The notes under the pieces are model-generated. The model saw only the letters and a program-made list of their open reading frames with translations, ran no database searches and was not told where the DNA came from. DNA of 64,000 nt, taken from the NCBI GenBank assembly GCA_023663825.1, contig JAMPGQ010000002.1:2762-66761 (forward strand). The letters are read 5' to 3'. Positions 1 to 64,000 of this stretch are shown here, piece after piece. Positions within the stretch are counted from its first letter, which is position 1. Every line of letters starts with the position of its first letter. The DNA is from Anaeroplasma bactoclasticum. Its GTDB lineage: Bacteria; Bacillota_I; Bacilli_A; Acholeplasmatales; Anaeroplasmataceae. The translations under genes were made by a program, and so were the position numbers.

Positions 1-15
1 TTTCATACAAACCTC

Positions 16-1749
16 CTAATTTAGTGCAATTACATAATCGTTTATACTATCTATATCGATTATTGCTTCTGTAGTACCGAAAACACCATATAACTCAGCT
101 TTATCAGTATATATGTAGTTTATTGCGTCCCCATGACCTTCTTGACCTGAAGCAAGATATGTCACCCCTGATTCCATCGCATTCAGTAAGCTAGCATAAT
201 TAGTTACCTTAGCAGAACTAGAACTTATTACCAATGCTGTGATTTCTCCTTGAATACTACCTGAACTAAAATAGATATAATGTGCATACATTTTTTTGAC
301 AGATGGTATAGTTGGTTTGTTTTTCAAAAGATTATAGTCTAATAAATCACTTTTAGAAACTGCACGGAGTTCATAACCATTCCACGCAGCAAGCCAAGTT
401 GTAGAAGACACGCTCATACCATCTTTAGAATAAGCAAACTTTGTATCAGCACCATTATAATAATCTTTTATTACATTTGGTCTTCCATAATCAAAATAGT
501 TTACCTGTTGTTCTGTACCACTAGGAGATTCCTTGTCGTTTCTAGGCGTGAATGAATTAAATTCTCCTTCTATAAAACAAGAACTATTAGAATAATTCCA
601 CGGGAATTTCACATATACCTTGCAAGTGTTATGTGAGGTTGCTATAACAGAAACCTCTACAGTGTTGCATTCCATCCTATATACAGTTACTCCAAAAGCA
701 TTAGTTGTTTCAAGAGGTGCTTGATAACCATCCTTAATCATAATTTGGAACCATTGATTTTGATTTGCACCACCATTATATCCATTTCCTGTTAAAACAG
801 TAATCATAGCGCTTGTGCTATCTCCACTAGATACCAATTCTCCAATACAAACCCACTCTTGTCCAGCGGATATATGAAAAGCCTTGTAATTTAAGTTATC
901 CATCTTACCACTTACAGTTTCTTCTATTTTGCTTTCGAGTAGCTTACCCTTATAATACATATCTCCTGTTTTAGTTATGGCAAATGGAACTATCTCACTA
1001 TCAGAATTTGCTGGTTTATAGCATAGTATTATATCCGCACCTGCGTAATCTCCTTCAGCATTGTAAGTGACATATTCTCTCCCACCAATTTTAATTCTAT
1101 CCTGTGAAGATTCATTAAAGGAAGTTGCATCAGGTATTAAGTTTATTTCTTCACTCGCAAAACCAATTGAGCAACCTCCGAATTTTGCTGTGTACCCGTC
1201 CCCTTGTATTCTTACTTGATTAAGAGCATTGATAATAGTTTCTAGCTCATCTATTTTTATAACCTGAGTTCCAGATTTACTATATACTTTTATATAGCCT
1301 TCATCTATTTGAACTGCCTTATGGTCTGTATAAGTATCACTTGCTGTAGGTGGGTAATATAAGATAACTTTATTCTGGCTATCTACAGCAATAGGGGCAA
1401 AATTAATATTTTCAGTGGTTTTTTTGGGATTTGGAATAGAAGTTTGAAATTTTAAACCGTCATTTTTGGTGTAGACATTTTTCCACGCTTTCGCACTAGA
1501 ACCTAGATTCTGCGTAGCATTGATTTCTGGAGTTAAATTGGACTGCACTTTATTATCTACTTTTAAATTATGGGAAGATAAATTTTTTCCAACAGTTAAG
1601 TTCTTAACCTCTACATCGCTTGTCTCATCTATTGAACTAGGTATTTGACTTTTTATTTTCTCATTAACCAGTTCATCAGTTTCTGATTTTGTATAGTGAT
1701 TTTCTTTAATTTTAAGAACTAAGTTTCTTAAAAATGCAATTAAGTTCAT
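16..1749 (-). CDS. phage tail fibre / receptor-binding protein
   Basis: 577-aa ORF at the distal end of the tail module. Gly/Ser/Thr/Asn-rich beta-type composition typical of fibre proteins. Stop TAG at 16-18. Confidence 0.45.
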   Translation of the reverse strand: MNLIAFLRNLVLKIKENHYTKSETDELVNEKIKSQIPSSIDETSDVEVKNLTVGKNLSSHNLKVDNKVQSNLTPEINATQNLGSSAKAWKNVYTKNDGLKFQTSIPNPKKTTENINFAPIAVDSQNKVILYYPPTASDTYTDHKAVQIDEGYIKVYSKSGTQVIKIDELETIINALNQVRIQGDGYTAKFGGCSIGFASEEINLIPDATSFNESSQDRIKIGGREYVTYNAEGDYAGADIILCYKPANSDSEIVPFAITKTGDMYYKGKLLESKIEETVSGKMDNLNYKAFHISAGQEWVCIGELVSSGDSTSAMITVLTGNGYNGGANQNQWFQIMIKDGYQAPLETTNAFGVTVYRMECNTVEVSVIATSHNTCKVYVKFPWNYSNSSCFIEGEFNSFTPRNDKESPSGTEQQVNYFDYGRPNVIKDYYNGADTKFAYSKDGMSVSSTTWLAAWNGYELRAVSKSDLLDYNLLKNKPTIPSVKKMYAHYIYFSSGSIQGEITALVISSSSAKVTNYASLLNAMESGVTYLASGQEGHGDAINYIYTDKAELYGVFGTTEAIIDIDSINDYVIALN

Positions 1750-3116
1750 TATGCATATACCCCCTTAAATACTTCATCTAAATCAGCCTCATTAAAATCA
1801 AAAAGTATTGAAGATATATCCTCTGTCTTAACATAGTTATCTTCAGTAAACTTTTTACACTCAGCAAATTTTTGATTTATCAGATTTGTTATTGTGGTTG
1901 CAAAATTAGAATCATCTCCTAAGGCTTTTGAAAGTTCAAGAAACGTATCTAGTGCTTGAGGAGCACCATCAATCAGGCTACTCTTCAATGCTTCAATTGC
2001 AGCAGTTCTATCTTTTATTTCTTGTTCTACTTTTCTATAAGTATATGTTTTTGCCTCTTCACAAAGGTTTCTCAAGTCTGCAAGGAGGGAAGCCAAACTA
2101 TCACTACCAATATAAACATCTTGATTAAAAGTAACCACTTTTTTAAATTCTGTTTCATTGTAGAAGCAATTACCGTCATTATCGGATAACCTTAGAAGAA
2201 GATTACCATTATGCTTTATTCCAATAGAATTATCTGAAAGAGTGATTTCTACCTCACCTTCATCTAGGTAATCTTGAATAATGTTTAACAACCTCTTCAA
2301 GTCCATACTTAAATTGTCTAATGTCGATTTAACATCTATATCTCCTAGTTGAATTTCTTTTTCAACATATAAGGTATCATCTATATGGCCATCTACTGAC
2401 CTAATATCATCTACAGTTAGATTTTCACCCATTCCATCCTTGAATTTAATGCCATTTACAACTAGTCCATCTTCGTGGTCAAAGGTTGCAACTACATTTC
2501 CTGCATGAACAATTTTAATATAGTCATCATAGAACTCAATTCTTGTATCTTTACTATCATTAAGATAGTTTTTAATTACAGGAATTAATTTTGAAATTTG
2601 GTTTGACCACACTGCTTCAACAGATGATTGCCTATTGGCTAGATTTGCTATAGTTAGGTTAAGATTATTAAGTATAACTTCTGGATCTTCTCCTACTACA
2701 ATAATGTTGCCCTCACCATATACTGTAGTCTTAACAACCTCATTTACAACCGTTCCCGCTACAGCTTGCTTAATATTGGTTCCACCAGTATTGTAATAAT
2801 CTAATACAACAGAAGCCTCTAATTGTCCTGAATAAGCTAAAAGTCCTGCCTCTGAAGAGATAATGAAATCATAGTAATACCATGTCTTACTTTCTTCACT
2901 TATTAAGCGTGTTAATCCTGCATCAATTCCTATTGGATATAGGGGACCAACTTTTCTTCCTGTAGGAAGCTTAAACATTAATGTGGGACCATAGGCTTCA
3001 GTTGTTTTATCTAAAAGAATTCTAATTCGATCAACGAAATTAGAGCCCTGGTAAAATGGTTTCTCACGTTCAATTTTAATGATAGATAAACTATCGCAAT
3101 TAATATATATCTTCAA
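1749..3116 (-). CDS. phage tail/baseplate-associated protein with coiled-coil segment
   Basis: 455-aa ORF contiguous with the fibre gene. Central predicted coiled coil (KVEQEIKDRTAAIEALKSSL). Confidence 0.4.
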   Translation of the reverse strand: MKIYINCDSLSIIKIEREKPFYQGSNFVDRIRILLDKTTEAYGPTLMFKLPTGRKVGPLYPIGIDAGLTRLISEESKTWYYYDFIISSEAGLLAYSGQLEASVVLDYYNTGGTNIKQAVAGTVVNEVVKTTVYGEGNIIVVGEDPEVILNNLNLTIANLANRQSSVEAVWSNQISKLIPVIKNYLNDSKDTRIEFYDDYIKIVHAGNVVATFDHEDGLVVNGIKFKDGMGENLTVDDIRSVDGHIDDTLYVEKEIQLGDIDVKSTLDNLSMDLKRLLNIIQDYLDEGEVEITLSDNSIGIKHNGNLLLRLSDNDGNCFYNETEFKKVVTFNQDVYIGSDSLASLLADLRNLCEEAKTYTYRKVEQEIKDRTAAIEALKSSLIDGAPQALDTFLELSKALGDDSNFATTITNLINQKFAECKKFTEDNYVKTEDISSILFDFNEADLDEVFKGVYA

Positions 3117-3134
3117 GTTGCCATTCCTCGCTTT

Positions 3135-5951
3135 CTATTGTATTTTTGTGACTGAACTTGTAGCAATCAAATTGCCTGTTACTGCTGGTGAAACAAATTT
3201 AACACGTATTGAAGTAATCAAAGGCGCATCAGAGAATCCACCTATTATCTCTCCATCATCATTAATATTGTGGGAAAAAGTGTAGCCAAGCGTTTCTCCA
3301 ATGAATACCTCTACAATAATTTGTCCACCAATTATATTTGGATTCTTGATTTTATAGCTAAAGTACCATGTTGCAGAATAGCTATCTTGTGTCAGCTTTG
3401 CATATATGATTTCAGGCGGAACACCATCAAACTTCTCTATACTATTGAAAATGATATTAAGTGGCTTATCTTGTTCACTAACTTTTGCTACCTTGAACTT
3501 TACATAATTTCCTTCTGGTAATGCATATCCTACTTTTGCTGAAGCTGAGATCTCTATAACATCACCCTCGTATATGTGTGCTCCTTGCGATAGGTTTCCC
3601 AAGGGCATTCCAACCTCTGAAGACAACCTAGTGGCTGTCCATGATACAACACCACTATCTACAGAAATGGTAAGCACTCGACGCATTGCCGCCTTAGCTA
3701 TTGATTCAAAAGGGATAGTTTTGCAATTTGTCAGTTTAATGGTAAAGATAAGCCTTTCTCGAGAATCTTTCCAAATTGTTTTTTGTGGTAATTCTAAAAA
3801 TTCCACATAGTTATTCCCAAAATAGTTAGGCAATTGTAAGGATTCATTGCGCGTTAAACTCATAATAGTACCTACTGATATTTTAAGTTCTGCTATCTCA
3901 TTGTTACTATCACAATATGAAACATCATTACACTGATAATTATTTGTACCACCAACCTTAAGAGCGCATTTATCAAAACTATACTGATCTAATGCTTCTG
4001 CATAAACATACACTGTGCTTCTTCTGACCATTACTGCAGCGCGTTTATATAATTCTCTGCCACATGCTTCTACTTTAATCCAACAATCTGATGATGGAAT
4101 TCCTGGAATATTTGAGCAATCATACTCCCAATAAATTGGACGATCAATAATATTATTTAATGGATTTTTCGTTTCATTATATTGTGTTTTAATACCTATG
4201 GCATCCGCAACTTTATTATAGTTTGCTACTAGATTAATAACTGCAACCTCTTTTTTTAATGATGAGGTAGTAATAACACTTGAAACAAACCAATCAATAC
4301 CATTTCGCTTAATTCGATTAAAGGCTTGTGGTGGAGCCTCATTTTTTGAAAGTTTGTATTCGATTGTACATTCTGGTAGTCCTGCCATATCATTGGTTAG
4401 TTCAATAGAATCAATCATTCTATCAAAATCAATAAAATTACTATTTTTATCATAGGTTCTAGCTAACCTTTTTATTTTGTTTTCATTAAAAGAACTTTCT
4501 CTTTTTACATCACTTATAAAAGGGTCTACAATAGGAATATATTCTATCCAATATGAATAGTCTAAGCTCTTATGATCATTATCATTTAATGTTCCAAAAT
4601 TTATATAATGCGTAGCTTTCAGGTTTGTCAAATACTCTCCTGGATATTCTTCAGAGATTTCCTCTATACTATTATATTGATTTAAGAATGGCCCTACCGT
4701 ATTTCCTATTAAAGAGTTCCAAAAGTCATTTTTATAATAGTTGTTCATCCCTTCGATTCGATTAGATCCTGACTCATAATAAACATATTTTGGCTTTTCT
4801 CTATCCTCTAATAGCATCCATTTATCTTTGGGTAAAATTCTATTGGACAAATTTAGTCTAGCCATAAATTCTATCTCACCTTTTTTCCCTGATGAATCAA
4901 CAGTATATAGAGCATATGGCATGTTATCATTTAGACGACTAATTCTCCAGAAACTATTTAATATAATCTCGGAGTCTATATTAAACCCATTGACAATAAT
5001 AGGAAGGAAATAGTCAAGAGGAGACTCCCCATTATAGATAATGATTGCTTGCCAATCTCTAAAAGTTTTGACATCACCAATAGAAACAGTAGCATCTATT
5101 ATAGATGAATATTTCTCCCTATCAAAATTAATCATCCCTTCAAAAGTTTGTGGAAGTTCGGTCCAAAAGTCCAACACCTTCTCACATCTAGTAGGTAAAA
5201 ATAAGATACTATTATCTTCAGACATATGAACTTCATCTGCACGTAATGTTAGTGATGATACTACAATGGGATTAGTTCTATCAATTACGTTTGTCATCTC
5301 GGATTCCAAAATGGCACCATAGGTGTCACTATCCTGTGTATAGTATTCATCTAGTATGCCACTATCCTTCAAACTATAAGTTGAATCGTCTAATATAAAG
5401 TTTATAATGAATTCGTTTTTGGAGGGATTATAGTCTACAACTTTTACTTTAACACTATCATATGATTTTACAATTTCTAATAAGGCATCATAGATAGTTG
5501 TTCCAGGTCCGAAAGGAAACTCTTGTTCTTTATCCAAAATCATACAATCTGGAAATACGAAGCTTACCCCATATTTTTCTTTCATCAAATCAACGATTAT
5601 TTCTAGTTTTTCGTAGTCTTTTTTATGACTTCCTGTAGCACTAAAACTTTTACTTCCTAATACATAACATGACAGTATTGAAGTTAATTCTAACAATTCA
5701 ATATTGTGTATATAATAGCCTTCCATAGTTAAATATTTTCTGCATGTTGATTTGGCAAACCACAATTCATTACTATTTATTCTTAGAGGCGTATAGGGAG
5801 GGATGTTTGTGCTCAGGTGGTATCTAAGCTGCAAAGATCCTGTAGCAAAAGCGTCATCACATCGGTTTTGTCTAACGACATCATTCATTTGCAGATAAGG
5901 GGTAGCATCTTGCCAATTATCATTTAAATACAATTCTACTTTGCTAATCAT
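3135..5951 (-). CDS. large phage tail structural protein (938 aa)
   Basis: Longest ORF in the tail module, at the position typical of a tail-associated or baseplate protein. No coiled-coil or TM signature, so not a tape measure. Confidence 0.4.
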   Translation of the reverse strand: MISKVELYLNDNWQDATPYLQMNDVVRQNRCDDAFATGSLQLRYHLSTNIPPYTPLRINSNELWFAKSTCRKYLTMEGYYIHNIELLELTSILSCYVLGSKSFSATGSHKKDYEKLEIIVDLMKEKYGVSFVFPDCMILDKEQEFPFGPGTTIYDALLEIVKSYDSVKVKVVDYNPSKNEFIINFILDDSTYSLKDSGILDEYYTQDSDTYGAILESEMTNVIDRTNPIVVSSLTLRADEVHMSEDNSILFLPTRCEKVLDFWTELPQTFEGMINFDREKYSSIIDATVSIGDVKTFRDWQAIIIYNGESPLDYFLPIIVNGFNIDSEIILNSFWRISRLNDNMPYALYTVDSSGKKGEIEFMARLNLSNRILPKDKWMLLEDREKPKYVYYESGSNRIEGMNNYYKNDFWNSLIGNTVGPFLNQYNSIEEISEEYPGEYLTNLKATHYINFGTLNDNDHKSLDYSYWIEYIPIVDPFISDVKRESSFNENKIKRLARTYDKNSNFIDFDRMIDSIELTNDMAGLPECTIEYKLSKNEAPPQAFNRIKRNGIDWFVSSVITTSSLKKEVAVINLVANYNKVADAIGIKTQYNETKNPLNNIIDRPIYWEYDCSNIPGIPSSDCWIKVEACGRELYKRAAVMVRRSTVYVYAEALDQYSFDKCALKVGGTNNYQCNDVSYCDSNNEIAELKISVGTIMSLTRNESLQLPNYFGNNYVEFLELPQKTIWKDSRERLIFTIKLTNCKTIPFESIAKAAMRRVLTISVDSGVVSWTATRLSSEVGMPLGNLSQGAHIYEGDVIEISASAKVGYALPEGNYVKFKVAKVSEQDKPLNIIFNSIEKFDGVPPEIIYAKLTQDSYSATWYFSYKIKNPNIIGGQIIVEVFIGETLGYTFSHNINDDGEIIGGFSDAPLITSIRVKFVSPAVTGNLIATSSVTKIQ

Positions 5952-5955
5952 ACAT

Positions 5956-6411
5956 TTAATGTCTCCTCCCTACCACTTCATTTGTGGATGAATAACCAGC
6001 CCGTGCTTGAGCATTTGCTGCTGTCTTTTGACTCCATCTACGGTCATAGGCCTCATCTAAACTAGTTGTAGCCATAGATAATGCAATAGATGCTATACCA
6101 ACATACGGATTGATATAAGTCAATATTCCTAAAGATGCCAATTGCCTAACATTGTTTACCTTCTGCTGGTTTTGATTGCTACCTGTCCATTTTCCAACAT
6201 TAGAAGTTACATAGGAAAAAGACCTGTGAGCAATCATAGAAGCAACAGCAATCCCTTTCGCTTTTGCCTTACCTTCTGCCCCTAAAGGAGTAGAAGGCGA
6301 AACTCTTTCCCGCGCTTCTTGAACTGTCAAGCTCTCAGATGTTAGACCGCCTGAGTTTTTGTTTCCTTCTGTCTCATCCAAAACCTTTACAACTATTGTT
6401 TTTCCTGGCAT
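5956..6411 (-). CDS. phage structural protein with hydrophobic segment
   Basis: 151-aa ORF, tightly packed in the tail block. Confidence 0.3.
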   Translation of the reverse strand: MPGKTIVVKVLDETEGNKNSGGLTSESLTVQEARERVSPSTPLGAEGKAKAKGIAVASMIAHRSFSYVTSNVGKWTGSNQNQQKVNNVRQLASLGILTYINPYVGIASIALSMATTSLDEAYDRRWSQKTAANAQARAGYSSTNEVVGRRH

Positions 6412-7262
6412 TATTCATCACCCATGATAAAAATAAATTGAGCCTTGACAGAATCTCCAATTATGCCATTTGAAGTAAACTGCCCCAATTTCATAGTATA
6501 TTCTTTAGGACTATCAGAATAGCCCGTATAAAACTTTACATTGTAGTTAATGTCTTGATCTGCTTCTAAAAATAATTTTTGATGGAGTTTATCATTTCTA
6601 CTTAGTTCTGCATCTACAGTTAACGTAATCTGAATCCCATTTACAGTATTCTTTTGCTTTGGATTTGAAGAAACAACTCCGTCAGTAGTTTTTTGAACTC
6701 CATAAATAATAGATATATTTCCTTCAAACTCAGTATCATCTATTTTAATGCTTTGCTCCGTTGCCATCATCATAGACTCAGAACATCTGACCACAGCCTC
6801 AATGTACACCAATTCATACTCCATGCCGTCTATAGGCTCAGAAAGACGATTACCATCATTGAATTCTACCTTATCAAAAATAAACTCATCTGCATCCTTT
6901 TCAAAGATAGCCCTGTTTAAATTAAGAATTGCCTTATCAATGGCATTCATATAATTTCTATTGTTTTCATTTAGTGGTAGCAATATAGTAAACAATGCAT
7001 CCTTAACTAGAGTCCCCTTTAATGTTTGCCCTAAAGCAATGTTTTTTACTTGCATTACTCCGTTTGCAAAAGTACCTTCAGGCAGAAGATCATCTGTTTT
7101 AATAGACATATCCTTTGTAAGTTCATTGATATGAAAAAGCTCTTTGTCAGCATTTAGATAACTTAGCACAATGTCAAGAATAGTATCATTGACGCCCTCT
7201 GTAGTTGGTTTTAAATTTTCTTTTTCTTCTTTTGTTAAATCATAGGTCATCTTGGTAAACAC
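6411..7262 (-). CDS. phage tail protein (major tail or distal tail candidate)
   Basis: 283-aa ORF immediately after the head-tail joining genes. Confidence 0.35.
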   Translation of the reverse strand: MFTKMTYDLTKEEKENLKPTTEGVNDTILDIVLSYLNADKELFHINELTKDMSIKTDDLLPEGTFANGVMQVKNIALGQTLKGTLVKDALFTILLPLNENNRNYMNAIDKAILNLNRAIFEKDADEFIFDKVEFNDGNRLSEPIDGMEYELVYIEAVVRCSESMMMATEQSIKIDDTEFEGNISIIYGVQKTTDGVVSSNPKQKNTVNGIQITLTVDAELSRNDKLHQKLFLEADQDINYNVKFYTGYSDSPKEYTMKLGQFTSNGIIGDSVKAQFIFIMGDE

Positions 7263-7551
7263 TTCCTTCTTTTCTAATAGTTAATATAGTTTCCATAGTA
7301 TTAGCCCAGTTTTCACAACAATGCTTTACCCAACCTAGGCTACTCTTGTTTTTGATTTCAGTAAATAGTGCATAATCTTCTGTGGCAGGTGCTCCTGTCT
7401 CAGTTGCTTCGGTACCTATCTGAATAACATATCCTCCTGGAATTTTTTGGGCGGATTGGATACCATTGTCTCGAAGATTTCCAGTATCAACAGGGGCACA
7501 CCTTTTTAGAAGATGTTCTAGCATATCTGCATCTGCTCTTTTTAGAATCAC
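7240..7551 (-). CDS. phage head-tail joining protein
   Basis: 103-aa ORF in a run of three small genes between the capsid and tail genes. Confidence 0.3.
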   Translation of the reverse strand: MILKRADADMLEHLLKRCAPVDTGNLRDNGIQSAQKIPGGYVIQIGTEATETGAPATEDYALFTEIKNKSSLGWVKHCCENWANTMETILTIRKEGSVYQDDL

Positions 7552-7871
7552 GATAGAGCCACTTCCGTTTCTGATTTGAAATTACCGTAGTCTTTTCTTT
7601 TTCTAGCCAACTGATCATCAAAAATAGGAAGCACTCCTTTTACGACCAGTACTTTATCATGGAATGGAACCTTTATAAAATTCCCAAGGCTAACTTCGCA
7701 GTAGCCATGTATTATCAATACTATTTTCACTGATTTTAAATCTAGTTGTGATACCACTCTATAGCGTTCAATATTTGTAGTTTTAACTTGACATTTAAAC
7801 TCTGTATTATTACTAGTATTTTTACACCAAACAAAGTCACTAGGTGCGCTATGAATTGAATTTATGCCCAT
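7548..7871 (-). CDS. phage head-tail joining protein
   Basis: 107-aa ORF with 4-nt overlaps to its neighbours. Confidence 0.3.
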   Translation of the reverse strand: MGINSIHSAPSDFVWCKNTSNNTEFKCQVKTTNIERYRVVSQLDLKSVKIVLIIHGYCEVSLGNFIKVPFHDKVLVVKGVLPIFDDQLARKRKDYGNFKSETEVALS

Positions 7872-7882
7872 TTTAAAGCCTC

Positions 7883-8290
7883 CTAAATTCCTGCTATTAA
7901 TATTCCTGCATTATACAGACATACTAAAGCATCGTTACTATATTTTTTCACAGATTCTTTTTCTTCAGATTGAATATCTGCATTACCATTTTCAATAATA
8001 TGAAGCATTTGATACAACTGGGCCCAGGCTAAACTGGTATAAAGTTTTTCATTAATGAGATTGCCCTGTTCATCCTTTTGAAGAACAAAATCATAAATAT
8101 TTGAGGCATAATAGGCCCCTCTATTTTTCAATATTAAACTATGAATTGCAAGTGCAGCTTCATCACACCAAGCCTCGCAGGCGGCCTCCTCACTAGGAAA
8201 ACCGCCTCGATTAGCTATGGCTACCAAATCATATCCGAAGTTATCTTGGACATCTTGCACTGTAAATAGTCTCTTGTACAACTTCTTCAT
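7883..8290 (-). CDS. phage head-tail connector/adaptor protein
   Basis: 135-aa ORF directly downstream of the major capsid gene. Confidence 0.3.
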   Translation of the reverse strand: MKKLYKRLFTVQDVQDNFGYDLVAIANRGGFPSEEAACEAWCDEAALAIHSLILKNRGAYYASNIYDFVLQKDEQGNLINEKLYTSLAWAQLYQMLHIIENGNADIQSEEKESVKKYSNDALVCLYNAGILIAGI

Positions 8291-8303
8291 GATTATTTAC
8301 CTC

Positions 8304-9224
8304 TTATCCCTCTTTTGCTGGATTTTGGCCCTCTGCAGGTGCTTTTTCTGCCTTATCGTTAGCAGGGGTAGACTCTTCTGCAGTTAACGCTACATATACA
8401 CCTTTACCACGATCTTCTTGTACGAAGCAATCATGTACTACACGGTGGTTGATTAAAACACCATCAAAGTTTTCAGGTTCTGCAACTAATCTTGTAACAG
8501 AATGCTTAAAACCGCAAATTACTGCAGCAGGTTGAACTAAGATGAATTCGACATTTTTAGGGAATCTAGCTGCAGGAACTATAACAATCTTAGTTTGTGA
8601 GTCTAAATACTCAAAATTACGATCGATGTTTTTATCTTTCATTTCAATGAAACGCTTTACCTGCTCTGAGTTTTTAGCTGCATTATAAGTACCTGTAGGC
8701 ACATACATGATAGTCCCATTTAAAGGAATCTCATTATCAATGAAGTGACTTACTGCAGCATCATACTTCTCAAAGAAGTTCGTCTTTGTAATTGCTCCCA
8801 CTACAGTCTTTGTTACATGCTCATCTGTTGCTAATACATTTAATCTGTACTTATCAATGCTAGGAATATCCTTTTGGCGTACTTCATTATTAATATAGGC
8901 AACAGCAGTCGTATGAGAATCTTCTAAATCTAAATAGTCGATTCCCATTTGGTATCCCTTATCTTGATTTACAGTTTTCTCTCTACGCACTAACGCAGCG
9001 TTAACTCTAGAGTAACCAGTCTTTGCATTATAGTCCTCCATTTCTGCTGTTTTGAATGGCATAACTGGATAGCTCATAGTACGAGCACCGATAAATTGAA
9101 TGAATGGTGTTTCCATATCTCCAGTTAGTGCTCCTTTTCTCCATACGGCATATAAATTACTTGGATCGTCAACATAGTTTTTTACAAGCGCAATGTTATT
9201 GCTTAATGCTGGTGTTAATGGCAT
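8304..9224 (-). CDS. phage major capsid protein
   Basis: 306-aa ORF after the scaffold gene. Strong RBS, high-expression position, charged Ala/Glu/Lys-rich C-terminal tail. Confidence 0.55.
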   Translation of the reverse strand: MPLTPALSNNIALVKNYVDDPSNLYAVWRKGALTGDMETPFIQFIGARTMSYPVMPFKTAEMEDYNAKTGYSRVNAALVRREKTVNQDKGYQMGIDYLDLEDSHTTAVAYINNEVRQKDIPSIDKYRLNVLATDEHVTKTVVGAITKTNFFEKYDAAVSHFIDNEIPLNGTIMYVPTGTYNAAKNSEQVKRFIEMKDKNIDRNFEYLDSQTKIVIVPAARFPKNVEFILVQPAAVICGFKHSVTRLVAEPENFDGVLINHRVVHDCFVQEDRGKGVYVALTAEESTPANDKAEKAPAEGQNPAKEG

Positions 9225-9255
9225 TTTTCTTTACCTTTCCTTTTCTTTCTATTTT

Positions 9256-9777
9256 TTAAAGATCTGTTAAGTCAGTTACTTGCTTAGCAGATCCATAGTA
9301 CCCTTTTTGAGGAATAGGGTCACCTTCAGATTCGAACAAATCTGGATATTGTTTCTTTAGGGATTCAAATTGTCCTGAAAATTCATCCCCAACATAAGAC
9401 CTCTTGCTTTCATCATAGGAAGCCTTACTCCAATCAATTTTGGAACTCACTAGATCCTCATAACCTTTCTTTACTTTAAGATTTTGAGATAAGTAACTAG
9501 TACGTCTTCCATTTTCCTCTTTGTCCTTAAATCCTTGTAATTCGTCAAGTACTTTCTGATGATCATCTTTGCTTACGTAATCTTTGTACTTTGACTTTTC
9601 TGTTTCCCAAGACCGCTTATCAGCATCGAATTGAGCCTTTAGAACATCAATCTCAGATGTTTTCTTGTCCTGTTGAACTTTGATATCCACTCCATTGAGG
9701 GCTTGGATTTTTGCTATTTTAGCAGCCACATCTAATGTTCCATCTTCTAAAATAGACTTTAATTCTTCGTTTTTCAT
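9256..9777 (-). CDS. phage scaffolding protein
   Basis: 173 aa, highly charged with predicted coiled coil. Sits between the head-morphogenesis and capsid genes. Confidence 0.5.
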   Translation of the reverse strand: MKNEELKSILEDGTLDVAAKIAKIQALNGVDIKVQQDKKTSEIDVLKAQFDADKRSWETEKSKYKDYVSKDDHQKVLDELQGFKDKEENGRRTSYLSQNLKVKKGYEDLVSSKIDWSKASYDESKRSYVGDEFSGQFESLKKQYPDLFESEGDPIPQKGYYGSAKQVTDLTDL

Positions 9778-9920
9778 TTTTCCTCCTTGAGCTGTTTTGA
9801 GTGTGTAGCTTCCACTATAGATTTAAAATGTTGCATTTCTTTTAAGTTGTAATTGCTCTCAACTAGGTTATAAAAAAAGGAGCTATATTTTAAGCACCTT
9901 AATTTATCACTTTTAAATTA

Positions 9921-10010
9921 TTAGTCCATATCATCTCCATAGGCTGCTATTACCACAAAAAGTACAGCAATGACAACAACTACGATTATAGCAATAACAA
10001 TAATCCACAT
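9921..10010 (-). CDS. 29-aa hydrophobic peptide (MWIIVIAIIVVVVIAVLFVVIAAYGDDMD)
   Basis: ATG at 10010 with RBS GGGAGTG about 7 nt upstream. Single TM helix followed by an acidic tail. Below the ORF-track size cutoff. Confidence 0.3.
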   Translation of the reverse strand: MWIIVIAIIVVVVIAVLFVVIAAYGDDMD

Positions 10011-10052
10011 TTTGATCACTCCCTTTTTAAATATCAACTACTTGCATAAAAG

Positions 10053-10080
10053 TTGACAATTTATTTTTTTATGGTAAAAT
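10053..10080 (+). promoter_or_regulatory. sigma-A-type promoter, TTGACA-16nt-TGgTAAAAT (extended -10), plus strand
   Basis: Seen in sequence: TTGACA at 10053-10058 and TG-n-TAAAAT at 10072-10080. It faces into the 3-prime end of the minus-strand gene 10174..11721. Confidence 0.4.
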
Positions 10081-10173
10081 ATAATCAATAAGAAATGAGT
10101 TATGAGGTGGACAAACTATCGGACTTCCACACCTATATTGGAGATGCTTGGGCCCAGTTCGGCAAGCCATAAT

Positions 10174-11721
10174 TCATTTCTTTTTTATTTTTATAAAGCC
10201 TTTATAGCCTTTTGCAGAGGCTATTTTTTCATCTAAATTCGTAATCTTTTCATATCTGCAGGATAGTATCCTGTTTTCCTGTGGGTGTAATAAGATGCTC
10301 AAATGATAATATTTATTTTTCTTTGACGTTGGGGACAAAATATTTATCCTGTTATCCCCGTGCTTAACATCTTTTGAAATATATGCAGGAAAATTTACTA
10401 CTTTTAATATAGTTTGTAAATAATTAGATTCCTGTTCTACAAAATCTGAGTGCCTAATTTCAATATGATTTCTACCAGTCTTAGGTTTAACAAAAGAAAT
10501 AATATTGCTGGGCCACCCAAAGTTTGTAAATTTTGAATAGTCAAAATTAACAGATTCCTTTTTAATCAAATACTGTTCTTTAGGAAGATTTAAATTTAAT
10601 ATTGGCTGCCTATTTCTTTCGATACCAGGTAATAATTGCTTTTCAACTTTAGAAATTCTTGTACGCCAATCGAATCTTACTAAGCCTTTATCATGGCAAA
10701 ATCTGGCATATACTTCCTGGTATCGTTTAGATTCTTCTATGTAGGCCTTCCTATCTTCTGGAGATATGGCCATAGATGCCTGCTCTTTGGCATTGCGTAT
10801 CTTTCTTTCTAGGTATCTTTGCTTCTGTTCTAGGTTGCGCTCCTTAGCAATAGTGTTAGCATCATATTCGTTGAACAGATCCATTCCTTTTTGATACTTG
10901 ACCAATCTATGTCTGCAGTTATACCCTAGAAATCCATGAAGCATTGCATCCATTAGTGAATAATAGTCTAAACCATCAATTTTTCCCATTGGAGTTGGCT
11001 TATAATTAAGATCTACAGTTTGCTTGTATTCAGCACCTACATCACAATCAAGGATAAATATCTTTCCTTGCCATATTTGACAGCGTTCTGAAGCATTGCT
11101 ATGAGAAGATGCCACCACATATTCGATTCCATCATCCTTAAGTTTTTGAAGTCTTTCTTGGGTGTTTTGAAAACGTGCTGTCATTTCCGCTAAATTTCTT
11201 ATGGACATCTTTCTTCCAAGTCGGTCTTTCATAACAAGGTTTTTATCTGCAATTGCTTGCATGGCCTTTTTAACCGTGCTGACATACCCATCCATAAAAC
11301 TTTGAGCACCCGCTGTTCTACCTGTTGTCATGTAGTCCTCTATATTAGGAATCGTTCCCTCGCTATATCCATCCATTTCTACAGTCAATCCCTTTGATTT
11401 TTTTAAAGACTGCCCTGTTATCTCTTCATAAGATTTGAAAATTAATGGATTTTGGCTTCGTATAGCCTCTCTTGATAGTTGAGCCGTAATGTAAGTATAC
11501 CATTCTACAAAACGTAATTTAAGGGCATTTTCAGTTTTTTTGATGAGTTCTTGTGGTGCTTCAGCAGCCTTTAGAGCATTCTTTGTATCATCAATTATCT
11601 TTTGAACATTAGACTTAATAACTTCTTTATGCAAAGTATCTACAATGCCTGTTTTTAATGCTAATTTTAATTGGTTGTTAGCTTGCTCTATGAGAAGTAC
11701 CCATTCCTTTTCTTTATCCAT
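10174..11721 (-). CDS. phage head morphogenesis protein (SPP1 gp7-like minor head protein)
   Basis: 515-aa ORF immediately downstream of the portal gene, the canonical position of a gp7-family protein. Confidence 0.45.
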   Translation of the reverse strand: MDKEKEWVLLIEQANNQLKLALKTGIVDTLHKEVIKSNVQKIIDDTKNALKAAEAPQELIKKTENALKLRFVEWYTYITAQLSREAIRSQNPLIFKSYEEITGQSLKKSKGLTVEMDGYSEGTIPNIEDYMTTGRTAGAQSFMDGYVSTVKKAMQAIADKNLVMKDRLGRKMSIRNLAEMTARFQNTQERLQKLKDDGIEYVVASSHSNASERCQIWQGKIFILDCDVGAEYKQTVDLNYKPTPMGKIDGLDYYSLMDAMLHGFLGYNCRHRLVKYQKGMDLFNEYDANTIAKERNLEQKQRYLERKIRNAKEQASMAISPEDRKAYIEESKRYQEVYARFCHDKGLVRFDWRTRISKVEKQLLPGIERNRQPILNLNLPKEQYLIKKESVNFDYSKFTNFGWPSNIISFVKPKTGRNHIEIRHSDFVEQESNYLQTILKVVNFPAYISKDVKHGDNRINILSPTSKKNKYYHLSILLHPQENRILSCRYEKITNLDEKIASAKGYKGFIKIKKK

Positions 11722-13247
11722 TAGATTGCACCAAATAGAGTATTTGCATCTTGGCCATCTGTCTCGGCATCTATTCTTTCAATTTCAGCTTCTACTTCCT
11801 CATCCTTCCAATTTGGATTCAAATTCTTTATTGCTGTCTTTTGTGAGCAAAGTCTTGCATTATATCGTGCTATAACTATCTCATTGTTAGCGGCAGCATT
11901 CTCTGTAGTAGACTTATCCCATTTGACAAAAATAGATATCTGTTCATATCCAAGTAATAGCGCACAATCAGATAACATTTCATTAATAGTATCCGTAAAA
12001 GCATTATGTTTCTCTTTAACTGTCGCTTTCGTAAGATCTGACAACTCATCAATCTCACGGGCCGTTCGAACTCCTCCAAACAAAGTAGGATCAAAGTCAT
12101 ACACTGAAAGTCCACATTTAGTACAAATCCTTGATATAGAACAACTCATATCTGCTACCCATTCTGCCGTTCTTAAATTAAATTGAATATTTTGTGGTAT
12201 GGCCTTATCCGCAGCTAAGTTTTCATATGGAGTCATAAATGTGTAGTCAAGCATAGTAGTTGGTACCACTCTTCTTACACTTGTTCCATCCACATCGATT
12301 CTTTGAGATATCCTACTATCTGCTATTTTTCCAATAAAAGGTGTTATCACTCTACCTCTACCTATATTTTTGTCCATTTCTCTATAAGTAAAAGAGGTAT
12401 CATGCGAAATCACTTCATCTGCAATATCTATGTACTGACTTTCGCTAATACCACTATTAGGACATAAAAGATTGTCATCAGTATTAGATAAACGATAGAC
12501 ACCTAAGCAAGGTATTTCTTTAGGTTTATTAATTTTTACATCCCCTAATATCTTCTTAATATTATCTGGTATGTCCTCTTCTTTAAGCTGATACGCCTCT
12601 AGTTTGTCTGTTTCAGCTTTCATCGCGGTAGATTCATATTTTGTAATTATTACTTCAGAGTAGTAGGTCCCTTTTTTTAGATACCTATGTTCTGCCAAAA
12701 CATATTTAACGTACTTTGTTGATCCATCAATTAATTGTTTGTAAAGTTTGGCATCTATTATCTCATCTACAGTATTGACAATAATATCATACCTTGCCAA
12801 AGGATATGTCTGAATAACAATCTTAGACTTACCTTCTTTATCACTAGTCTGAAGGTCGATAGCAAGCAAGGCCTCTCCTCTTAAAAGCGTAGCTGACACT
12901 GCTTGCTTTATCTTTTTTGGAAATGCCTTAATTGCAGCCTTGATTATTTTAATATCATCGTCCTTTTCTCCTTCAATGGATACGTTATTTACTATTTTAG
13001 CCAATAATTTCTTGTGTATGGTTGGTATAGTCTTTGGGTTAAGCATCTTCCTATGTAGGTCTGGGACATTGCCAATCGCAAAACGATATGCCTCGTAATT
13101 GTTTCTAATTGCCACCTGTTTATCTACAGGTGCTATTCTCAAAAAGAACGAGTCATCTTCTGCAAAAGTTGTCTCTCGATGCTTTAAATATTCTCTTATA
13201 GATGGAGACAAATAGGCTGTCTCCTCGAATCCACTTGTTATTTTCAT
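11721..13247 (-). CDS. phage portal protein
   Basis: 508-aa ORF directly downstream of the terminase large subunit. Confidence 0.55.
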   Translation of the reverse strand: MKITSGFEETAYLSPSIREYLKHRETTFAEDDSFFLRIAPVDKQVAIRNNYEAYRFAIGNVPDLHRKMLNPKTIPTIHKKLLAKIVNNVSIEGEKDDDIKIIKAAIKAFPKKIKQAVSATLLRGEALLAIDLQTSDKEGKSKIVIQTYPLARYDIIVNTVDEIIDAKLYKQLIDGSTKYVKYVLAEHRYLKKGTYYSEVIITKYESTAMKAETDKLEAYQLKEEDIPDNIKKILGDVKINKPKEIPCLGVYRLSNTDDNLLCPNSGISESQYIDIADEVISHDTSFTYREMDKNIGRGRVITPFIGKIADSRISQRIDVDGTSVRRVVPTTMLDYTFMTPYENLAADKAIPQNIQFNLRTAEWVADMSCSISRICTKCGLSVYDFDPTLFGGVRTAREIDELSDLTKATVKEKHNAFTDTINEMLSDCALLLGYEQISIFVKWDKSTTENAAANNEIVIARYNARLCSQKTAIKNLNPNWKDEEVEAEIERIDAETDGQDANTLFGAI

Positions 13248-13267
13248 TTTCTTAATTTGTCTCCTTT

Positions 13268-14668
13268 CTACACAATTTGAGTTGCAATTTTTAAGCCGTA
13301 ATTTGTGCCGTCAATCACATGATTATTTTCATCTATTGGCTTTCCTGTTTTTTCATCTACCACTAGTCCACTTATCTCGACGATGTACATATCATCATCT
13401 CCTACCATTCTAAACGTAACAGGATCAATATATCCTGCATTTAAAAGAATGAAATAGTTTGGAATTGTCAATGTGGTTTGGTGCCTTTTCATATCAATGA
13501 GAACATCCTTACCTGGTACCTTTATAGCATTGTACTTTGTAAGGGTGTTAAACTCTAGCACTATATCTTGGGCCGCACTGTCAACAACTATAGTCACATC
13601 ATCAGGAGTGACTATTTGACCATGCATCTTATCTAACCATTTGAACCAATAATCCAACCAGTGTTCCATCAACTTAACTTGCTTAGATGCTCCAAGAGGA
13701 ATGTGTCCTAGATTTTGAGGATCATAGTAAAATGTCGGCAAACATACAATTCTTCCTGCAGAGGTAAGTAGCATTGGAATCAATGTAGTAGCATCTAAAA
13801 TAGTTCCTCCATCACATCCACATATCACACGTGCGACCTTTTCATATTTTCCAAATCTAAAATCATCAATGGCTATTGTGTGCTTATTTATATCAAACAT
13901 GGGATAACAAAGTCCCTTAAGCCCTGTGACCTTTCCAAGAAATACATGATTATACTCATTGATGTCATTTGCTTTAGTTGCCTCCGCCTCTTCCAAAAAT
14001 TCTTCTGTCAACCATTCCTGTGGTACTTGAGTGTAATCACTATGATGTTGATGTCTATATGGTTTGTTCTTTTTTGCGTCTATATTTATCCAATGTGACG
14101 GATTTTGAGGTGGGTTATAACTAGAAAATTGAATAAGCTTCTTAACGATACCTGCATCGTTCTTTCTAGCTATAGACAATTTGATAGACTGAATGTCAGA
14201 GGCTGACTTGAATTGATCCTTTTCTTCAAACCATAGATACGCTGGTATGCCATACGCAAATTTTATGGATTTCACTTTACTAGGATCATCACATCCTCTG
14301 AACCTGACTTCCTGTGGGTATTTGCTATTAGGCATATAAATCCACTTCATAGGACTTAGTGTTCGCCTCCAGTATTTAGCCACACCTAATTTTTCTATTG
14401 CCCATCCTATCTGTTCAAATACAGACTCCCTTAAGTCTTTTTGGTATTGTCTTAAAACGACAGCATGTGTGATAATTCCATTCTTTCTATCCAGCATCAT
14501 AAAGTAGACAATGCAAAGGGATATTATCGAAGATTTTGTAGAGCCACGACCTCCTACCTCATCATATTCTGTATATCTACCATTTCTTACATCATCCCAT
14601 AAATCATAAAAAATAGGGGCAATAAGTTCACTAATCTTCACTCTGTTTTGGTCTGATGTCATCCTCAA
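13268..14668 (-). CDS. terL: terminase large subunit
   Basis: 466 aa. Walker-A-like VGGRGSTKSS near the N-terminus and a C-terminal nuclease-type region. Follows terS. Confidence 0.75.
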   Translation of the reverse strand: MRMTSDQNRVKISELIAPIFYDLWDDVRNGRYTEYDEVGGRGSTKSSIISLCIVYFMMLDRKNGIITHAVVLRQYQKDLRESVFEQIGWAIEKLGVAKYWRRTLSPMKWIYMPNSKYPQEVRFRGCDDPSKVKSIKFAYGIPAYLWFEEKDQFKSASDIQSIKLSIARKNDAGIVKKLIQFSSYNPPQNPSHWINIDAKKNKPYRHQHHSDYTQVPQEWLTEEFLEEAEATKANDINEYNHVFLGKVTGLKGLCYPMFDINKHTIAIDDFRFGKYEKVARVICGCDGGTILDATTLIPMLLTSAGRIVCLPTFYYDPQNLGHIPLGASKQVKLMEHWLDYWFKWLDKMHGQIVTPDDVTIVVDSAAQDIVLEFNTLTKYNAIKVPGKDVLIDMKRHQTTLTIPNYFILLNAGYIDPVTFRMVGDDDMYIVEISGLVVDEKTGKPIDENNHVIDGTNYGLKIATQIV

Positions 14669-15017
14669 TCACCACACTTTCTTCATTAGAAGTTGGCTCC
14701 TGTTCTATACGTTCTCGCCATTTTGAAGGTTTTCTGTTCTTGAGCCAAAATATCATTGCTGTAACATTTCCTGACTTAGCAGAATTGAATAATGCATTCT
14801 CAATTTCGTAGTCAGCAGAGTCCTTTCCTTCTTTTAGGGTGTCCGATAAGTCCGAATACTTTTTCTTCCACTCGTAGAGTGTACTTCTAGAAATCCCCAT
14901 ATTATGGGCTATTTCATCATCCGTAAGTCCATCTCTTGCCCAGCCTCTTAGAAGTGCTAATCCTTGAGGCGATAGCCAGTACAAATATTTATTTTTGGTA
15001 TAAGATTTCTTCTTCAA
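14631..15017 (-). CDS. terS: terminase small subunit
   Basis: 128 aa with an HTH-like segment (LTDDEIAHNMGISRSTLYEWKK). Overlaps the terL start. Confidence 0.55.
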   Translation of the reverse strand: MKKKSYTKNKYLYWLSPQGLALLRGWARDGLTDDEIAHNMGISRSTLYEWKKKYSDLSDTLKEGKDSADYEIENALFNSAKSGNVTAMIFWLKNRKPSKWRERIEQEPTSNEESVVIEDDIRPKQSED

Positions 15018-15205
15018 TCAACCTCCACCTCCAAGTTTGGAACAAAACAAAAGAGCCTCAAAAGGCTCTAAGTTAGGAAATATGAGTAACATGGCAGTAT
15101 AAATTACTCCTTATTTGCTATATCCACGATACCATATTACCACAGATCAATAGGACATTGTCGGACATTTTTGAAAAAATTTTAATTTTTTTCAAGTTTT
15201 TTTAT

Positions 15206-15234
15206 TTGACAATAGACAACTTTTGTGGTGTAAT
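15206..15234 (+). promoter_or_regulatory. promoter-like element TTGACA-17nt-TGTAAT with upstream A/T tract, plus strand
   Basis: Seen in sequence. Positioned to drive the plus-strand mini-operon 15258-15758. Confidence 0.35.
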
Positions 15235-15257
15235 ATAAGTGTAGAAAGGAGGAAGAC

Positions 15258-15368
15258 ATGGAAATAATAAAAAATATCTTAGGAATTATAGCAAGTATCC
15301 TCGTGATTGCAGTCAATGGATACAAGATAATAAAATTCCTAAGACAAACATTCAAGAGGGGTAAATAA
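15258..15368 (+). CDS. 36-aa hydrophobic peptide (MEIIKNILGIIASILVIAVNGYKIIKFLRQTFKRGK)
   Basis: RBS AAAGGAGGAAG 5 nt before the ATG. Single TM helix plus basic tail. Confidence 0.3.
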   Translation: MEIIKNILGIIASILVIAVNGYKIIKFLRQTFKRGK

Positions 15369-15414
15369 GCCCCTCACCCCTTGTGGGATCCTTGTAGGAT
15401 ATTACTATTATACC

Positions 15415-15531
15415 ATGTCAAATAACATTATGCAAGTTTTAGAAATTGTGTTTTATGTACTTGTCATTGTTGCCTGTGCTCTGAGCATTGCAGCACTTGT
15501 TATCAGTTTAGGAAAAAAGAAAGGAGAATAA
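15415..15531 (+). CDS. 38-aa hydrophobic peptide (MSNNIMQVLEIVFYVLVIVACALSIAALVISLGKKKGE)
   Basis: ATG at 15415 and stop at 15529-31. Single TM helix plus basic tail, a paralog-like neighbour of the 36-aa peptide. Confidence 0.3.
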   Translation: MSNNIMQVLEIVFYVLVIVACALSIAALVISLGKKKGE

Positions 15532-15533
15532 GC

Positions 15534-15758
15534 GTGTATCCACTTGATGCAATTTTGCAGGAGTATAACGTTACTAGGTATACTTTTCAAAAAAAATTTA
15601 ATTATAGTAAAAATAGATTCTATAATTTAGTTGACCGAAATACTCCTGTAGATAATCTGCAGGTAGACATCATCCATGATATGAGCATTTGCTTTAACAT
15701 CTCTATGGATGAAGTCTACAAGAAACTAAAAACATATGAGCAAGAGACCCAGCATTAA
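15534..15758 (+). CDS. 74-aa hypothetical protein (possible small DNA-binding protein)
   Basis: GTG start with RBS AAAGGAG 8 nt upstream. Followed by a terminator. Confidence 0.35.
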   Translation: MYPLDAILQEYNVTRYTFQKKFNYSKNRFYNLVDRNTPVDNLQVDIIHDMSICFNISMDEVYKKLKTYEQETQH

Positions 15759-15775
15759 TTTGCTGGCTCTTTTTG
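15741..15775. terminator. bidirectional rho-independent terminator (GACCCAGCA-loop-TGCTGGCTC then T-run)
   Basis: Hairpin plus TCTTTTTG on the plus strand. Lies between the convergent genes 15534..15758(+) and 15781..16413(-). Confidence 0.45.
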
Positions 15776-15780
15776 TTATA

Positions 15781-16413
15781 TTATAAGTCCTCTGATTGTA
15801 TTTTTCTAATATCATCTAAAGCCACCTTTTTAAGCCTATAGAGTTGTTTATAGGATAATTCAAATGGTGCTGCTTCCTGGATTTGATATTGAGTTTTTCC
15901 CTCAAGAAAAATAGATGTCAGGATATATTTTCCTCTTGGATCCTTCACGTGTTCTAAGAGCTTCATACATTTCTCTAAATTGCAGCCTCTAGATCCTAAC
16001 AAATTTTCTAGTTTATGCTTAGCCTCGAGTAATCTAATATGCTGTAGTTCAACTGGATTTGCTGCTTTTGGTGGAACATAAGGCATTCCTGTAATACCAG
16101 CATCTTTGACAAAATTAGAAAGAACATCTATTTCTCTTTGAAGTAGCTGACATTGATATACTTCGGTCTGATAAGACTTTAATAGCATGATATTAGGATT
16201 ATTTTCGGGTTTGTACCCCTTACTCCTAAGTTCTACAATTTTTGCATTAGCTTCATTACGTAACTCATACCACTCATCTATTGTCATCTCCTCTAAGGTG
16301 GTTTTAACAAGATTCTTAGCATTTATCCCATCTTTAGAAAGGGTTTCTATTATCCAATCAATTAATTTTTCCATTTTTCTTAATCCTCCTAATTTCTGCT
16401 TTGACATAGTCAA
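15781..16413 (-). CDS. putative phage late-gene transcriptional activator (ArpU-like / sigma-70 region-4-like HTH)
   Basis: C-terminal segment SYKQLYRLKKVALDDIRK resembles sigma region 4. Located upstream of terS. The true start is probably an internal Met (MEKLIDW). Confidence 0.3.
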   Translation of the reverse strand: MTMSKQKLGGLRKMEKLIDWIIETLSKDGINAKNLVKTTLEEMTIDEWYELRNEANAKIVELRSKGYKPENNPNIMLLKSYQTEVYQCQLLQREIDVLSNFVKDAGITGMPYVPPKAANPVELQHIRLLEAKHKLENLLGSRGCNLEKCMKLLEHVKDPRGKYILTSIFLEGKTQYQIQEAAPFELSYKQLYRLKKVALDDIRKIQSEDL

Positions 16414-17748
16414 TAAGACTATTTTGAATATGATCCTTTTGGCTAAGTCTTTCCATTACTCTTTCATCCTCCGAGTCCTTGATTATCAGGTGATGAATAA
16501 TGACTGTATCTTTCTGACCCTGTCTATACAATCTGGAATTTGCTTGCTGATATAATTCCAAGTTGAAAGTTAGACCAAACCAAACTATTATGCTTCCTCC
16601 TGTCTGCATGTTCAAACCATGTCCCATTGAAGCAGGATTCGCGAGTAAGAGTCTGATCTTTTTTTTGTCCCAATCATCTAGAGCATTTTTATCATCTATG
16701 GTTTTTGGTTCTAAATCCTGAAAATATTCCTTGAGTCTAGCAAGGTCGGATTTATAATTGTAGAGAACAAGAATCGGAACTTCTGGATTATTCTCTAATA
16801 TTTCCTCTAGAGCTTCTAACTTATAATCATGAATTACCTCGTAGGAGCCATCACTCTTATATAGAGCTCCATTAGAGAGTTGAAGCAGCTTATTGCATAG
16901 AACACCTGCTGTAGCTGCTGTAATAACATCATCCTCAAGTTCAAGTATGAAATCTTTTTTGAAATCATCATAGATTCTTTTAACTTTGTCGGACATTACT
17001 AACTCTATGTTGTTATCTATGCGCTCAGGCATATCTAAGTAATCTACAGATTTCATGGAGACTACTATGTCAGATATTGCTTCATAAATACTTTCTTCTG
17101 CTTCAGGTTTTGCTATCCAATCATAAACAACATGTCCATTGCTTCTTCCTGGAGTAAAGTACCTCTTCCTATACTCTGTTAATGTCCTACCCAAACGCTG
17201 TCCTTGATCCAAAAGATATATTTGGCTCCATAGATCCATTAGACCCTTTGGCGCAGGAGTTCCGGTTAGAATCAATAATCTTGGGCACTTTATTGCCATT
17301 TTTTTTAAGGCTTTAAATCGTTTGGTACTTGCGTTCTTAAACGATGAGGATTCATCTACAATGATAGTATCAAACCTACTAACATCCTTTTCATAGAATA
17401 GATATCTATATAGCCATTCAACATTCTCTCGATTAATAAGATAAATCAATGCATCCTTTTTTAATGCTTGCAGTCTCTGCTTCTCTGTTCCTATAACTAT
17501 TGAGTAAGTTAGGTCTTTAAAATCATCCCATTTTTTAATCTCGTTAGGCCATGTATATTGGGCTACACGTTTTGGAGCAATAATTAGAACCTTGCTAATT
17601 TCTAGGTAATGGCTCTCCAACTTACGAAGAGCCATGAGTGTGGAAGCTGTCTTGCCGAGAGACCCATATCAAGTAAAAGTCCCGCTTTGGCCTTATCAAT
17701 GATAAATTGCGTGCTGAATTTTTGATATTCATGGGGTTTAAATTTCAA
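16358..17748 (-). CDS. SNF2-family helicase, interrupted by a frameshift within Walker A (possible pseudogene or sequencing error)
   Basis: The C-terminal 425 aa are intact. The N-terminal 27 codons read M(TTG)KFKPHEYQKFSTQFIIDKAKAGLLLDMGL in another frame. Removing one GA unit from the (GA)3 repeat at 17657-17662 restores DMGLGKTASTLMAL. The TTG start at 17748-17746 overlaps the HNH stop. Confidence 0.55.
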
Positions 17749-18173
17749 TGGTCATCACCTCCTTTATGCTTGCTATGCCACAAGGCATGCTCTGCCTGAG
17801 AAGGGAATATCATTAAATTATCTGGTGAATTGTTTAATTTGTTGCCATCAATATGATGAACTATCTCTCCGGGGAGTAATTTGCGCCCTAATTTTTCTTC
17901 TGCAACCTGTCTATGTAGGTGCCGACCGTTGCGTTTTGGGTATCCTTTTACATTCTCTTTAATCTTAGCAGTTGAAAGTTTCATCTTTATGGACTCAGTC
18001 ATTCTCATAGGATTCAACTTTTTATTTAGAGCAGCCATTCTAGGCCCACTTACCTTCTTAAAACAATTTCTGCTACAATATAGAATATAAGATTTTGTTA
18101 ATTGTGCAGGAGTTCTATAAAACATTTTCCCACATAGGGGACACTTGTACCAATTTCCATTAGCTTTTGGCAT
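17745..18173 (-). CDS. HNH endonuclease
   Basis: CPLCGK and CSRNC zinc-knuckle motifs plus HHIDGNKLNNSPDNLMIFPSQAEHALWH, the HNH motif. Confidence 0.75.
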   Translation of the reverse strand: MPKANGNWYKCPLCGKMFYRTPAQLTKSYILYCSRNCFKKVSGPRMAALNKKLNPMRMTESIKMKLSTAKIKENVKGYPKRNGRHLHRQVAEEKLGRKLLPGEIVHHIDGNKLNNSPDNLMIFPSQAEHALWHSKHKGGDDH

Positions 18174-18493
18174 TATTCCGTGTCCTCATAACATTCCATA
18201 AGATGATGCATTCTAACATCATATCGTTTCATAAGTGAATCTACTGATTCTTTAGTGTTAGCTAGGTATGCACGTGCTCCAGTATTATTTAGTTCACTTA
18301 AAATATGATTTTGATATTTGCTGACTTTGCCACCTTTTGGTCTTTTAGTCTCAACGAACATAATATATCCTCCTGGAAGAATACACAGCCTATCAGGAAA
18401 ACCCCTTTCTGATGTAGTATTTAGCTTTATACACATCCCAAGCCTAGATTCAACTTGAGCCTTCAAGTACTCTTCTATCGTTTTTTCTTTCAT
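18173..18493 (-). CDS. VRR-NUC domain nuclease
   Basis: GFPDRLCILPGGYIMFVETKRPKG matches a PD-(D/E)xK-type VRR-NUC signature. ATG at 18493 with RBS GGAGG 8 nt upstream. The upstream part of the track ORF (to 18640) runs into the iteron region and is unlikely to be coding. Confidence 0.6.
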   Translation of the reverse strand: MKEKTIEEYLKAQVESRLGMCIKLNTTSERGFPDRLCILPGGYIMFVETKRPKGGKVSKYQNHILSELNNTGARAYLANTKESVDSLMKRYDVRMHHLMECYEDTE

Positions 18494-18519
18494 ATTATTA
18501 CCTCCAAAATTTGTTGAAA

Positions 18520-18810
18520 ATCTACTTTGACTACAATGACTACATTCCTCGCGCGCGAGGGAGTATATGTGATTAGGCGTGTTAGGCGTGCATTTTTTAC
18601 GCGTGTACTGCCTAATTCGATAAATTTTAAATAATAGCATTTTAATGTAGTCATTGTAGTCAAAATTGAAAATATGTTGATATTTCGCGATATTTTGTGA
18701 CTACATTCTCCTAAATTTAATGTAGTCAAAATGTAGCCCTCTTGTAGACAATTGTCTACATCGAATGTAGTCAATGTAGTCAGTTTTTTAATAGAATGTA
18801 GTCAATTGGT
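18520..18810. repeat. putative phage origin of replication. Nine copies of the iteron (A)ATGTAGTCA (six direct, three inverted), the 18-bp palindrome TGTAGACAATTGTCTACA, the GC palindrome CCTCGCGCGCGAGG and tandem TTAGGCGTG
   Basis: Seen in sequence. Octamer copies at 18528, 18537, 18646, 18655, 18698, 18721, 18766, 18775 and 18797. The repeats fill the intergenic gap between the VRR-NUC and primase genes. Confidence 0.55.
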
Positions 18811-21243
18811 TTAAAGATTGTCATCATTCACATATACACGCTGCTGGCCATATGCTCCATACCTTCTAGGAGTATCAATTCTTCGCCATCCATCTACCTT
18901 CAAAATGCATTCGCCTATATATTTTGCCATGGGTTTTGTCAAATCAGCTTTAGGCTTATCCATCATTATGCACCATATTTCTAAAGGACATATCTTATCT
19001 CGTTTACTAAAAAATTTATATTCTGAGACTCTGTAGTCTAATGTTGCCTGATAATAGGACTTTTGGTCTTCTATTGACATATCAAACCAACCTTTAGGAA
19101 TATCCATTTCTAAGTAGTTTTCTATAAGGCCCACCATAGTAGATACCTGTGAGTGATTCTCCTGCATCTCACGTGCTTTTCTACTAACATCCTCAGATAG
19201 AACCATTATGTTTTCGCCAGCTTGATATATCTCTTTAGCTTCGGCCCATACTTGATCTATCATCATTTTGTCTAGGTCTTCCCACATTGATTTTGTATGA
19301 TTCTCTGTGCAATCTGCTATCCAGAATCTACGACCACCTGTAGCATCATCTAAGAAATCTACATCGTTTGTTGTTCCTATGAATATACACTGTCTAGGAT
19401 TATCAGAAACATACCGATTAAAGGCTTTTCTATAAGTATCCTTACGTTTACTCACATAAGACTTAATCTGCTCTCTATCGGCTTTTTTGAACGCACCCAG
19501 TTCTGGGATTTCCATTATCCAAACTCCATCAAGAGCCTCATAGGCTTCTTTCCCTTTTACATCACTTAAGGAATCAGAAAACCAATCATTCGCTAAAATG
19601 TTGAACAAAGTAGATTTACCTATTCCTTGCGGCCCAACAAGAGTTAAAATTTGGTCGAATTTGCATCCAGGCTCATATATCCTCGCTACTGCAGCAGCTA
19701 AGGTCTTACGAGTAATTTCCCTAATATACTCATTATCAGGGCACCCAAGATAGTCAATCAAAAGAGAATCTACTCGTTTTACTCCATCCCAAATAAGACC
19801 ATCTAGATAATCCTTAACTGGATGAAACTGTCTAGAGGTAAAAACTACAGATACTGCATCTTCTAAATTGCTTCTATGAATGACCTTATAATGAGATTCT
19901 ATGTAATGCCTTAAATTGGATGAATCATCATCTGTCCAAGCAGACTTGAATCTATCCCAGGGAAGTTTTTGCATCACTTCGTACCTACCTGTAAATTGGT
20001 TAAGACCTCCTAGTCCCTTTAAATTTGGATCATGTTCCAAAATCATTACAAAGTTATCAATAGTAGATTTGATTTCTCCGTTATTAGGACCTGATGTATT
20101 TCGCTCTAAATCCTTTATGAAGACCATAGAGGCCTTAAATTCGTCTTCTGTCGTGTCTTCAGTGATTTCCCCATCAAATTCTTTAAGTGCATCCTCTAAG
20201 CGCTCCTCGGCCAAAATTTCGGTAGTTCTAGCATCCTTTTTACAAAATTCCATCATAGCAGTCCAAGAAGGAAGCTTGTTTACAGGTGTTCCTGGCTTAG
20301 TTTCCTCATCAAGGTCACTAAATAGATTGATTCTAACTAAGTCAAATGCGTTTACTAACTGCTTAGATATTGGGTCTGTAGAGTGATTGCTATAGGCGAA
20401 CTTATCTTCATATACAACTACTCCAGCAGCAGTGGAGCCCCCTTTATATGTGTATCTTCCTCCAGCAGCTTCTTCATAAATATCAGATAAGAATTCCTGT
20501 ATTACCTCCCCAATTGTGTAGGCCTTACAAAAGGCTCCTATCAACCCTTCCTTTTCATAAGGGTCCTGCTGCTTCTTTATAAGCTTCTTCTGTAGTGTGG
20601 CCTCTCTTGAAGATGTAGGCCAAAAGGATATATCACTCCAATCCTGATACTCATCCAAGATATGTTGTCCATCTAAGGGTTTACCATCTTGAAACTCAAA
20701 TACGTATTCTGCGTCCTTAGCAGTTGACGGCCAAAACATTAATCTTGTTGGCTGATAAGTTGTATCATCAAATATTTCAATGCCTATCTTATCAGCAATC
20801 TTTCTTGCTATGGCCTCATACTCTTCTGGACCAACAGGTTTAACTAAAGGAATAAGAACTCTATATCTTGGTGTTGTTGGTGCATGCTTATGTGTAGAAT
20901 ACATAACAACTGCAGTATTAGGTAGAGCCTTCGTAATAGTCTTCCATATATCCTTGCTTCCATAGTCTATGTCTAGCGTAATAATTTGCCTGTTTAAAAC
21001 ATACCCGTTGGACCTCTTTCCATCTTTAAGGTGTCCTCCTACAAAGCCTCCAACATCCTTTATATTGGCTTGATCATCTTTATTCATCTTAAGATAATCT
21101 GAATATAACTCATGAGTTCTATGTGTATTTGCCACTCGATTTACAAGTTTACTCCAGGAAGTCGTTCTGTTACGCCATGTGATTTCTTTTCTGCTTCTTC
21201 CTGTTGCTATATTTAATTCGATATCATTTTTTACCTCTACCAT
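18811..21243 (-). CDS. phage DNA primase/helicase (N-terminal primase-like region plus C-terminal VirE/D5-like P-loop NTPase)
   Basis: Walker A VGPQGIGKSTLFNIL and Walker B-like IMEIPELG. 810 aa, immediately next to the iterons. Confidence 0.55.
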   Translation of the reverse strand: MVEVKNDIELNIATGRSRKEITWRNRTTSWSKLVNRVANTHRTHELYSDYLKMNKDDQANIKDVGGFVGGHLKDGKRSNGYVLNRQIITLDIDYGSKDIWKTITKALPNTAVVMYSTHKHAPTTPRYRVLIPLVKPVGPEEYEAIARKIADKIGIEIFDDTTYQPTRLMFWPSTAKDAEYVFEFQDGKPLDGQHILDEYQDWSDISFWPTSSREATLQKKLIKKQQDPYEKEGLIGAFCKAYTIGEVIQEFLSDIYEEAAGGRYTYKGGSTAAGVVVYEDKFAYSNHSTDPISKQLVNAFDLVRINLFSDLDEETKPGTPVNKLPSWTAMMEFCKKDARTTEILAEERLEDALKEFDGEITEDTTEDEFKASMVFIKDLERNTSGPNNGEIKSTIDNFVMILEHDPNLKGLGGLNQFTGRYEVMQKLPWDRFKSAWTDDDSSNLRHYIESHYKVIHRSNLEDAVSVVFTSRQFHPVKDYLDGLIWDGVKRVDSLLIDYLGCPDNEYIREITRKTLAAAVARIYEPGCKFDQILTLVGPQGIGKSTLFNILANDWFSDSLSDVKGKEAYEALDGVWIMEIPELGAFKKADREQIKSYVSKRKDTYRKAFNRYVSDNPRQCIFIGTTNDVDFLDDATGGRRFWIADCTENHTKSMWEDLDKMMIDQVWAEAKEIYQAGENIMVLSEDVSRKAREMQENHSQVSTMVGLIENYLEMDIPKGWFDMSIEDQKSYYQATLDYRVSEYKFFSKRDKICPLEIWCIMMDKPKADLTKPMAKYIGECILKVDGWRRIDTPRRYGAYGQQRVYVNDDNL

Positions 21244-21267
21244 AAAATGATACCTTCCTTTCTGCTT

Positions 21268-23283
21268 CTAATCCTTCATATAATATGGTGTGTGATACCC
21301 TTCTGCATTAAGAATAAGTCCTTTCATCCAAGGCTCGCTTTCTCCCATGATAGCCCTAACGTTTTCCAATTCTTTAGGAACATCAGAACTAATTGGAATC
21401 TCCACGATTACCTCATCATGAACATGAAACTTAATATTATATCCTTTGGCATTTAATCTAAGCATTGCCTTTGCCAAGCAATCTCTTGCTGTTGCCTGAA
21501 CTATATTTTCAACAATCTTACCACCATATGTGCTCTCCCATACTTCTGTTCCTCTATCGGAAATGTCAATAAACTCAATTTTCTTTTGCTTAATTCTGCA
21601 CTTGCGGTACTTAATCCATCTTCCTGATGGAAGTGTGATATATAAGTCGCCTTTTACCATCTTCATCTTACACTGATTTGTTTCAAATATCTTACCTGGA
21701 TTTCCTATAGCATCTAGACATGCTTCTTCTATATTAGACCACATCTTAACAATTTTAGGATTTGCTGCTCTCCATTTTTTCAATATGGATTCCTTATCTG
21801 CAGAGGACAATTCGTTTTTGAAATCCATTGCAGATAGGGCATTCACACCACCCTGGTAACCTAGAGCAAGTTCAGCTACTTTCCCTTTAGCACGTAGTTC
21901 TGAGTTTACTCCATGTTTCTCTACAGGAACTCCATACATTTGAGATGCAGAGGCACAGTAGATGTCTCCATTTTTAGCAAATACATCCATACGCCAGTGC
22001 TCTTCAGCTAGCCATGATATAACTCTTGCTTCTATAGCAGAATAGTCACAGACGATTAATACGTGTCCCTCTTTGGCTATGAATGTTGTTCGTATGAGCT
22101 GCGAAAGAACATCTGGAACATTTAAGAAGCAATCTTCTAATGTATCAAAGTCATTCTTAATAACTAGATTTCTAGCTAGATTTAGCCATTTTAATTCCAT
22201 ATGGTTCTTAGGCAAATTATGTAACTGTACTATACGGCCAGCCCATCTTCCTGTGTGTGCAGCACCATAATACATGAGCATTCCTTTCACAGTACCATCA
22301 GAACATACACTCTCAAGCATGGCATCATATTTAGCCAGGCTAGATTTAGAAAGAGAATTCTTAAGCACCATAACCTCTTTCACAAGTTCATTGCTTGTGC
22401 TATTAATAATGCTATCTCTAGTTTCCTTATCAATGCAATCAGTGGATATGCCTTGTTTAGATAGCCAATCCATAAGTTGGATATTAGAGTTGGGATTTTC
22501 TAGTCCTGTTAGTTCTACTAAGCGGTCTATTGTTTTGTCCTGGTGACTCACATTGTAATTTGAGATATTTTTAGGCATGCGCTCTTCTATTAAAACACCT
22601 GCAGCATTTGACTTCTGATCTAACTCCCAAATTAGATGTTCTGTTGGATGAACCTTAGGCATTTCCATAAGTCTTGTAAAACATTCATGTTCTGCAATAA
22701 CATCCTGTTTGCAATACTCAACAAATAAATTCCACTTAGCCATATCATGCCAAGACTGATTACGCATTCTACCACCATTTTTTAACGTGGGCTTACAAGG
22801 CCTACAGAAGAATTGAATTAAAGACTTGCCTACTTTTAATTTTTGGGTATCCTCGGGAAGTCCTAAAGCCTTACCTAAATTCTCTAAACTTCTAGGATAG
22901 CCATGTATTGATGCGAGATTGGCTGAACACATCCACTCTTTAGGATTGATATGCTTATTTTTAAATACTAGCGCTGCAGGTCCTAAAGCTTTTCCATCAT
23001 GCAAATACTTTTCAAAGCACGTCATTTCAAAATTAGCATTATGGGCCACTTTGGTGATATTAGGGTCTACAAGTGCTTGCATTAAATTATGCCATTCTGC
23101 TGAGCGATTGACTTCTTCTATAATTTTAACTGGATTTTCCTCAATATCGAAATCCGTCTCATAAGCATAGGCAATCAATAAAATTTCAAAAGAAGGGTCG
23201 TCCACATATCTATGAACGCCCACCTTCTTTATATCAGCATCAGAGTAAGTTTCGATATCAATATGTAATATCTTCTTCTCCAT
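21268..23283 (-). CDS. family A DNA polymerase with 3-5 exonuclease domain
   Basis: Exonuclease motif HIDIETYS. Pol A motif A DYSAIEARVISW, motif B RAKGKVAELALGYQGG and motif C HVHDEVIVE. Confidence 0.8.
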   Translation of the reverse strand: MEKKILHIDIETYSDADIKKVGVHRYVDDPSFEILLIAYAYETDFDIEENPVKIIEEVNRSAEWHNLMQALVDPNITKVAHNANFEMTCFEKYLHDGKALGPAALVFKNKHINPKEWMCSANLASIHGYPRSLENLGKALGLPEDTQKLKVGKSLIQFFCRPCKPTLKNGGRMRNQSWHDMAKWNLFVEYCKQDVIAEHECFTRLMEMPKVHPTEHLIWELDQKSNAAGVLIEERMPKNISNYNVSHQDKTIDRLVELTGLENPNSNIQLMDWLSKQGISTDCIDKETRDSIINSTSNELVKEVMVLKNSLSKSSLAKYDAMLESVCSDGTVKGMLMYYGAAHTGRWAGRIVQLHNLPKNHMELKWLNLARNLVIKNDFDTLEDCFLNVPDVLSQLIRTTFIAKEGHVLIVCDYSAIEARVISWLAEEHWRMDVFAKNGDIYCASASQMYGVPVEKHGVNSELRAKGKVAELALGYQGGVNALSAMDFKNELSSADKESILKKWRAANPKIVKMWSNIEEACLDAIGNPGKIFETNQCKMKMVKGDLYITLPSGRWIKYRKCRIKQKKIEFIDISDRGTEVWESTYGGKIVENIVQATARDCLAKAMLRLNAKGYNIKFHVHDEVIVEIPISSDVPKELENVRAIMGESEPWMKGLILNAEGYHTPYYMKD

Positions 23284-23831
23284 TATAGGTCATCGTCTTC
23301 ATCAAATTCATCTGCAAAATCATCTTCTGCAGAAGCTGCACCAGATAGTCTTTCTCCGTCTTTTGTTTTTAGAACATTATTTAGAGAAAAGGATACACCT
23401 TTGCTTCCTTTGTCATAGGCAAATGCAGAAACTGAAATCTTAGCATACATTCCTGAATAAACTGAATCCTCATCAGTTAGAGGCTCCCTATGAGTATTGA
23501 TGACCTGAGGCTTACGCTTAGATCTAGCATTGATATACCACATACCAGCATACGCTGAATCCTCACTATCTACATCATCACCATCTTTAATAGGGCTTTC
23601 AATCTTCCGAACATCCTTGTCAGTCCACTTTAATTCCTTCTTGCCGTCCTCTAAGGCTTGCTGAAAGGCTTTGTTTAAAAGATTGTAAGTTTCCTTATCC
23701 GTCTTAGGAAATAAGAATGCAGTACCATATTTACCCTCATCCATTTCTCCCTCTTTACCAGGCTCTAATAACTTTGCATATGAAAGTCTGCCCTCATTTG
23801 TTATAACTTTTGTTCCATCAATTTTTGCCAT
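23283..23831 (-). CDS. phage ssDNA-binding-like protein (DUF2815-like) with acidic C-terminal tail
   Basis: N-terminus MAKIDGTKVITNEGRLSYAKLLEP. C-terminus DDFADEFDEDDDL, an SSB-like tail. Confidence 0.45.
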   Translation of the reverse strand: MAKIDGTKVITNEGRLSYAKLLEPGKEGEMDEGKYGTAFLFPKTDKETYNLLNKAFQQALEDGKKELKWTDKDVRKIESPIKDGDDVDSEDSAYAGMWYINARSKRKPQVINTHREPLTDEDSVYSGMYAKISVSAFAYDKGSKGVSFSLNNVLKTKDGERLSGAASAEDDFADEFDEDDDL

Positions 23832-23851
23832 TTTTAATTTCCTCCTTCATA

Positions 23852-24310
23852 TTATTTTAAATCATCAGCAAAATCATCTACTGCACTATTCAAGGCTAGT
23901 GCTGGCCTCTTGTCACTAATTGGTGCTATGGTAGGCTTTCCCTGAGGCTTTTCGATAAACTTGCCATACTTTTCAGTAAACTCTCTCTTACCAACTAACT
24001 TTTCAAGATTGGTAAGAGTTTCTATTTCAGGCGCTCTGAAAATTGCTGCCTCTTGATACCCGTCTGCTTTTAGCGTTTTAACTAGTTCATCTGTATTGAC
24101 TAACTTACGATTAGATTTACCCTCAACTACCTTAAAGCCCTCAAATGTTGTATCAGTCTCTAGCATTTGCTTTAAAGCGTATGCTTCTACATCCTCAACG
24201 AATTTCTTTACAGATGGGCCAACCTCTAAGATGAGGGTAATCTGTTCTCTGGATAAAACCTGTGGGGCAGGAAGCCTGTCCATTTGTGCAATTGTAGGAA
24301 TAATTTCCAT
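23852..24310 (-). CDS. hypothetical replication-module protein with acidic C-terminal tail (DDFADDLK)
   Basis: 152-aa ORF sharing the DDFAD tail motif with the downstream SSB-like gene. Confidence 0.3.
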   Translation of the reverse strand: MEIIPTIAQMDRLPAPQVLSREQITLILEVGPSVKKFVEDVEAYALKQMLETDTTFEGFKVVEGKSNRKLVNTDELVKTLKADGYQEAAIFRAPEIETLTNLEKLVGKREFTEKYGKFIEKPQGKPTIAPISDKRPALALNSAVDDFADDLK

Positions 24311-25095
24311 TATAGTTCTTCATCTCCTTTCTGAATAAGTTTCATAATAGGTGCAAGGAGTTGCTTGCCACGTTCTAAACACATAGCTCTACCTTCACAC
24401 CATCTACATTGTTCTACTCCTGGATGATATTCAATTTTTCCACTATAAATCTTCCTAGCAGCCTCTCCTACATCATCTACCCAATCGAACAATTCTTGAA
24501 TAGATAATTCATAACTTGTAAATTCATCCATTCTAACCTGGGCAACATGGAGTACTATGGTTTCGATATCGTAGAGTGTATCATACTGATTAAGTGCACC
24601 TACAGCGTACAACATTAACTGTGGATTTTGATAGGCAGAAACTGCTACTCCTTTACCATACTTTAAATCCACTATATGAAGTTCTTTTTCAGTAAGAATA
24701 ACAAAATCTCCTGTTCCGAACCCCTCAGGAATAACATTGGAAAAATCTAGTCTTTGTTCAACCTTAACATCAACATTTCCTTTTCCATATTTCCTCACAA
24801 GCCTTCTGTAGAGGTCTCCTACATAGTCCACGTAGTTTCTTACGTAAAAATACATATCCTGATCAAAGGATTTTTGCCTTCTAATTTTAGGACCACCTAA
24901 ATAGATTCCTTTGAGGATTTTTTCAGCCATTGCATGGGCTTCTGTTCCCTCTTTGGCATACTCACTTTCTTCCTCTTCTGGTTTTTTATAGTAGTCATTA
25001 AATGCAATAAATCCTCCACAGGATAGCCACGCCTTAGCTGCAGAAGCTGATAGTCTTGCGTGTAATTCTGGCATATTAGAATGGCTCTCCATCAA
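24310..25095 (-). CDS. PD-(D/E)xK nuclease, Cas4/DUF2800-like with four Cys residues
   Basis: HIVDLKYGKG matches a D-x-K motif. The N-terminal Cys (WLSCGG) plus C-terminal CRWCEGRAMC resemble the Cas4/AddB-type Fe-S cluster ligands. Confidence 0.55.
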   Translation of the reverse strand: MMESHSNMPELHARLSASAAKAWLSCGGFIAFNDYYKKPEEEESEYAKEGTEAHAMAEKILKGIYLGGPKIRRQKSFDQDMYFYVRNYVDYVGDLYRRLVRKYGKGNVDVKVEQRLDFSNVIPEGFGTGDFVILTEKELHIVDLKYGKGVAVSAYQNPQLMLYAVGALNQYDTLYDIETIVLHVAQVRMDEFTSYELSIQELFDWVDDVGEAARKIYSGKIEYHPGVEQCRWCEGRAMCLERGKQLLAPIMKLIQKGDEEL

Positions 25096-25528
25096 CCAAT
25101 GTTAACATCTCAGTATAGATACGTAGATAATCTTTCTCCTGGATTTGATTAACTTTTTCATAACCACAATCCTTTAAGATTTCTCTGTATTCTGCTTGTC
25201 TACCAGCATCGGCTAATTTTCTTGCAATAATGCGGATGTCCTCTAAACCAATTGGTCTTGGTTTTTCAGGAGAAGTTGGAACTTCCTTTTCTACGGGCTC
25301 AGAAATGACCTTTTTAGCCTCTTTAGACTCTTTTCCCAACAACTTTACATCTTCTGCTTTAAAATAGCCTGTAGGCACAGTTTCTCGCACAATTTGACTT
25401 CCTAGTGTATTGACTAGACTTTCTAGCAATGATGCTGTGCGCTCATCAAGGCTAACTACTACTTTTACTTCCATTTTTCTTTTCCTCCTTTGGTAAGTAG
25501 TTTTCAATTGTAATGAATGGAACTCCAA
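25076..25528 (-). CDS. hypothetical phage protein
   Basis: 150-aa ORF. The likely true start is the internal MEVKVVVS. Confidence 0.3.
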   Translation of the reverse strand: MEFHSLQLKTTYQRRKRKMEVKVVVSLDERTASLLESLVNTLGSQIVRETVPTGYFKAEDVKLLGKESKEAKKVISEPVEKEVPTSPEKPRPIGLEDIRIIARKLADAGRQAEYREILKDCGYEKVNQIQEKDYLRIYTEMLTLVDGEPF

Positions 25529-25733
25529 ATTCTAAAAGAGCCATAATTACTCCAGGAAGGTAATTTGAACTAGTCTCAATTTCAAATGTAGACCCGTTCT
25601 CTTTTGTTCCCGTTACTAGCGTCTTCAATATAGAATCCTCCTTCCACCGATAATTTTAAGTAGTAAACTTTTCCATCAATAATAATTGCTGGGACTTCAT
25701 TAATTAAGGTTAGTCTTTCATTAGAAATTGTAA

Positions 25734-25973
25734 TTAATCTATTACTAGTTCCCATAAGCCACTATCTACTTTCACATACTCAAGTCCATCAATTACTCTA
25801 ATTGGTGCTTTGTCTACTACTACCTTTTGTTTAGGTGGTTTCCAGGAATTAAGCATTGCCCAAAGTACTGTTTCCTTTTTCTGTTCAAACCACTTTCTGC
25901 CATATGGATACATCTTCACTAGTTTGTCTATTAAATTCTTCTTTGACTCTGTCATAGCTTGTCCTCCTTCCAA
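25734..25973 (-). CDS. hypothetical phage protein
   Basis: 79-aa ORF. The likely start is MTESKK, preceded by RBS GGAAGGAGGA. Confidence 0.3.
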   Translation of the reverse strand: MEGGQAMTESKKNLIDKLVKMYPYGRKWFEQKKETVLWAMLNSWKPPKQKVVVDKAPIRVIDGLEYVKVDSGLWELVID

Positions 25974-26242
25974 CCTAGACCTCTAAAAGAGGTTTCGTCT
26001 TAATTTTCAAAGACTCATCAGTAGGTTTTATTCTTTTGTTAAGTCCTTCAGTTCTTCCAAACTGATGAGTCCTTTCATAGCACATCTGTATAATGCGTCT
26101 TTAACTAAATCAGCAAATTGATCAAAGGACTTTTCTTTTGATTCAGGAAAGACACATTCAATCCCATCTATATATTCAGTTACTGGCATCTTCCTCACTC
26201 CTTAACCAACTTTATGCTTGTAGGACTTTGTCCTATGGCTTT

Positions 26243-26446
26243 TTATTCTTCAATAACCAGACGGTCTAAAGCCCACTCAAGACATAGCTTAACTATGTTT
26301 GATATTGTTCTATTGGCACCATTTGATGCAGCAACAACCTTCTCCTTTAATTCTGGAGTTATTCTAGCTGTTAACTTTTCAGAGCATACATCCTTGATGG
26401 TATCCAATTTCTTAATTACAAAAACTTCTTTGACTTCATTACTCAT
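26243..26446 (-). CDS. ribbon-helix-helix (Arc/MetJ/CopG-like) DNA-binding protein
   Basis: Start MSNEVKEV with RBS AAGGAGG. RHH-like segment LTARITPELKEKVVAASNGANRTISNIVKLCLEWAL. Confidence 0.4.
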   Translation of the reverse strand: MSNEVKEVFVIKKLDTIKDVCSEKLTARITPELKEKVVAASNGANRTISNIVKLCLEWALDRLVIEE

Positions 26447-26596
26447 ATTTCTTTCCTCCTTGGCACTCTCTTTTCGAGATTGCAAAATTTTGCTTTTTGT
26501 GTTATAATTTGTATTAAGTAGATTGCCTCTTAAAAAGGACGAATTCCAATATCTTTTTCTTTGGCAAAATCATCTACAGATTGGCGGTGTTATATA

Positions 26597-26953
26597 ATGG
26601 GAATTAAAGATGCTCTCAGCTCTCTTAAAAGTAAGGTCGTTGATGCAAATGAATTAAGAAAAGCAAGAAATCTAGCTTCTGATGAATTTGAGAAGCAGAA
26701 TTTCAAATTCCAAAAAACAGATTCAAAATTACCGAGTTCTATATATGGAATTGTAGATGTTGTTAATAATAAATTCATTTGCAGATCAAGTGATGAACTT
26801 AAAGTAGAAACCATCCTAAAAGGAACCCAAAATGGTTCAGTAATCAGGTTCAATGTAGTTACTGTTTATAAAAATCAGCAACAGTTCGACCACAAGATAG
26901 AGGGTGTTGAGCCCTTTCCCCTAGATGTTTGTGACATCCAAATACTCAAGTAG
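26597..26953 (+). CDS. hypothetical protein on the opposite strand (moron-like accessory gene)
   Basis: 119 aa counted from the internal ATG (track ORF 26561..26953). It is the only sizeable plus-strand gene within a long minus-strand block. Confidence 0.35.
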   Translation: MGIKDALSSLKSKVVDANELRKARNLASDEFEKQNFKFQKTDSKLPSSIYGIVDVVNNKFICRSSDELKVETILKGTQNGSVIRFNVVTVYKNQQQFDHKIEGVEPFPLDVCDIQILK

Positions 26954-26961
26954 TAGAGGTA

Positions 26962-27144
26962 CTAAATACCTCTATTTTTTCTTATTTTAGATATATCTCT
27001 AAGTACTACATGAAGAGCATTTATTTCGTGTTCAACTTCTTTTTTTATACTTCTTGAATGTTTCCCATTGATAATATTCTCAAAGTCACTTATTCTTTTC
27101 TTAATAATTGCTTCTAGTTGTTCTAACTCATCATTCATTCTCAT
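26962..27144 (-). CDS. hypothetical small phage protein
   Basis: 60-aa charged helical ORF. Confidence 0.25.
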   Translation of the reverse strand: MRMNDELEQLEAIIKKRISDFENIINGKHSRSIKKEVEHEINALHVVLRDISKIRKNRGI

Positions 27145-27376
27145 ACACCTCCAAAAATTCTACTATGCTGATACCCAGCACCTTTGCCATGTTAGCAATG
27201 TCAACCACTCTAAAATCCCCATTGTTAAAGTTTATGGTTCTATGCATAGTTGACGGGTTCATATTGATTGTTTTGCATAAATCCTTTCTTAGGATTTTTT
27301 TCTTTGCTAAAAGTTCATTAAACTTCTCTTCGTTAAAGTTCATATTCCCTATTTCCTCCTTCTTTTTTAAGTGCAC
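27131..27376 (-). CDS. XRE-family HTH protein (likely start at ATG 27343, MNFNEEKF)
   Basis: HTH segment KKKILRKDLCKTINMNPSTMHRTIN. Operator-like GTGCAC repeats lie just upstream. Confidence 0.4.
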   Translation of the reverse strand: MHLKKKEEIGNMNFNEEKFNELLAKKKILRKDLCKTINMNPSTMHRTINFNNGDFRVVDIANMAKVLGISIVEFLEVYENE

Positions 27377-27390
27377 AAATAGTGCACAAT
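27371..27390. promoter_or_regulatory. operator-like site GTGCACAAATAGTGCACAAT, a second locus of the switch-region operator family
   Basis: It shares the 17-mer GCACAAATAGTGCACAA with the reverse complement of 32699-32717. Confidence 0.45.
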
Positions 27391-27581
27391 TACTTTAAAA
27401 AAATATCTGCACTCACGTTTAATGCTTTGGCTATTAAGCCTAGTTCTGCAGCAGTAAGCTTAGCCTTACCATTAACGATTCGGCCTACTCGATTCCTATG
27501 AATTCCCGTAACCCTTATCACAAACGCCTGGGAGATCCCATGTTCTTCTAAGTATTGCTTAATCTTCTCATTTACTTCCAT
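27390..27581 (-). CDS. XRE-family HTH protein (63 aa)
   Basis: HTH segment ISQAFVIRVTGIHRNRVGRIVNGK. Confidence 0.45.
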   Translation of the reverse strand: MEVNEKIKQYLEEHGISQAFVIRVTGIHRNRVGRIVNGKAKLTAAELGLIAKALNVSADIFLK

Positions 27582-27648
27582 TTCTTAATTCCTCCTCTAT
27601 CATATTTGTGGATATAATAGTTTCATTTATTGGTGCCCTTGATTCCCT

Positions 27649-27888
27649 TCACAAATATATTCTAAGTCTATACCTTTTTATGTATGCACATACTTTTTGC
27701 AAATCCCCTTTATTACGGATATAGGATTCCTGTATCCTCTCGAAAGGAATCAGTGCTCCTTTTTGTAATATCAAGCAGTATGTAGGACAATATCCATCTG
27801 GAACTGCCTTACATTTATTACAACATTCAGAGCAGAAGTCTTGATATGTTTTAATGCACCAATTAGGAATATTACCCACTCCCATCAC
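27649..27888 (-). CDS. Cys-rich hypothetical protein
   Basis: 79 aa with multiple CxxC-like pairs. Confidence 0.3.
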   Translation of the reverse strand: MMGVGNIPNWCIKTYQDFCSECCNKCKAVPDGYCPTYCLILQKGALIPFERIQESYIRNKGDLQKVCAYIKRYRLRIYL

Positions 27889-28157
27889 TTATCACTCCAA
27901 TCTAATTTTTGACCGCAAATAGGACAATATCTATGTAAAGAGCATAATGAATATCGTTTATTATTTAATTGCTCACATCTAGGACAAGTGTATTTTATAT
28001 ATGGCTCCTGTCCTTTTTCTTCATAGTGATTTTCTATTGGTTTGATAGGTGTTTCCTTATTCACTAGTTCTTGTAATGTTTCTACATCCTTATCACCCTG
28101 ATAGTATGCAGCATCACATCCACATAGATTATTTAATGCCTCTTGATAATTATTCAC
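27885..28157 (-). CDS. zinc-ribbon hypothetical protein
   Basis: CGC...CPRC...CPICG motifs. Confidence 0.3.
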   Translation of the reverse strand: MNNYQEALNNLCGCDAAYYQGDKDVETLQELVNKETPIKPIENHYEEKGQEPYIKYTCPRCEQLNNKRYSLCSLHRYCPICGQKLDWSDK

Positions 28158-28465
28158 ACTTCATCACATCTCTTTCTTCTAATTTCAAATGCATAAGAAT
28201 TAGCTATCTTATGAAGTAAATATTCATCTGTCATTGCAGCGGTATCCCCTGTATGATAATAAACAAAATATCCATAAGCTGGTTTGCCATTCCAATCTGT
28301 TTTGACACGAACCTCTTTGACTACTCCTAACTCATAGCTATCTCCATTTTGATATATAACTATTTCTCCAACTTTGAATAATGGTTCACTAGTTATTTCC
28401 TCTGGATTTAACCTCCTAAGCAAATGATTATGACATACTATTTCATTGTTATGTAAATAGCACAT
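28154..28465 (-). CDS. hypothetical phage protein (the frame stays open 39 codons upstream, back to the TAA of the preceding gene)
   Basis: 103 aa from the first ATG. The upstream in-frame stretch is Cys-rich (CIGNGQCSCVDC). Confidence 0.3.
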   Translation of the reverse strand: MCYLHNNEIVCHNHLLRRLNPEEITSEPLFKVGEIVIYQNGDSYELGVVKEVRVKTDWNGKPAYGYFVYYHTGDTAAMTDEYLLHKIANSYAFEIRRKRCDEV

Positions 28466-28582
28466 TGAAGTCCAAGTCCTATTCCAACCTACTTCTTTTT
28501 CACAATCAACACAGGAGCATTGACCATTTCCAATACATTGCTTTACTGTATGACCATTTATAACTACATTTCCTAGTCTCCA

Positions 28583-28792
28583 TTATTCTAAGAACTCCTT
28601 AATACACTCTAAAATATGGTTAATTGCAAAATCTTCATCTCCACTGTTGTCATCATGCTTAAGTTTGTAGATTCTATTTCTAACAACCTTTAGTTCTTCA
28701 ACATCTAATCCTTCATCAATTAAATTATGATAGAACTCAATTTTTTCTAATATGCTTGTCCCTCTTTTAGGAGTTGGTACTACTCTTTTCAT
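28583..28792 (-). CDS. hypothetical phage protein (69 aa), same frame as the downstream ORF
   Basis: Stop TAA at 28583-28585 is the only interruption between two same-frame ORFs. Confidence 0.3.
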   Translation of the reverse strand: MKRVVPTPKRGTSILEKIEFYHNLIDEGLDVEELKVVRNRIYKLKHDDNSGDEDFAINHILECIKEFLE

Positions 28793-29024
28793 TCCTTACC
28801 TCCTCTTCTATTTCCTTCAACATATCATAGATTAACTCCTTATCTCCATCTGCATATTCATAAACCATTCTAATAAGATTATACAATGCGGATTCTTTTG
28901 CAAGATTCCCCTTTAATCTCATCTTTGTTTCGTTACCGTCAAATCTTCCTTTAAATGTTGCCTTTAATTTCCATTTTTTTCCAAACATAGTTACACCTCC
29001 TAATCTAAATGATACGTGGAACAC
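28767..29024 (-). CDS. hypothetical phage protein
   Basis: 85-aa ORF. Confidence 0.25.
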   Translation of the reverse strand: MFHVSFRLGGVTMFGKKWKLKATFKGRFDGNETKMRLKGNLAKESALYNLIRMVYEYADGDKELIYDMLKEIEEEVRNEKSSTNS

Positions 29025-29629
29025 ACTTTTAATTTAGACTTTAAAACCTTCTCAGCATCTAGCACAAGTAAAACATAGGCCAAGTTATCATTTTCATCGC
29101 TAGAAATCTTGAGAAGGTTCCGATGGAAATTTAACTCAACATACTTTACCTTACTGAATGCAAGTTTTAATGCAATCAATAATAACTCTGCTTCTAAGTA
29201 ATAAAGTTGCCCCTCTATTTCCAAGCAACAGACTTTGCTTAATACTGTATTTCTGCATTCAGGTGGAACGGCATCTAGGAAGGTGTACAGACCCTTAACA
29301 TCTACGTAATCTCTAGAGTGCTCTATTGGCATCTCATCAATACCATTAGGAAGGGATTTATATTCGTTCTTGGCCAACTCTTCAAATGTAATCCTAGTTC
29401 TACCTCTATTGAAAAGCAGTGTGCCTTTAGGAGGTTTCTCATAATAATAAATTGCTTCATCCTGAATTTGAGAATCACCTTTAAGGATGATATAGTATAA
29501 ACCATTCGTAAATACCTGGTGATCATCATTTTGCTTTAGAAATCCATAAGGTTTCTTAGGATGATTTTTAAAATTTAAAAGCTGCTGCTTTTTCAAGAAT
29601 GAAATTCTTGCTTTATCCGTACAAATCAT
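29000..29629 (-). CDS. hypothetical phage protein
   Basis: 209-aa ORF. Confidence 0.3.
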   Translation of the reverse strand: MICTDKARISFLKKQQLLNFKNHPKKPYGFLKQNDDHQVFTNGLYYIILKGDSQIQDEAIYYYEKPPKGTLLFNRGRTRITFEELAKNEYKSLPNGIDEMPIEHSRDYVDVKGLYTFLDAVPPECRNTVLSKVCCLEIEGQLYYLEAELLLIALKLAFSKVKYVELNFHRNLLKISSDENDNLAYVLLVLDAEKVLKSKLKVCSTYHLD

Positions 29630-29634
29630 AGTTC

Positions 29635-29802
29635 TTATAAACCAAGTTTATGAATAATGTCATCTACTCGGTCTGCCTCCTTCTTCAAACTTTGAGCATC
29701 CTTCTTAGAAGCGGTTTTTAAAAGTATATTAGTTTCCTCTTGATGCTCTTTTAAAATCATTCTTAAAAGACTTCGTTCCTTAGTTGTTAAATCCTTCTTC
29801 AT
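29635..29802 (-). CDS. 55-aa hypothetical protein (MKKDLTTKERSLLRMILKEHQEE...)
   Basis: Strong RBS AAGGAGGTG 7 nt before the ATG at 29802. Below the track cutoff. Confidence 0.3.
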   Translation of the reverse strand: MKKDLTTKERSLLRMILKEHQEETNILLKTASKKDAQSLKKEADRVDDIIHKLGL

Positions 29803-29816
29803 TACTGGTCACCTCC

Positions 29817-30194
29817 TTATTGTTTTGTCTCTAACTGTTTTATAACTGACAAGACATCATCATATATTTCAGAGGTTGTCCATTTTTTGCTATCAGGAGA
29901 ATTGTAGCATAATGAAGTATAATCTCCTACATGAGCATAGTCCCATCCTATCCAAAACGACCCATCATCTTCTATCCAATAGGCATCCCCACCATAAGTT
30001 AGTCCCCCATGTACCTCTATTTCTATATCTGAGTAATGCTTTTTAAATACAGGATAATTACTTGGGATTTCCACATAGGCCACAGGGTGCGTTCCTAGAC
30101 TCAGAATCGCATATCTATGGATTCCTATCTTTCCTTGGTCTAATATAGTAACTCTTCTTGTAATGTCATATTTCATCTCATTCATTTTTTTCAT
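29817..30194 (-). CDS. hypothetical phage protein
   Basis: 125-aa ORF. Confidence 0.3.
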   Translation of the reverse strand: MKKMNEMKYDITRRVTILDQGKIGIHRYAILSLGTHPVAYVEIPSNYPVFKKHYSDIEIEVHGGLTYGGDAYWIEDDGSFWIGWDYAHVGDYTSLCYNSPDSKKWTTSEIYDDVLSVIKQLETKQ

Positions 30195-30197
30195 CTC

Positions 30198-30362
30198 CTA
30201 TACAACCCAAACTGTTACTAGGACAAATATAATTGCTAATAGTACTATGGATACAATGATTGATACACTTGGTTCTTCGTCCTCGTTGACTATAATGCCA
30301 ATTGATAGAAAGAATAGTATAATTCCAAGAATTACTGTTGATATTATTCTCATTGCTAACAT
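30198..30362 (-). CDS. 54-aa two-TM membrane peptide (MLAMRIISTVILGIILFFLSIGIIVNEDEEPSVSIIVSIVLLAIIFVLVTVWVV)
   Basis: Two hydrophobic helices separated by the acidic loop NEDEEPS. Its stop overlaps the next gene's start. Confidence 0.35.
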   Translation of the reverse strand: MLAMRIISTVILGIILFFLSIGIIVNEDEEPSVSIIVSIVLLAIIFVLVTVWVV

Positions 30363-30385
30363 TTTTCTAAATCTCCTTTTTTTTT

Positions 30386-30988
30386 CTAGTTTGCGTGCTT
30401 ACCACCTTTTAGATATCCTCTTTCGTTAAAGTATCTAAACATAGTGGCATTTGATAGTCCTAGTCTATCGCTAGCCTCATTACATGTCAGTTGCCCATTT
30501 TTATACATCAATCCTATTTCATCAATGTTAGGGGGAAGAATCGCTTTAGGCCTTCCAAACTTGATGCCTCTTGCTTTTGCAGCTGCAATTCCTTGAGCCT
30601 GTCTTTTAAGTATGTTCTCACGTTCAACTTGAGCCACATAGGATAATAAATTTAAGACTATATCTGTAATAAGTTTAGAGGTTAAGTCATCTTTGGAAGT
30701 ATCTAATATAGGCATATCTAAGATTTTAATTTTAATCCCTCTGGCACTTAAGTATTGCCATTCTTGTTTTATCTGATCATAGTTTCTACCAAATCTGTCA
30801 AGGGACAGAACGATGAGAGTGTCCCCCCCCTTTAGCTTTTTTCTCATCCTTTGATAATTCTTTCTTTCAAAATCTTTACCACTCTGTTTATCCTGGTACA
30901 GTACATAGGGCCTGTACTTCTCAAACTCTGCAATTTGTCTATCTAGATTTTGGTCTTCTGTACTAACTCTGGCATAACAATATATCAT
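30386..30988 (-). CDS. small serine recombinase (Hin/Gin/resolvase family DNA invertase); contains a G8 homopolymer
   Basis: MIYCYARVSTEDQNLDRQ with the catalytic Ser, GDTLIVLSLDRFGRN, and a C-terminal HTH. The track ORF runs to 31129, but the conserved start is the Met at 30988. The C8 run at 30823-30830 encodes KGGD. Confidence 0.7.
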   Translation of the reverse strand: MIYCYARVSTEDQNLDRQIAEFEKYRPYVLYQDKQSGKDFERKNYQRMRKKLKGGDTLIVLSLDRFGRNYDQIKQEWQYLSARGIKIKILDMPILDTSKDDLTSKLITDIVLNLLSYVAQVERENILKRQAQGIAAAKARGIKFGRPKAILPPNIDEIGLMYKNGQLTCNEASDRLGLSNATMFRYFNERGYLKGGKHAN

Positions 30989-31366
30989 TGCGGTATTCCC
31001 TCCTTTATTGGCTACCAAGATCAAGCGCCCGTTCACTAATGTGTAAATTGGGAGGTAATAGTTTGATGATTGCATCTGGAACGTATTATTAACGAGCAAT
31101 GCTCGGCGCTTGATTTCGACTAGAGCCACCTAGTCATCATCGGTTGGCTTTATTTAATTTTAATCTGCATTTGTTAGAATACTTATCAGATTATCGAGTT
31201 CTGATATAACCTCTTTCTTAAATTGTTCACCATAGATATACTTATTTATCAATCCTATTAGGGTATCATAGGACTTTTGTTCTTCCTGGGTTAAATAGTC
31301 TATTGGCATATGTTTCTTCTCCTCTTGGTTCACATCGTGTTATAATTATTTAAAGGAGGTGTCATT

Positions 31367-31600
31367 ATGACCTTTAAAGAATGGTTACTAAATTATCAAG
31401 GAAATGATAGCATGGTACTAGATATTCAGGAAGATGCTAGCCATGATTCTACATTCCCTGATTCAGATAGCTATGATGTCTACCATTGCTATCTGAAATG
31501 GGATAAGCGTGCTGATAAGATTGTGATGGAATTCTTTGACCACGCTTTTAATTGCTACCATTCATCTGTTTTTGGTAAGCCTCGAACATCTGATAAGTAG
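31367..31600 (+). CDS. hypothetical protein (77 aa)
   Basis: Strong RBS AAAGGAGGTG 7 nt upstream. Confidence 0.35.
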   Translation: MTFKEWLLNYQGNDSMVLDIQEDASHDSTFPDSDSYDVYHCYLKWDKRADKIVMEFFDHAFNCYHSSVFGKPRTSDK

Positions 31601-31745
31601 CATGTTCATCAAAGATGATTCTATATAGTTTAGGATGGTCAAATGGATTTCTACAAGCTATATAGAATTCATCTCCTAATTGCACTAGTTGTAGCGCTTG
31701 TCTTGCTTCCTCTATAGTAGAGGGGGTCTTTTTGTTATCAGGCAT
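31548..31745 (-). CDS. hypothetical protein (65 aa), convergent with 31367..31600 and overlapping it by 53 nt
   Basis: RBS AAAGGAGGAAATAT before the ATG. Confidence 0.35.
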   Translation of the reverse strand: MPDNKKTPSTIEEARQALQLVQLGDEFYIACRNPFDHPKLYRIIFDEHATYQMFEAYQKQMNGSN

Positions 31746-31757
31746 ATATTTCCTCCT

Positions 31758-31997
31758 TTATATTTCTCGAATTTGAATAGTTATTGTACCTAAGTTCGAT
31801 TTAAAGTAATCATATTCTTTTTGATTTAGAAAAAACCATCCCATATCACCTGCTCCGAAGTCGGCTTCACTCTCAGTTAGATAAGCTCCGCCCTCGATTA
31901 AATGCACAGGATGCTTCCCCTTAGTTTTAACATCGTATAGGTGCATCTTTTTTGGTTCATACACTGCTGCTAAAATAGTTTTTGTAACTAATGCCAT
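31758..31997 (-). CDS. hypothetical phage early protein
   Basis: 79-aa ORF directly downstream of the cro-like gene. Confidence 0.3.
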   Translation of the reverse strand: MALVTKTILAAVYEPKKMHLYDVKTKGKHPVHLIEGGAYLTESEADFGAGDMGWFFLNQKEYDYFKSNLGTITIQIREI

Positions 31998-32002
31998 CTT
32001 TA

Positions 32003-32230
32003 CTATTCCTCCTTATTTTTGTTTGCAAAAATCATAACCAATTCTTCAATAGATGAATTAAGTACAACTGCCAATTTTGCTATGCTTGCACAACTTGGCT
32101 CACTTTTACCCCTACACCATCTATAAATTGTTGTATGAGTTTTATTCATAACTTTACCTAAGGATTCCTGGGTAAATCCTCTGTTTTTAACTAATTCTTC
32201 AAATGTCATATCTTGTCCTTTCTTTTGCAC
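32003..32230 (-). CDS. Cro-like XRE HTH regulator
   Basis: HTH segment FTQESLGKVMNKTHTTIYRWCRGK. Divergent from the cI-like repressor across an operator-rich region. Confidence 0.5.
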   Translation of the reverse strand: MQKKGQDMTFEELVKNRGFTQESLGKVMNKTHTTIYRWCRGKSEPSCASIAKLAVVLNSSIEELVMIFANKNKEE

Positions 32231-32689
32231 GTTTTTAGTGCTATAATTGATTTGTCAGCTATTGTTGGCAGGAAGGGGGTATTTGGCTTGAAGAAACTTC
32301 TTAAAGCCTTAATGCCTATGCCCTGTTGTTTTGTAATTGCAATGCTTACGGCATAAATTTCTTCCACCTGAACAATAACCGGTAAAGTGAGCGTCCTTCC
32401 ACAGAAAAGAACAGTGCATTCTGTTCTTATAATACTAATTGTAGAGAAAAGTTAATTGAACTTTTTTGGGGGTATTGGTTTCCGATATCTTCATAATTTG
32501 GATATTAACCTTTCTCACCGGTGGTGGTGCAAACACCTAAAAAGCACCTATAAAATCCTTTAGTATTATTGCAGGAGTTTAAACTAAACAAATATTGCAT
32601 CGAAGGTAATGTGAATGCACGCATTGCCTTTTTTGTTCTATTCGTTTCCAAATACCCCTTTTCTGCCAACAATAGTCGACCTCTATTCC

Positions 32690-32815
32690 TCCTATTTTGT
32701 GCACTATTTGTGCTATCTACATCCGTTATAACACAGGACGTGCACTTTGTCAACACTTTTGTTCGCTTTTTGTGCAAATAATTGCGTTTATAGTGCAAAA
32801 AATGTACAATATTAT
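32690..32815. promoter_or_regulatory. phage genetic-switch operator/promoter region with GTGCAC-based operators and the repressor promoter (TTGCGT-17-TACAAT)
   Basis: Operator-like sites TGTGCACTATTTGTGCTATC (32698-32717), GTGCACTTTGTCAAC, TTGTGCAAATAA and AGTGCAAAAAATGTACAAT. The last overlaps the -10 element of the promoter for 32835. Confidence 0.5.
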
Positions 32816-32834
32816 TAAAAAAGGAGCCAATTAT

Positions 32835-33179
32835 ATGACAAATAAAAGACTAAGAGAACTAAGATTAGAAAAGAGAATGACTTTAAGAGAGCTAAGCGAA
32901 AAATTGAATATATCATACTCAAATATTGCCATGATAGAAAGAGGCGAAAGAAATTTAACTGCTGATACAGCTAAAATTTTTTCAAGTTTTTTTAGTGTAT
33001 CTACAGATTATTTACTTGGGCTGACTGATGAAAGAAATGCTACAATTTCTTCTTCTATCAAAGACCAATTATCAGATGCTCAAATTGCTTTTTATAATCA
33101 CACCGAAAATCTTACGGATGAACAAATGCTTGATGTCATAAAATATGTAGAATTCTTAAAAAGCAAAGAGAATAAATAA
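32835..33179 (+). CDS. cI-like XRE-family repressor with C-terminal oligomerisation-type domain
   Basis: ATG at 32835 with RBS AAAGGAG. HTH segment MTLRELSEKLNISYSNIAMIERGERN. C-terminus EQMLDVIKYVEFLKSKENK. Confidence 0.55.
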   Translation: MTNKRLRELRLEKRMTLRELSEKLNISYSNIAMIERGERNLTADTAKIFSSFFSVSTDYLLGLTDERNATISSSIKDQLSDAQIAFYNHTENLTDEQMLDVIKYVEFLKSKENK

Positions 33180-33225
33180 TCTCATTTTCTCGGTACTGTA
33201 TTATAATTTGTAATAAAAGGAGCTG

Positions 33226-33576
33226 GTGGAATTGAATAATTTAAGATTTTTAAGACAGGATTTGCATATGACCCTTAGGGAATTGGCAGACAGGGTCCAT
33301 ATAGATTTTTCTGCACTATCTAGAGCAGAAAATGGAAGGCGCAATTTGAATGATAATGATATAATGATATTAACAAATTTTTTCAATGTGTCATCTGACT
33401 ATCTTCTAGGTCTCTCAGACAAAAGAGTGCCCGAGCCAATCGCCACTCCTTCTGCAGCACCTATTCAAGATGAGGCTCTTATAGCCCTTTATAATCAAAC
33501 GGAGGGCTTGAGCAAGGAACAGATGGATCAAGTTATTAGTTATGTTCAATTCTTGAAAAGTAAGGAGAACAAATAA
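33226..33576 (+). CDS. second XRE-family regulator, paralog of the cI-like repressor
   Basis: Aligns along its whole length with 32835..33179 (HTH MTLRELADRVHIDFSALSRAENGRRN, identical C-terminal FLKSKENK). A TATAAT -10 element lies at 33202-33207. Confidence 0.5.
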   Translation: MELNNLRFLRQDLHMTLRELADRVHIDFSALSRAENGRRNLNDNDIMILTNFFNVSSDYLLGLSDKRVPEPIATPSAAPIQDEALIALYNQTEGLSKEQMDQVISYVQFLKSKENK

Positions 33577-33619
33577 AAAAAATCCCAATTAAGGGAGTAA
33601 GGGAAAGGATAGAGGAAAT

Positions 33620-35158
33620 ATGGATGAATATGTAGAAAAACAACTTAAAGAAATTTTTTCAAATTTTACGAAAAGACCTGTAGCTTTTATAGGATCTGGC
33701 ATTAGCAAAAGATACCTTGATACTCCTACTTGGATAGGATTACTCAAGAAGACGTTCAATGAATATAATAGCAATATTGCTGAATTTGGTCAAATGCTCA
33801 GAAAATATGGCGATACCCATTTAGATCAAGTAGCCTCTAATATAGAAAACGACTATGATAGCTATTTCATTCATCATATCTGCACAAATCCGAATCATAA
33901 AAATTATCAACTGTATTTAGAGAATAAGAATGCAATTGATAATGGCAAAATACATCCTTACAAAATATATACAGCTAATGTCTTTAAGCAAGCCTCTTTA
34001 AACGCTATATTTAACGATGAGAGAAATGAATTTATATCCTTTATAGGTAAATGTGCAAATATTATAACTACTAACTATGACACCCTTTTAGAAAACATTT
34101 CTAATCTGGACACCATTATAGGAAGCAAGGACTTTATAAGTGAAAAATGCATAGGGTATGGTGAGTTATACAAAATACATGGTTGTTGCAGTAATCCAAA
34201 TTCTATGGTACTTACTGCTGAAGATTATCAAAACTTTAATGAGAAAAAGTCTTTTTACCATGCAAAGCTTCTTCTTTCGTTTATTCAACAACCAATTATC
34301 TTTTTGGGGTATTCCTTAAGTGATGGCTATATAGAAGGGATTTTGGAGGATGTGGCCAAAATGCTAGACGATGAAGATCTTGAAGTTTTAAGCAAAAGAC
34401 TTGTCTTCGTTGAGTATACAGAAACTCCACAGACAAGCATACGTGAGAAAATAATTAAAAAACTCCAAATGACATGCATTAGAACGAACGACTATAAAAC
34501 AATTTATAGATTAATGTCTGAAAATGTTAGAGAAGGAATCCCGCTAGACTTAGTTAAAAGGTTCCAAGAAGCTGTAAAAAACTTTATTTATGAGCAGGAT
34601 AACCCTAAGGCACTACCAGTAACAGGTATTAACGACATCAAAGATCCTAGAGGGCTCACTGCATTTCATATAGGGTCTAAACCAGTCAGTGACAATTCTT
34701 CTCTTTTCACTTCTAGAGATTTGTTAAACGACATACTTTATAACACTGGAAGGCTGCCAAATAGTGATGTAATAATCGATAAAATCCATTCTGAGGCATT
34801 AAGATTTCCAAGAGAAGCATTTACACCTCTTTATAAATATTATAATAATTCTAGCAAAAAATATTCTTTATCTGATTTATCAAAAACATTTATAACAAAC
34901 GTGTTGGATTTAAAAAAAGGCCCCGACAAGTATATAGCCAAAAATTTTATAGATTTAAAACAAAAGATTGAATCTTCATGCAACAATGAAAATGACGTAC
35001 TCCAGCTATTATTGAAAAATATTGAATTGTGTGACTCTAAATTTCTTCGTGACACATTGACAAATATTCATCCTAATCCTTTCAGCAGTGAGGAAAAGGT
35101 AGATACAAAATACCGAAAATTGATTGCGGCTATAGATTTTTTAGAAAACGGACAATAA
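33620..35158 (+). CDS. SIR2-like (sirtuin-fold, ThsA/DSR-type) protein with an uncharacterised ~260-aa C-terminal domain; candidate NAD-depleting anti-phage/abortive-infection effector
   Basis: Gly-rich N-terminus VAFIGSGISKRY, TTNYDTLLE (catalytic Asn), KIHGCCSNP (catalytic His) and IIFLGYSLSD, the order expected for a defense-type SIR2 domain. No TIR, HerA or pAgo partner lies nearby. Confidence 0.65.
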   Translation: MDEYVEKQLKEIFSNFTKRPVAFIGSGISKRYLDTPTWIGLLKKTFNEYNSNIAEFGQMLRKYGDTHLDQVASNIENDYDSYFIHHICTNPNHKNYQLYLENKNAIDNGKIHPYKIYTANVFKQASLNAIFNDERNEFISFIGKCANIITTNYDTLLENISNLDTIIGSKDFISEKCIGYGELYKIHGCCSNPNSMVLTAEDYQNFNEKKSFYHAKLLLSFIQQPIIFLGYSLSDGYIEGILEDVAKMLDDEDLEVLSKRLVFVEYTETPQTSIREKIIKKLQMTCIRTNDYKTIYRLMSENVREGIPLDLVKRFQEAVKNFIYEQDNPKALPVTGINDIKDPRGLTAFHIGSKPVSDNSSLFTSRDLLNDILYNTGRLPNSDVIIDKIHSEALRFPREAFTPLYKYYNNSSKKYSLSDLSKTFITNVLDLKKGPDKYIAKNFIDLKQKIESSCNNENDVLQLLLKNIELCDSKFLRDTLTNIHPNPFSSEEKVDTKYRKLIAAIDFLENGQ

Positions 35159-35512
35159 AAAAAGGGGCACTTTGAAACTCTACTCTACAAGAATAGTTTT
35201 CTAGTTCACATAGCTCTCCGAACTACTAAACAAGTGCTCTTCTTTTATTCTTCCGGATACATATATTTTACCATGGTTAAATTTTTTGTCAATACCTTTT
35301 TCGGTGCAATTGCACCATTTTTGTTAACTTTTTTGTGCCATGGGGCTAAAAATCAGTAGTTGCAACTCAATCAAAGCCATTACTAGCGTATGCACATATA
35401 CCTATATTTATACACATTAAAATAACTATGAGAGATAAAATATGAAGTTAGATAATCTCACTAAACTAGAACAAGAGGCTACAGAGCATAACATAAAGTC
35501 TTCTATGCAGAT

Positions 35513-35746
35513 ATGTCTAAAATGCCTTCAGATGCTCTTATCCTCTTCTATCAGGGAGAATATACCATCTTAATTGAAAGGTCCCTAGACAGGGAGAATA
35601 AGGCCATAAGACTTGCCCATGAATTAGCACATTACCATACCTGCACCTTGAGCAAATACAATTCCTCAAAAGAGGAAATCGAAAATAATGAAAGAATAGC
35701 TGTTGAATATAATATACTTAAAAGGAAGGAGGAATCTAATCAATGA
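35513..35746 (+). pseudogene. ImmA/IrrE-family (HEXXH) metallopeptidase remnant, truncated at both ends
   Basis: ILIERSLDRENKAIRLAHELAHY matches the ImmA zinc-binding core. It has only 77 aa and the N-terminal half is missing (stops in frame upstream). Confidence 0.4.
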
Positions 35747-37245
35747 AAGCTGCATTATATACACGTGTTTCTACAGATGAACAAGTTGAAAAAGGTTTCT
35801 CCTTAGAAGCTCAAAAAAGGCGTTTGATGGAATATTGCATAAAGAACAACTATGAGATTTATAGGCTTTATAGAGATGAAGGAATATCTGGTCATTCTAT
35901 TTCAAAGAGAAAGTCACTCCAGGAAATGTTGCAGGATGCAAGAGAAAAAAAGTTTGATTGTGTAGTCGTATATAAGACTGATCGTTTATCCAGGAATCTT
36001 TTAGACCTTCTGACAATAAAAAAAGAACTCGATGCTGCAGATATCGAGTTGATAATGTCTGATGAATCCGTTGACACTTCTGATGATACAGGAATGGCCA
36101 TGTTTTCTATTATGGGCGCCTTTGCAGAGCTAGAACGTAAAAAGATAAGCGAACGTCTAATGTCCGGAAAAAGACAAAAGATGAGAACAACAGGAATCAA
36201 GCCAAAACACGGGGTAATTCCTTATGCGTATATTTATGATGACATCAACAAGCAATACATAGTAGATGAAAGATATCGCCAGGATATAATTAGGATGTAT
36301 GAGATGTATGATGCTGGATCTTCTTATAATGAGATAGCACAATATATGGTAAATAACAATTTGAATTTTGGTCGAAGTAGAAATAGATGGCACGCTTCAG
36401 ACATACCACGAGTCTTAAAAAATCCAACGTATAAAGGATGGACTGGTATTTCCTACTATAATCATGTACATACCTCACTCAAATATGTAAATGATACAAT
36501 TCTCGTCAAGGCTACCAACGTGGAGCCAATTGTATCTGAAGAACTATGGGATCGTGTAAACAGTAGGGCTAATATTAAAAGTACTTACTTTGTCCGAAAG
36601 TACCCAAGTGATGTATTTATTTTTGCTGGATTACTATACTGTAGCAGTTGTGGATATCGTCTATCTACCAATCAGTCTACAGAGCGAGTTACAAAAAATG
36701 GAAAAGTTCGCTACTTCTATTATGAATGCAATTCTAAATTTAAGATATATACTAGTGAGGAAAAATGCCCTGGATTCAATATTAATAAAGATTCTTTTGA
36801 AGCTATGTTTAAAAAATTTATTAGTGGAATTTCCTCTAATAAAAAGTTTTCAAAAAAGTATAGTTCGGATGAGGCAACTGAACTAGTTAAGAAAAGGGAC
36901 AGTATCAACTATCAAATCACTACCAAGAACCGACAACGAGAAATACTATTAGAGAAACTCTCATGTCAAACTATCACAGATGATGATTTCAAATTAATGT
37001 CTAATAAACTAGTAATGGATATACAAATGCTTGCTAAAGAATTAGAAACAATCGAGAAGAGCATTTCTACAATATCAGATAAGATTGAATATGAGAATGC
37101 TATTTTAGACCATATTAATACTCTTACCTCTTTAATCAAGACATGGGACATAATTCCTAATGAGGAAAAGAAATTAATATTACATAAGTGCATCAAAAGG
37201 ATTTATGTAAATAGATCTGGAATCACCAAAATAGAATTCATCTAA
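35743..37245 (+). CDS. large serine recombinase (phage integrase)
   Basis: N-terminal resolvase domain LYTRVSTDEQ with the catalytic Ser, and VVYKTDRLSRN. Recombinase and zinc-ribbon regions (CSSCGYRL...YYECNS). C-terminal coiled coil. 500 aa. Confidence 0.85.
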   Translation: MKAALYTRVSTDEQVEKGFSLEAQKRRLMEYCIKNNYEIYRLYRDEGISGHSISKRKSLQEMLQDAREKKFDCVVVYKTDRLSRNLLDLLTIKKELDAADIELIMSDESVDTSDDTGMAMFSIMGAFAELERKKISERLMSGKRQKMRTTGIKPKHGVIPYAYIYDDINKQYIVDERYRQDIIRMYEMYDAGSSYNEIAQYMVNNNLNFGRSRNRWHASDIPRVLKNPTYKGWTGISYYNHVHTSLKYVNDTILVKATNVEPIVSEELWDRVNSRANIKSTYFVRKYPSDVFIFAGLLYCSSCGYRLSTNQSTERVTKNGKVRYFYYECNSKFKIYTSEEKCPGFNINKDSFEAMFKKFISGISSNKKFSKKYSSDEATELVKKRDSINYQITTKNRQREILLEKLSCQTITDDDFKLMSNKLVMDIQMLAKELETIEKSISTISDKIEYENAILDHINTLTSLIKTWDIIPNEEKKLILHKCIKRIYVNRSGITKIEFI

Positions 37246-37640
37246 CTTTACCTATTTACATTTGAGCAAAAATCGCATATAATATAGGCGTAAGAAACAA
37301 AATAAAAAAGGACTAGCCAGATGGCTACCCTTGAATAGTTGTTTAAACAACCACTAAGTCTGCCAAAACTAGAAGTGGTTGTTTTTTCTTTGTAGCAAAA
37401 CTACTACTAATCGAACCACAGAGGCCACGAGGCCTATTATAGCAGCGACTAGAGATATTATAACTAACACCAAAGTCTTTCCCTTTCTTAAGATTCAACA
37501 ATATCATGTATCATTCCTCCTTAAGATTTGAGGGCAACCACCTTATATTTGACTAATCCTTCTGCAGGCTTATTTTGGCCTGCATTTATATATTAGCACC
37601 AAAAATCGACAATGTAAAACATTATTTTTAATTTGGTTTT

Positions 37641-37766
37641 CTAGGTTCTTCCTACAAGAATAACTAAAATAAATAGTACTAAAATAAATGCAAATCCGCC
37701 ACCACAAGGTGTATTACAATTATTTGTTGATGTCGTATTTGTATTATTACAACAAGTGTTTGCCAT
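37641..37766 (-). CDS. YjcZ-family small sporulation-associated protein (41 aa)
   Basis: MANTCCNNT...CGGGFAFILVLFILVILVG matches the GGGFALIVVLFILLIIVG signature of YjcZ-like peptides. RBS AGGGGTG. Confidence 0.4.
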   Translation of the reverse strand: MANTCCNNTNTTSTNNCNTPCGGGFAFILVLFILVILVGRT

Positions 37767-37859
37767 GATATCACCCCTAATATAATATATGAAAAATCTA
37801 TGTGAGGTTGCTTAGACAGCGAAAGAAAAAAGCCATTTTTAAAGGCTTTTTCCAATTTA

Positions 37860-38936
37860 TTACAATGTGATATTAAATATCATCGTTTGATTAACTGATG
37901 GACGATAAATTTCTAATTTCAAAATATCTCCTGTTAATAAAAGGTTTAAAATAGCTGACAAATCGCTAGTATTACAAATCTCAACATCATTTGCTTTGAA
38001 AATAATATCATCTGCCAAAATACCAGCTTTTTTAGCAACGCCTTCGTTGACTTCTGTAACAATTAAAGCCTCATCTAAAGTATTTGGCAATAGTTTTAAA
38101 TATTTTTCTACATCTGTTGGTGATATGTAGCGATTAACTGCAAGTACAGTTAGTCCTAGAAGAGGACGACTAATTTCGCCCTTTTTATCTTCTATATCTA
38201 AAATACATTTTTTTACCACATCTAAGCTTATAGCATAGCCTAACCCCTCAACAGGAATATCTACTGTCATTCCATTTTCCTCGCTAGTTGTATAAACTTC
38301 CTTTTGAGTATTTATTCCAATCAATCTTCCAGAAACATTGAATAACCCACCACCTGAGTTTCCTGGGTTAATTTCTGCATTTGTTTGAATTTGTGTCTTA
38401 GTTACTCTAGAAACTACACCTGTTGTTAAGGTGTTAAAATTTTCTAATCCTAATGGACATCCAATAGCCAATACAGTTTGTCCTATAGAAACAATTTCCT
38501 CATCATAATTGAATATGTCATGTATATATACTTCACTTCCACCAAATAAATCAAGTGAAAAAGTTAATACTGCAATATCATTTTTTGCATCGCTTCCTAC
38601 TACCTGAGCTTTAATATATCGCGATCCTCCACGATATATTCTAATCGTAGTCATATCTTCTATAACATGATGATTTGTAACTACATAATATAGACCATTT
38701 ACTTTCTTATAAACTACTCCAGACCCAACAGAACCCTTATTTCCGGATGTGGCATAGACTCCAACACATCCTGGTGATATTGTTTTGTATATTTCCGAAA
38801 TATCATTTTGAATTTCAACTATTTCTTGTTCTATTTTAGTAGGAGTTTTTTGATTTTCGCCAAAACTACAACTTGCCACTAAACATAAACAAAAGATACA
38901 TAAACTCAAGCCTATCCAATTTCTTAATTTCTTCAT
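37860..38936 (-). CDS. htrA: HtrA/DegP-family serine protease (trypsin-like plus PDZ), lipoprotein-type signal
   Basis: GNSGGGLF catalytic Ser motif, HH..D earlier in the sequence, C-terminal PDZ-like region. Signal peptide with lipobox LVASC. Confidence 0.7.
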   Translation of the reverse strand: MKKLRNWIGLSLCIFCLCLVASCSFGENQKTPTKIEQEIVEIQNDISEIYKTISPGCVGVYATSGNKGSVGSGVVYKKVNGLYYVVTNHHVIEDMTTIRIYRGGSRYIKAQVVGSDAKNDIAVLTFSLDLFGGSEVYIHDIFNYDEEIVSIGQTVLAIGCPLGLENFNTLTTGVVSRVTKTQIQTNAEINPGNSGGGLFNVSGRLIGINTQKEVYTTSEENGMTVDIPVEGLGYAISLDVVKKCILDIEDKKGEISRPLLGLTVLAVNRYISPTDVEKYLKLLPNTLDEALIVTEVNEGVAKKAGILADDIIFKANDVEICNTSDLSAILNLLLTGDILKLEIYRPSVNQTMIFNITL

Positions 38937-38937
38937 A

Positions 38938-39702
38938 CTAATCCTCCAAACCAAAAAGTTCTATCGCATTTTTTTCTGTTATTTTCTCTACTTGATCAAA
39001 CGTCATGTCTCGAAGAAAGGCAATCTCTGATACAACATTTTTAACATAACTAGATTCATTCCTTTGCCCACGATAGGGTGTAGGTGCCAAATAAGGACAA
39101 TCTGTTTCAACCAGCAGCCAATTCAAATCTATTCCTTCTGCAATTTTTTTGCTTTCCTTAGCATTTTTAAATGTTACAGGCCCTCCTAAAGAAATATAAA
39201 AGCCTAATTTAATAAATTCCTTAGCCATTTCTAAAGATCCACTATAACAATGCATAACGCCAAAAACTTTACCAGTATATTCCTTTAAAATATCAAAGGT
39301 ATCCTGAGTTGCATCTCGCATATGTATGATTAATGGTAAATGTTTTTTTATAGATAATTCAATTTGACCACGAAATAGCTGCTTCTGTTCTTCTATATTC
39401 TCCCTACCATAATGATAATCTAATCCACATTCTCCAATCGCATAAACCTTATGCTCTTTTAAAAAAACTTCCAGCTTGTCTAAATCTTTTTTATAATTTG
39501 GGTTTGCCTCACTTGGGTGTAAACCAGCAGTCGGATAAAACAATTTATATTTCTTAGCATATTCTTGAACTAATTCATTTGTTTGATGAGAAAATCCTAC
39601 AAGTATGATTTTATTCACATTTGCAAGTATACATCTTTGAATACATTCCTCTATATCTTCTTTAAAACTATCATCAAATAAATGAGAATGTGTATCTATC
39701 AT
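38938..39702 (-). CDS. tatD: TatD-family metal-dependent DNase/hydrolase
   Basis: MIDTHSHL, GECGLDYH and VETDCPYL, which are the canonical TatD motifs. Confidence 0.8.
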   Translation of the reverse strand: MIDTHSHLFDDSFKEDIEECIQRCILANVNKIILVGFSHQTNELVQEYAKKYKLFYPTAGLHPSEANPNYKKDLDKLEVFLKEHKVYAIGECGLDYHYGRENIEEQKQLFRGQIELSIKKHLPLIIHMRDATQDTFDILKEYTGKVFGVMHCYSGSLEMAKEFIKLGFYISLGGPVTFKNAKESKKIAEGIDLNWLLVETDCPYLAPTPYRGQRNESSYVKNVVSEIAFLRDMTFDQVEKITEKNAIELFGLED

Positions 39703-40229
39703 ACTTCTACCTTTTTCTTTCTAATTTTTTTTATATTTAAAAAGATGCATATTAAAAATAATGCTGTCAATAATCCAATAGAATCTATCAACACATCTTT
39801 TATAGTTGGCGCTCGACCACCTATAAAAGATTGATGAAATTCATCACTTATAGCATATAAAATACCCAGTATACTCACCACAGATAAAATAATTTTTTCA
39901 TTGTCTGTGAATACATACACAGCTAAAAACAAAAACAATCCCAAAATCGCATACTCAGAATAATGACCTATTTTCCGAATAACATAACTCGTATCTTTTA
40001 ATATAGTTGCTTGTTTTACTTCTGTCATACTTGAATAATTCGGTACAAACAAACTTACAACCCACTTTGTGATAGTATTACTCGTTTTTGATGAGGCCAC
40101 ACCATTTTGATGGGAAAAATAAAAGATAACCCCCATCCACGCTAAAGCAACGAGAATATAAATAAATCTTTTACCGTTTTTTTTCATCATAAGCCTCTTT
40201 TCTATTATACCACAAAATGAATCTATCAT
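39699..40229 (-). CDS. VanZ-like membrane protein
   Basis: Multiple TM helices and ISDEFHQSFIGGRAPTIKDVLIDSIG, a VanZ-family motif. Confidence 0.5.
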   Translation of the reverse strand: MIDSFCGIIEKRLMMKKNGKRFIYILVALAWMGVIFYFSHQNGVASSKTSNTITKWVVSLFVPNYSSMTEVKQATILKDTSYVIRKIGHYSEYAILGLFLFLAVYVFTDNEKIILSVVSILGILYAISDEFHQSFIGGRAPTIKDVLIDSIGLLTALFLICIFLNIKKIRKKKVEV

Positions 40230-40256
40230 ATTATATTATTTTCTATTTTCAAGGTG

Positions 40257-41894
40257 TTATTCAATCATTTGAATAGAAAGTTGATAAAGTCCAGGCTCTT
40301 CAAGAATAAATTGATAAATTTCTATTGAATAAGTAGATTCTTCAAAACCATGATAGCTAGTATTAATATCTGTGCCATATAAATTGCTTTTAGGATAGAA
40401 CACATCACCATTTTCATCTGTAAATTCAAATCGATAGTAACCTGTTTTAGGAAGCTTGTAGGTGAAGGTACCCGTAAAGCCCTGTCCTCCTATTACATAA
40501 TATTGAGAGGTCTTAGCACTTATGTCAATTTTACCATAATCTATTGGTACGAAAACATCTATATCAAGCACCATAGCGTTATCTTCAACATTAATAAAAA
40601 TAAGTTTATCTTTACCAATAAAGCTAGATATTGCCTTATTGGCAGGAAGCACACTACTAATACTTGCCCCACCAAACCAAATGTCGCGTGAAGTATTGTT
40701 TCTCATTGTTATAAATTCTTCAAAGCCATCTGGTAATTCATAAATTATGTAGTCATACTTCCCTTTAAATTCGTAGTTTACTTTATTTGGCAAGTCTATA
40801 TCATTCTTAACTATGTTACTTTGCTTATGAAACGTTAAACTATATCCTTCATTTAAGGAATTCCTAACCTCCATAAACAAAATACAAGCTTCTTCAATTA
40901 GTAAAAACTCTGTTTGACCATAGTTGATTGAATTCGTATGAAGAGTTTCTCCATCCTCTTCATAAAACCATAAATTTGCCATTTTAGGATTATCTACTAC
41001 ATAAACCCCTCTCGTAAGCTTTATTTTATAAACATCATTCTGTGCCATAGTATGACTTACAATAGGATTTTCAATAGAGGTAAATTGGATTTGTTCCCCT
41101 AAAGGAAAAGAAAGATTATGATATAAACTCAAATCAAGCTTATCAAATTGGATATCAAGCTTTACTGAATATTCTAATAATATCGTATATTTTTTCTCTT
41201 TTTGATTTTCTTGTTGACAAAATGGAATTTCTATCATTGCTTCTAGCTGATTAGAAGAAATAGAAAAACTATATTTTGTTTTAGCATTTAAATCCAAATC
41301 ATTGAATGAAAGTCCGAATGTTTTAAAATCAATAAGATCCATAATTTCATCACGGAGAATGTCTTTTGTATAAACTTCTATTTTATAGCTTGTATCTAAA
41401 GATATTTTAGAGCACTTAGAATCTGGATATAAATCAAAAATGTCATCTTCCTCAAAGCCATTATCTTCTAAAAGATCTTCAATATCGTCTTTATCTACTA
41501 CATTTTTTATATATCCATTTTGATTATTATCAAAAACATATCCTTGTATAGAAGAATCGATTTCTTCAAACATTAATACAGGCTGATGATTTGCCTCTAA
41601 AGAAATGTATAGTGGTTTTTTGCAAGAAGTTATTTTTGAATTGGAAGATATAGATGAATCTTTACCTAAAATAGAAATATTTAAATCTATTAGAAAAGAA
41701 TTTGAACCCTCTAATTGATTTTCAAGTTGATTCATCTCATTTTCAAACTTTGTAAAAAGCTTTCTATTCTCTTTTTGTTCCTCTTCTGTGAATTGAAATT
41801 GGTTTTCCTTTAAATCTTTATTTGGATCCTCCACACAAGAGCACAAACCTAATACTATCAAGCATAATGACACAAAAACAAACCATTTTCTCAT
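40257..41894 (-). CDS. lipoprotein of unknown function (545 aa)
   Basis: Signal peptide MRKWFVFVSLCLIVLGLCSC with a lipobox. Confidence 0.4.
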   Translation of the reverse strand: MRKWFVFVSLCLIVLGLCSCVEDPNKDLKENQFQFTEEEQKENRKLFTKFENEMNQLENQLEGSNSFLIDLNISILGKDSSISSNSKITSCKKPLYISLEANHQPVLMFEEIDSSIQGYVFDNNQNGYIKNVVDKDDIEDLLEDNGFEEDDIFDLYPDSKCSKISLDTSYKIEVYTKDILRDEIMDLIDFKTFGLSFNDLDLNAKTKYSFSISSNQLEAMIEIPFCQQENQKEKKYTILLEYSVKLDIQFDKLDLSLYHNLSFPLGEQIQFTSIENPIVSHTMAQNDVYKIKLTRGVYVVDNPKMANLWFYEEDGETLHTNSINYGQTEFLLIEEACILFMEVRNSLNEGYSLTFHKQSNIVKNDIDLPNKVNYEFKGKYDYIIYELPDGFEEFITMRNNTSRDIWFGGASISSVLPANKAISSFIGKDKLIFINVEDNAMVLDIDVFVPIDYGKIDISAKTSQYYVIGGQGFTGTFTYKLPKTGYYRFEFTDENGDVFYPKSNLYGTDINTSYHGFEESTYSIEIYQFILEEPGLYQLSIQMIE

Positions 41895-42026
41895 AGAATA
41901 CCTCCACTATTTTTGTAATCTAATTATACTCCAAAGAAATAAAAAGGGCAATGCTTTTTAGGTTTTACCCATTTATGAGTATGAACCCTTTTTACATTAC
42001 CCCTACTTTAAATTTGTGTTTATTGA

Positions 42027-43211
42027 CTATTCAATAATTTCAACTACTGAACCAGCACCAACAGTATGTCCACCTTCACGGATAGAGAACTTAGTACCTT
42101 GTTCCATAGCAATTGGATGAATTAATTCAACAGTCATAGTTGTGTTATCGCCAGGCATAACCATTTCAGTACCAGCAGCTAAAGTAATGATACCAGTAAC
42201 GTCTGTAGTACGGAAATAGAATTGAGGACGATAGTTAGAGAAGAATGGTGTATGACGACCACCCTCGTCCTTTGATAATACGTAAACTTGAGCAGTAAAC
42301 TTCTTATGAGGAGTAACTGACTTTGGTTTAGCTAATACTTGACCACGTTGAACCTGATCACGGTTAATACCACGAAGTAATACACCAATGTTATCTCCAG
42401 CCTCAGCATAGTCTAATAACTTACGGAACATTTCAACACCAGTAACAACTGAAGTTTGAGTTTCCTTAATACCGATGATTTCTACTGAATCACCAACTTT
42501 AACTTGTCCACGTTCAACACGTCCAGTAACAACTGTACCACGACCAGTAATTGTGAATACATCCTCAATAGGCATTAAGAATGGCTTATCTGTATCACGA
42601 ACTGGAGTTGGAATATAGTCATCAACAATATCCATTAATTCTTCTACTTTAGCAACCCAGTTTGCATCACCTTCTAAAGCCTTTAATGCAGAACCACGAA
42701 CAATAGGAATATCATCTCCTGGGAAATCATATTCACTTAATAATTCACGTGTTTCCATTTCAACTAAGTCGATTAATTCTTCATCATCAACCATATCACA
42801 CTTATTTAAGAATACAACCAATCTAGGTACACCTACCTGACGAGCAAGTAAGATGTGCTCACGAGTTTGAGCCATAGGTCCGTCAGTTGCAGCGATAACT
42901 AAGATACCACCATCCATCTGAGCAGCACCAGTAATCATGTTCTTTACATAGTCGGCATGTCCTGGACAGTCAACGTGTGCATAGTGACGATTAGCAGTTT
43001 CATATTCTACGTGTGCAGTATTAATTGTAATACCACGCTCTTTCTCTTCTGGAGCAGCATCGATTTGGTCATATGCTTGTGCCTTTGCTAAACCCTTCTT
43101 TGCAAGAATAGTAGTAATAGCAGCAGTTAAAGTAGTTTTACCATGATCTACGTGTCCAATTGTACCAATATTAACATGTGGTTTGGTACGTACAAATTTT
43201 TCCTTTGCCAT
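42027..43211 (-). CDS. tuf: translation elongation factor Tu
   Basis: [20 protein letters not shown]. Confidence 0.97.
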
Positions 43212-43311
43212 TTTAAATGGTCCTCCTAATTTTTATTTTTTAAATTTTTCTTATTTTACCAATATATATTTTACCCTAATTGGCAAGGGTTTGCAAGTAG
43301 AATGTTAAAAA

Positions 43312-45378
43312 TTACGCTCTACTTTTAATAATCTCTTCTTGAATACTTCTTGGAACAGCTTCATAATGATGTGTTTGCATAATGAAGTTACCACGTCCTT
43401 GAGAGTTAGAACGAAGAGCTGTTGCATAACCAAACATTTCAGCAAGTGGAACGTAAGCACGAATCTTCATACCATTTCCACGTTTTTCTTGAGAATCTAA
43501 GCGTCCACGACGGCTTGTTAAATCTCCAATTACGTTTCCTACATATTCTTCTGGAACAGTAACATCTACTTCCATGATTGGTTCAAGTAATACAGGTTTA
43601 CATTTATCTTTTGTAACCTTTAATGCCATTGATGCAGCAATCTTAAATGCCATTTCTGATGAGTCTACTTCATGGTATGATCCATCAAATAGAGTTGCTT
43701 TAACATCAATCATAGGATATCCAGCTAAAACACCATTTGGAAGTGCTTCCTGTAATCCTTTATCAACAACAGGGATATATTCTCTTGGAACAGTACCGCC
43801 GACAACCTTATCAACAAATTCATATCCCTTATCAGGATTTGGTTCAAATTTAATCCAAACATGACCATATTGTCCACGTCCACCAGACTGACGAATAAAT
43901 TTACCTTCACAATCAGCTGCTAAAGTGATAGTTTCACGATAAGAAACCTGTGGAGCACCAACGTTTGCAACAACGTTAAATTCTCTTTTCATACGGTCAA
44001 CGATAATATCTAGGTGAAGCTCGCCCATACCTGCAATGATAGTTTGTCCTGTTTCAGAATCTGTATAAGTTCTGAAGGTTGGATCTTCTTCTGCAAGTTT
44101 AGCTAAAGCATTTGACATTTTTTCTTGGTCAGCTTTAGTTTTAGGCTCAACAGCTACGTTAATAACTGGTTCAGGGAATACCATCTTCTCTAGAATAACT
44201 TCATATTTTTCATCTGTCAAAGTATCACCGGTAGTAGTATTCTTGAAACCTACTGCAGCAGCAATATCTCCTGAATAAACTTCTTTGATTTCCTCACGAT
44301 GGTTAGCATGCATTTGAACGATACGACCTAAACGTTCCTTAGTATCCTTAGTTGTATTTCTAATGTATGAACCAGAAGAAATATGACCTTGGTACACACG
44401 GAAGTAAGTTAGTCTACCAACAAATGGGTCAGCAACAACCTTAAATGCCAATGCAGCAAATGGAGCATCATCAGTTGGATGAATATCTACTTCTGCACCT
44501 GTATGATCAATACCCTTAGTTGCAGCAATATCTGTTGGAGCAGGTAAATAATCAATAACACCATCTAGCATTTTCTTAACACCCATATTCTTGAATGCAG
44601 ATCCACAGAACACTGGGAAGAATTGTACAGCTAGAGTAGACTTACGAATTACAGACTTTAATAAATCTGTAGGGATTTCTTCTCCTTCAAGATAAAGCAT
44701 AGCTAAGTCATCATCAAATTGAGATAAAGTATCAATTAATAACTCTCTCTTCTCGTTTGCTAAATCAAGCATATCAGCTGGAATTTCAGCTTCTTTATAG
44801 TTTTCTTCTTGAGCTCCATCATATAGATAAGCCTTCATTTCAACTAAGTCAATTTGACCTTTAAATTGATCTTCAGCACCGATTGGCCACTGTACTGCAG
44901 CAGCAACAGCGCCCAAACGATCATGAATTGTATTTACAGAATATTCAAAGTCAGCACCAATCTTATCCATCTTATTAACGAATACGATACGTGGAACATT
45001 GTAATCTGTAGCCTGACGCCATACAGTTTCAGTCTGTGGTTCTACACCAGCTTGACCATCAAGTACTGTAACGGCACCATCAAGAACACGAAGAGAACGA
45101 GATACCTCAACAGTAAAATCTACGTGTCCTGGAGTATCAATAATGTTTACTCTATAATTTTTCCAAATAGCCGTAGTTGCAGCTGAAGTGATTGTGATAC
45201 CACGCTCTTGTTCTTGAGCCATCCAGTCCATTGTTGATGCGCCATCATGAGTTTCACCAATCTTATGGATTTTCTTTGTATGGAACAAAATACGTTCCGT
45301 AGTAGTCGTCTTACCAGCATCAATGTGAGCCATGATACCGATATTACGAGTTTTTTCTAATGAAAATTCTCTAGGCAT
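43312..45378 (-). CDS. fusA: translation elongation factor G
   Basis: [21 protein letters not shown]; 688 aa. Confidence 0.97.
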
Positions 45379-45402
45379 AAATCAAATCTCTCCTATACTA
45401 AA

Positions 45403-45873
45403 TTACCAACGATAATGTGCAAAGGCTCTGTTTGCTTCAGCCATCTTATGTGTATCTTCACGCTTCTTACAAGCGCCACCTACACCATTAGCGGCATCCA
45501 TAATTTCCTTTGCTAATTTTTCTTCCATAGTTTTATCGTTACGAAGACGAGCATATTTTACCAACCATCTTAAACCTAAAGTTTGTTTTCTTTCAGGTCT
45601 AACTTCTACTGGTACTTGATAATTTTGTCCACCAATACGACGACTCTTAACTTCTAAAACTGGCATAATGTTTTCTAATGCTTTAGTAAATACTTCTAGT
45701 GGATCTTGTCCTGTAGTTTCTTTAACACGGTCTAAAGCACCATATAAAATTGTTTGTGCTGTTCCTTTTTTACCATCTAACATAATTGTATTAATAGTTC
45801 TTGTAACTATTTTAGAATTATATATAGGATCTGGAAGCACATCTCTTTTTGCAATATGTCCCTTACGAGGCAT
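45403..45873 (-). CDS. rpsG: 30S ribosomal protein S7
   Basis: 156 aa with a conserved S7 sequence, in the str operon order. Confidence 0.95.
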
Positions 45874-45902
45874 GAGCGATTCCTCCTTTAAATTTTATTT
45901 TA

Positions 45903-46319
45903 TTATTTTTGTTTTGGGCGCTTTGCACCATATTTAGAACGGCCTTGCATTCTATTTGCAACACCAGTAGTATCTAATGCACCACGAATGATATGATAAC
46001 GTACACCTGGTAAATCCTTAACACGTCCACCACGGATTAATACTGTACTATGCTCCTGTAAGCTATGACCAATACCAGGAATATAAGCTGTAACTTCAAT
46101 TCCGTTAGTTAAACGAACTCTGGCATACTTACGTAAAGCTGAGTTTGGCTTCTTAGGTGTCATAGTAGTAACACGAGTACAAACACCACGCTTTTGAGGT
46201 GATGGAAGCTTTGTATATTTCTTCTCTAAGCTATTAAATCCAATACCTAAGCTTGGAGATTTAGACTTAGAAACCTTATCTGTTCTTCCGTTACGTACTA
46301 ATTGTTCAATAGTTGGCAT
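45903..46319 (-). CDS. rpsL: 30S ribosomal protein S12
   Basis: 138 aa, [10 protein letters not shown] motif. Confidence 0.95.
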
Positions 46320-46477
46320 ATTGAAAGCTCCTTTCTATCCTTTACAAGGATATATCTTTTTATACCGAATCTATATCTTTTTTAAGATAAATTTGACACA
46401 GCTCTTTCATTATATCAAAAAATAAAGATAAGTCAATGAAAAATTGCAAGTTTTTTAACTTTTTTGTTTTCAAAAAG

Positions 46478-46589
46478 AAACACACGACTTTGTGTGATTA
46501 AAATATATTGATATTTCAACATTTTTATTTTTATTTATCTTTTTTTAAAACTATGCAAAAGTGATATAAAACACACGACTTTGTGTGAT
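46478..46589. repeat. two identical 21-bp direct repeats AAACACACGACTTTGTGTGAT (46478-46498 and 46569-46589), each with an ACACA/TGTGT palindromic core, upstream of rpsL
   Basis: Seen in sequence. Spacing 91 bp. Confidence 0.5.
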
Positions 46590-46657
46590 ATGAAAATACA
46601 TTTTTTCAATTCCAATATAGCCAAATCAACTATATTTTGGTATAATAAGGAATGTAA

Positions 46658-46732
46658 GCCTGGTTAGTTAAATGGATATAACGTAATCCTCCTAAGATTA
46701 AATTATGAGTTCGAGTCTCGTACCGGGTGCCA
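46658..46732 (+). tRNA. tRNA-Arg (anticodon CCU)
   Basis: Hand-folded cloverleaf. Acceptor GCCTGGT/ACCGGGT (two G-U pairs), D-arm GTTA/TAAC with a GG loop, anticodon arm TAATC-CTCCTAA-GATTA, T-arm ATGAG-TTCGAGT-CTCGT, encoded CCA. Confidence 0.5.
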
Positions 46733-46774
46733 CTTAAGCTTCGTATACGCCCAAAAATAACACCCATAAAAAGA

Positions 46775-46815
46775 GATAAGGATAACTAGGGATTTAAACA
46801 CCTAATTATCCTTTT
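46775..46815 (+). terminator. rho-independent terminator after the tRNA
   Basis: AGGATAACTAGG...CCTAATTATCCT stem followed by TTTTTT. Confidence 0.4.
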
Positions 46816-47162
46816 TTATTAGCCACCTATTAGCCTTAAGGGAAATGAACTCACACTAACTTTTTTAGCTAGTTCTTTAAAGTATGGTAAAAACATAATT
46901 TAAATATTTTTCAAACATTGATATTATTTAATTTGGCTGTCTTTATAATAGAAAATATTTTTGTAGTCATATTAGCCCCTACATAAGAACTAGACCTTTC
47001 TTTGTTCACAAAGAAAGTGGTGAGTAGGAAAATAGAAGGCTTTATAACATTTACATAGGGGTCAAAAGAATTGGTTTTATAAACTTACAAATAAATAGGT
47101 AACATACAATAGAATCTACACTTTTTTATGGTATTTACTTTATACTTATCTATAGTTCTTTT

Positions 47163-48455
47163 TTACTTCTTTGCTTTAATGATTATAGGATCTGCACCAA
47201 CCTGTAATCTTTTATTTTGAATAGAAATAGATTCTCCATTAAATAGATTTTTATATTCTCCATCCATTAGTAAGGACTTTATTCCGCCATTTACATTTCC
47301 AACATTTAAAATACATTCTATAATTTCTTTTTCTGTTTCATAACTAATTTGAACTACTTCTAAATCCGTATTATGAATTGTATATACTCCATCTCTAAAA
47401 ATAGGATCCTTTTTTATCTCATAACAGCGTTTCATTAAGTTAGGCATATTATATTTGCCCAAACCAGACCAATCTATAGGATCTATCTCAAATAAGCTTT
47501 CCAATTTTTCTTCACAAGCTTCTTGTCCTGCATAAATAAAGGTTGTCCCTTTGAGAAAATAAATCAATGCATTCAAATTTCTCAACCGCACTCCATCCTT
47601 AACAAATATTGCAGCACGTTTACGGTCATGATTTTCCAAAGCATGAGCTTTGATATAGTTTTTAGGATAGATACATTCTTGCATTCTTAATGCATCCAAC
47701 CAATCCTCTAAATTTTCCTTTGTTTCTAAATAATGCTCGTATTTTCTCCAAAGGTCATAATCATACTCCATATCGAATGCTTCATATAATTCACAATCAG
47801 ATGTAGCTTCAAATCCAGAATCTCTAATATGCTTAACGAAGCCCAAATCAATAGATTCTGCAAGCATTACAAAATCCGGATTAATTTTCTTAAGCTCTTT
47901 TCTTGCTTCTATCCAAAACTCTAATGGTACCATAGAGGCAACATCACAGCGATATCCATCTACACCTAGCTTTGCCCAATAGCATAAAACACTAATCAAT
48001 TCCTTCCATAAAGCTTTATTAGAATAATCTAAATCTGTGACATCCCACCAATCACCAACCTTACCACTAAACTTTCCGTCTTTTTGATACATCCATTCTG
48101 GGTGAGTATTTAAAATAACGGAATCTCTAGAAGTATGATTAAAGACAATATCAATCATAAGCTTCATCTGACGTATATGGGTTTCTTCTATAAGCTTCTT
48201 AAAATCCTGTAAAGTTCCTAAGCTTGGGTGAATTTTTCTATAATCCTGAATAGAATACGGACATCCTATTGTACCTTTTTTGTTTTTCTCTCCAATTGGG
48301 TGTATAGGTAATAAATATAATATATCTACTCCTAAAGCCTTGATTCTATCCAAATCAGCAATAAGGCCTTTGAAATCTCCTGTAGCACTATGCTGTCTTG
48401 GAAACACCTGATAAATTACTTGGTTTCTTAAATCTAAATTTGTGTCTTTAGCCAT
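47163..48455 (-). CDS. GH13-family glycosidase (alpha-amylase superfamily catalytic domain)
   Basis: GVDGYRCDVA (nucleophile Asp region), FNH and ENHD motifs. Confidence 0.7.
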   Translation of the reverse strand: MAKDTNLDLRNQVIYQVFPRQHSATGDFKGLIADLDRIKALGVDILYLLPIHPIGEKNKKGTIGCPYSIQDYRKIHPSLGTLQDFKKLIEETHIRQMKLMIDIVFNHTSRDSVILNTHPEWMYQKDGKFSGKVGDWWDVTDLDYSNKALWKELISVLCYWAKLGVDGYRCDVASMVPLEFWIEARKELKKINPDFVMLAESIDLGFVKHIRDSGFEATSDCELYEAFDMEYDYDLWRKYEHYLETKENLEDWLDALRMQECIYPKNYIKAHALENHDRKRAAIFVKDGVRLRNLNALIYFLKGTTFIYAGQEACEEKLESLFEIDPIDWSGLGKYNMPNLMKRCYEIKKDPIFRDGVYTIHNTDLEVVQISYETEKEIIECILNVGNVNGGIKSLLMDGEYKNLFNGESISIQNKRLQVGADPIIIKAKK

Positions 48456-48538
48456 AAATCAACCCTCCATAAAGTAGTATATCAAATTTCTAATGAAAAG
48501 GAAATAGAAAAGGAAGGATTTCTCCTTCCTCGTATAAA

Positions 48539-51500
48539 TTAATCATCTACTTCTTCACTATCTAAGGATGCATCTAATTCATCTAAATAATCAGAATCTA
48601 ATTCAGCTTCATCATCTAAAATTTCATCCTCATCTTCTAATTGCTCATTCTCAAAAGAATCTTCTTCTTTAGTTTGAGAAATTGCATCATTAATTTCTTG
48701 ATAAATATTTTCCTCTTCAGGACGATGTTCACATTCAAAGTCGTCTTCAACTAAAACACCAGTACCTGCTGGAATTAATCCACCAATGATAACATTTTCT
48801 TTTAAGCCAACAAGATGATCCACTTTAGATTGGATTGCAGCATGTGTTAATATTCTTGTTGTTTCTTGGAATGAACATGCTGATAAGAAGGATTGACAAG
48901 CAAGAGCTGCCTTAGTAATACCTAACAATAAAGGCTTAGCCGTTGGAAGAACTCCACCCTTAGCAATCACTTCGGCACAAGCTTCTCTATATTCATTGAT
49001 AGAAATATCTCTACCTGGAAGTAGATCTGTGTCTCCTTCTTGAACAACAATTAGCTTACGCATCATTTGACGTACGATAATTTCAATATGCTTATCAGAA
49101 ATTTCAACGGATTGAGAACGATATACCTTTTGAACCTCTTCAACGATATATTTTTGAACAGCTTCTGCATCCTTAATACGTAATAACTCTTTTGGATGGA
49201 TAGAACCCTTCATTAGCTTCTCACCACGTTTAATTTCGCTTCCAACAGAAACTAATAATTCTGATGTAGCATCAACATTATAATTCTTTTCTTCTTTGTC
49301 GTTTTTAATAGTAATAGCTAAACCATTCTTTGTTTTTTCAATAGCATCAACAGTACCATCAATTTCAGAGATAGTAGCTTTACCTTTTGGCTTACGTGCT
49401 TCAAATAACTCCTGAACACGTGGAAGACCTTGTGTAATATCTTCAGCTGATGCAACACCACCTGTATGGAATGTACGCATGGTTAACTGTGTACCTGGCT
49501 CACCAATGGATTGGGCAGCAACTGTACCAACAGCCTCACCAACCTCAACAACCTTATTTGTTGCAAGGTTACGTCCATAACAAAGCATACATACACCAGA
49601 TTTAGCATCACAAGTAATATTTGTACGAATTGCTACCTTCTTGATACCAGCATGTGCAATTAAAGCTGCCATTTCTTCAGTAAATAATTCATTTCTTCTA
49701 CAAATCAATTCGCCAGTTTCTGGATGAATTAAATCCTTAGCAGCAAAACGACCAATGACACGGTCAGCAACAGTAACAACAATCTTGCCACCATCATCAA
49801 TGATATCTTCAACATATACGCCCTTTTCAGTTCCACAATCTACAGTAGAAATAATAACATCTTGAGATACATCGACTAAACGACGAGTTAAGTAACCGGA
49901 TTCAGCAGTCTTTAACGCTGTGTCGGTAGAACCTTTTCTTGAACCATGAGTAGAAATAAAGAATTCGGATACGGTCAAACCTTCACGGAAGTTGGCTTTA
50001 ACAGGAACTTCGATAGTTTCACCTGCAGTGTTAGCCATTAGACCACGCATACCTGCAAGCTGAGCAAAGTTAGATGCGTTACCACGGGAACCTGAATCAG
50101 CCATCATAAAGATATGGTTATCCTTTTGTTTAGATAGCTCAGCCCATAGACCCTCTTGGATTTCATTACGAGCATCGCCCCATTCCTTTTCAACTAGCTT
50201 TTTACGTTCTTTATTTGTTAACTGACCTAAGTCATACATTAATGTGATTTCATCAATCTTTTTATCTGCAGCTGCAATACGTGTTTGCTTACCTTGATAA
50301 TCCAAAACATCAGCAGCAGAAATAGTTAAACCTGCAATTGTAGAATATTTAAATCCTAAATCCTTGATACGGTCAAGCATTCTTGAGGTTTCTGTAATTT
50401 GGAATCTCTTGAATACTTCTGCAATGATTCTGGCAATATTCTTCTTCTTAAATGGTTGAACCTCATCATGAGCAAGTAATGCTTCATAAGTATTTTCAGG
50501 CTTTTTAGGGTCTAAGAAATACTTGTTAGGTGTAGCAATACAAAGGTTATCTTCTGTAGGCTCATTCAAATAAGGGAATTCATCAGGAAGAATGCTGTTG
50601 AAAATCATCTTACCTAATGTTGTAAATAAGTATTTTCCATGACCAACATTCTTTGCAAACTTCTCTTCTGGCAAATAAGAAGGATCCACAAAAATACGAG
50701 TATGTAATGTAATATTACCATTCTTATAAGCCATATATGCTTCATTAAAGTCTTTATAGAAATGTCCTTCGTTTGGTCTACCAGCCCTTTCAAGAGTAAG
50801 ATAATAGTTACCTAGAATCATATCCTGAGAAGGTGTAACTACTGGCTTACCATCCTTAGGGTTTAGAATGTTATTTGATGCAAGCATTAATAAACGTGCT
50901 TCTGCCTGAGCCTCTAAAGAAAGAGGTACATGGACTGCCATCTGGTCACCATCAAAGTCGGCATTAAATGGAGTACATACAAGTGGGTGAAGACGAATTG
51001 CCTTACCTTCAATTAGTACCGGTTCAAATGCTTGAATACCTAAACGGTGAAGTGTAGGTGCACGGTTTAATAGAACTGGATGCTCACGGATAACCTCTTC
51101 AAGGATAGACCATACGCTATCATCCTGGTTATCACAAGCCTTAGATGCAACTGCAATACTATTTCCAGCCTTAATTAATTCTCTTAATACGAATGGCTTA
51201 AATAGAGTTAAAGCCATTTCCTTTGGAATACCACATTGATACATCTTTAAAGATGGACCAACAACGATAACAGAACGTCCTGAATAATCCACACGCTTAC
51301 CAAGTAGGTTCTGACGGAAACGTCCTTGCTTACCACGAAGCATATCAGACAAGCTCTTTAAATGATGATTCTTTTCAACAACAGCCTTCTTGCCACGTTT
51401 AGAGTTATCAATCAAAGCATCTACTGCTTCTTGAAGCATACGCTTTTCATTTTTTGTAATTAGATGAGGCGCGTGTTGTTCAAACTGCTTCTTTAAACGA

Positions 51501-52294
51501 TTGTTACGATTTAATATACGACGATATAAATCATTTAAATCTGTAGTTGCAAAACGTCCACCCTCTAATTGAACCATTGGACGTAAATCAGGTGGTATTA
51601 CTGGTAATACCTCTAGAATCATCCATTCTGGTTTATTATCGGATCTTAAGAAAGATTCAATAACCTCTAGACGTTTGATTACACGATCACGACGTTGTTT
51701 TGAAGAAGACTTTAGCTTTCTTCTTAAAAGCTTTTCTTCTTTTTCTAAATCAATTTCCTTTAATAAAACCTTAACTGCCTCAGCACCTGTTAAAGCTTTA
51801 AATTTTGATGGATATTGTTCACTTTTTACAGAATATTCTGCTTCTGTTAAAATTTGCTTCTTTACTAATCCTGTATCCTTATCAGCTGAAATAACAATAT
51901 AGGAAGCAAGATAAACAATTTCCTCTAAATCCTTTGTTTTAATATCTAATAATGTTGCAAGAGGGGAGGTACTATTTCTTAAAAACCAAGTATGAACTAC
52001 TGGGCTTGCAAGCTGAATGTGACCTAATCTTTCTCTACGAACCTTAGCTTCAGTAATTTCTACACCACATTTTTCGCAGATTTTACCCTTATCAGTATTT
52101 CTTTTAGACTTACCGCAAGCACATTGATAATCCTTTTGAGGACCAAAAATTTTCTCACAGAATAAGCCATCTGGTTCTGGCTTTAAGGTACGATAATTAA
52201 TTGTTTCGTGCTTTAAAACCTCACCATGTGACCATGATAAAATTTCTTCTGGAGAGGCTAAACCAATTTTAATATATTTGTATTGTGTACTCAT
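48539..52294 (-). CDS. rpoC: DNA-directed RNA polymerase beta-prime subunit
   Basis: 1251 aa, zinc-binding Cys motifs, NADFDGDQM catalytic motif. Confidence 0.97.
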
Positions 52295-52307
52295 TGCTTT
52301 CCCTCCA

Positions 52308-55300
52308 TTAACGAATTGTCTCTCTTATTTTCATATCAACAATAGAACGATTTACTTCGTTTTCATCCTTATCATTCATTAATTCAACATGAATACCTAA
52401 TGCTTGTAATTCACGAGTTAATACGCGGAATGACTCTGGAATAGAAGATTCTGGAATTGGTTTGCCATCAACAATCGCATCAAATACGCGGTCTCTACCT
52501 ATTAAATCATCAGACTTAACAGTTAACATTTCACGTAATGTATTTGCAGCACCATAAGCTTCAAGTGCCCAAACCTCCATTTCACCAAAACGCTGACCAC
52601 CATTTTGAGCCTTACCACCCATTGGCTGTTGTGTAACTAGTGTATATGGACCAACATTACGAGCATGTAGCTTGTCATCAACCATGTGGCTTAATTTAAC
52701 GAAATACATGATGCCTACTGTAATCTTATTTTCAAAGGCTTCTCCAGTTCTACCATCATATAAAACCTCTTTGCCATCCTTATTCATTCCAGCCTCAGCC
52801 ATAATAGCTTCAATATCCTCAATAGTAGCACCATCAAATACTGGTGTTGCAACCTTGATACCAAGCTTCTTAGCCGCAATACCTAAATGTAATTCAAGTA
52901 CCTGTCCAATGTTCATACGAGAAGGTACACCCTGTGGGTTAAGCATAATGTCAATTGGATTGCCATCAGCAGTAAATGGCATATCCTCTAAAGGTAAAAT
53001 GTTAGAAATAACACCCTTGTTACCATGACGACCAGCCATCTTATCTCCAACCTGAATCTTACGCTTTTGAACGATATAAATACGAACGACCTCATTTACA
53101 CCAGGAGCTAAATCATCACCCTTTGCCTTAGAGAAGTGTTGAATAGATTGAACTACACCACCACCGCCATGAGGAACACGTAAGGATGTATCACGTACAT
53201 CTCTACTCTTCTCACCAAAAATAGCAAGTAATAATCTTTCTTCTGGAGTTGGATCAGTTACTCCCTTAGGTGTAATCTTACCAACTAAGATATCGCCTTC
53301 CTTAACCTCAGTACCAGGAATTACGATACCACGCTCATCAAGATTCTTCTTTGTTTCTTCCTTAACATTAGGAATTTCATAAGTAAACTCTTCTTTACCT
53401 AACTTTGTATCACGACATTCAACAGAGAATTCATCAATATGAATTGAAGTATACACATCATCATAAACCATCTTTTCGCTCATGATAACGGCATCCTCAA
53501 AGTTATATCCTTCCCATGTCATGAAGGCAATTCTTACATTACGTCCTAAAGCTAATTCTCCATTCTTCATAGACTGACCATCTGCAATAATATCACCACG
53601 GTCAATTCTTTCTCCTACAGAAACAATTGGACGTTGCATAATTGCAGTAGCAGAGTTTGAACGTAAGAATTGATATAAATCATAGCGATGTAGTTCACCA
53701 CTATCTTCTTTTACAATAATCTTTTTAGCATCAACATATTGAACAACACCAGGCATAGTAGCAATTAATGCTGAGCCTGAATCCTTTGCAGCCTTATACT
53801 CCATACCAGTACCAACGATAGGGCTTTCAGGATTAATGATAGGAACAGCCTGACGTTGCATGTTTGCACCCATTAGGGCACGAGTAGCATCGTCGTGTTC
53901 AAGGAACGGAACACACGCAGCAGCAACAGAAACAATCTGCTTAGGAGATACATCCATATAGTCAACCTCTTCAGGATCAACCATTTCTGTTTCTCCATTA
54001 CGACGACCAATAACCTTTTCTTCAATAATATGACCTTCAGCATCAAGCTTGGTAGATGCAGATGCAATAACTAAACCTTCCTCTTCGTCTGCAGAAAGAT
54101 ATACCTTTTCATCAGACACATACTTTCTTCCAGCCTTATCATGTTTTACGACAAAATAAGGAGTTTCAATAAATCCATATTCATTTACCTTTGCATATGT
54201 AGCTAAAGATGTAATCAAACCAATAGATGGACCTTCTGGTGTCTCAATAGGGCACATACGACCATAGTGAGAATTATGAACGTCACGAACCTCTACACCA
54301 GCACGGTCACGGGCAATACCACCCGTACCTAATGCAGAAATACGACGCTTTTGTGTAATTTCAGCAAGTGGGTTGATTTGATCCATGAACTGAGATAACT
54401 GGCTAGATCCAAAGAATTCCTTTAGAGAAGATGTTAAAGGTTTAATGTTGATTAGGTTTTGAGGAGTAGCCTCATGGACCTCAACTGTTGACATACGGTC
54501 TAAAATATTCTTTTCTAGTTTTGCAAAACCAATTCTAAATTGATTCTTTAATAACTCACCAATTAATCTTAAACGACGATTACCTAAATGATCAATATCA
54601 TCAAGAGTGCCTACATTTTGATATAAATTCAAATAGTAGCTTGCAGTTGCAATAATATCAGACATTGTAATATGTAATGAAGTTTCTCTTTGATCATTAC
54701 CAATAATCTTTACTTCATGAGATTCATCATGACGAACAACAGTAACCCTTAAAACTTCATTATATGGATCATCACAAAGAGTATTACCTAAATCAATCTT
54801 TTCACGGAATGCAGCTCTAGCAAGCTTTAAATGCTCTAATACATCACCTTGAACAACATCACCATAGCTAGCAATTTTTGTTCCAGCTTTGAATAAAACA
54901 TTACCTTCTTCGTCTAAGATGTCTTCTTTTGCAATAACATCCTGAGCAAGTTCTAATCCCTTAGCACGTTGTAATACATCTAGCTTAATGTTGTATTTGA
55001 AACGACCAACCTTTTGTAAGTCATAGCGACGATCATCAAATAAACGTTGAACGATTAAAGCGCGTGCTCCTTCTACTGGAACCTTTTCACCTTGACGTAG
55101 TTTAGAATAAACCTCAATTGCAGCCTCTTCAGAGTTTGTAGTAGCATCTCTTTCAAAGGTTGCTTGCATATTCTCGCTATCGCCAAACAAATCAATAATT
55201 TGCTGGTTCGTAGATAAACCATAAGAACGAAGTACAGTAGTTAACGGAATCTTTTTAGAACGGTCTAGCTTACCATACCAAACATTCTTTGATCCCATTT

Positions 55301-55820
55301 CATACTCAATCCAAGCACCACGTGTTGGGATAACAGTACCAGTGTACTTTGTGTCTCCAGTCTTCTTGTCAATTTCTTTTGCGTAGTAAACACCAGAAGA
55401 ACGAACAATCTGAGAAATGATAACACGTTCAGCACCATTAATGATGAATGTTCCAACAGGTGTCATATATGGAATATCTCCCATAAATAATTCCTGTTCT
55501 AACACCTCACCAGTTTGGGCATTTTCCAAACGAACATTTACCTTAAGAGGACGAGCAAAATTCACATCTCTAAGCTTACAATCAACAATAGAAAACTTAG
55601 GATTTTCGAAATGATGTTCCCCAAAAGATAGTTTTAGGTCACCATTGAATGAAGTGATAGGAGAAATATCTCTAAATAGTTCTTCTAAACCTGCATTCAC
55701 AAACCAGTCAAAGGATTTTGTTTGAATCTCAATTAGGTCTGGTAATTCTACTTCTGTACGAATCTTTGAATAATTACGTCTTACAGATTTTTTACCATAG
55801 TTTACATTTTTGTAATTCAT
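52308..55820 (-). CDS. rpoB: DNA-directed RNA polymerase beta subunit
   Basis: Conserved rpoB throughout. The track ORF extends to 55922, but the conserved start is [11 protein letters not shown] at 55820. Confidence 0.95.
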
Positions 55821-56276
55821 AAATCTTTCCCTTTCTAAAATGTTGAGACTTTCGTATAACGCAATCCGGCAGTCTCTTAAACCTTCTTTGTGATCCCCAC
55901 GAAAAATGTATATAAATCGCATAAAGCGATGAAAATTTTCTTAAAATCTATGATTTTAGGGGCCATAAAGCCTCTAAAAAGCAACAAATCGCATTTTAAT
56001 ATTATATATGTTTTTTTCAATGAAGTCAATAAAATTTGCAATTTTTATAAAAATATTTTGGAAATAAATTTTATGATAATTAAAGGAAAAAACATAAAAA
56101 AAGCAAATATCTTTCTTTCCTTCTATGAAGGTTCTAGCATTTGCTTTTCTTACCTATTAAGATTATTTGAAGTACTTGTCAACTGTAATTTTAATACTGA
56201 TTTTTTTAATATATATATACTTGTACGATTTCCAAATTAATATATTTCAAGAATAAGGAATCTAATGTATACCATA

Positions 56277-58145
56277 TTAATAATTTGTTTGTTCTTTGTT
56301 TAATATTTTATTAACCTGATCCTCTGCAAATTGATTTTTGTAGAGTTCAAAATAATATCCCTTTTGAGCTAAAAGCTCATGATGTTTTCCACTTTCTACC
56401 ACACAGCCATCCTTCATAACGAGGATAATATCTGCATTTACAACTGTAGACAATCTATGGGCAATCATAAAGGTTGTTCTTCCCTCCATTACTTTTTCTA
56501 CTGCTTTTTGAATTAAGCTTTCTGTCTGTGTATCAATAGATGAGGTTGCCTCATCTAAAACTAGAATCTTAGGATCCGCAACAATAGCTCTTGCAAAGCT
56601 GATCAATTGACGTTCGCCAACAGAAAGCTTAGAACCACTTTCACCAACCATTGCCTGATAGCCATCATCTAGTTTGGCAATAAACTCGTCTGCAGCAACT
56701 ACCTCTAAAGCATGTTTTATCTCTTCGTCAGTCGCATCCAATTTACCATACCTGACATTATCCATAATTGTACCACTAAATAGTTGTGGTGTTTGCAATA
56801 CATAGCCAATGTTAGAGTGTAACCATGTAATACTTCTATCCTTATAGCTATGTCCATCGATTAAAATATCTCCTGTTGTAGGCTCATAAAAACGACAAAT
56901 TAGATTGACTATTGTAGATTTACCACTCCCTGTATGACCAACAAGAGCAACACTAGATCCTGCTGGAATATGTAAATTAAAATTCTTTAATACTTCTTCG
57001 CCTTTGGCATATTTGAATGTAACATCTTTAAATTCCACTTCTCCAATCAATGGTTCAAAGTTTTCAAGCTTCGGTTCAAATATTGTACCATATTTTTCTA
57101 TAACCTCTGAGCTGTCTGTAATTTCTGGTTGTTCTTCAATCAAAGAAATGATACGTTCTGCAGAGGCTTGAGCTTGCTGGAAATCACCAATCACTCTAGA
57201 AATAGAAATAATTGGGTCAAAGAATTTTACAGTGTAATCAATGAATAAGTAGAGGATTGCACTATCAATTAAACCACCCATAACCATATTACCACCAAAA
57301 TACAATGTGGTACCTACGCCAGCATAGCATAAGACAAAGGTTATTGGTCCGAAGATTGCAGAAAAGAATACGGCACGTAGCGAAGCTTTTTTATAAGCTT
57401 TTGCTTTACTCAAAAACTCATTTGAGCACTTATCTTCTATAACTAAGCTCTTTACTGCTTTTGCTCCCATAAAGCCTTCATTATAAGCTGCTGTAATTTT
57501 AGAGTTTTCTTTTCTAGCATCTCTATAGCTTGCTAGCATCTTCTTTCTAATAAATATCGTAATACCAATTAATATCGGTAAAATCACTAAAACAATTAAA
57601 GATAACAATGTGTTTACAACTAGAAGAACTCCTAATATTCCAAACATAGATAGTAAGCCCCATAGTAAATCTACACATCCCCAAGATATAATTTCACTTA
57701 ACTTTCTGGAATCAGAAGTTACACGTGCCATAATCCAACCTTGAGCAGTTTTATCAAAATAACTAAATGGAAGTTTTTGCAAGTTTAAATAAGCTTCTTT
57801 TCTTAGTTGATAAGAAGTTTGAATTTCTACTTTACCTGCAAAGTACAGAAAGGAAAACACACATATACCATAAGCTAAGCTTACACCAATATATCCTGCT
57901 ACCATTTTCCAAACCATATCAAAGCGATTAGGATCGTTGCTTTCAAAGAAATGAGAGATGGCAAAGGAATTGATTAATGGATAACAAACATCTAGTATAG
58001 CCAAAAAGACAACTGATAAAATCAAACCACAAAATGTTTTCTTATAAAGCAAAACTGTCTTAAAGATTTTCTTCCATGGTCCTTTGTTATTAGAGCGGTA
58101 ATCTAAATCATTGATTTCCTCTTGCTCATAATCGAAATCATCCAT
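56277..58145 (-). CDS. ABC exporter, fused permease/ATPase subunit
   Basis: Six-TM N-terminal domain. Walker A GHTGSGKST, signature LSVGERQ and Walker B ILVLDEATS. Confidence 0.8.
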   Translation of the reverse strand: MDDFDYEQEEINDLDYRSNNKGPWKKIFKTVLLYKKTFCGLILSVVFLAILDVCYPLINSFAISHFFESNDPNRFDMVWKMVAGYIGVSLAYGICVFSFLYFAGKVEIQTSYQLRKEAYLNLQKLPFSYFDKTAQGWIMARVTSDSRKLSEIISWGCVDLLWGLLSMFGILGVLLVVNTLLSLIVLVILPILIGITIFIRKKMLASYRDARKENSKITAAYNEGFMGAKAVKSLVIEDKCSNEFLSKAKAYKKASLRAVFFSAIFGPITFVLCYAGVGTTLYFGGNMVMGGLIDSAILYLFIDYTVKFFDPIISISRVIGDFQQAQASAERIISLIEEQPEITDSSEVIEKYGTIFEPKLENFEPLIGEVEFKDVTFKYAKGEEVLKNFNLHIPAGSSVALVGHTGSGKSTIVNLICRFYEPTTGDILIDGHSYKDRSITWLHSNIGYVLQTPQLFSGTIMDNVRYGKLDATDEEIKHALEVVAADEFIAKLDDGYQAMVGESGSKLSVGERQLISFARAIVADPKILVLDEATSSIDTQTESLIQKAVEKVMEGRTTFMIAHRLSTVVNADIILVMKDGCVVESGKHHELLAQKGYYFELYKNQFAEDQVNKILNKEQTNY

Positions 58146-58146
58146 C

Positions 58147-59958
58147 CTAGTTTCCCTCCTTTAATATTGCATTAAATTCTTCTTCAAGTTCTCCTTGAAT
58201 TCCCCACAATTCTTTATACAAGCCTTCTTGAACAACTAGTTCCTCATGCTTACCAATTTGGGAAACACTCCCCTGATCTAATACAATAATTTGATCTGCT
58301 TCCTTAGCGGTAGTTGAACGATGGGTAATAATAATCATCGTTTGATCCTTGCTCTTTTTCTTTAAAGCTATTCGAATCATTAAATCTGTTTTTGTATCTA
58401 AAGCTGACAAAGAATCATCAAAAATAATTACATTAGAATCCTTTACAAGCATTCTTGCGATTGCGATTCTTTGCTTCTGTCCTCCAGATAATGTTGTTCC
58501 CTTTTCACCAACAATTGTTTTATATCCTCGCTCAAACTTTTCTATTTCTGTATGTATTGCAGCTGTTCGTGCAGCATCATAAATTCGCTCAGTCGGTATA
58601 CGAGTATCTGTAATTGCTACATTCTCATAAACTGTCTTTGAAAATAAAAATGGGTCTTGAAGAACAAATTTTAGATTTCTTCTTAAATGCTTCTTTTCAA
58701 TATCTTTAATAGAAACTCCGTCAATTAAAATTTCTCCTTCATTAATTTCAAGCATTCTTGTAAGAATGTTACAAATGGTAGACTTACCACTTCCAGTTTT
58801 TCCAACAATAGCGATAGTTTGTCCTGGCCGAATGTGGAAGGACACATTATTTAATAAAGGCTTAGAGTCATCCTCAAACTTAAAGGTAACATTTTTAAAT
58901 TCAATATCACCTGTAATCTGTGGCATCTTTTCTCCATTGATTTCATATTCTTCTGGAATTCTTAATACCTCATCAATACGATTTGCAGCAACACTTGCTT
59001 TACCAAAGGAGGCAATAATTCTTCCTAGACTACGCATAGGCCAAATTAGCATTCCCATAAGGAGTAATGCAGCAACAATATCTGCTGAGCTTAATAAACC
59101 ATCTCTAGCCAAAAAGATACTAACACTCATTGTAAGAGCATATTGTAAAAACACTAGAAAATCGCTACATCCCCAAAACATTGCCATAACTGTATTGAAC
59201 TTGCCATTCTTTTTTGTATAAACTTGATTGGCCTCATCCATCTTTTCAAACTCATATTCTTCATTGGCAAAGGCTCTTACAACACGAGCACTATTGACAT
59301 TTTCTTGAATAATAGTCGTCATTTTACTCTCTGACTCTTCTATTCTTTGGAATGCTTTATTACAATATTTAAAATAAATAATTGAAGATGCTGCTGTAAT
59401 AGGCATACTTACCATACTTACCCACATAAGAGTTGGAGATATTTGATAAACACGATAAGCTCCAATAATAACTGTAACAAATATATCAATCAATCCTGGA
59501 ATCATGCTAGAAATAAAAGTAGATGTTTGATCTACATCAGACGTTGATCTTTGAATCAAATCTCCAATATCAGAATGATTGTGATAAGTATATGAAAGAC
59601 TCATTACATGATCATATATTTTTATTCGTAAATCATACCCAATATAATGTGCTAATGCACCCTCATAATAGTTGTCTAAAAACCGTAAAACAGAATGTAC
59701 AGCTTGTAAAGCAATCATGCTTATACCGACCATCAACAAACAAGTCAGCATATCATCTATATTATTATACCAATTCAAAAGAAATCTAGGTAAATCCGTC
59801 TTTTGTTCTGTTACTTGATTTATGCGCTCAAACGCATATTGAATAAATAGAGGAAGATAAGCATATAGCCATTGTAAAATTGTAGATAAGGCAACAATTA
59901 ATATCACAAGCCATAAATACTTCTTACTCCATTTCCATAATTTTTTTATTCCGTTCAT
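58147..59958 (-). CDS. ABC exporter, fused permease/ATPase subunit (heterodimer partner)
   Basis: Walker A GKTGSGKST, signature LSGGQKQR and Walker B IIIFDDSLSALD. Confidence 0.8.
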   Translation of the reverse strand: MNGIKKLWKWSKKYLWLVILIVALSTILQWLYAYLPLFIQYAFERINQVTEQKTDLPRFLLNWYNNIDDMLTCLLMVGISMIALQAVHSVLRFLDNYYEGALAHYIGYDLRIKIYDHVMSLSYTYHNHSDIGDLIQRSTSDVDQTSTFISSMIPGLIDIFVTVIIGAYRVYQISPTLMWVSMVSMPITAASSIIYFKYCNKAFQRIEESESKMTTIIQENVNSARVVRAFANEEYEFEKMDEANQVYTKKNGKFNTVMAMFWGCSDFLVFLQYALTMSVSIFLARDGLLSSADIVAALLLMGMLIWPMRSLGRIIASFGKASVAANRIDEVLRIPEEYEINGEKMPQITGDIEFKNVTFKFEDDSKPLLNNVSFHIRPGQTIAIVGKTGSGKSTICNILTRMLEINEGEILIDGVSIKDIEKKHLRRNLKFVLQDPFLFSKTVYENVAITDTRIPTERIYDAARTAAIHTEIEKFERGYKTIVGEKGTTLSGGQKQRIAIARMLVKDSNVIIFDDSLSALDTKTDLMIRIALKKKSKDQTMIIITHRSTTAKEADQIIVLDQGSVSQIGKHEELVVQEGLYKELWGIQGELEEEFNAILKEGN

Positions 59959-60012
59959 TTTTTTACTCTCCTAATTTCAAACAAAAAAGAGCCAATTGGC
60001 TCTTAAAGTAAT

Positions 60013-60531
60013 TTATTCTAAAGGAATGGTCGTGCTTTCCTTTTCTGATCCTACCACAATGGAAGTATCAATATTGTTCACATAAGACGCTTTTAATAAC
60101 TTATCAAAAACAAAATTTCGATAAGATTCCAAGTCCTTAGCAACAATTTTCAAAAGGAAGGATGCATCTCCAGTAATCGTATAGCATTCCACAATTTCAG
60201 GAATATCCTTTACCTCCGCAATAAAGTTTTGGCAATTCTCACGATTAAAAGGAAGGATGTATACCTTGGCAAAGCAGGTAATTTGAAAGCCTAATTGCTT
60301 TTCATCAACGACTACAGTAAATTGCTTTAAGATTTTTTGTTCTTTTAAATTTTTAACTCGAAGTAAACATGAAGATGGAGCAAGTCCAATCTTCTTGGAT
60401 AAATCGATATTGCTGATAGAAGAATCCTGTTGTAATAATTCAACAATTTTCTTATCATATTCATCTAAGTGAACTGTATTCATTTTTTTCATCCTCCTTT
60501 CCTTTTTATCCACAAGGATTATACCACTCAA
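60013..60531 (-). CDS. Lrp/AsnC-family transcriptional regulator
   Basis: N-terminal HTH (LDEYDKKIVELLQQDSSISNIDLSKKIG) plus a C-terminal RAM domain. Confidence 0.7.
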   Translation of the reverse strand: MSGIILVDKKERRMKKMNTVHLDEYDKKIVELLQQDSSISNIDLSKKIGLAPSSCLLRVKNLKEQKILKQFTVVVDEKQLGFQITCFAKVYILPFNRENCQNFIAEVKDIPEIVECYTITGDASFLLKIVAKDLESYRNFVFDKLLKASYVNNIDTSIVVGSEKESTTIPLE

Positions 60532-60609
60532 TGTTTTCTTTGTAAAGAAAATTCGAAAAGTTTATTAAATATGTTATTTTTATTCAACAAAATAGGAGTG
60601 TTTGTAGTT

Positions 60610-61296
60610 TTAAAATTTATCAAAAGCAATAAATTTTGTTTTTATAGGACAAAGCTTTTTTAGCATTTGTATAAAATATGCATCTCTTCTAATACTTACA
60701 ATCGTAGTGATATTCATATCCTTTTTAATAAAGGTCGATAAGAAATCATAAAGCTTTGAATCTTCTTCCTTCTCAAAACGAACAAATGCCAATATGTCAG
60801 ATGTAAAATAATCATAAAAAATTACAAATGAATTTCCCATAAGGCTAATCAAATCTATAGATAATCTTATTTGACCATAAGCCTTTATCATATTTTCATA
60901 AGCTAAAGGGATTCTTTTTTCGTAATCTAAAAAAATACACTCTTGATATTTTTTTAATAAATTATCTATATTCCGATCTGAAATATCTATATTCTTGGCA
61001 AAAAAATAATCACAGATTTCTTCTCTATTCATATTTTTTTCTTTTAATAAAGCAATCGTACATATGATTTTTACTGAATATGTATACCCCTTAAAGGCAA
61101 GTTTATTGGCTGTCTGAGAAAAATAAATTTGCTGATCCCTACACGTATTACAACCATATCCCAAATTATGAACACGTATCCGTTTTCCACTTGTAAAATA
61201 AACAAGCCTTTTTGAAACCGCATGACGATATACTAGTTTACTACCACATTTAGGACAGCATAATACTTCAGGTTTATAATATTTTGATATAGTCAT
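60610..61296 (-). CDS. zinc-ribbon domain protein of unknown function
   Basis: N-terminal CPKCG...CNTC. 228 aa. Confidence 0.3.
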   Translation of the reverse strand: MTISKYYKPEVLCCPKCGSKLVYRHAVSKRLVYFTSGKRIRVHNLGYGCNTCRDQQIYFSQTANKLAFKGYTYSVKIICTIALLKEKNMNREEICDYFFAKNIDISDRNIDNLLKKYQECIFLDYEKRIPLAYENMIKAYGQIRLSIDLISLMGNSFVIFYDYFTSDILAFVRFEKEEDSKLYDFLSTFIKKDMNITTIVSIRRDAYFIQMLKKLCPIKTKFIAFDKF

Positions 61297-61299
61297 TTA

Positions 61300-62193
61300 C
61301 TAATTCCTTGTAATCAGCCCAGCAGCACCGAGCATCCCTGCATCATTTAAAAGCTTTGCAATTTCTATTTTAGCATACTTTACGGCATAATGGGATAATT
61401 CTAAATAATGCTTTTGAATCGCATCAATTAATATATCTCCTGCCTTAGAAACACCACCACCAATATAATACACATCTACATCTACAGTAACCGCAAGTAT
61501 CGCAATGCATTTAGCTATATAATATCCAACACGATCTACAACAAACAAACATAAAGGATCCTTCTTTTTAGCCAAATCAAAAACATCCTTCGCAGTAAAA
61601 GATTCTAGTAATTGAGTTTCATAGTCATTATAGTGATACTTTGCCAAACGAACCACACCAGTTGCTGAAGCAACCGTTTCTAAACACCCCTTTAATCCAC
61701 AACTGCAAGCAAAGCTATATTCACTAGCTATGCCCATATGCCCAGCTTCTCCAGCAGCACCATGACTACCTTCTAGAACTTTTCCGTTTAAAACAATGCC
61801 ACAGCCAACTCCTGTACCTAATGTAATCATACAAGCGTTTTGATATTCATTATGATATAGCATCTCTCCTAGGGCAGCAACATTTGCATCATTTTGAGCA
61901 AGTACTTCTACATTAGGAAAATACTTCGCCATTTCTTTGGTTAAATCAACATTCTTAATTCCTACGTTAGGTAAATTATAAATGTAATTATTTACTACAT
62001 TTCCAGGCAAACCAAAGCCGATTCCTTCAATATCTTTTATATGGTTTTTCTTTATATATTCTTTTAAAAACAATCCAATATCTTCAAATAAGGTTTCCTT
62101 ATTTGTAGGTATTTCATATTTTTCTATAATCTTATTTGCTTCAACCACACCAATTTTAACTGTTGTTCCACCTACATCTATTCCAAATTTCAT
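61300..62193 (-). CDS. ROK-family glucokinase
   Basis: N-terminal FGIDVGGT, and CSCGLKGCLE, the ROK zinc motif. Confidence 0.7.
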   Translation of the reverse strand: MKFGIDVGGTTVKIGVVEANKIIEKYEIPTNKETLFEDIGLFLKEYIKKNHIKDIEGIGFGLPGNVVNNYIYNLPNVGIKNVDLTKEMAKYFPNVEVLAQNDANVAALGEMLYHNEYQNACMITLGTGVGCGIVLNGKVLEGSHGAAGEAGHMGIASEYSFACSCGLKGCLETVASATGVVRLAKYHYNDYETQLLESFTAKDVFDLAKKKDPLCLFVVDRVGYYIAKCIAILAVTVDVDVYYIGGGVSKAGDILIDAIQKHYLELSHYAVKYAKIEIAKLLNDAGMLGAAGLITRN

Positions 62194-62195
62194 TT

Positions 62196-62594
62196 TTATC
62201 TACCCCCTAATAAGAAAGATAAAACAGATTCTACTTGATTACTCTGTTTAGACCCAAAGGCACATAAATTAGAAAAATGTTCACAATTATTTGATATAAG
62301 ATCATATCCGCCCTCTCCTAAATGAGATAGTGCACAATCTACAATTTCCTTTGGTTTTCTTTTTATTTTTAATTCTTCTTCTGTATAGGTTCTAACCTCT
62401 ACTTCTCCACCCTTTAAAAATTCTTCTAAAGTAGTTTCTATAATTCTTGCCGTGCTAGGATCTAATATATCCGTTTGTCCTGGAGGTGCAAAATGAATCA
62501 CACTTTTTTTAGAAGCATAGATCCCGTGGTGTGAATAAAATCCTCTGCTTACACGAATTTGATCACCATATTTAGGTTCTCTTTTTTCCCACAT
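62196..62594 (-). CDS. LRAT/NlpC-P60 superfamily (permuted papain-fold) protein
   Basis: HHGIY followed by NCEHF motifs. Confidence 0.4.
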   Translation of the reverse strand: MWEKREPKYGDQIRVSRGFYSHHGIYASKKSVIHFAPPGQTDILDPSTARIIETTLEEFLKGGEVEVRTYTEEELKIKRKPKEIVDCALSHLGEGGYDLISNNCEHFSNLCAFGSKQSNQVESVLSFLLGGR

Positions 62595-62607
62595 AAAATC
62601 ACTTCCC

Positions 62608-64000
<1,393 letters not shown>

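Follow-up and report, generated by a model that had tools for sequence, protein, structure and literature searches.

Homopolymer contingency loci are known from Campylobacter jejuni, with its poly-G genes, as well as from the phase-variable genes of Haemophilus and Neisseria. Most known cases of phase variation through homopolymer slippage concern bacterial surface and restriction-modification genes, and site-specific recombinases themselves drive another type of phase variation. Among the serine recombinases, Hin/Gin-type invertases need Fis, which binds an enhancer in the 5' part of the gene, and act on a pair of ~26-bp dyad-symmetric crossover sites in inverted orientation, which enclose a neighbouring segment with alternative parts of tail fibres or flagellin. 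Sin/Tn3-type resolvases belong to plasmids or transposons, whose multimers or cointegrates they resolve, and their res sites (a crossover site plus accessory sub-sites) lie directly upstream of the resolvase gene. Mpi, the master invertase of Bacteroides fragilis, is a serine invertase working on distant sites and thus a precedent allowing for a remote target. A described homopolymer-controlled serine recombinase did not turn up in the literature searches. Small serine recombinases that have no assigned role and are carried by mobile elements currently attract interest: those of the EF_B0058 type are linked to anti-phage defence genes, the recombinase's own role being not known (PMC13552941), and PinQ (PMC12529663) as well as PinR (bioRxiv 10.1101/2025.03.28.646004) are small serine recombinases of cryptic prophages.

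The locus described here is part of a 64-kb stretch of DNA from Anaeroplasma bactoclasticum, which was analysed as a whole and is referred to as the window. It resembles homopolymer contingency loci in several respects. Within AT-rich DNA, the first third of a coding region contains an in-frame G run of at least 7 nt, each unit gained or lost truncates the product, the length differs between near-identical sister genomes such that the frame is switched, and the tract is kept against codon usage. Unlike in the known examples, the switched gene encodes a phage site-specific recombinase instead of a surface structure or a restriction-modification function. Based on the comparison of sequences, we consider it rather probable that the G8 tract is a slipped-strand ON/OFF contingency switch of an accessory phage recombinase. 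With the EF_B0058 type, PinQ and PinR this enzyme shares its small size, its location on a mobile element and a defence gene nearby (the SIR2 candidate PDC-S25, 2.6 kb away). It differs from them in that it is encoded in a lytic early operon, is not co-transcribed with a recognised defence gene and has no inversion substrate that we could find.

The prophage spans position 1 to ~37258 and runs off the left window edge (Table 1). The recombinase gene sits in the early (lytic) operon, downstream of the cro-like gene. Since the prophage encodes its own large serine integrase, the small recombinase is an accessory enzyme.

Table 1. Features of the prophage and its surroundings. Positions refer to the window.
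Feature	Position	Strand	Evidence or remark
Structural and tail genes	leftmost part of prophage		
Replication genes: PD-(D/E)XK, ssDNA-binding protein, DNA polymerase A, VapE-like primase	left of early operon start		
Small serine recombinase CDS, ON allele	30386-30988	-	200 aa; Pfam, PHROG, catalytic residues, AF2
G8 homopolymer (C8 on + strand), codons K53-G54-G55-D56, proposed hypermutable ON/OFF tract	30823-30830	-	sequence, sister G9
Conserved 170-bp non-coding region, candidate res-like or regulatory site	30989-31159	-	identity to L082
49-aa ORF upstream of recombinase	31160-31309	-	called as gene in all three assemblies of the prophage
cro-like gene, first of leftward early operon	32003-32209	-	
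33-nt inverted repeat	32254-32286 / 32648-32680		29/33 complementary; 1.27 kb upstream of recombinase
FuFi-1 RNA (Rfam)	32342-32634	+	74 bits, gathering score 59.6; bracketed by the 33-nt arms
Control region, 625 bp	between repressor genes and leftward early operon		
Two XRE-type repressor genes	32835-33576	+	
SIR2-domain gene	33620-35158		matches PADLOC candidate PDC-S25
Large serine integrase	35743-37245	+	
Host genes htrA, tatD, tuf, fusA, rpoC	right of 37860		

The ORF product is an intact small serine recombinase and belongs to the resolvase/invertase superfamily. Translation starts at an ATG at 30988, ~9 nt past the ribosome-binding site AAAGGAGGG. The catalytic Resolvase domain (PF00239, 101 bits) covers residues 2-141 and is followed by a C-terminal HTH, for which the Pfam match to HTH_7 is weak (20.6 bits, E = 5e-4, slightly below the cutoff of 23.8). 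The length of the protein is within the range expected for the superfamily (about 180-210 aa). In an alignment of 26 homologues the catalytic positions Y5, R7, S9, D64, R65 and R68 are invariant. The protein also matches phrog_125 (179 bits), a family named 'DNA invertase', which we take to be a generic label.

The AF2 model (mean pLDDT 83) predicts a long E helix at residues 102-139, followed by three helices at 155-190. Residues 52-56, which include the amino acids encoded by the tract, are modelled as a loop joining a helix (43-51) to a strand (57-60). Residue 54 varies among 119 homologues (S, D, E, A, N, K, Q and others), and G55 is nearly invariant.

In sequence, the recombinase resembles Hin and Gin less closely than it does the resolvases Sin and Tn3 of low-GC Gram-positive bacteria. 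Its best-scoring relative with a solved structure is Sin/Bin3 (96 bits, residues 1-155), followed by gamma-delta resolvase (82), Tn3 resolvase (77) and Gin (63). All NCBIfam models, including those for invertases, stay below their cutoffs; with the Mpi invertase model the score is 48.7 bits where 272 are required, so the protein is not a member of that family. The nearest plasmid genes are 43-48% identical, are annotated as 'recombinase family' and come mostly from Enterococcus and Clostridium. With Sin and the Bin3 resolvase of Tn552 the enzyme further shares the order of catalytic domain and HTH and the size of ~200 aa. A conserved non-coding region is located directly upstream of its gene, the place at which Sin-type resolvases have their res sites. 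Unlike the plasmid- or transposon-borne Sin and Tn3 resolvases it is encoded in a phage early operon, its gene contains a poly-G tract, and no site I / site II repeats are recognisable upstream. The Hin/Gin label is not supported. The likeness to Hin, Gin, Cin and Pin lies in superfamily, size, the PHROG name and the phage-borne state known from Gin and Cin, whereas an adjacent invertible segment, 26-bp crossover sites and a link to tail fibres are all missing.

The coding strand at the tract reads AAG CTA AAG GGG GGG GAC (K-L-K-G-G-D) and continues with TLIVLSLDRFGR. A first-pass annotation of this DNA had assigned the C8 to a KGGD segment of the ORF, which is correct, and had called a G tract of 8 nt highly unusual, which is true in part. 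By base composition alone a C8 in 64 kb is unremarkable: a first-order model predicts ~0.2 G/C runs of at least 8 nt, and 42 of 100 dinucleotide shuffles reach the observed number of G7 words. In favour of the claim, the tract is the sole G/C run of at least 6 nt within the window (34.4% GC), it recurs in homologues, it varies in length, and G/C runs are depleted in this genome, with 10 observed runs of at least 5 nt compared to ~26 expected. GGG accounts for 12.6% of the Gly codons in the phage ORFs and for 3.6% in the host ORFs.

Length variation is seen in a sister genome. The same prophage is present in Anaeroplasma bactoclasticum GCA_023667685.1 (locus L216) with 99.6% identity over window positions 27340-32693, and its recombinase gene is 100% identical to that of the window apart from a G9 tract. 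The resulting frame ends in KLKGGGHSHRSVP followed by a stop codon, giving a product of 63 aa, and no gene was called at this position of L216. The two prophages differ by only 4 SNPs across 5 kb left of the control region, hence the time since they diverged, in which the tract length changed, was very short. The alignment of 10,168 bases contains 33 A/T homopolymers of at least 6 nt, A8 and T9 among them, and each has the same length in both assemblies; the remaining single-base indels, T3/T4 and T2/T3, are intergenic. This makes a generic homopolymer error unlikely. When the neighbouring 49-aa ORF was looked up by exact match, three contigs only were retrieved, two with G8 and one with G9, so that two ON alleles and one OFF allele were read from the consensus sequences of three metagenome-bin assemblies. 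The G8 contig JAMPFO010000003.1 (GCA_023664425.1) carries this prophage as well, and the bin besides this one and GCA_023667685.1 is represented by the proteins MCM1130124.1 and MCM1195527.1.

OFF fragments were not found in the protein database for the lineage of the window, where all top matches cover at least 90% of the query, and likewise for the P0018 lineage (31 contigs). Over 25970-37258 the ON and OFF prophages are collinear and no rearrangement was detected. Two large indels between them join at ribosome-binding-site microhomologies and not at repeated sites; they are ordinary phage mosaicism.

The tract recurs in homologous recombinases. Of seven lineages with Gly-Gly at this position six encode it as GGG-GGG, with G7 or G8, at amino acid identities of 51-94%. 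G8 is found in L082 (94% identity) and in L175 (60%, GGG GGG GGC), and G7 in L168 (67%), L170 (64%) and L176 (51%). The remaining one, L177 (50%, locus of 47% GC), uses GGC GGT and has no tract. Four of the homologue loci with a tract have a GC content of 27-35%. In L170, L175 and L176 the tract is the sole G/C run of at least 6 nt in the locus, and L082 has one more, a C6. Homologues without Gly-Gly show GAA GGA or CAA GGA at this position, and G55 is encoded by GGG in 2 of 12 AT-rich relatives of this kind. Elsewhere in these recombinase genes GGG makes up ~14% of the Gly codons (13-17% as overall background). At ~14%, paired GGG codons are expected in ~2% of independent lineages, compared to five or six of seven seen, which is incompatible with drift at saturated synonymous sites. 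By these counts, the G tract is retained more often than composition and codon usage would predict. A scan of genome contigs for further homologues yielded nearly exclusively Collinsella and related actinobacterial sequences of ~50% identity. A phage collection contained no near or distant DNA match, the protein relatives therein being only 43-47% identical.

Gain of one G results in a stub of 63 aa (G9), loss of one G in a stub of 72 aa (G7). In all six tract-bearing lineages both frameshifts end at 57-76 aa, and for this reason there is no conserved alternative ORF. A programmed frameshift to an alternative product was consequently rejected, as both shifted frames stop within few codons. An internal translation start behind the Shine-Dalgarno-like G run was rejected too, because inspection by eye found no start codon within 20 nt downstream. 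The proposal of the first-pass annotation that the G run is a slipped-strand ON/OFF site is thus supported by the G9 allele in an otherwise identical gene together with the recurrence of the tract.

Potential target sites were searched around the gene. The window and L082 exclusively share an ORF of 49-51 aa and the 170-bp non-coding region between this ORF and the recombinase gene. The 49-aa ORF is homologous over its full length to the 51-aa ORF preceding the recombinase in L082. The non-coding region is ~95% identical to L082 (by eye), compared to 87% for the whole shared block, and the ORF upstream is more diverged. It contains a perfect 10-bp inverted repeat (ATCAAGCGCC / GGCGCTTGAT, 76 bp apart) and a 13-bp palindrome (CGAGCATTGCTCG). 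Within the region no repeated sub-site motif was recognised, no sigma-70-like promoter was found on the coding strand and the RNA fold is not significant (z-score -1.4). A second copy does not occur within the window. Upstream of the recombinase genes of L168 and L170 there is no intergenic region at all. For a res-like or regulatory site, we infer the 170 bp to be the most promising candidate. A motif GCCAAC N6 TGAC common to this region and the 33-nt arms described below was dropped, since the match of 11/17 (by eye) is within chance according to a rough estimate.

Crossover-type inverted repeats flanking the recombinase were detected neither in the window nor in five relatives; the search for hix/gix-like inverted repeats close to the gene, which the first-pass annotation had suggested, yielded none adjoining the recombinase. 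One inverted repeat of 19 nt (31180-31198 / 31581-31599) stands out statistically (1/60 shuffles). It was set aside because its arms belong to two different mosaic modules and are not co-conserved, one arm being absent from the conservation with L082. The contig end of L082 was discarded as an inversion junction, as its 30-mer, also present at 25992-26021 of the window, is a repeated hammerhead-like core in direct orientation.

By far the strongest inverted repeat in the prophage part of the window is the 33-nt pair in the control region, and none of 60 shuffles reaches even 27/33. Its arms enclose FuFi-1, a structured orphan RNA that has a 3' terminator and to which no function has been assigned (PMC5737381). 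Here FuFi-1 is located between the cro-like and the repressor genes, and L082 has the same arrangement, repeat included. Three of the four arm mismatches would be G-U pairs in the RNA of the + strand, and the whole segment folds with the arms as a closing helix (z = -8.7). For the 33-nt repeat a stem involved in RNA processing is therefore at least as likely as a recombination substrate, and the arms may also be operator sites. When viral and metagenome contigs were scanned with DNA patterns for relatives of the switch region or of FuFi-1, chance matches alone were returned.

How the recombinase could act as an invertase was considered for two kinds of substrate. In the first-pass annotation the enzyme was a Hin/Gin-type invertase, and a host-range switch of this type would invert distant tail fibres or flip the convergent gene pair at 31367-31745. 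The PHROG name, the C-terminal GRPKAI and FRYF, which are presumably reminiscent of Hin, and the 19-nt inverted repeat with one arm in the convergent pair would fit. However, Gin is the lowest-scoring of the solved relatives, and the host is a mollicute; Fis is a proteobacterial protein that is not known from this host lineage. The fibre genes are indeed ~27 kb away, as had been noted (tail-fibre-like PHROG matches at 1749-3116), but a shufflon is rejected since the tail genes are co-directional, also in the 2.7 kb past the window edge (L174), and the inverted repeats of this whole tail region are just 16-22 nt long with 73-88% complementarity. The convergent pair, which had been named as a possible target, consists of two real genes (the 77-aa ORF on the + strand has a phrog_8600 match, a ribosome-binding site and an extended -10 box) and is a fixed module: 23 contigs (L186 and 22 others) of a related prophage without a small recombinase all carry it in this orientation. 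With the arms of the 19-nt repeat in different modules, one of them not conserved in L082, a Gin/Hin host-range switch is largely refuted and carries next to no probability; the recombinase is not a tail-fibre switch. Of the further proposal that it may act as a second resolvase or integrase, the accessory character stands in view of the integrase encoded by the prophage itself, and a resolvase-like role is possible. The other conceivable substrate is the 33-nt repeat around FuFi-1, by which an inversion or cassette exchange would rewire the immunity switch. We regard this as improbable. Besides the strength of the repeat and its presence together with FuFi-1 in L082, the closest relative of the recombinase, it is favoured by the homology to the recombinase-less L186, which ends at 32253 and returns at 32686, the outer arm edges. 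Nevertheless, the orientation is identical in all three versions (window, L216 and L082), with contigs running through both arms, the arms lack by eye the clear dyad symmetry typical of a recombinase dimer site, the RNA stem accounts for the repeat equally well, and no FuFi-1 occurs within 10 kb of the tract-bearing L168 and L170 recombinases. That the G tract gates a recombinase having this cassette in the lysis-lysogeny control region as its substrate, a 'switch on a switch', is more specific and very improbable. If true, the ability of progeny phages to invert or exchange the immunity RNA module would depend on hypermutation.

Two further readings concern the tract itself and the neighbouring genes. 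The recombinase may be an ordinary accessory enzyme with an incidental G run and no switching function, the G9 of the sister being a consensus error or a one-off, one-way inactivating mutation. Composition allows for one C8 in 64 kb, the OFF allele is a single one among three metagenome-bin consensus assemblies, OFF fragments are missing from the protein database in both lineages, and an accessory gene of the lytic cycle may decay in a prophage at no cost. Against this, GGG-GGG is retained or regained down to 51% identity at the low GGG usage given above, and the OFF gene is otherwise unchanged while all other long homopolymers kept their length. We consider the incidental run unlikely, albeit with a weight that should not be neglected. 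Alternatively, the recombinase could serve mobility or maintenance of a neighbouring cargo gene, the tract modulating that activity. According to one report, small serine recombinases mark adjacent defence genes (PMC13552941), and apart from the SIR2-type candidate there is a two-gene insertion relative to L082 right after the recombinase (a 54-aa membrane ORF and a 125-aa phrog_2164 ORF), with homology breaking 19 nt before the recombinase stop codon. Yet the ORFs downstream obtain no PADLOC match, L186 has the 125-aa ORF without any small recombinase, and the junctions of the sister indels are found at ribosome-binding-site microhomologies. Moreover, the neighbours differ between all relative loci. 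In L168, L170 (an integrated prophage with its own tyrosine integrase) and L175 the recombinase belongs to operons of small co-directional genes that are often spaced by 1-3 nt; in L176 it is divergent from its upstream genes, and in L177 it adjoins pilus-type genes. A role for cargo is thus distinctly improbable.

We therefore return to the contingency switch as the preferred explanation. Replication slippage would insert or drop one G in the tract. G8 would yield the full enzyme, while G9, which is found in nature, or G7 would yield a stub of 63 or 72 aa without the dimerisation helix and the DNA-binding domain. Switching would be reversible and frequent, and the tract would be held by selection. 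Synthesis of the enzyme would presumably require transcription of the early operon, at induction or infection, and the enzyme would then act on phage DNA. As a best guess, its target may be a res-like site in its own upstream 170 bp, with a role in resolution or circularisation of replicating genomes. This part of the model, target and role, is tentative and proposed with low confidence.

With ON and OFF alleles of one prophage existing in nature, such a switch would provide simple access to what the small serine recombinases carried by phages, a large and uncharacterised group, do. Moreover, FuFi-1, so far an orphan RNA, is located by this locus in an immunity region of a phage, so that its function can be tested. 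If the conserved hypermutable tract holds, phages of AT-rich gut bacteria would hedge their bets on a DNA-rearranging activity.

The cro/repressor control region of the window prophage contains a FuFi-1 RNA, scoring above the Rfam gathering score and flanked on either side by one arm of an inverted repeat. If paired, the two arms would close the entire RNA in one helix. The same layout of FuFi-1 and bracketing repeat is seen in L082, the locus of the closest recombinase relative. No function is known for the FuFi-1 family (PMC5737381). Coordinates of this and the other features are summarized in the table.

Features of the window and, in the last line, of L168
Feature	Position	Strand	Description
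TGACTACAATGACTACATT cluster	18521-18782		direct and inverted copies; VapE-like primase gene immediately downstream
Hammerhead-ribozyme-like element	25973-26045	-	canonical CUGAUGAG...CGAAAC...GUC core, three stems
878-bp segment	26462-27339		present in the window, missing from sister prophage L216
130-aa ORF	26561-26953	+	included in the 878-bp segment
19-nt inverted repeat	31180-31198 / 31581-31599		17/19 matching
Conserved convergent two-gene module	31337-31759		3' ends overlap by 53 nt
Extended -10 box TGCTATAAT	32239-32247		by eye; just upstream of arm 1
33-nt inverted-repeat arms	32254-32286 and 32648-32680		either side of FuFi-1
FuFi-1 RNA (Rfam RF02986)	32342-32634	+	74 bits
SIR2_2-domain gene	33620-35158	+	adjoins repressors; PADLOC PDC-S25 match, 318 bits
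Large serine integrase	35743-37245	+	13 nt from gene end to prophage junction
Prophage junction	about 37258		between ...CTTTACCTATTTA and CATTTGAGC
tRNA gene	46658-46729	+	Rfam 55.7 bits; strand opposite to surrounding host genes
G9 run	L168 7284-7292		22 nt into a 179-aa ORF

Within the early operon, the convergent module provides an antisense arrangement. Its plus-strand member is a 77-aa ORF (phrog_8600) equipped with a ribosome-binding site and an extended -10 box of its own; the minus-strand member is a 65-aa ORF. In L186, a related mosaic prophage devoid of the small recombinase, the module directly adjoins the repressor. The 19-nt inverted repeat was matched by just one shuffle out of 60. 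Each of its arms is located in the 3' end of an ORF, and the two ORFs are unrelated and belong to different mosaic modules. The 878-bp segment places its plus-strand ORF inside the leftward operon, and its junctions fall at ribosome-binding-site microhomology.

The hammerhead-like element scores below the Rfam threshold (RAGATH-1-hammerhead 29 bits, E = 0.005). L082 holds two direct copies of it (1-60 and from 4104), with a differing stem III. The TGACTACAATGACTACATT cluster looks like a set of replication-origin iterons.

Among the recombinase relatives, L168 is a phage contig of 27% GC carrying a G9 run in addition to the G7 recombinase; this run may represent a further contingency tract of that phage. 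Many members of the recombinase subfamily are 250-315 aa long (homologues P0005, P0010, P0014, P0002 and P0018). Their extensions are placed C-terminal to the usual DNA-binding domain and look like one or two additional helix-turn-helix units.

Since the sequence past the prophage junction differs in L216, the prophage resides there in a different or variable flank. By coordinate arithmetic, the shorter NCBI contig carrying the window prophage ends near the tRNA gene. PDC-S25, matched by the SIR2_2-domain gene, is a PADLOC candidate single-gene defence system, and this gene is probably an anti-phage gene carried by the prophage.

The window prophage and L216 are near-identical outside the FuFi-1 segment (32338-32647), which holds 14 of the 18 SNPs of a 5.3-kb block. 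Divergence amounts to 4.5% within this segment, whereas the left-hand side differs by 0.08% and the right-hand side by 1.3-1.9%. The SNP cluster could reflect a fast-evolving or exchanged RNA module, a pattern that an immunity determinant would be expected to show.

What the first reader, a model, noticed from the sequence alone, without database searches (positions are those of the whole stretch)
32835..35746. Tandem paralogous XRE regulators, SIR2 gene and a decayed ImmA-like peptidase form a CapH/CapP-like or ImmR/ImmA-like regulatory arrangement
Two adjacent XRE proteins (32835..33179 and 33226..33576) align end to end. Both carry an HTH around MTLREL and an identical C-terminal ...YV(E/Q)FLKSKENK, so they arose by duplication. 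The first faces the cro-like gene across the operators and is the cI-type repressor. The second has its own TATAAT box (33202-33207) and sits immediately before the SIR2 gene. Downstream lies a 77-aa fragment with the ImmA/IrrE core (RLAHELAHY); its N-terminal half is lost and the integrase start overlaps its C-terminus. HTH plus ImmA-type metallopeptidase pairs (ImmR/ImmA, and CapH/CapP in CBASS) couple expression to DNA damage. This locus may therefore show a defense gene under SOS-like control by the paralog, with the protease partner decaying.
Basis: partly seen in the sequence, partly recalled or inferred. Interest (0 to 1): 0.55.

Follow-up and report, generated by a model that had tools for sequence, protein, structure and literature searches.

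The report
Prophage immunity operon with frameshifted protease
This is the repressor-protease-integrase operon that keeps a prophage dormant; it carries a SIR2 defence gene as cargo, and its small protease gene is not decayed but split across two reading frames in a way that diverged relatives also keep.

Summary
There are two homologous XRE genes, a SIR2 gene (PADLOC candidate family PDC-S25), a short M78/ImmA-like ORF with HELAH, and a serine integrase whose start overlaps that ORF.

The locus is an ICEBs1/phi105-style immR-immA-int lysogeny operon of an Anaeroplasma-type prophage. It is not a CapH/CapP pair dedicated to SIR2.
- The peptidase sits at this position in related prophages that lack SIR2.
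- SIR2 occurs in relatives with a single XRE.
- In a sister prophage that is 98-100% identical on both sides, only the DNA-binding half of XRE2 is replaced by an unrelated one.

The peptidase is not decaying. Its first 19 codons lie upstream in the 0 frame. A -1 shift at A_AAG rebuilds a 101-aa minimal zinc peptidase (AlphaFold pLDDT 93). The same split, at the same lysine codon, is seen in three lineages of 40-81% identity, so a programmed -1 frameshift is my preferred reading.

XRE2 is most likely a second, exchangeable immunity repressor that shares XRE1's protease-matched C-terminal module.

Seen in passing: an orphan FuFi-1 RNA lies between the XRE1 promoter region and the cro-like HTH gene.

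The parts
32695..32802 (.). Operator-like repeats TTTTNNGCACTAT at 32695-32707 (+) and 32790-32802 (-). They flank the divergent promoter region. The right copy overlaps the -35 of the XRE1 promoter-like site at 32787-32815.
   Evidence: There are 3 exact copies in 64 kb against 0.13 expected. The inverted pair is I8. Both sites are conserved in sister prophage L050.
32835..33179 (+). XRE1, the primary ImmR/cI-type repressor (114 aa): HTH_3 domain, linker and C-terminal module.
   Evidence: Pfam HTH_3 at 1.4e-13. The PADLOC capH model matches nearly full length at 1.1e-11. It is 100% identical in L050. It is the first gene after the divergent promoter region.
33180..33231 (+). XRE1-XRE2 spacer, with TATAAT at 33202-33207 and an RBS (GGAG) at 33219-33222. 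No terminator is present.
   Evidence: Sequence. The promoter scan does not report it. Up to 33214 it is 98.5% identical in L050, even though the downstream HTH differs. Its -10/RBS stretch resembles the region upstream of XRE1 (D8).
33232..33576 (+). XRE2, the second repressor paralogue (114 aa from TTG at 33232; the mechanical ORF starts at GTG 33226). Its HTH differs from XRE1 (46% identity); its C-terminal module is shared (70%).
   Evidence: The AF2 model shows a five-helix HTH (pLDDT about 90), a disordered linker at 61-94 and a C-terminal helix at 95-112.
33215..33445 (+). Exchangeable cassette: the RBS plus the HTH-coding half of XRE2.
   Evidence: blastn against L050 shows 98.5% identity up to 33214 and 98.1% from 33446 to 37258, with no match in between. 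The L050 HTH is 26% identical to the window's and 71% identical to the sole repressor of L008. The window's HTH is 77%, 69% and 67% identical to the sole repressors of L046, L036 and L048.
33620..35158 (+). SIR2-family protein (512 aa). It is prophage cargo and a candidate NAD+-depleting defence effector (PADLOC candidate family PDC-S25).
   Evidence: Pfam SIR2_2 at 2.4e-23, PDC-S25 at 3.7e-95, phrog_2695 at 3.9e-87. The motifs GSG, TTNYD and KIHG are invariant in 10 homologues. All close homologues whose neighbourhoods were read lie in prophage lysogeny operons.
35160..35250 (.). Long hairpin flanked by A- and T-runs: a likely bidirectional terminator that ends the XRE1-XRE2-SIR2 transcript.
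   Evidence: Folding energy is -24 kcal/mol on the + strand (z -3.1) and -31.7 kcal/mol on the - strand (z -4.6).
35265..35292 (-). Strong promoter-like site, TTGACA-16-TGnTAAAAT, pointing back toward the hairpin. It could produce an antisense RNA of about 95 nt.
   Evidence: It matches 11 of 12 positions and has an extended -10. It is conserved in L001 and L007 although their upstream cargo genes are unrelated.
35442..35498 (+). Mini-ImmA, 0-frame part: the start codon and 19 codons (MKLDNLTKLEQEATEHNIK), ending at the proposed slip site ATA AAG T (35492-35498).
   Evidence: The peptide is conserved with synonymous changes in L001, L007, L008 and L009. It aligns with the N-termini of in-frame family members.
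35495..35746 (+). Mini-ImmA, -1-frame part (KVFYADMS...HELAH...NERIA...).
   Evidence: Pfam M78. E61, H64 and E84 are invariant and H60 nearly so. The AF2 model of the 101-aa fusion has pLDDT 93.3 and pTM 0.85, and strand beta1 (residues 18-23) spans the junction. The fold and profile searches point to minigluzincins and IrrE.
35743..37245 (+). Large serine integrase (500 aa), joined to mini-ImmA by an ATGA overlap. The right end of the prophage is near 37258.
   Evidence: Pfam Resolvase, Recombinase and Zn_ribbon_recom; phrog_95. Homology with L050 stops at 37258.

Best explanation
Positions 32.7-37.3 kb are the lysogeny operon of a temperate phage of an Anaeroplasma-like host. It is built on the ICEBs1/phi105 plan of repressor (ImmR), anti-repressor metallopeptidase (ImmA) and integrase.

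What is shown
- Gene identities and gene order.
- The same order, with varying cargo, in related prophages.
- The split structure of the peptidase gene and its conservation.
- The replacement of the XRE2 HTH cassette between sister prophages.

What is inferred
1. One promoter upstream of XRE1, bracketed by XRE1 operators, transcribes XRE1, XRE2 and SIR2 together in the lysogen. The transcript ends at the hairpin at 35160-35250. SIR2 is therefore expressed constitutively in the lysogen as a prophage defence cargo (a NADase-type effector). It is not an SOS-switched gene with its own regulator.
2. The peptidase is a roughly 100-aa minimal gluzincin. Making the full-length protein needs a -1 ribosomal slip of tRNA-Lys at A_AAG (35494-35497). 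This keeps the protease scarce.
3. Both XREs carry the C-terminal module that matches this peptidase type. Both are therefore likely substrates and would be inactivated together at induction.
4. XRE2 has no cognate operator in its own prophage. Its HTH is of a type used as the sole repressor by other phages. It most likely extends superinfection immunity to heteroimmune relatives.

My probabilities for the separate parts: ImmR/ImmA-int operon with SIR2 as cargo 0.85; frameshift-dependent expression 0.55; XRE2 as a second immunity specificity 0.4.
For: Context in relatives
- L001: XRE, 239 aa, DUF3825, split ImmA, KAP NTPase, serine integrase, at the same htrA/tatD insertion site.
- L007: DUF3644-type cargo, then split ImmA and integrase.
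- L008: XRE, split ImmA, DUF3800.
- L009 and L050: the same layout as the window.
- L035, L036, L037, L040 and L048: SIR2 lies in the same operon, with one or two XREs and in-frame or split ImmA.
- A pneumococcal phage, IPP23, also has a SIR2-like gene between its repressor and integrase.

Coupling of repressor and peptidase
- XRE C-terminal identity tracks ImmA identity (Mantel rho 0.37-0.45, p 0.024-0.009). HTH identity does not.
- The C-terminal module is held by purifying selection although synonymous sites are saturated.

Split peptidase
- The same 0/-1 layout occurs in five sequences of the window clade with 60-81% identity.
- It also occurs in L043 (45% identity) and L037-39 (40%), always directly after the lysine of (S/N)IK.
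- In L037 the downstream frame has no ATG and was not called as a gene.
- In-frame relatives of 91-110 aa exist and align colinearly with the fusions.
- The AF2 model has pLDDT 93.3, with the junction inside strand beta1.
- The upstream peptide accumulates mainly synonymous changes: 4 synonymous against 1 non-synonymous between L001 and L007, read.

XRE2
- The cassette swap is shown.
- The operator type of phages with an XRE2-type repressor, GTTGYNATTTT(N)NRCAAC, has no match in 32000-37300.
Against: - No transcript, protein or binding data exist.
- The slip site is not a canonical X XXY YYZ heptamer. In L043 (U AAG) and L037 (C AAA G) re-pairing would be imperfect.
- No convincing downstream stimulatory structure was found (-5 kcal/mol).
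- Window-clade members have ATG codons just after the junction, so a 74-77-aa product could be made independently. In L001 and L007 the upstream ORF ends in an ATGA overlap that would allow re-initiation.
- The hairpin after SIR2 would limit read-through into immA-int, and I found no good + strand promoter for them.
- The C-terminal module and the ImmA gene are linked on the same DNA, so their correlation could reflect co-inheritance (n = 10 loci).
- The operator consensus for XRE2 is inferred by analogy from other phages. All these phages share TTTTGTG-rich operators, so specificities may overlap.
- A third exact copy of the XRE1-type motif lies inside XRE2 (33307), and its meaning is unclear.
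Confidence: 0.6

Rival explanations
1. XRE2 is a CapH-like repressor dedicated to SIR2, with its own promoter. SIR2 is switched on after DNA damage when an ImmA/CapP-type protease cleaves XRE2, and that protease is now decaying.
For: - Both XREs match the PADLOC capH model almost end to end.
- XRE2 lies directly upstream of SIR2 in the window, L009, L050 and (as the only XRE) L037 and L048.
- A TATAAT lies in the spacer, and the stretch resembles XRE1's own -10/RBS region.
Against: - The peptidase is at this position in prophages without SIR2.
- SIR2 occurs without a second XRE.
- L035 has an ImmA gene between XRE2 and SIR2.
- The XRE2 HTH is replaced in L050 while the spacer, SIR2 and the 43-nt XRE2-SIR2 gap stay 98% identical.
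- There is no palindrome or XRE2-type operator near SIR2.
- There is no GAF domain and no divergent layout, both of which CapH/CapP have.
- The peptidase gene is conserved, not decaying.
Confidence: 0.07
2. The split peptidase gene is not recoded. Either only the 74-77-aa C-terminal ORF is translated, as a truncated protein that may be regulatory or inactive, or the gene is a tolerated pseudogene and induction uses another route.
For: - Gene callers annotate 71-81-aa proteins starting at conserved Met codons.
- The slip site is non-canonical and no stimulatory structure was found.
- The in-frame relative in L040 has YELAH in place of HELAH, so catalytically dead versions of this family exist.
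Against: - The upstream 17-19-codon ORF keeps its start, frame and amino-acid sequence across five diverged sequences, with synonymous changes.
- The frame change is at the same lysine codon in three lineages, whereas in-frame relatives have T/S/A there.
- L037-39 lack any ATG in the downstream frame.
- There is no Shine-Dalgarno sequence before the internal ATGs.
- A product starting at the internal ATG would lack helix 1 and part of strand beta1 of a confidently predicted compact fold.
- No second lesion is seen in any copy.
Confidence: 0.25
3. XRE2 is a by-product of recombination between heteroimmune phages in the conserved C-terminal coding region. It is either functionless, or it acts inside the phage's own switch, for example as a heterodimer partner of XRE1, rather than against other phages.
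For: - The cassette boundaries lie in conserved DNA: the spacer and the C-terminal module.
- HTH and C-terminal combinations are mosaic.
- The shared C-terminal module could support mixed oligomers, as the CapH C-terminal domain oligomerises.
Against: - XRE2 is intact in four independent tandem loci: the window, L050, L009 and L035.
- Its C-terminal module is under purifying selection (pN 0.21 against pS 0.87).
- A role in the phage's own switch is hard to reconcile with swapping in a 26%-identical HTH between otherwise 98-100% identical prophages.
Confidence: 0.2

Closest known systems
ImmR-ImmA-Int module of Bacillus subtilis ICEBs1 and phage phi105 (Bose et al. 2008; Bose & Grossman 2011, as summarised in bioRxiv 10.1101/2022.04.27.489752)
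   Same: - An HTH_3 repressor is the first gene, followed on the same strand by an M78/DUF955 HEXXH peptidase and the integrase.
- The repressor has an HTH, a linker and a short C-terminal module.
- The peptidase type co-varies with that module.
   Different: - The peptidase is only about 100 aa, against 169 aa as I recall for ImmA. It is a bare catalytic core and is encoded in two frames.
- There are two repressor paralogues instead of one.
- A 1.5-kb SIR2 cargo gene and a terminator-like hairpin lie between repressor and peptidase.
- The integrase is a serine recombinase.
CapH/CapP regulators of CBASS and other defence operons (bioRxiv 10.1101/2022.04.27.489752)
   Same: - A small HTH protein with a C-terminal oligomerisation module, plus a PF06114 zinc peptidase, lie next to a defence gene.
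- The PADLOC capH and capP models give hits.
   Different: - CapH/CapP lie upstream of the defence operon on the opposite strand and travel with it.
- CapP has a GAF domain that binds ssDNA, and often a cysteine switch.
- Here the genes are co-directional and the peptidase has no sensor domain.
- The pair belongs to the prophage, not to SIR2.
Minigluzincins (proabylysin 4JIU, selecase 4QHG): soluble HEXXH...E metallopeptidases of about 100 residues
   Same: - They are the best PDB profile and fold matches.
- They have the same size and the same order of elements: helix, three strands, HEXXH helix, glutamate helix.
   Different: - The similarity is low (E 0.005, TM about 0.4).
- They are archaeal proteins with no link to repressors.
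- The family here scores as M78 in Pfam.
Known -1 frameshifts on A_AAG: B. subtilis cdd (CGA AAG), dnaX (A AAA AAG), lambda G/GT (G GGA AAG). These are cited from my own knowledge and were not checked here.
   Same: - A lysine AAG codon preceded by A lets tRNA-Lys re-pair in the -1 frame.
- An SD-like GAGG lies 16-17 nt upstream and is invariant in the window clade.
   Different: - There is no tandem-slippery heptamer.
- Two of the three lineages have imperfect re-pairing.
- No stimulatory hairpin was found.
- No frameshift in an ImmA-type gene turned up in my literature search.
SIR2-domain anti-phage effectors (ThsA, DSR1/2, SIR2-HerA) and the PADLOC candidate PDC-S25
   Same: - It has a SIR2_2 domain with conserved Asn/Asp and His motifs.
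- It gives a full-length match to PDC-S25.
   Different: - It is a single gene with an uncharacterised C-terminal half of about 220 aa.
- PDC-S25 is only a candidate family, and I found no experimental paper on it.

Membership tests
ImmR/ImmA-int lysogeny module | The HTH_3 (XRE) repressor is the first gene of an operon that also encodes the peptidase and the integrase on the same strand. | tested here: met
   ORF map and Pfam. The same order is seen in 9 related loci.
ImmR/ImmA-int lysogeny module | An M78/DUF955 zinc metallopeptidase with HEXXH and a downstream Glu ligand. | tested here: met
   Pfam PF06114 scores 36 bits for the fusion. E61, H64 and E84 are invariant and H60 nearly so. The fold matches gluzincins and IrrE.
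ImmR/ImmA-int lysogeny module | The peptidase is encoded by one uninterrupted ORF. | tested here: not met
   The N-terminal 19 codons are in a different frame. This is conserved in relatives.
ImmR/ImmA-int lysogeny module | The peptidase cleaves the repressor near its C-terminal module upon an induction signal. | not testable with these tools
   Only indirect evidence exists: the XRE C-terminal module co-varies with the ImmA type.
CapH/CapP defence regulators | The pair is encoded directly upstream of the defence operon on the opposite strand and shares its promoter region. | tested here: not met
   All genes are on the + strand and SIR2 lies between the XREs and the peptidase.
CapH/CapP defence regulators | The peptidase carries a C-terminal GAF domain that senses ssDNA. 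| tested here: not met
   The whole protein is 101 aa and a single compact domain. Pfam finds M78 only.
CapH/CapP defence regulators | The regulator pair co-occurs with the defence genes it controls. | tested here: not met
   The peptidase occurs without SIR2 in L001, L007, L008 and L046. SIR2 occurs with one XRE in L036, L037, L040 and L048.
CapH/CapP defence regulators | The repressor consists of an N-terminal HTH plus a C-terminal helical oligomerisation domain. | tested here: inconclusive
   The capH HMM matches at 1e-11 and 5e-7 over nearly its full length. The AF2 monomer shows the HTH, a disordered linker and one C-terminal helix at low confidence. The oligomeric state is untestable here.
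SIR2 defence effectors (PADLOC PDC-S25) | A SIR2_2 domain with the conserved catalytic Asn/Asp and His motifs, and a full-length match to the family model. | tested here: met
   PDC-S25 at 3.7e-95 over residues 5-511. TTNYD and KIHG are invariant.
SIR2 defence effectors (PADLOC PDC-S25) | NADase activity and protection against phage. | not testable with these tools
   I found no experimental report for PDC-S25.
Programmed -1 ribosomal frameshift | Two overlapping ORFs in a 0/-1 relation whose fusion restores a full-length homologue. | tested here: met
   The in-frame relatives P0128, P0130-P0132, P0134 and P0135 align colinearly with the fusion.
Programmed -1 ribosomal frameshift | The split and the slip codon are conserved in diverged relatives, with both ORFs under selection. 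| tested here: met
   Five window-clade sequences plus L043 and L037-39. The junction codon is always Lys.
Programmed -1 ribosomal frameshift | A canonical slippery heptamer X XXY YYZ. | tested here: not met
   The sites are C AUA AAG, C CUA AAG, A AUU AAG and U AUC AAA. Only single-tRNA slippage is possible.
Programmed -1 ribosomal frameshift | A stimulatory element: a 3' structure or a 5' SD-like sequence. | tested here: inconclusive
   The RNAalifold consensus is only -5.1 kcal/mol. An invariant AGGC/GAGG lies 16-17 nt upstream but also encodes Glu-Ala.
Programmed -1 ribosomal frameshift | The trans-frame protein is detected. | not testable with these tools
   This needs mass spectrometry, a tagged construct or a reporter.
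FuFi-1 RNA (Rfam RF02986) | A score above the Rfam gathering threshold with a full-length model match and a 3' terminator. | tested here: met
   74.1 bits against a threshold of 59.6, model positions 1-175. A terminator-like site lies at 32602-32631.

The most novel reading that the evidence does not exclude
A family of roughly 100-residue ImmA-type anti-repressor proteases in prophages of Anaeroplasma-like gut bacteria is expressed only through a conserved programmed -1 ribosomal frameshift at a lysine codon. This sets the dose of the induction protease. The same prophages carry a second repressor whose DNA-binding domain is an exchangeable cassette copied from the primary repressors of competing phages, while its C-terminal module keeps it under control of the resident protease. 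The result would be a plug-in, co-inducible extension of superinfection immunity.
Probability: 0.25. Interest if true: 0.75.

Novelty: new variant of a known kind. Interest (0 to 1): 0.58.

Why it matters
ImmR/ImmA-type switches control induction of many Firmicute prophages and ICEs, and ImmA dosage is known to decide whether the element stays silent. A conserved recoding event in the protease gene would be a new layer of control of induction. It would also show that these roughly 75-aa 'hypothetical proteins' are mis-annotated halves of a real enzyme.

The HTH-cassette exchange in the second repressor between near-identical prophages gives a concrete, testable case of modular evolution of immunity specificity. 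It may also be a case of prophages borrowing rivals' repressor specificities.

For defence-system surveys, the locus is a caution. An XRE plus an M78 peptidase next to a SIR2 gene here belongs to the phage switch, not to the defence gene.

The recurrent placement of the orphan FuFi-1 RNA beside a small HTH gene in the early region of these phages gives that RNA class a biological context to test.

Tried and rejected
- blastn of 32000-37300 against 50,697 phage records found only a 73-nt integrase patch, so there is no close cultured relative.
- The ImmA alignment found nothing in IMG/VR and only two loci in JGI metagenomes. The exhaustive HMMER search gave only 11 family members, so statistics on the split rest on few lineages.
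- I looked for XRE2-type operators in the window using the consensus from L036, L046 and L048. Matches were at or below chance and none lay in the locus.
- I considered the palindrome inside XRE2 (33307-33332) as an intragenic operator. It falls on the codons for FSALSRAEN, and L046, which has the same amino acids there, carries a similar palindrome at that position. It may therefore be a by-product of coding, and I did not rely on it.
- I looked for a frameshift-stimulating hairpin with RNAalifold and found none that was convincing.
- I first read the 33-nt inverted repeat around FuFi-1 as MITE ends. Different but still complementary arms in L008 and L036 argue for a conserved long stem instead.
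- I considered a recent tandem duplication of the XREs and rejected it because synonymous sites are saturated.
The model was built with the window fusion plus database homologues.

Full report
SETTING

The window holds a prophage that runs from before position 1 to about 37258.
- Lytic genes are on the - strand, from 32230 down to 1. A lysogeny operon is on the + strand at 32835-37245.
- Host genes follow: an htrA-like protease, tatD, EF-Tu and rpoBC.
- The SIR2 protein is 100% identical to a database entry named from 'Roseburia sp.' and Anaeroplasma bactoclasticum MAGs.
- G+C is 34%.
- No cultured phage is related at the DNA level.

CHECKING THE OBSERVATION

The two XRE proteins are real homologues: 51% identity over their whole length, E 1e-33. 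Both are HTH_3 proteins, and both match the PADLOC capH model almost end to end.

The SIR2 gene is a full-length member of the PADLOC candidate family PDC-S25 (3.7e-95) and of phrog_2695. The NAD-pocket and catalytic motifs (GSG, TTNYD, KIHG) are invariant among ten homologues.

The 77-aa ORF matches Peptidase_M78 and contains HELAH. The integrase is a large serine recombinase whose ATG overlaps the ORF's stop as ATGA.

The TATAAT at 33202-33207 exists, but three points weaken it as a promoter.
- It has no usable -35 and the promoter scan did not report it.
- The hexamer occurs 108 times on the two strands of the window.
- The XRE2 start is more likely TTG at 33232, 9 nt after GGAG, than GTG at 33226. 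NCBI's 102-aa call (P0136) removes helix 1.

THE PEPTIDASE IS NOT DECAYED

Three-frame translation shows a short ORF at 35442, MKLDNLTKLEQEATEHNIK..., that runs into the M78 ORF one frame away. Joining them by a -1 shift at ATA AAG T gives a 101-aa protein. Its Pfam M78 score rises from 23 to 36 bits and now covers model positions 2-70.

The database holds four other clusters of 71-75-aa proteins that are 60-81% identical. In each of their loci the same upstream ORF, the same -1 relation and the same (A/C)TA AAG TCT junction are present, with synonymous changes in the upstream codons.

Two more distant lineages change frame at exactly the same aligned position, directly after the lysine of (S/N)IK.
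- L043, at 45% identity, has ATT AAG TGG.
- L037-39, at 40% identity, have ATC AAA GAT. The L037 downstream frame has no ATG at all and was not called as a gene.

An exhaustive profile search found only 11 family members.
- Several are in-frame proteins of 91-110 aa. They align colinearly with the conceptual fusions.
- E61, H64 and E84 are invariant and H60 nearly so.
- The in-frame members have T, S, A, N or E (mostly T or S) where the split genes have lysine.

AlphaFold2 models the fusion as one compact domain (pLDDT 93.3, pTM 0.85). Its elements are a helix at 5-15, three strands, the HEXXH helix and a long glutamate helix, and strand beta1 (residues 18-23) spans the junction.

The best solved-structure matches are the roughly 105-residue minigluzincins, followed by ZMPSTE24, SPRTN/Wss1 and IrrE/PprI, all at modest scores.

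Independent decay would not hit the same codon three times, leave both halves open and conserved, and add no second lesion. I therefore favour a programmed -1 slip of tRNA-Lys (probability about 0.55).

Caveats: the site is not a canonical heptamer, re-pairing is imperfect in two lineages, no stimulatory structure was found, and window-clade members have internal ATGs.

WHAT THE PEPTIDASE AND XREs BELONG TO

Related prophages, some at the same htrA/tatD insertion site, show one backbone with variable cargo.

| Locus | Gene order |
|---|---|
| L001 | XRE, 239 aa, DUF3825, split ImmA, KAP NTPase, serine integrase |
| L007 | DUF3644-type cargo, split ImmA, next gene cut at the contig end (393 aa, not identified) |
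| L008 | XRE, split ImmA, DUF3800, 171 aa, 62 aa, tyrosine integrase |
| L046 | XRE, ImmA (150 aa), 66 aa, tyrosine integrase |

Every close SIR2 homologue whose neighbourhood was read (47-52% identity, plus the 97%-identical L050 copy) also lies inside such an operon, but in different arrangements.

| Locus | Gene order |
|---|---|
| L035 | XRE, XRE, ImmA (142 aa), SIR2 |
| L036 | XRE, ImmA (141 aa), SIR2 |
| L037 | XRE, SIR2, split ImmA |
| L040 | XRE, ImmA (98 aa), 65 aa, SIR2 |
| L048 | XRE, SIR2, ImmA (136 aa) |
| L009, L050, window | XRE, XRE, SIR2, split ImmA |

A pneumococcal phage also has a SIR2-like gene between its repressor and integrase.

Three conclusions follow.
- The peptidase belongs to the phage switch.
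- SIR2 is cargo in a variable slot.
- A second XRE is neither necessary for SIR2 nor always next to it.

There is no terminator or promoter-like site between XRE1, XRE2 and SIR2. A strong hairpin follows SIR2. I therefore infer co-transcription of the three genes in the lysogen.

MODULAR REPRESSORS

The XRE proteins are mosaics.
- The last roughly 35 residues fall into types that go with the ImmA type of the locus. The HTH halves assort independently.
- Across ten loci, ImmA identity correlates with XRE C-terminal identity (Mantel rho 0.37-0.45, p 0.024-0.009) but not with HTH identity (rho about -0.06).
- Within the window, XRE1 and XRE2 are saturated at synonymous sites, yet the C-terminal module has the lowest non-synonymous divergence. 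The shared tail is therefore maintained by selection, not by recent duplication or gene conversion.
- By analogy with ImmR and CapH, which are cleaved at the start of the C-terminal module, both XREs are plausible substrates of the mini-ImmA. This is inference.

THE KEY COMPARISON FOR XRE2

L050 is a contig from an Anaeroplasma bactoclasticum MAG and carries a sister prophage.

| Feature | Identity to the window |
|---|---|
| XRE1 | 100% |
| SIR2 | 97% |
| Mini-ImmA | 100% |
| Integrase | 99.6% |
| XRE2, C-terminal half | 100% |
| XRE2, HTH half | 26% |

The exchanged DNA is 33215-33445, flanked by 98% identical sequence on both sides.
- L050's XRE2 HTH is 71% identical to the sole repressor of L008.
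- The window's XRE2 HTH is 77%, 69% and 67% identical to the sole repressors of L046, L036 and L048.
- Those three phages share an operator type, GTTGYNATTTT(N)NRCAAC, in their divergent promoter regions. That type has no match in 32000-37300 of the window.
- By contrast, the motif TTTTNNGCACTAT brackets the XRE1 promoter region. It occurs three times in 64 kb against 0.13 expected.

A dedicated SIR2 regulator would not be expected to change specificity while its target DNA stays the same. My preferred reading (about 0.4) is that XRE2 is a second immunity specificity aimed at other phages and removable by the same protease. The alternatives are a recombination relic or a partner of XRE1.

COMPARISON WITH KNOWN SYSTEMS

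The locus works like ImmR/ImmA-Int and meets that module's architectural criteria, except for the uninterrupted peptidase ORF.

It fails three defining features of CapH/CapP:
- the divergent position upstream of the defence operon;
- the GAF sensor domain;
- co-occurrence with the defence gene.

I found no paper describing a frameshifted ImmA gene or tandem cassette-swapped repressors. PDC-S25 has no experimental literature in the library.

VERDICT

- The ImmR/ImmA reading is supported.
- The model of CapH/CapP-like control of SIR2 by the paralogue, with a decaying protease, is not supported.
- The locus is a new variant of a known kind. Its interest lies in the conserved split peptidase gene and the exchangeable second repressor.

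Noticed in passing
window 32342-32634 (+), with flanking arms at 32254-32286 and 32648-32680: A full-length FuFi-1 RNA (Rfam RF02986; 74 bits against a gathering score of 59.6) lies between the XRE1 promoter region and the 75-aa HTH 'cro-like' gene. FuFi-1 is an orphan structured RNA of unknown function (PMC5737381). The same RNA sits divergently next to the homologous small HTH gene in L001, L008, L036 and L050. In the window, L008 and L036 it is bracketed by a 24-33-nt inverted repeat whose sequence differs between loci but stays complementary. The 3' arm lies beyond the predicted terminator.
   Followed up: partly
window 35150-35292 (- strand): A near-consensus promoter, TTGACA-16-TGnTAAAAT (35292 to 35265), points at a strongly folding stretch (-31.7 kcal/mol, z -4.6) that ends in a T-run. 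This is a candidate antisense sRNA of about 95 nt between SIR2 and immA. The promoter is conserved in L001 and L007 although the upstream cargo differs. No Rfam family matches.
   Followed up: partly
window 32683-32693 compared with L050 4326-5451: The sister prophage has an extra 1.1 kb here, carrying three - strand genes (86, 163 and 66 aa) and flanked by the direct repeat CTATTCCTCCT. The window has one copy of the repeat and an orphan RBS. This looks like a deletion of early genes next to the immunity promoter.
   Followed up: partly
window 35303-35316: A perfect palindrome, GGTGCAATTGCACC, followed by a T-run lies upstream of immA. L009 has a different perfect palindrome (ATACAATTGTAT) at the equivalent place, and L007 has a further, non-palindromic sequence (CGCACATCTGCG) there. 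It could be a repressor-specific operator or a small attenuator for immA-int.
   Followed up: no
window 33307-33332, inside XRE2: A third exact copy of the XRE1-type operator motif, TTTTCTGCACTAT, forms part of a palindrome inside the codons for the XRE2 recognition helix. L046 has the same amino acids and a similar palindrome at this place, so it may be a coding by-product or an intragenic operator.
   Followed up: partly
L040 5423-5719 (P0132): The in-frame 98-aa mini-ImmA of this SIR2-carrying prophage has YELAH instead of HELAH. The first zinc-binding histidine is lost, so the protein is probably catalytically dead.
   Followed up: no
L010 7998-9516 (Anaeroplasmataceae MAG): A SIR2 homologue is broken into 92-aa and 372-aa ORFs about 3 kb from an htrA-like gene, with no repressor or integrase nearby. 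It looks like a remnant of a prophage of this family at the same insertion site.
   Followed up: no
window 30386-31129 (-): A small serine recombinase (a resolvase/invertase-type protein with a C-terminal HTH_7 domain) is encoded among the early genes, in addition to the large serine integrase. L035 has a similar gene.
   Followed up: no
window 33226-33270: The public annotation of XRE2 (P0136, 102 aa) starts at the internal ATG at 33268 and removes the first HTH helix. The alignment with XRE1 and the RBS spacing favour TTG at 33232.
   Followed up: yes

What the first reader, a model, noticed from the sequence alone, without database searches (positions are those of the whole stretch)
33620..35158. 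Prophage-borne solitary SIR2-like gene: candidate single-gene NADase defense/abortive-infection module
A 512-aa protein has an N-terminal SIR2 (sirtuin-fold) domain of the bacterial defense type, a different class from the deacetylase sirtuins. Its motifs are a Gly-rich loop FIGSGIS, TTNYD with the catalytic Asn, KIHG with the catalytic His about 35 aa later, and GYSLSD. This Asn/His arrangement matches ThsA and DSR, where the domain hydrolyses NAD+ on phage sensing. Here the C-terminal ~260 aa are not SLOG, TIR, HerA, APAZ or a DSR-size extension. No ThsB/TIR, HerA or pAgo partner lies within 10 kb. The gene sits between the repressor and the integrase, the classic moron/defense position in a prophage. 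It is co-oriented with, and 43 bp downstream of, a dedicated XRE paralog, so it is probably expressed in the lysogen. It would be a compact SIR2 effector fused to a new putative sensor domain.
Basis: partly seen in the sequence, partly recalled or inferred. Interest (0 to 1): 0.8.

Follow-up and report, generated by a model that had tools for sequence, protein, structure and literature searches.

The report
Prophage SIR2 defence candidate (PDC-S25 family)
A prophage in an Anaeroplasma-like genome carries, in its repressor operon, a 512-aa SIR2 protein of an already catalogued but untested single-gene anti-phage candidate family (PADLOC PDC-S25), which most likely kills infected cells by destroying NAD+; it is a solid but not a new kind of find.

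Summary

The architecture is not new. The protein matches PADLOC PDC-S25 end to end (E 3.7e-95) and PHROG 2695 end to end (E 3.9e-87). PDC-S25 is one of 145 candidates predicted by guilt-by-embedding, and I found no experimental test of it. The family is large and spans many phyla. Members recur in three contexts with no constant neighbour: prophage lysogeny modules, the region after prophage lysis cassettes, and inside type I R-M operons.

The "dedicated" XRE is an in-register tandem duplicate of the phage repressor gene with no operators of its own. XRE1-XRE2-SIR2 looks like one operon.

Most likely function: a lysogen-expressed, self-contained sensor-effector NADase causing abortive infection. 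This is inferred, not shown. It is a new member of a known kind, of moderate interest.

The parts
33620..35158 (+). SIR2-family gene, 512 aa, member of PADLOC PDC-S25 and PHROG 2695
   Evidence: ORF. PDC-S25 E 3.7e-95 full length. PHROG 2695 E 3.9e-87 full length. Identical protein in NCBI named 'SIR2 family protein'.
33620..34486 (+). N-terminal defence-type SIR2 domain (res 1-289). It includes the Gly-rich loop at 33686-33706, the Asn152 codon at 34073-34075 and the His187 codon at 34178-34180.
   Evidence: Pfam SIR2_2. N152, D154, H187 and G188 are invariant in 98 homologs. N152 aligns to BcThsA N112, and H187 to BcThsA H152 and KomC H146. Foldseek top hits are ThsA, DSR2 and KomC. pLDDT is mostly above 90.
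34487..34693 (+). Two bridging helices and a disordered linker (res 290-358)
   Evidence: AF2 model: helices 292-302 and 309-324, with pLDDT below 50 at 333-339 and 344-358.
34694..35155 (+). C-terminal all-alpha domain (res 359-512), family-specific and fast-evolving; putative sensor or regulatory domain
33226..33576 (+). XRE2, an HTH_3 repressor paralog directly upstream; the TTG at 33232 is the more likely start
   Evidence: Pfam HTH_3 E 4.3e-11. 51% identical to XRE1. In-register tandem duplicate, with D1, D3 and D8 spaced 396-397 nt. The RBS AAAGGAG at 33216-33222 is only 3 nt from the GTG but 9 nt from the TTG.
32835..33179 (+). XRE1, the CI/ImmR-like phage repressor at the switch position
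   Evidence: Pfam HTH_3 E 1.5e-13. Divergent from the Cro-like HTH gene at 32003-32230 (-). Operator-like GTGCA repeats at 32690-32805 overlap its promoter-like site at 32787-32815.
33577..33619 (+). 43-nt XRE2-SIR2 spacer with an AGAGGA RBS and no terminator
   Evidence: Sequence. There is no + strand terminator-like site between 32631 and 35303.
35303..35316 (+). Terminator-like hairpin with a T-run, 145 nt after the SIR2 stop; likely end of the XRE1-XRE2-SIR2 unit
35513..35746 (+). Short ImmA/IrrE (M78)-like ORF with HEXXH, possibly truncated at the N-terminus. It belongs to the lysogeny module and is not a fixed SIR2 partner.
   Evidence: Pfam Peptidase_M78 E 5.7e-5. Homologs in L004 and L006 lie on either side of the SIR2 gene.
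35743..37245 (+). Large serine recombinase (prophage integrase) marking the prophage end
   Evidence: Resolvase + Recombinase + Zn_ribbon_recom domains. Host genes follow.

Best explanation
The gene encodes a self-contained, single-protein anti-phage (abortive-infection) NADase of the PDC-S25 family, carried as cargo in the lysogeny operon of a prophage. It is probably co-transcribed with the repressor genes XRE1 and XRE2, so it would be made in the lysogen (inferred from operon structure). In uninfected cells the N-terminal SIR2 domain would be held inactive. The fast-evolving C-terminal all-alpha domain would recognise a cue from a superinfecting phage, most plausibly a phage protein, by analogy with DSR2. 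That would release or oligomerise the SIR2 domain, which hydrolyses NAD+ through the conserved Asn152/His187 site. NAD+ depletion would arrest the cell and stop the invading phage, protecting the lysogen population and the resident prophage. Shown here: family membership, the conserved catalytic residues and fold, the solitary status, and the recurrent prophage and R-M contexts. Inferred: the NADase chemistry, the sensor role of the C-terminal domain, the trigger, and expression in the lysogen.
For: Full-length PDC-S25 and PHROG 2695 matches. SIR2_2 domain. N152 and H187 are invariant in 98 homologs. They align to ThsA N112/H152 and to KomC H146, the position altered in the deposited H146N variant. 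Every top structural neighbour is a defence NADase: ThsA 7.4e-10, DSR2 about 3e-9, KomC TMt 0.70. The next-best PADLOC hits are ThsA, SIR2-type LmuA and Dsr1, over the SIR2 core only. Close homologs occupy the same slot (repressor, SIR2, integrase) in prophages that use tyrosine integrases, and a 31% relative does so with a serine recombinase. IPP23 has the same order. Other members follow the lysis cassette or are embedded in type I R-M or defence islands. At least 15 of 80 species-representative loci have type I R-M genes within 5 kb. No neighbour is conserved across these contexts, and no PADLOC hit occurs among the local neighbours. The C-terminal domain diverges faster than the effector, 30% against 55% identity among close homologs. 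No terminator separates XRE1, XRE2 and SIR2, a good RBS precedes SIR2, and a terminator-like site follows it.
Against: No member of PDC-S25 has been tested; PADLOC lists it only as a candidate. The trigger is unknown. The C-terminal domain resembles nothing informative, so its sensor role is an argument from pattern. Expression in the lysogen rests on sequence signals alone, and promoter-like hits in this AT-rich region are no more frequent than in shuffles (24 against 26.8). The ImmA-like gene may be truncated, so the prophage could be defective.
Confidence: 0.6

Rival explanations
1. It is a two-component module in which XRE2, possibly together with the ImmA-like metalloprotease, is a functional partner. 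XRE2 would act either as a CapH/CapP-like damage-responsive transcriptional switch dedicated to the SIR2 gene, or as an HTH antitoxin neutralising a SIR2 toxin in an addiction module that stabilises the prophage.
For: An XRE gene lies directly upstream, with a gap of 28-43 nt, in the window and in close homologs. XRE1 and XRE2 hit the PADLOC capH model (1e-11 and 4.7e-7), and the 77-aa ORF hits capP weakly (0.0033). XRE2 has weak, sub-threshold NCBIfam similarity to the HigA, HipB and PezA antitoxins.
Against: In close homologs the upstream XRE is the only repressor at the cro/cI switch, so it is the phage repressor rather than a dedicated factor. XRE2 is an in-register tandem duplicate of XRE1 with no operators or clear promoter of its own. 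The ImmA-like ORF lies upstream of SIR2 in L004 and IPP23 but downstream in L006 and the window. Family members in R-M operons and after lysis cassettes have no XRE or ImmA neighbour. PADLOC models the system as a single gene.
Confidence: 0.12
2. It is an NAD+-dependent enzyme with a non-defence role for the phage or the lysogen. For example, it could be a protein deacylase or ADP-ribosyltransferase that modifies host or phage proteins (lysogenic conversion or regulation of the switch) rather than a bulk NADase.
For: The SIR2 superfamily includes deacylases and ADP-ribosyltransferases that use the same Asn/His pair. NCBI names some relatives 'NAD-dependent protein deacylase'. The gene sits in the regulatory region of the prophage.
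Against: There is no hit to the canonical sirtuin model and no Zn-ribbon. All sequence and structure neighbours are defence NADases. Embedding in type I R-M and defence islands recurs. The position varies between the two classical moron sites of prophages, which fits cargo rather than core regulation.
Confidence: 0.1
3. It is inert cargo in a decaying prophage and has no current function.
For: The ImmA-like ORF appears truncated or frameshifted compared with the 98-aa homolog. A related gene in Streptococcus phage IPP23 is split by a frameshift.
Against: The 512-aa ORF is intact and keeps every invariant family residue. It has a good RBS. The prophage keeps a full set of structural and replication genes. 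The locus is identical in two independent assemblies.
Confidence: 0.05

Closest known systems
PADLOC phage defence candidate PDC-S25 (Payne et al., bioRxiv 10.1101/2024.01.29.577857), equivalent to PHROG 2695
   Same: It matches the HMM end to end (E 3.7e-95), is about 510-540 aa with an N-terminal SIR2_2 domain and the family-specific C-terminal domain, is a single gene, and has relatives embedded in type I R-M operons.
   Different: Nothing structural differs. This copy is in the lysogeny operon of an Anaeroplasma-like prophage. It belongs to a distinct subclade, 44-53% identical to its nine closest relatives and about 25-30% to the bulk of the family.
DSR2 and DSR1 (defence-associated sirtuins)
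   Same: Both are single proteins with an N-terminal defence SIR2 NADase and the same Asn/His site, joined to a C-terminal helical region. In DSR2 that region binds a phage tail-tube protein. The SIR2 domains superpose (Foldseek about 3e-9, TMt about 0.6 on SIR2-only chains).
Thoeris ThsA (SIR2-SLOG)
   Same: It is the best non-PDC PADLOC hit (6.6e-17) and the best structural hit (8btp, 7.4e-10). N152 and H187 align with N112 and H152.
   Different: There is no SLOG domain, no ThsB/TIR partner nearby, and no evidence of signalling by a small molecule.
Kongming KomC (SIR2 NADase activated by dITP, forms filaments)
   Same: It is the closest solved SIR2 by sequence (E 2.4e-6) and has a high TM-score on the target (0.70). 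H187 aligns with H146.
   Different: KomC is a 264-aa SIR2-only protein that needs KomA and KomB. This protein has an extra C-terminal domain of about 220 aa and no partners.

Membership tests
PADLOC PDC-S25 (single-gene phage defence candidate) | Full-length match to the PDC-S25 HMM | tested here: met
   PDLC04968: E 3.7e-95, res 5-511 against model positions 10-515 of 517. The second model, PDLC04967, gives 2.4e-61.
PADLOC PDC-S25 (single-gene phage defence candidate) | A stand-alone gene with no conserved partner | tested here: met
   The neighbours differ across 12 or more annotated contexts. No PADLOC hits occur among the local neighbours.
PADLOC PDC-S25 (single-gene phage defence candidate) | Confers anti-phage protection | not testable with these tools
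   The family is a prediction from guilt-by-embedding. No validation was found.
Defence-type SIR2 (Pfam SIR2_2, PF13289) | Profile match above the gathering score, with the conserved Asn and His | tested here: met
   83.3 bits against a cutoff of 24.5. N152 and H187 are invariant and align to the ThsA and KomC catalytic positions.
Defence-type SIR2 (Pfam SIR2_2, PF13289) | NAD+ glycohydrolase activity | not testable with these tools
   This needs biochemistry.
Thoeris ThsA | C-terminal SLOG domain and a neighbouring ThsB (TIR) gene | tested here: not met
   The ThsA HMM covers only res 148-253. There is no SLOG or TIR Pfam hit in the protein or its neighbours.
DSR1 / DSR2 | A protein of about 1,000-1,200 aa with the DSR C-terminal region | tested here: not met
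SIR2-HerA (Nezha / Gao_Her) and SPARSA (SIR2-APAZ with short pAgo) | An adjacent HerA helicase, or an APAZ fusion with a pAgo gene | tested here: not met
   No such genes lie within about 10 kb. The PADLOC 'SIR2' models match only about 25 residues.
Lamassu LmuA (SIR2 effector type) | The LmuA C-terminal region plus an LmuB (SMC-like) partner | tested here: not met
   The LmuA HMM matches only model positions 8-224 of 433. There is no SMC-like neighbour in the window.
Canonical sirtuin deacylases (Pfam SIR2, PF02146) | Match to PF02146 and a Zn-ribbon module | tested here: not met
   There is no hit at E<=0.1 and no four-Cys motif in the sequence.

The most novel reading that the evidence does not exclude
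The family-specific C-terminal all-alpha domain, which has no solved or Pfam relative, is a new kind of direct phage-protein sensor. That would make PDC-S25 the smallest self-contained SIR2 sensor-effector, about half the size of DSR1 or DSR2. Its placement inside the repressor operon would tie immunity strictly to the lysogenic state and so avoid self-targeting on induction.
Probability: 0.4. Interest if true: 0.5.

Novelty: new member of a known kind. Interest (0 to 1): 0.35.

Why it matters
If validated, PDC-S25 would add a compact, widespread single-gene system to the set of NAD+-depleting defences. The C-terminal domain profile finds 1,139 clusters in the 50%-identity library, across many phyla. 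The contrast between a conserved effector and a fast-evolving C-terminal domain offers a simple system for finding what the sensor recognises. The prophage copies also show how temperate phages load such genes into the repressor operon. This particular locus adds an example and some context, but no new principle.

Tried and rejected
- **IMG/VR scan:** a scan with the single protein found no confirmed relative, because its patterns were too specific. The annotated phage collection did give 10 records.
- **NCBIfam:** there is no model for this protein.
- **AFDB50 fold search:** I wanted to look for the C-terminal fold on other effectors, but the library was unavailable. I used a C-terminal-only HMM search instead. 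It showed no alternative architecture in the top 150 hits; the weaker hits are not listed, so shuffling is not excluded.
- **Pfam scan of 100 profile hits:** I relied on the alignment instead, where TTN.D, KIHG and GYS..D are at least 90% conserved.
- **Payne et al. supplements:** a search for 'PDC-S25' or 'SIR2' found nothing in the held text.
- **Literature:** six searches for a validated ~520-aa solitary SIR2 found none.
- **Conserved element in the gap after SIR2:** rejected. The gaps share no sequence across loci except between the near-identical L006 and L007, and part of the gap is the uncalled N-terminus of the ImmA-like ORF.
- **FuFi-1 RNA linked to the SIR2 family:** rejected. It is absent from 13 homologous loci.
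- **ThsA, DSR, SIR2-HerA, SPARSA, KomC or LmuA membership:** each fails a defining feature (see the membership table).

Full report
**Observation.** The ORF at 33620..35158 (+) is real and encodes 512 aa. It contains FIGSGIS (23-29), TTNYD (150-154), KIHG (185-188) and GYSLSD (230-235). Pfam SIR2_2 (PF13289) matches residues 147-284 at E 2.4e-23, well above the gathering score. Nothing else matches at E<=0.1: no canonical sirtuin model, DUF4020, SLOG, TIR, HerA or APAZ. The gene follows a 43-nt spacer with an AGAGGA ribosome-binding site after an XRE gene. It lies between two XRE repressor paralogs on one side and a short ImmA-like ORF plus a large serine recombinase on the other. The upstream 32 kb is a prophage, with terminase, portal, head, tail, DNA polymerase, primase-helicase and exonuclease genes. 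Host genes follow the recombinase. The exact protein is in NCBI as 'SIR2 family protein [Anaeroplasma bactoclasticum]'. The whole 21.5-kb locus is identical in a MAG.

**What it is.** The decisive result is that the whole protein, not just the SIR2 part, matches existing family models. PADLOC PDC-S25 matches at E 3.7e-95 (residues 5-511 against model positions 10-515 of 517). PHROG 2695, of unknown function, matches at E 3.9e-87 over its full length. PDC-S25 is one of the 145 'phage defence candidates' that Payne et al. derived from genes embedded in BREX, DISARM and type I R-M loci and added to PADLOC. These are predictions, not tested systems. A 2026 paper says the same of PDC systems in general. 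The only paper that names PDC-S25 merely lists it in an E. coli O157:H7 strain. So the 'new sensor domain' architecture is already catalogued, although it is uncharacterised.

**Effector half.** In an alignment of 98 homologs, W38, E134, T150, T151, N152, D154, K185, H187, G188, D202, Y203, F228, G230, Y231, D235 and P403 are invariant. HMMER alignments to solved structures place N152 on BcThsA N112. They place H187 on BcThsA H152 and on KomC H146, the position mutated in the deposited KomC(H146N) entry. It is established knowledge, not tested here, that these are the catalytic residues of the ThsA and KomC NADases. An AlphaFold2 model built on the family alignment is confident (mean pLDDT 88.2). 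Its best PDB neighbours are all defence NADases: ThsA at 7.4e-10, DSR2 at about 3e-9, and KomC with TMt 0.70. All of them cover only the first ~300 residues.

**Context in relatives.** Close homologs (45-49% identity) occupy the same slot in other prophages: XRE repressor, SIR2, small ORFs, integrase, then host genes or a tRNA. Those prophages use tyrosine integrases. A 31% relative repeats the arrangement with a large serine recombinase. Streptococcus phage IPP23 has the same order. Other members lie just after the holin/endolysin cassette, as in Vagococcus and Bacillus phBC6A51. Others lie between hsdS and hsdR of a type I R-M operon, in a defence island between an Eco57I-like enzyme and Mrr/DEAD-helicase genes, or in a transposon-rich island next to a reverse transcriptase. 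At least 328 species-representative genomes from many phyla carry a relative. With a small seed set, at least 15 of 80 such loci have type I R-M genes within 5 kb, several with the SIR2 gene embedded, and at least 10 of 80 have an integrase nearby (lower bounds). No neighbour is constant. The short ImmA-like HEXXH ORF is upstream of the SIR2 gene in L004 and IPP23 but downstream in L006 and the window. It therefore belongs to the ImmR/ImmA-type lysogeny module, into which the SIR2 gene has been inserted. It is not part of a SIR2 system. Local neighbours give no PADLOC hit.

**The XRE question.** XRE1 and XRE2 are 51% identical. Direct repeats between them keep a constant 396-397-nt register and include the RBS region, so XRE2 is an in-register tandem duplicate of the repressor gene. 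Operator-like GTGCA repeats cluster only upstream of XRE1, at 32690-32805, and overlap its promoter-like site. None lies in the XRE1-XRE2 or XRE2-SIR2 spacers. No + strand terminator-like site occurs between 32631 and 35303. One follows the SIR2 stop by 145 nt. The simplest reading is a single XRE1-XRE2-SIR2 transcription unit under the prophage's own immunity control. That supports the idea of expression in the lysogen, as an inference, but not the idea of a dedicated regulator.

**Mechanism.** I commit to the following, at a confidence of about 0.6. This is a lysogen-expressed, single-protein abortive-infection NADase. The variable C-terminal domain senses a cue from a superinfecting phage and relieves inhibition of the SIR2 domain, which depletes NAD+ through N152 and H187. 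Direct recognition of a phage protein is the favoured trigger. The reasons are the pattern of a conserved effector with a fast-evolving helical domain, and the DSR2 precedent in which the C-terminal region binds the tail tube. Activation through oligomers or filaments, as in ThsA and KomC, is plausible but untested. Rival readings are less likely: an XRE- or ImmA-dependent two-component or toxin-antitoxin-like module (0.12), a non-defence NAD-dependent modifier (0.10), and inert cargo (0.05). The arguments are given under each rival.

**Verdict.** This is a new member, in a distinct subclade and in an unusual wall-less host lineage, of an already catalogued and widespread but experimentally untested candidate family, within the well-known class of SIR2 NAD+-depleting defences. 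Interest is moderate (0.35). The open questions are the trigger, the C-terminal domain and validation. They are real, but they concern the family as a whole rather than this locus.

Noticed in passing
window 32342-32634 (+), with flanking arms at 32254-32286 and 32648-32680: A FuFi-1 RNA (Rfam RF02986; 74.1 bits against a gathering score of 59.6; E 7.4e-14) sits in the prophage cro/cI switch region, upstream of XRE1 on the same strand, and ends in a terminator-like hairpin at 32602-32631. A 33-nt inverted repeat, 88% complementary, brackets it. The 436-nt region folds at -148 kcal/mol, against -95 +/- 6 for shuffles (z = -8.4), with the repeat forming a long closing stem. The right arm lies beyond the terminator, so the stem would form only in read-through RNA or at the DNA level. 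FuFi-1 has no known function (PMC5737381). It is absent from 13 homologous SIR2 loci.
   Followed up: partly
window 32812-33179 versus 33208-33576: XRE1 and XRE2 are an in-register tandem duplication of the repressor gene, including its RBS. The direct repeats are spaced 396-397 nt, the proteins are 51% identical, and both end in FLKSKENK. XRE2 could provide a second immunity specificity. One operator-like palindrome lies inside the XRE2 coding region at 33307-33332.
   Followed up: partly
window 35443-35746 (+): The ImmA/M78-like ORF (77 aa, with HEXXH) looks truncated at the N-terminus. An ATG at 35443, in another frame, encodes a peptide that loosely resembles the N-terminus of the 98-aa homolog in L004, which suggests a frameshift near 35505-35515. 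The prophage's anti-repressor protease may therefore be defective.
   Followed up: partly
window 35292-35265 (- strand): This is the strongest promoter-like site in the region (TTGACA, 16-nt spacer, TAAAAT with an upstream TG; 11 of 12 matches). It points antisense into the 3' end of the SIR2 gene. It could drive an antisense transcript, or it could be chance in AT-rich DNA, since the overall number of hits equals the shuffle expectation.
   Followed up: no
L001 (Streptococcus phage IPP23, KY065464.1), locus 3998-5589: The family gene is split by a frameshift in the linker region. A 357-aa ORF covers family profile positions 9-345, and the following 163-aa ORF covers 369-524. It may be a pseudogene, a sequencing error, or a naturally split two-chain form.
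   Followed up: partly
window 23620-45158, identical to L003 (GCA_023664425.1, JAMPFO010000003.1): The window is 100% identical over 21.5 kb to a MAG whose protein is labelled 'Roseburia sp.', whereas nr names the same protein Anaeroplasma bactoclasticum. The nearest genome relative of the SIR2 gene is an Anaeroplasmataceae MAG. The Roseburia label is probably a binning or labelling error.
   Followed up: no
window 30386-31129 (- strand): A second, small serine recombinase (Resolvase plus a weak HTH_7 match; 200-247 aa depending on the start codon) lies among the early lytic genes of the prophage, in addition to the large serine integrase. Its role (invertase, resolvase or other) is unknown.
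   Followed up: no
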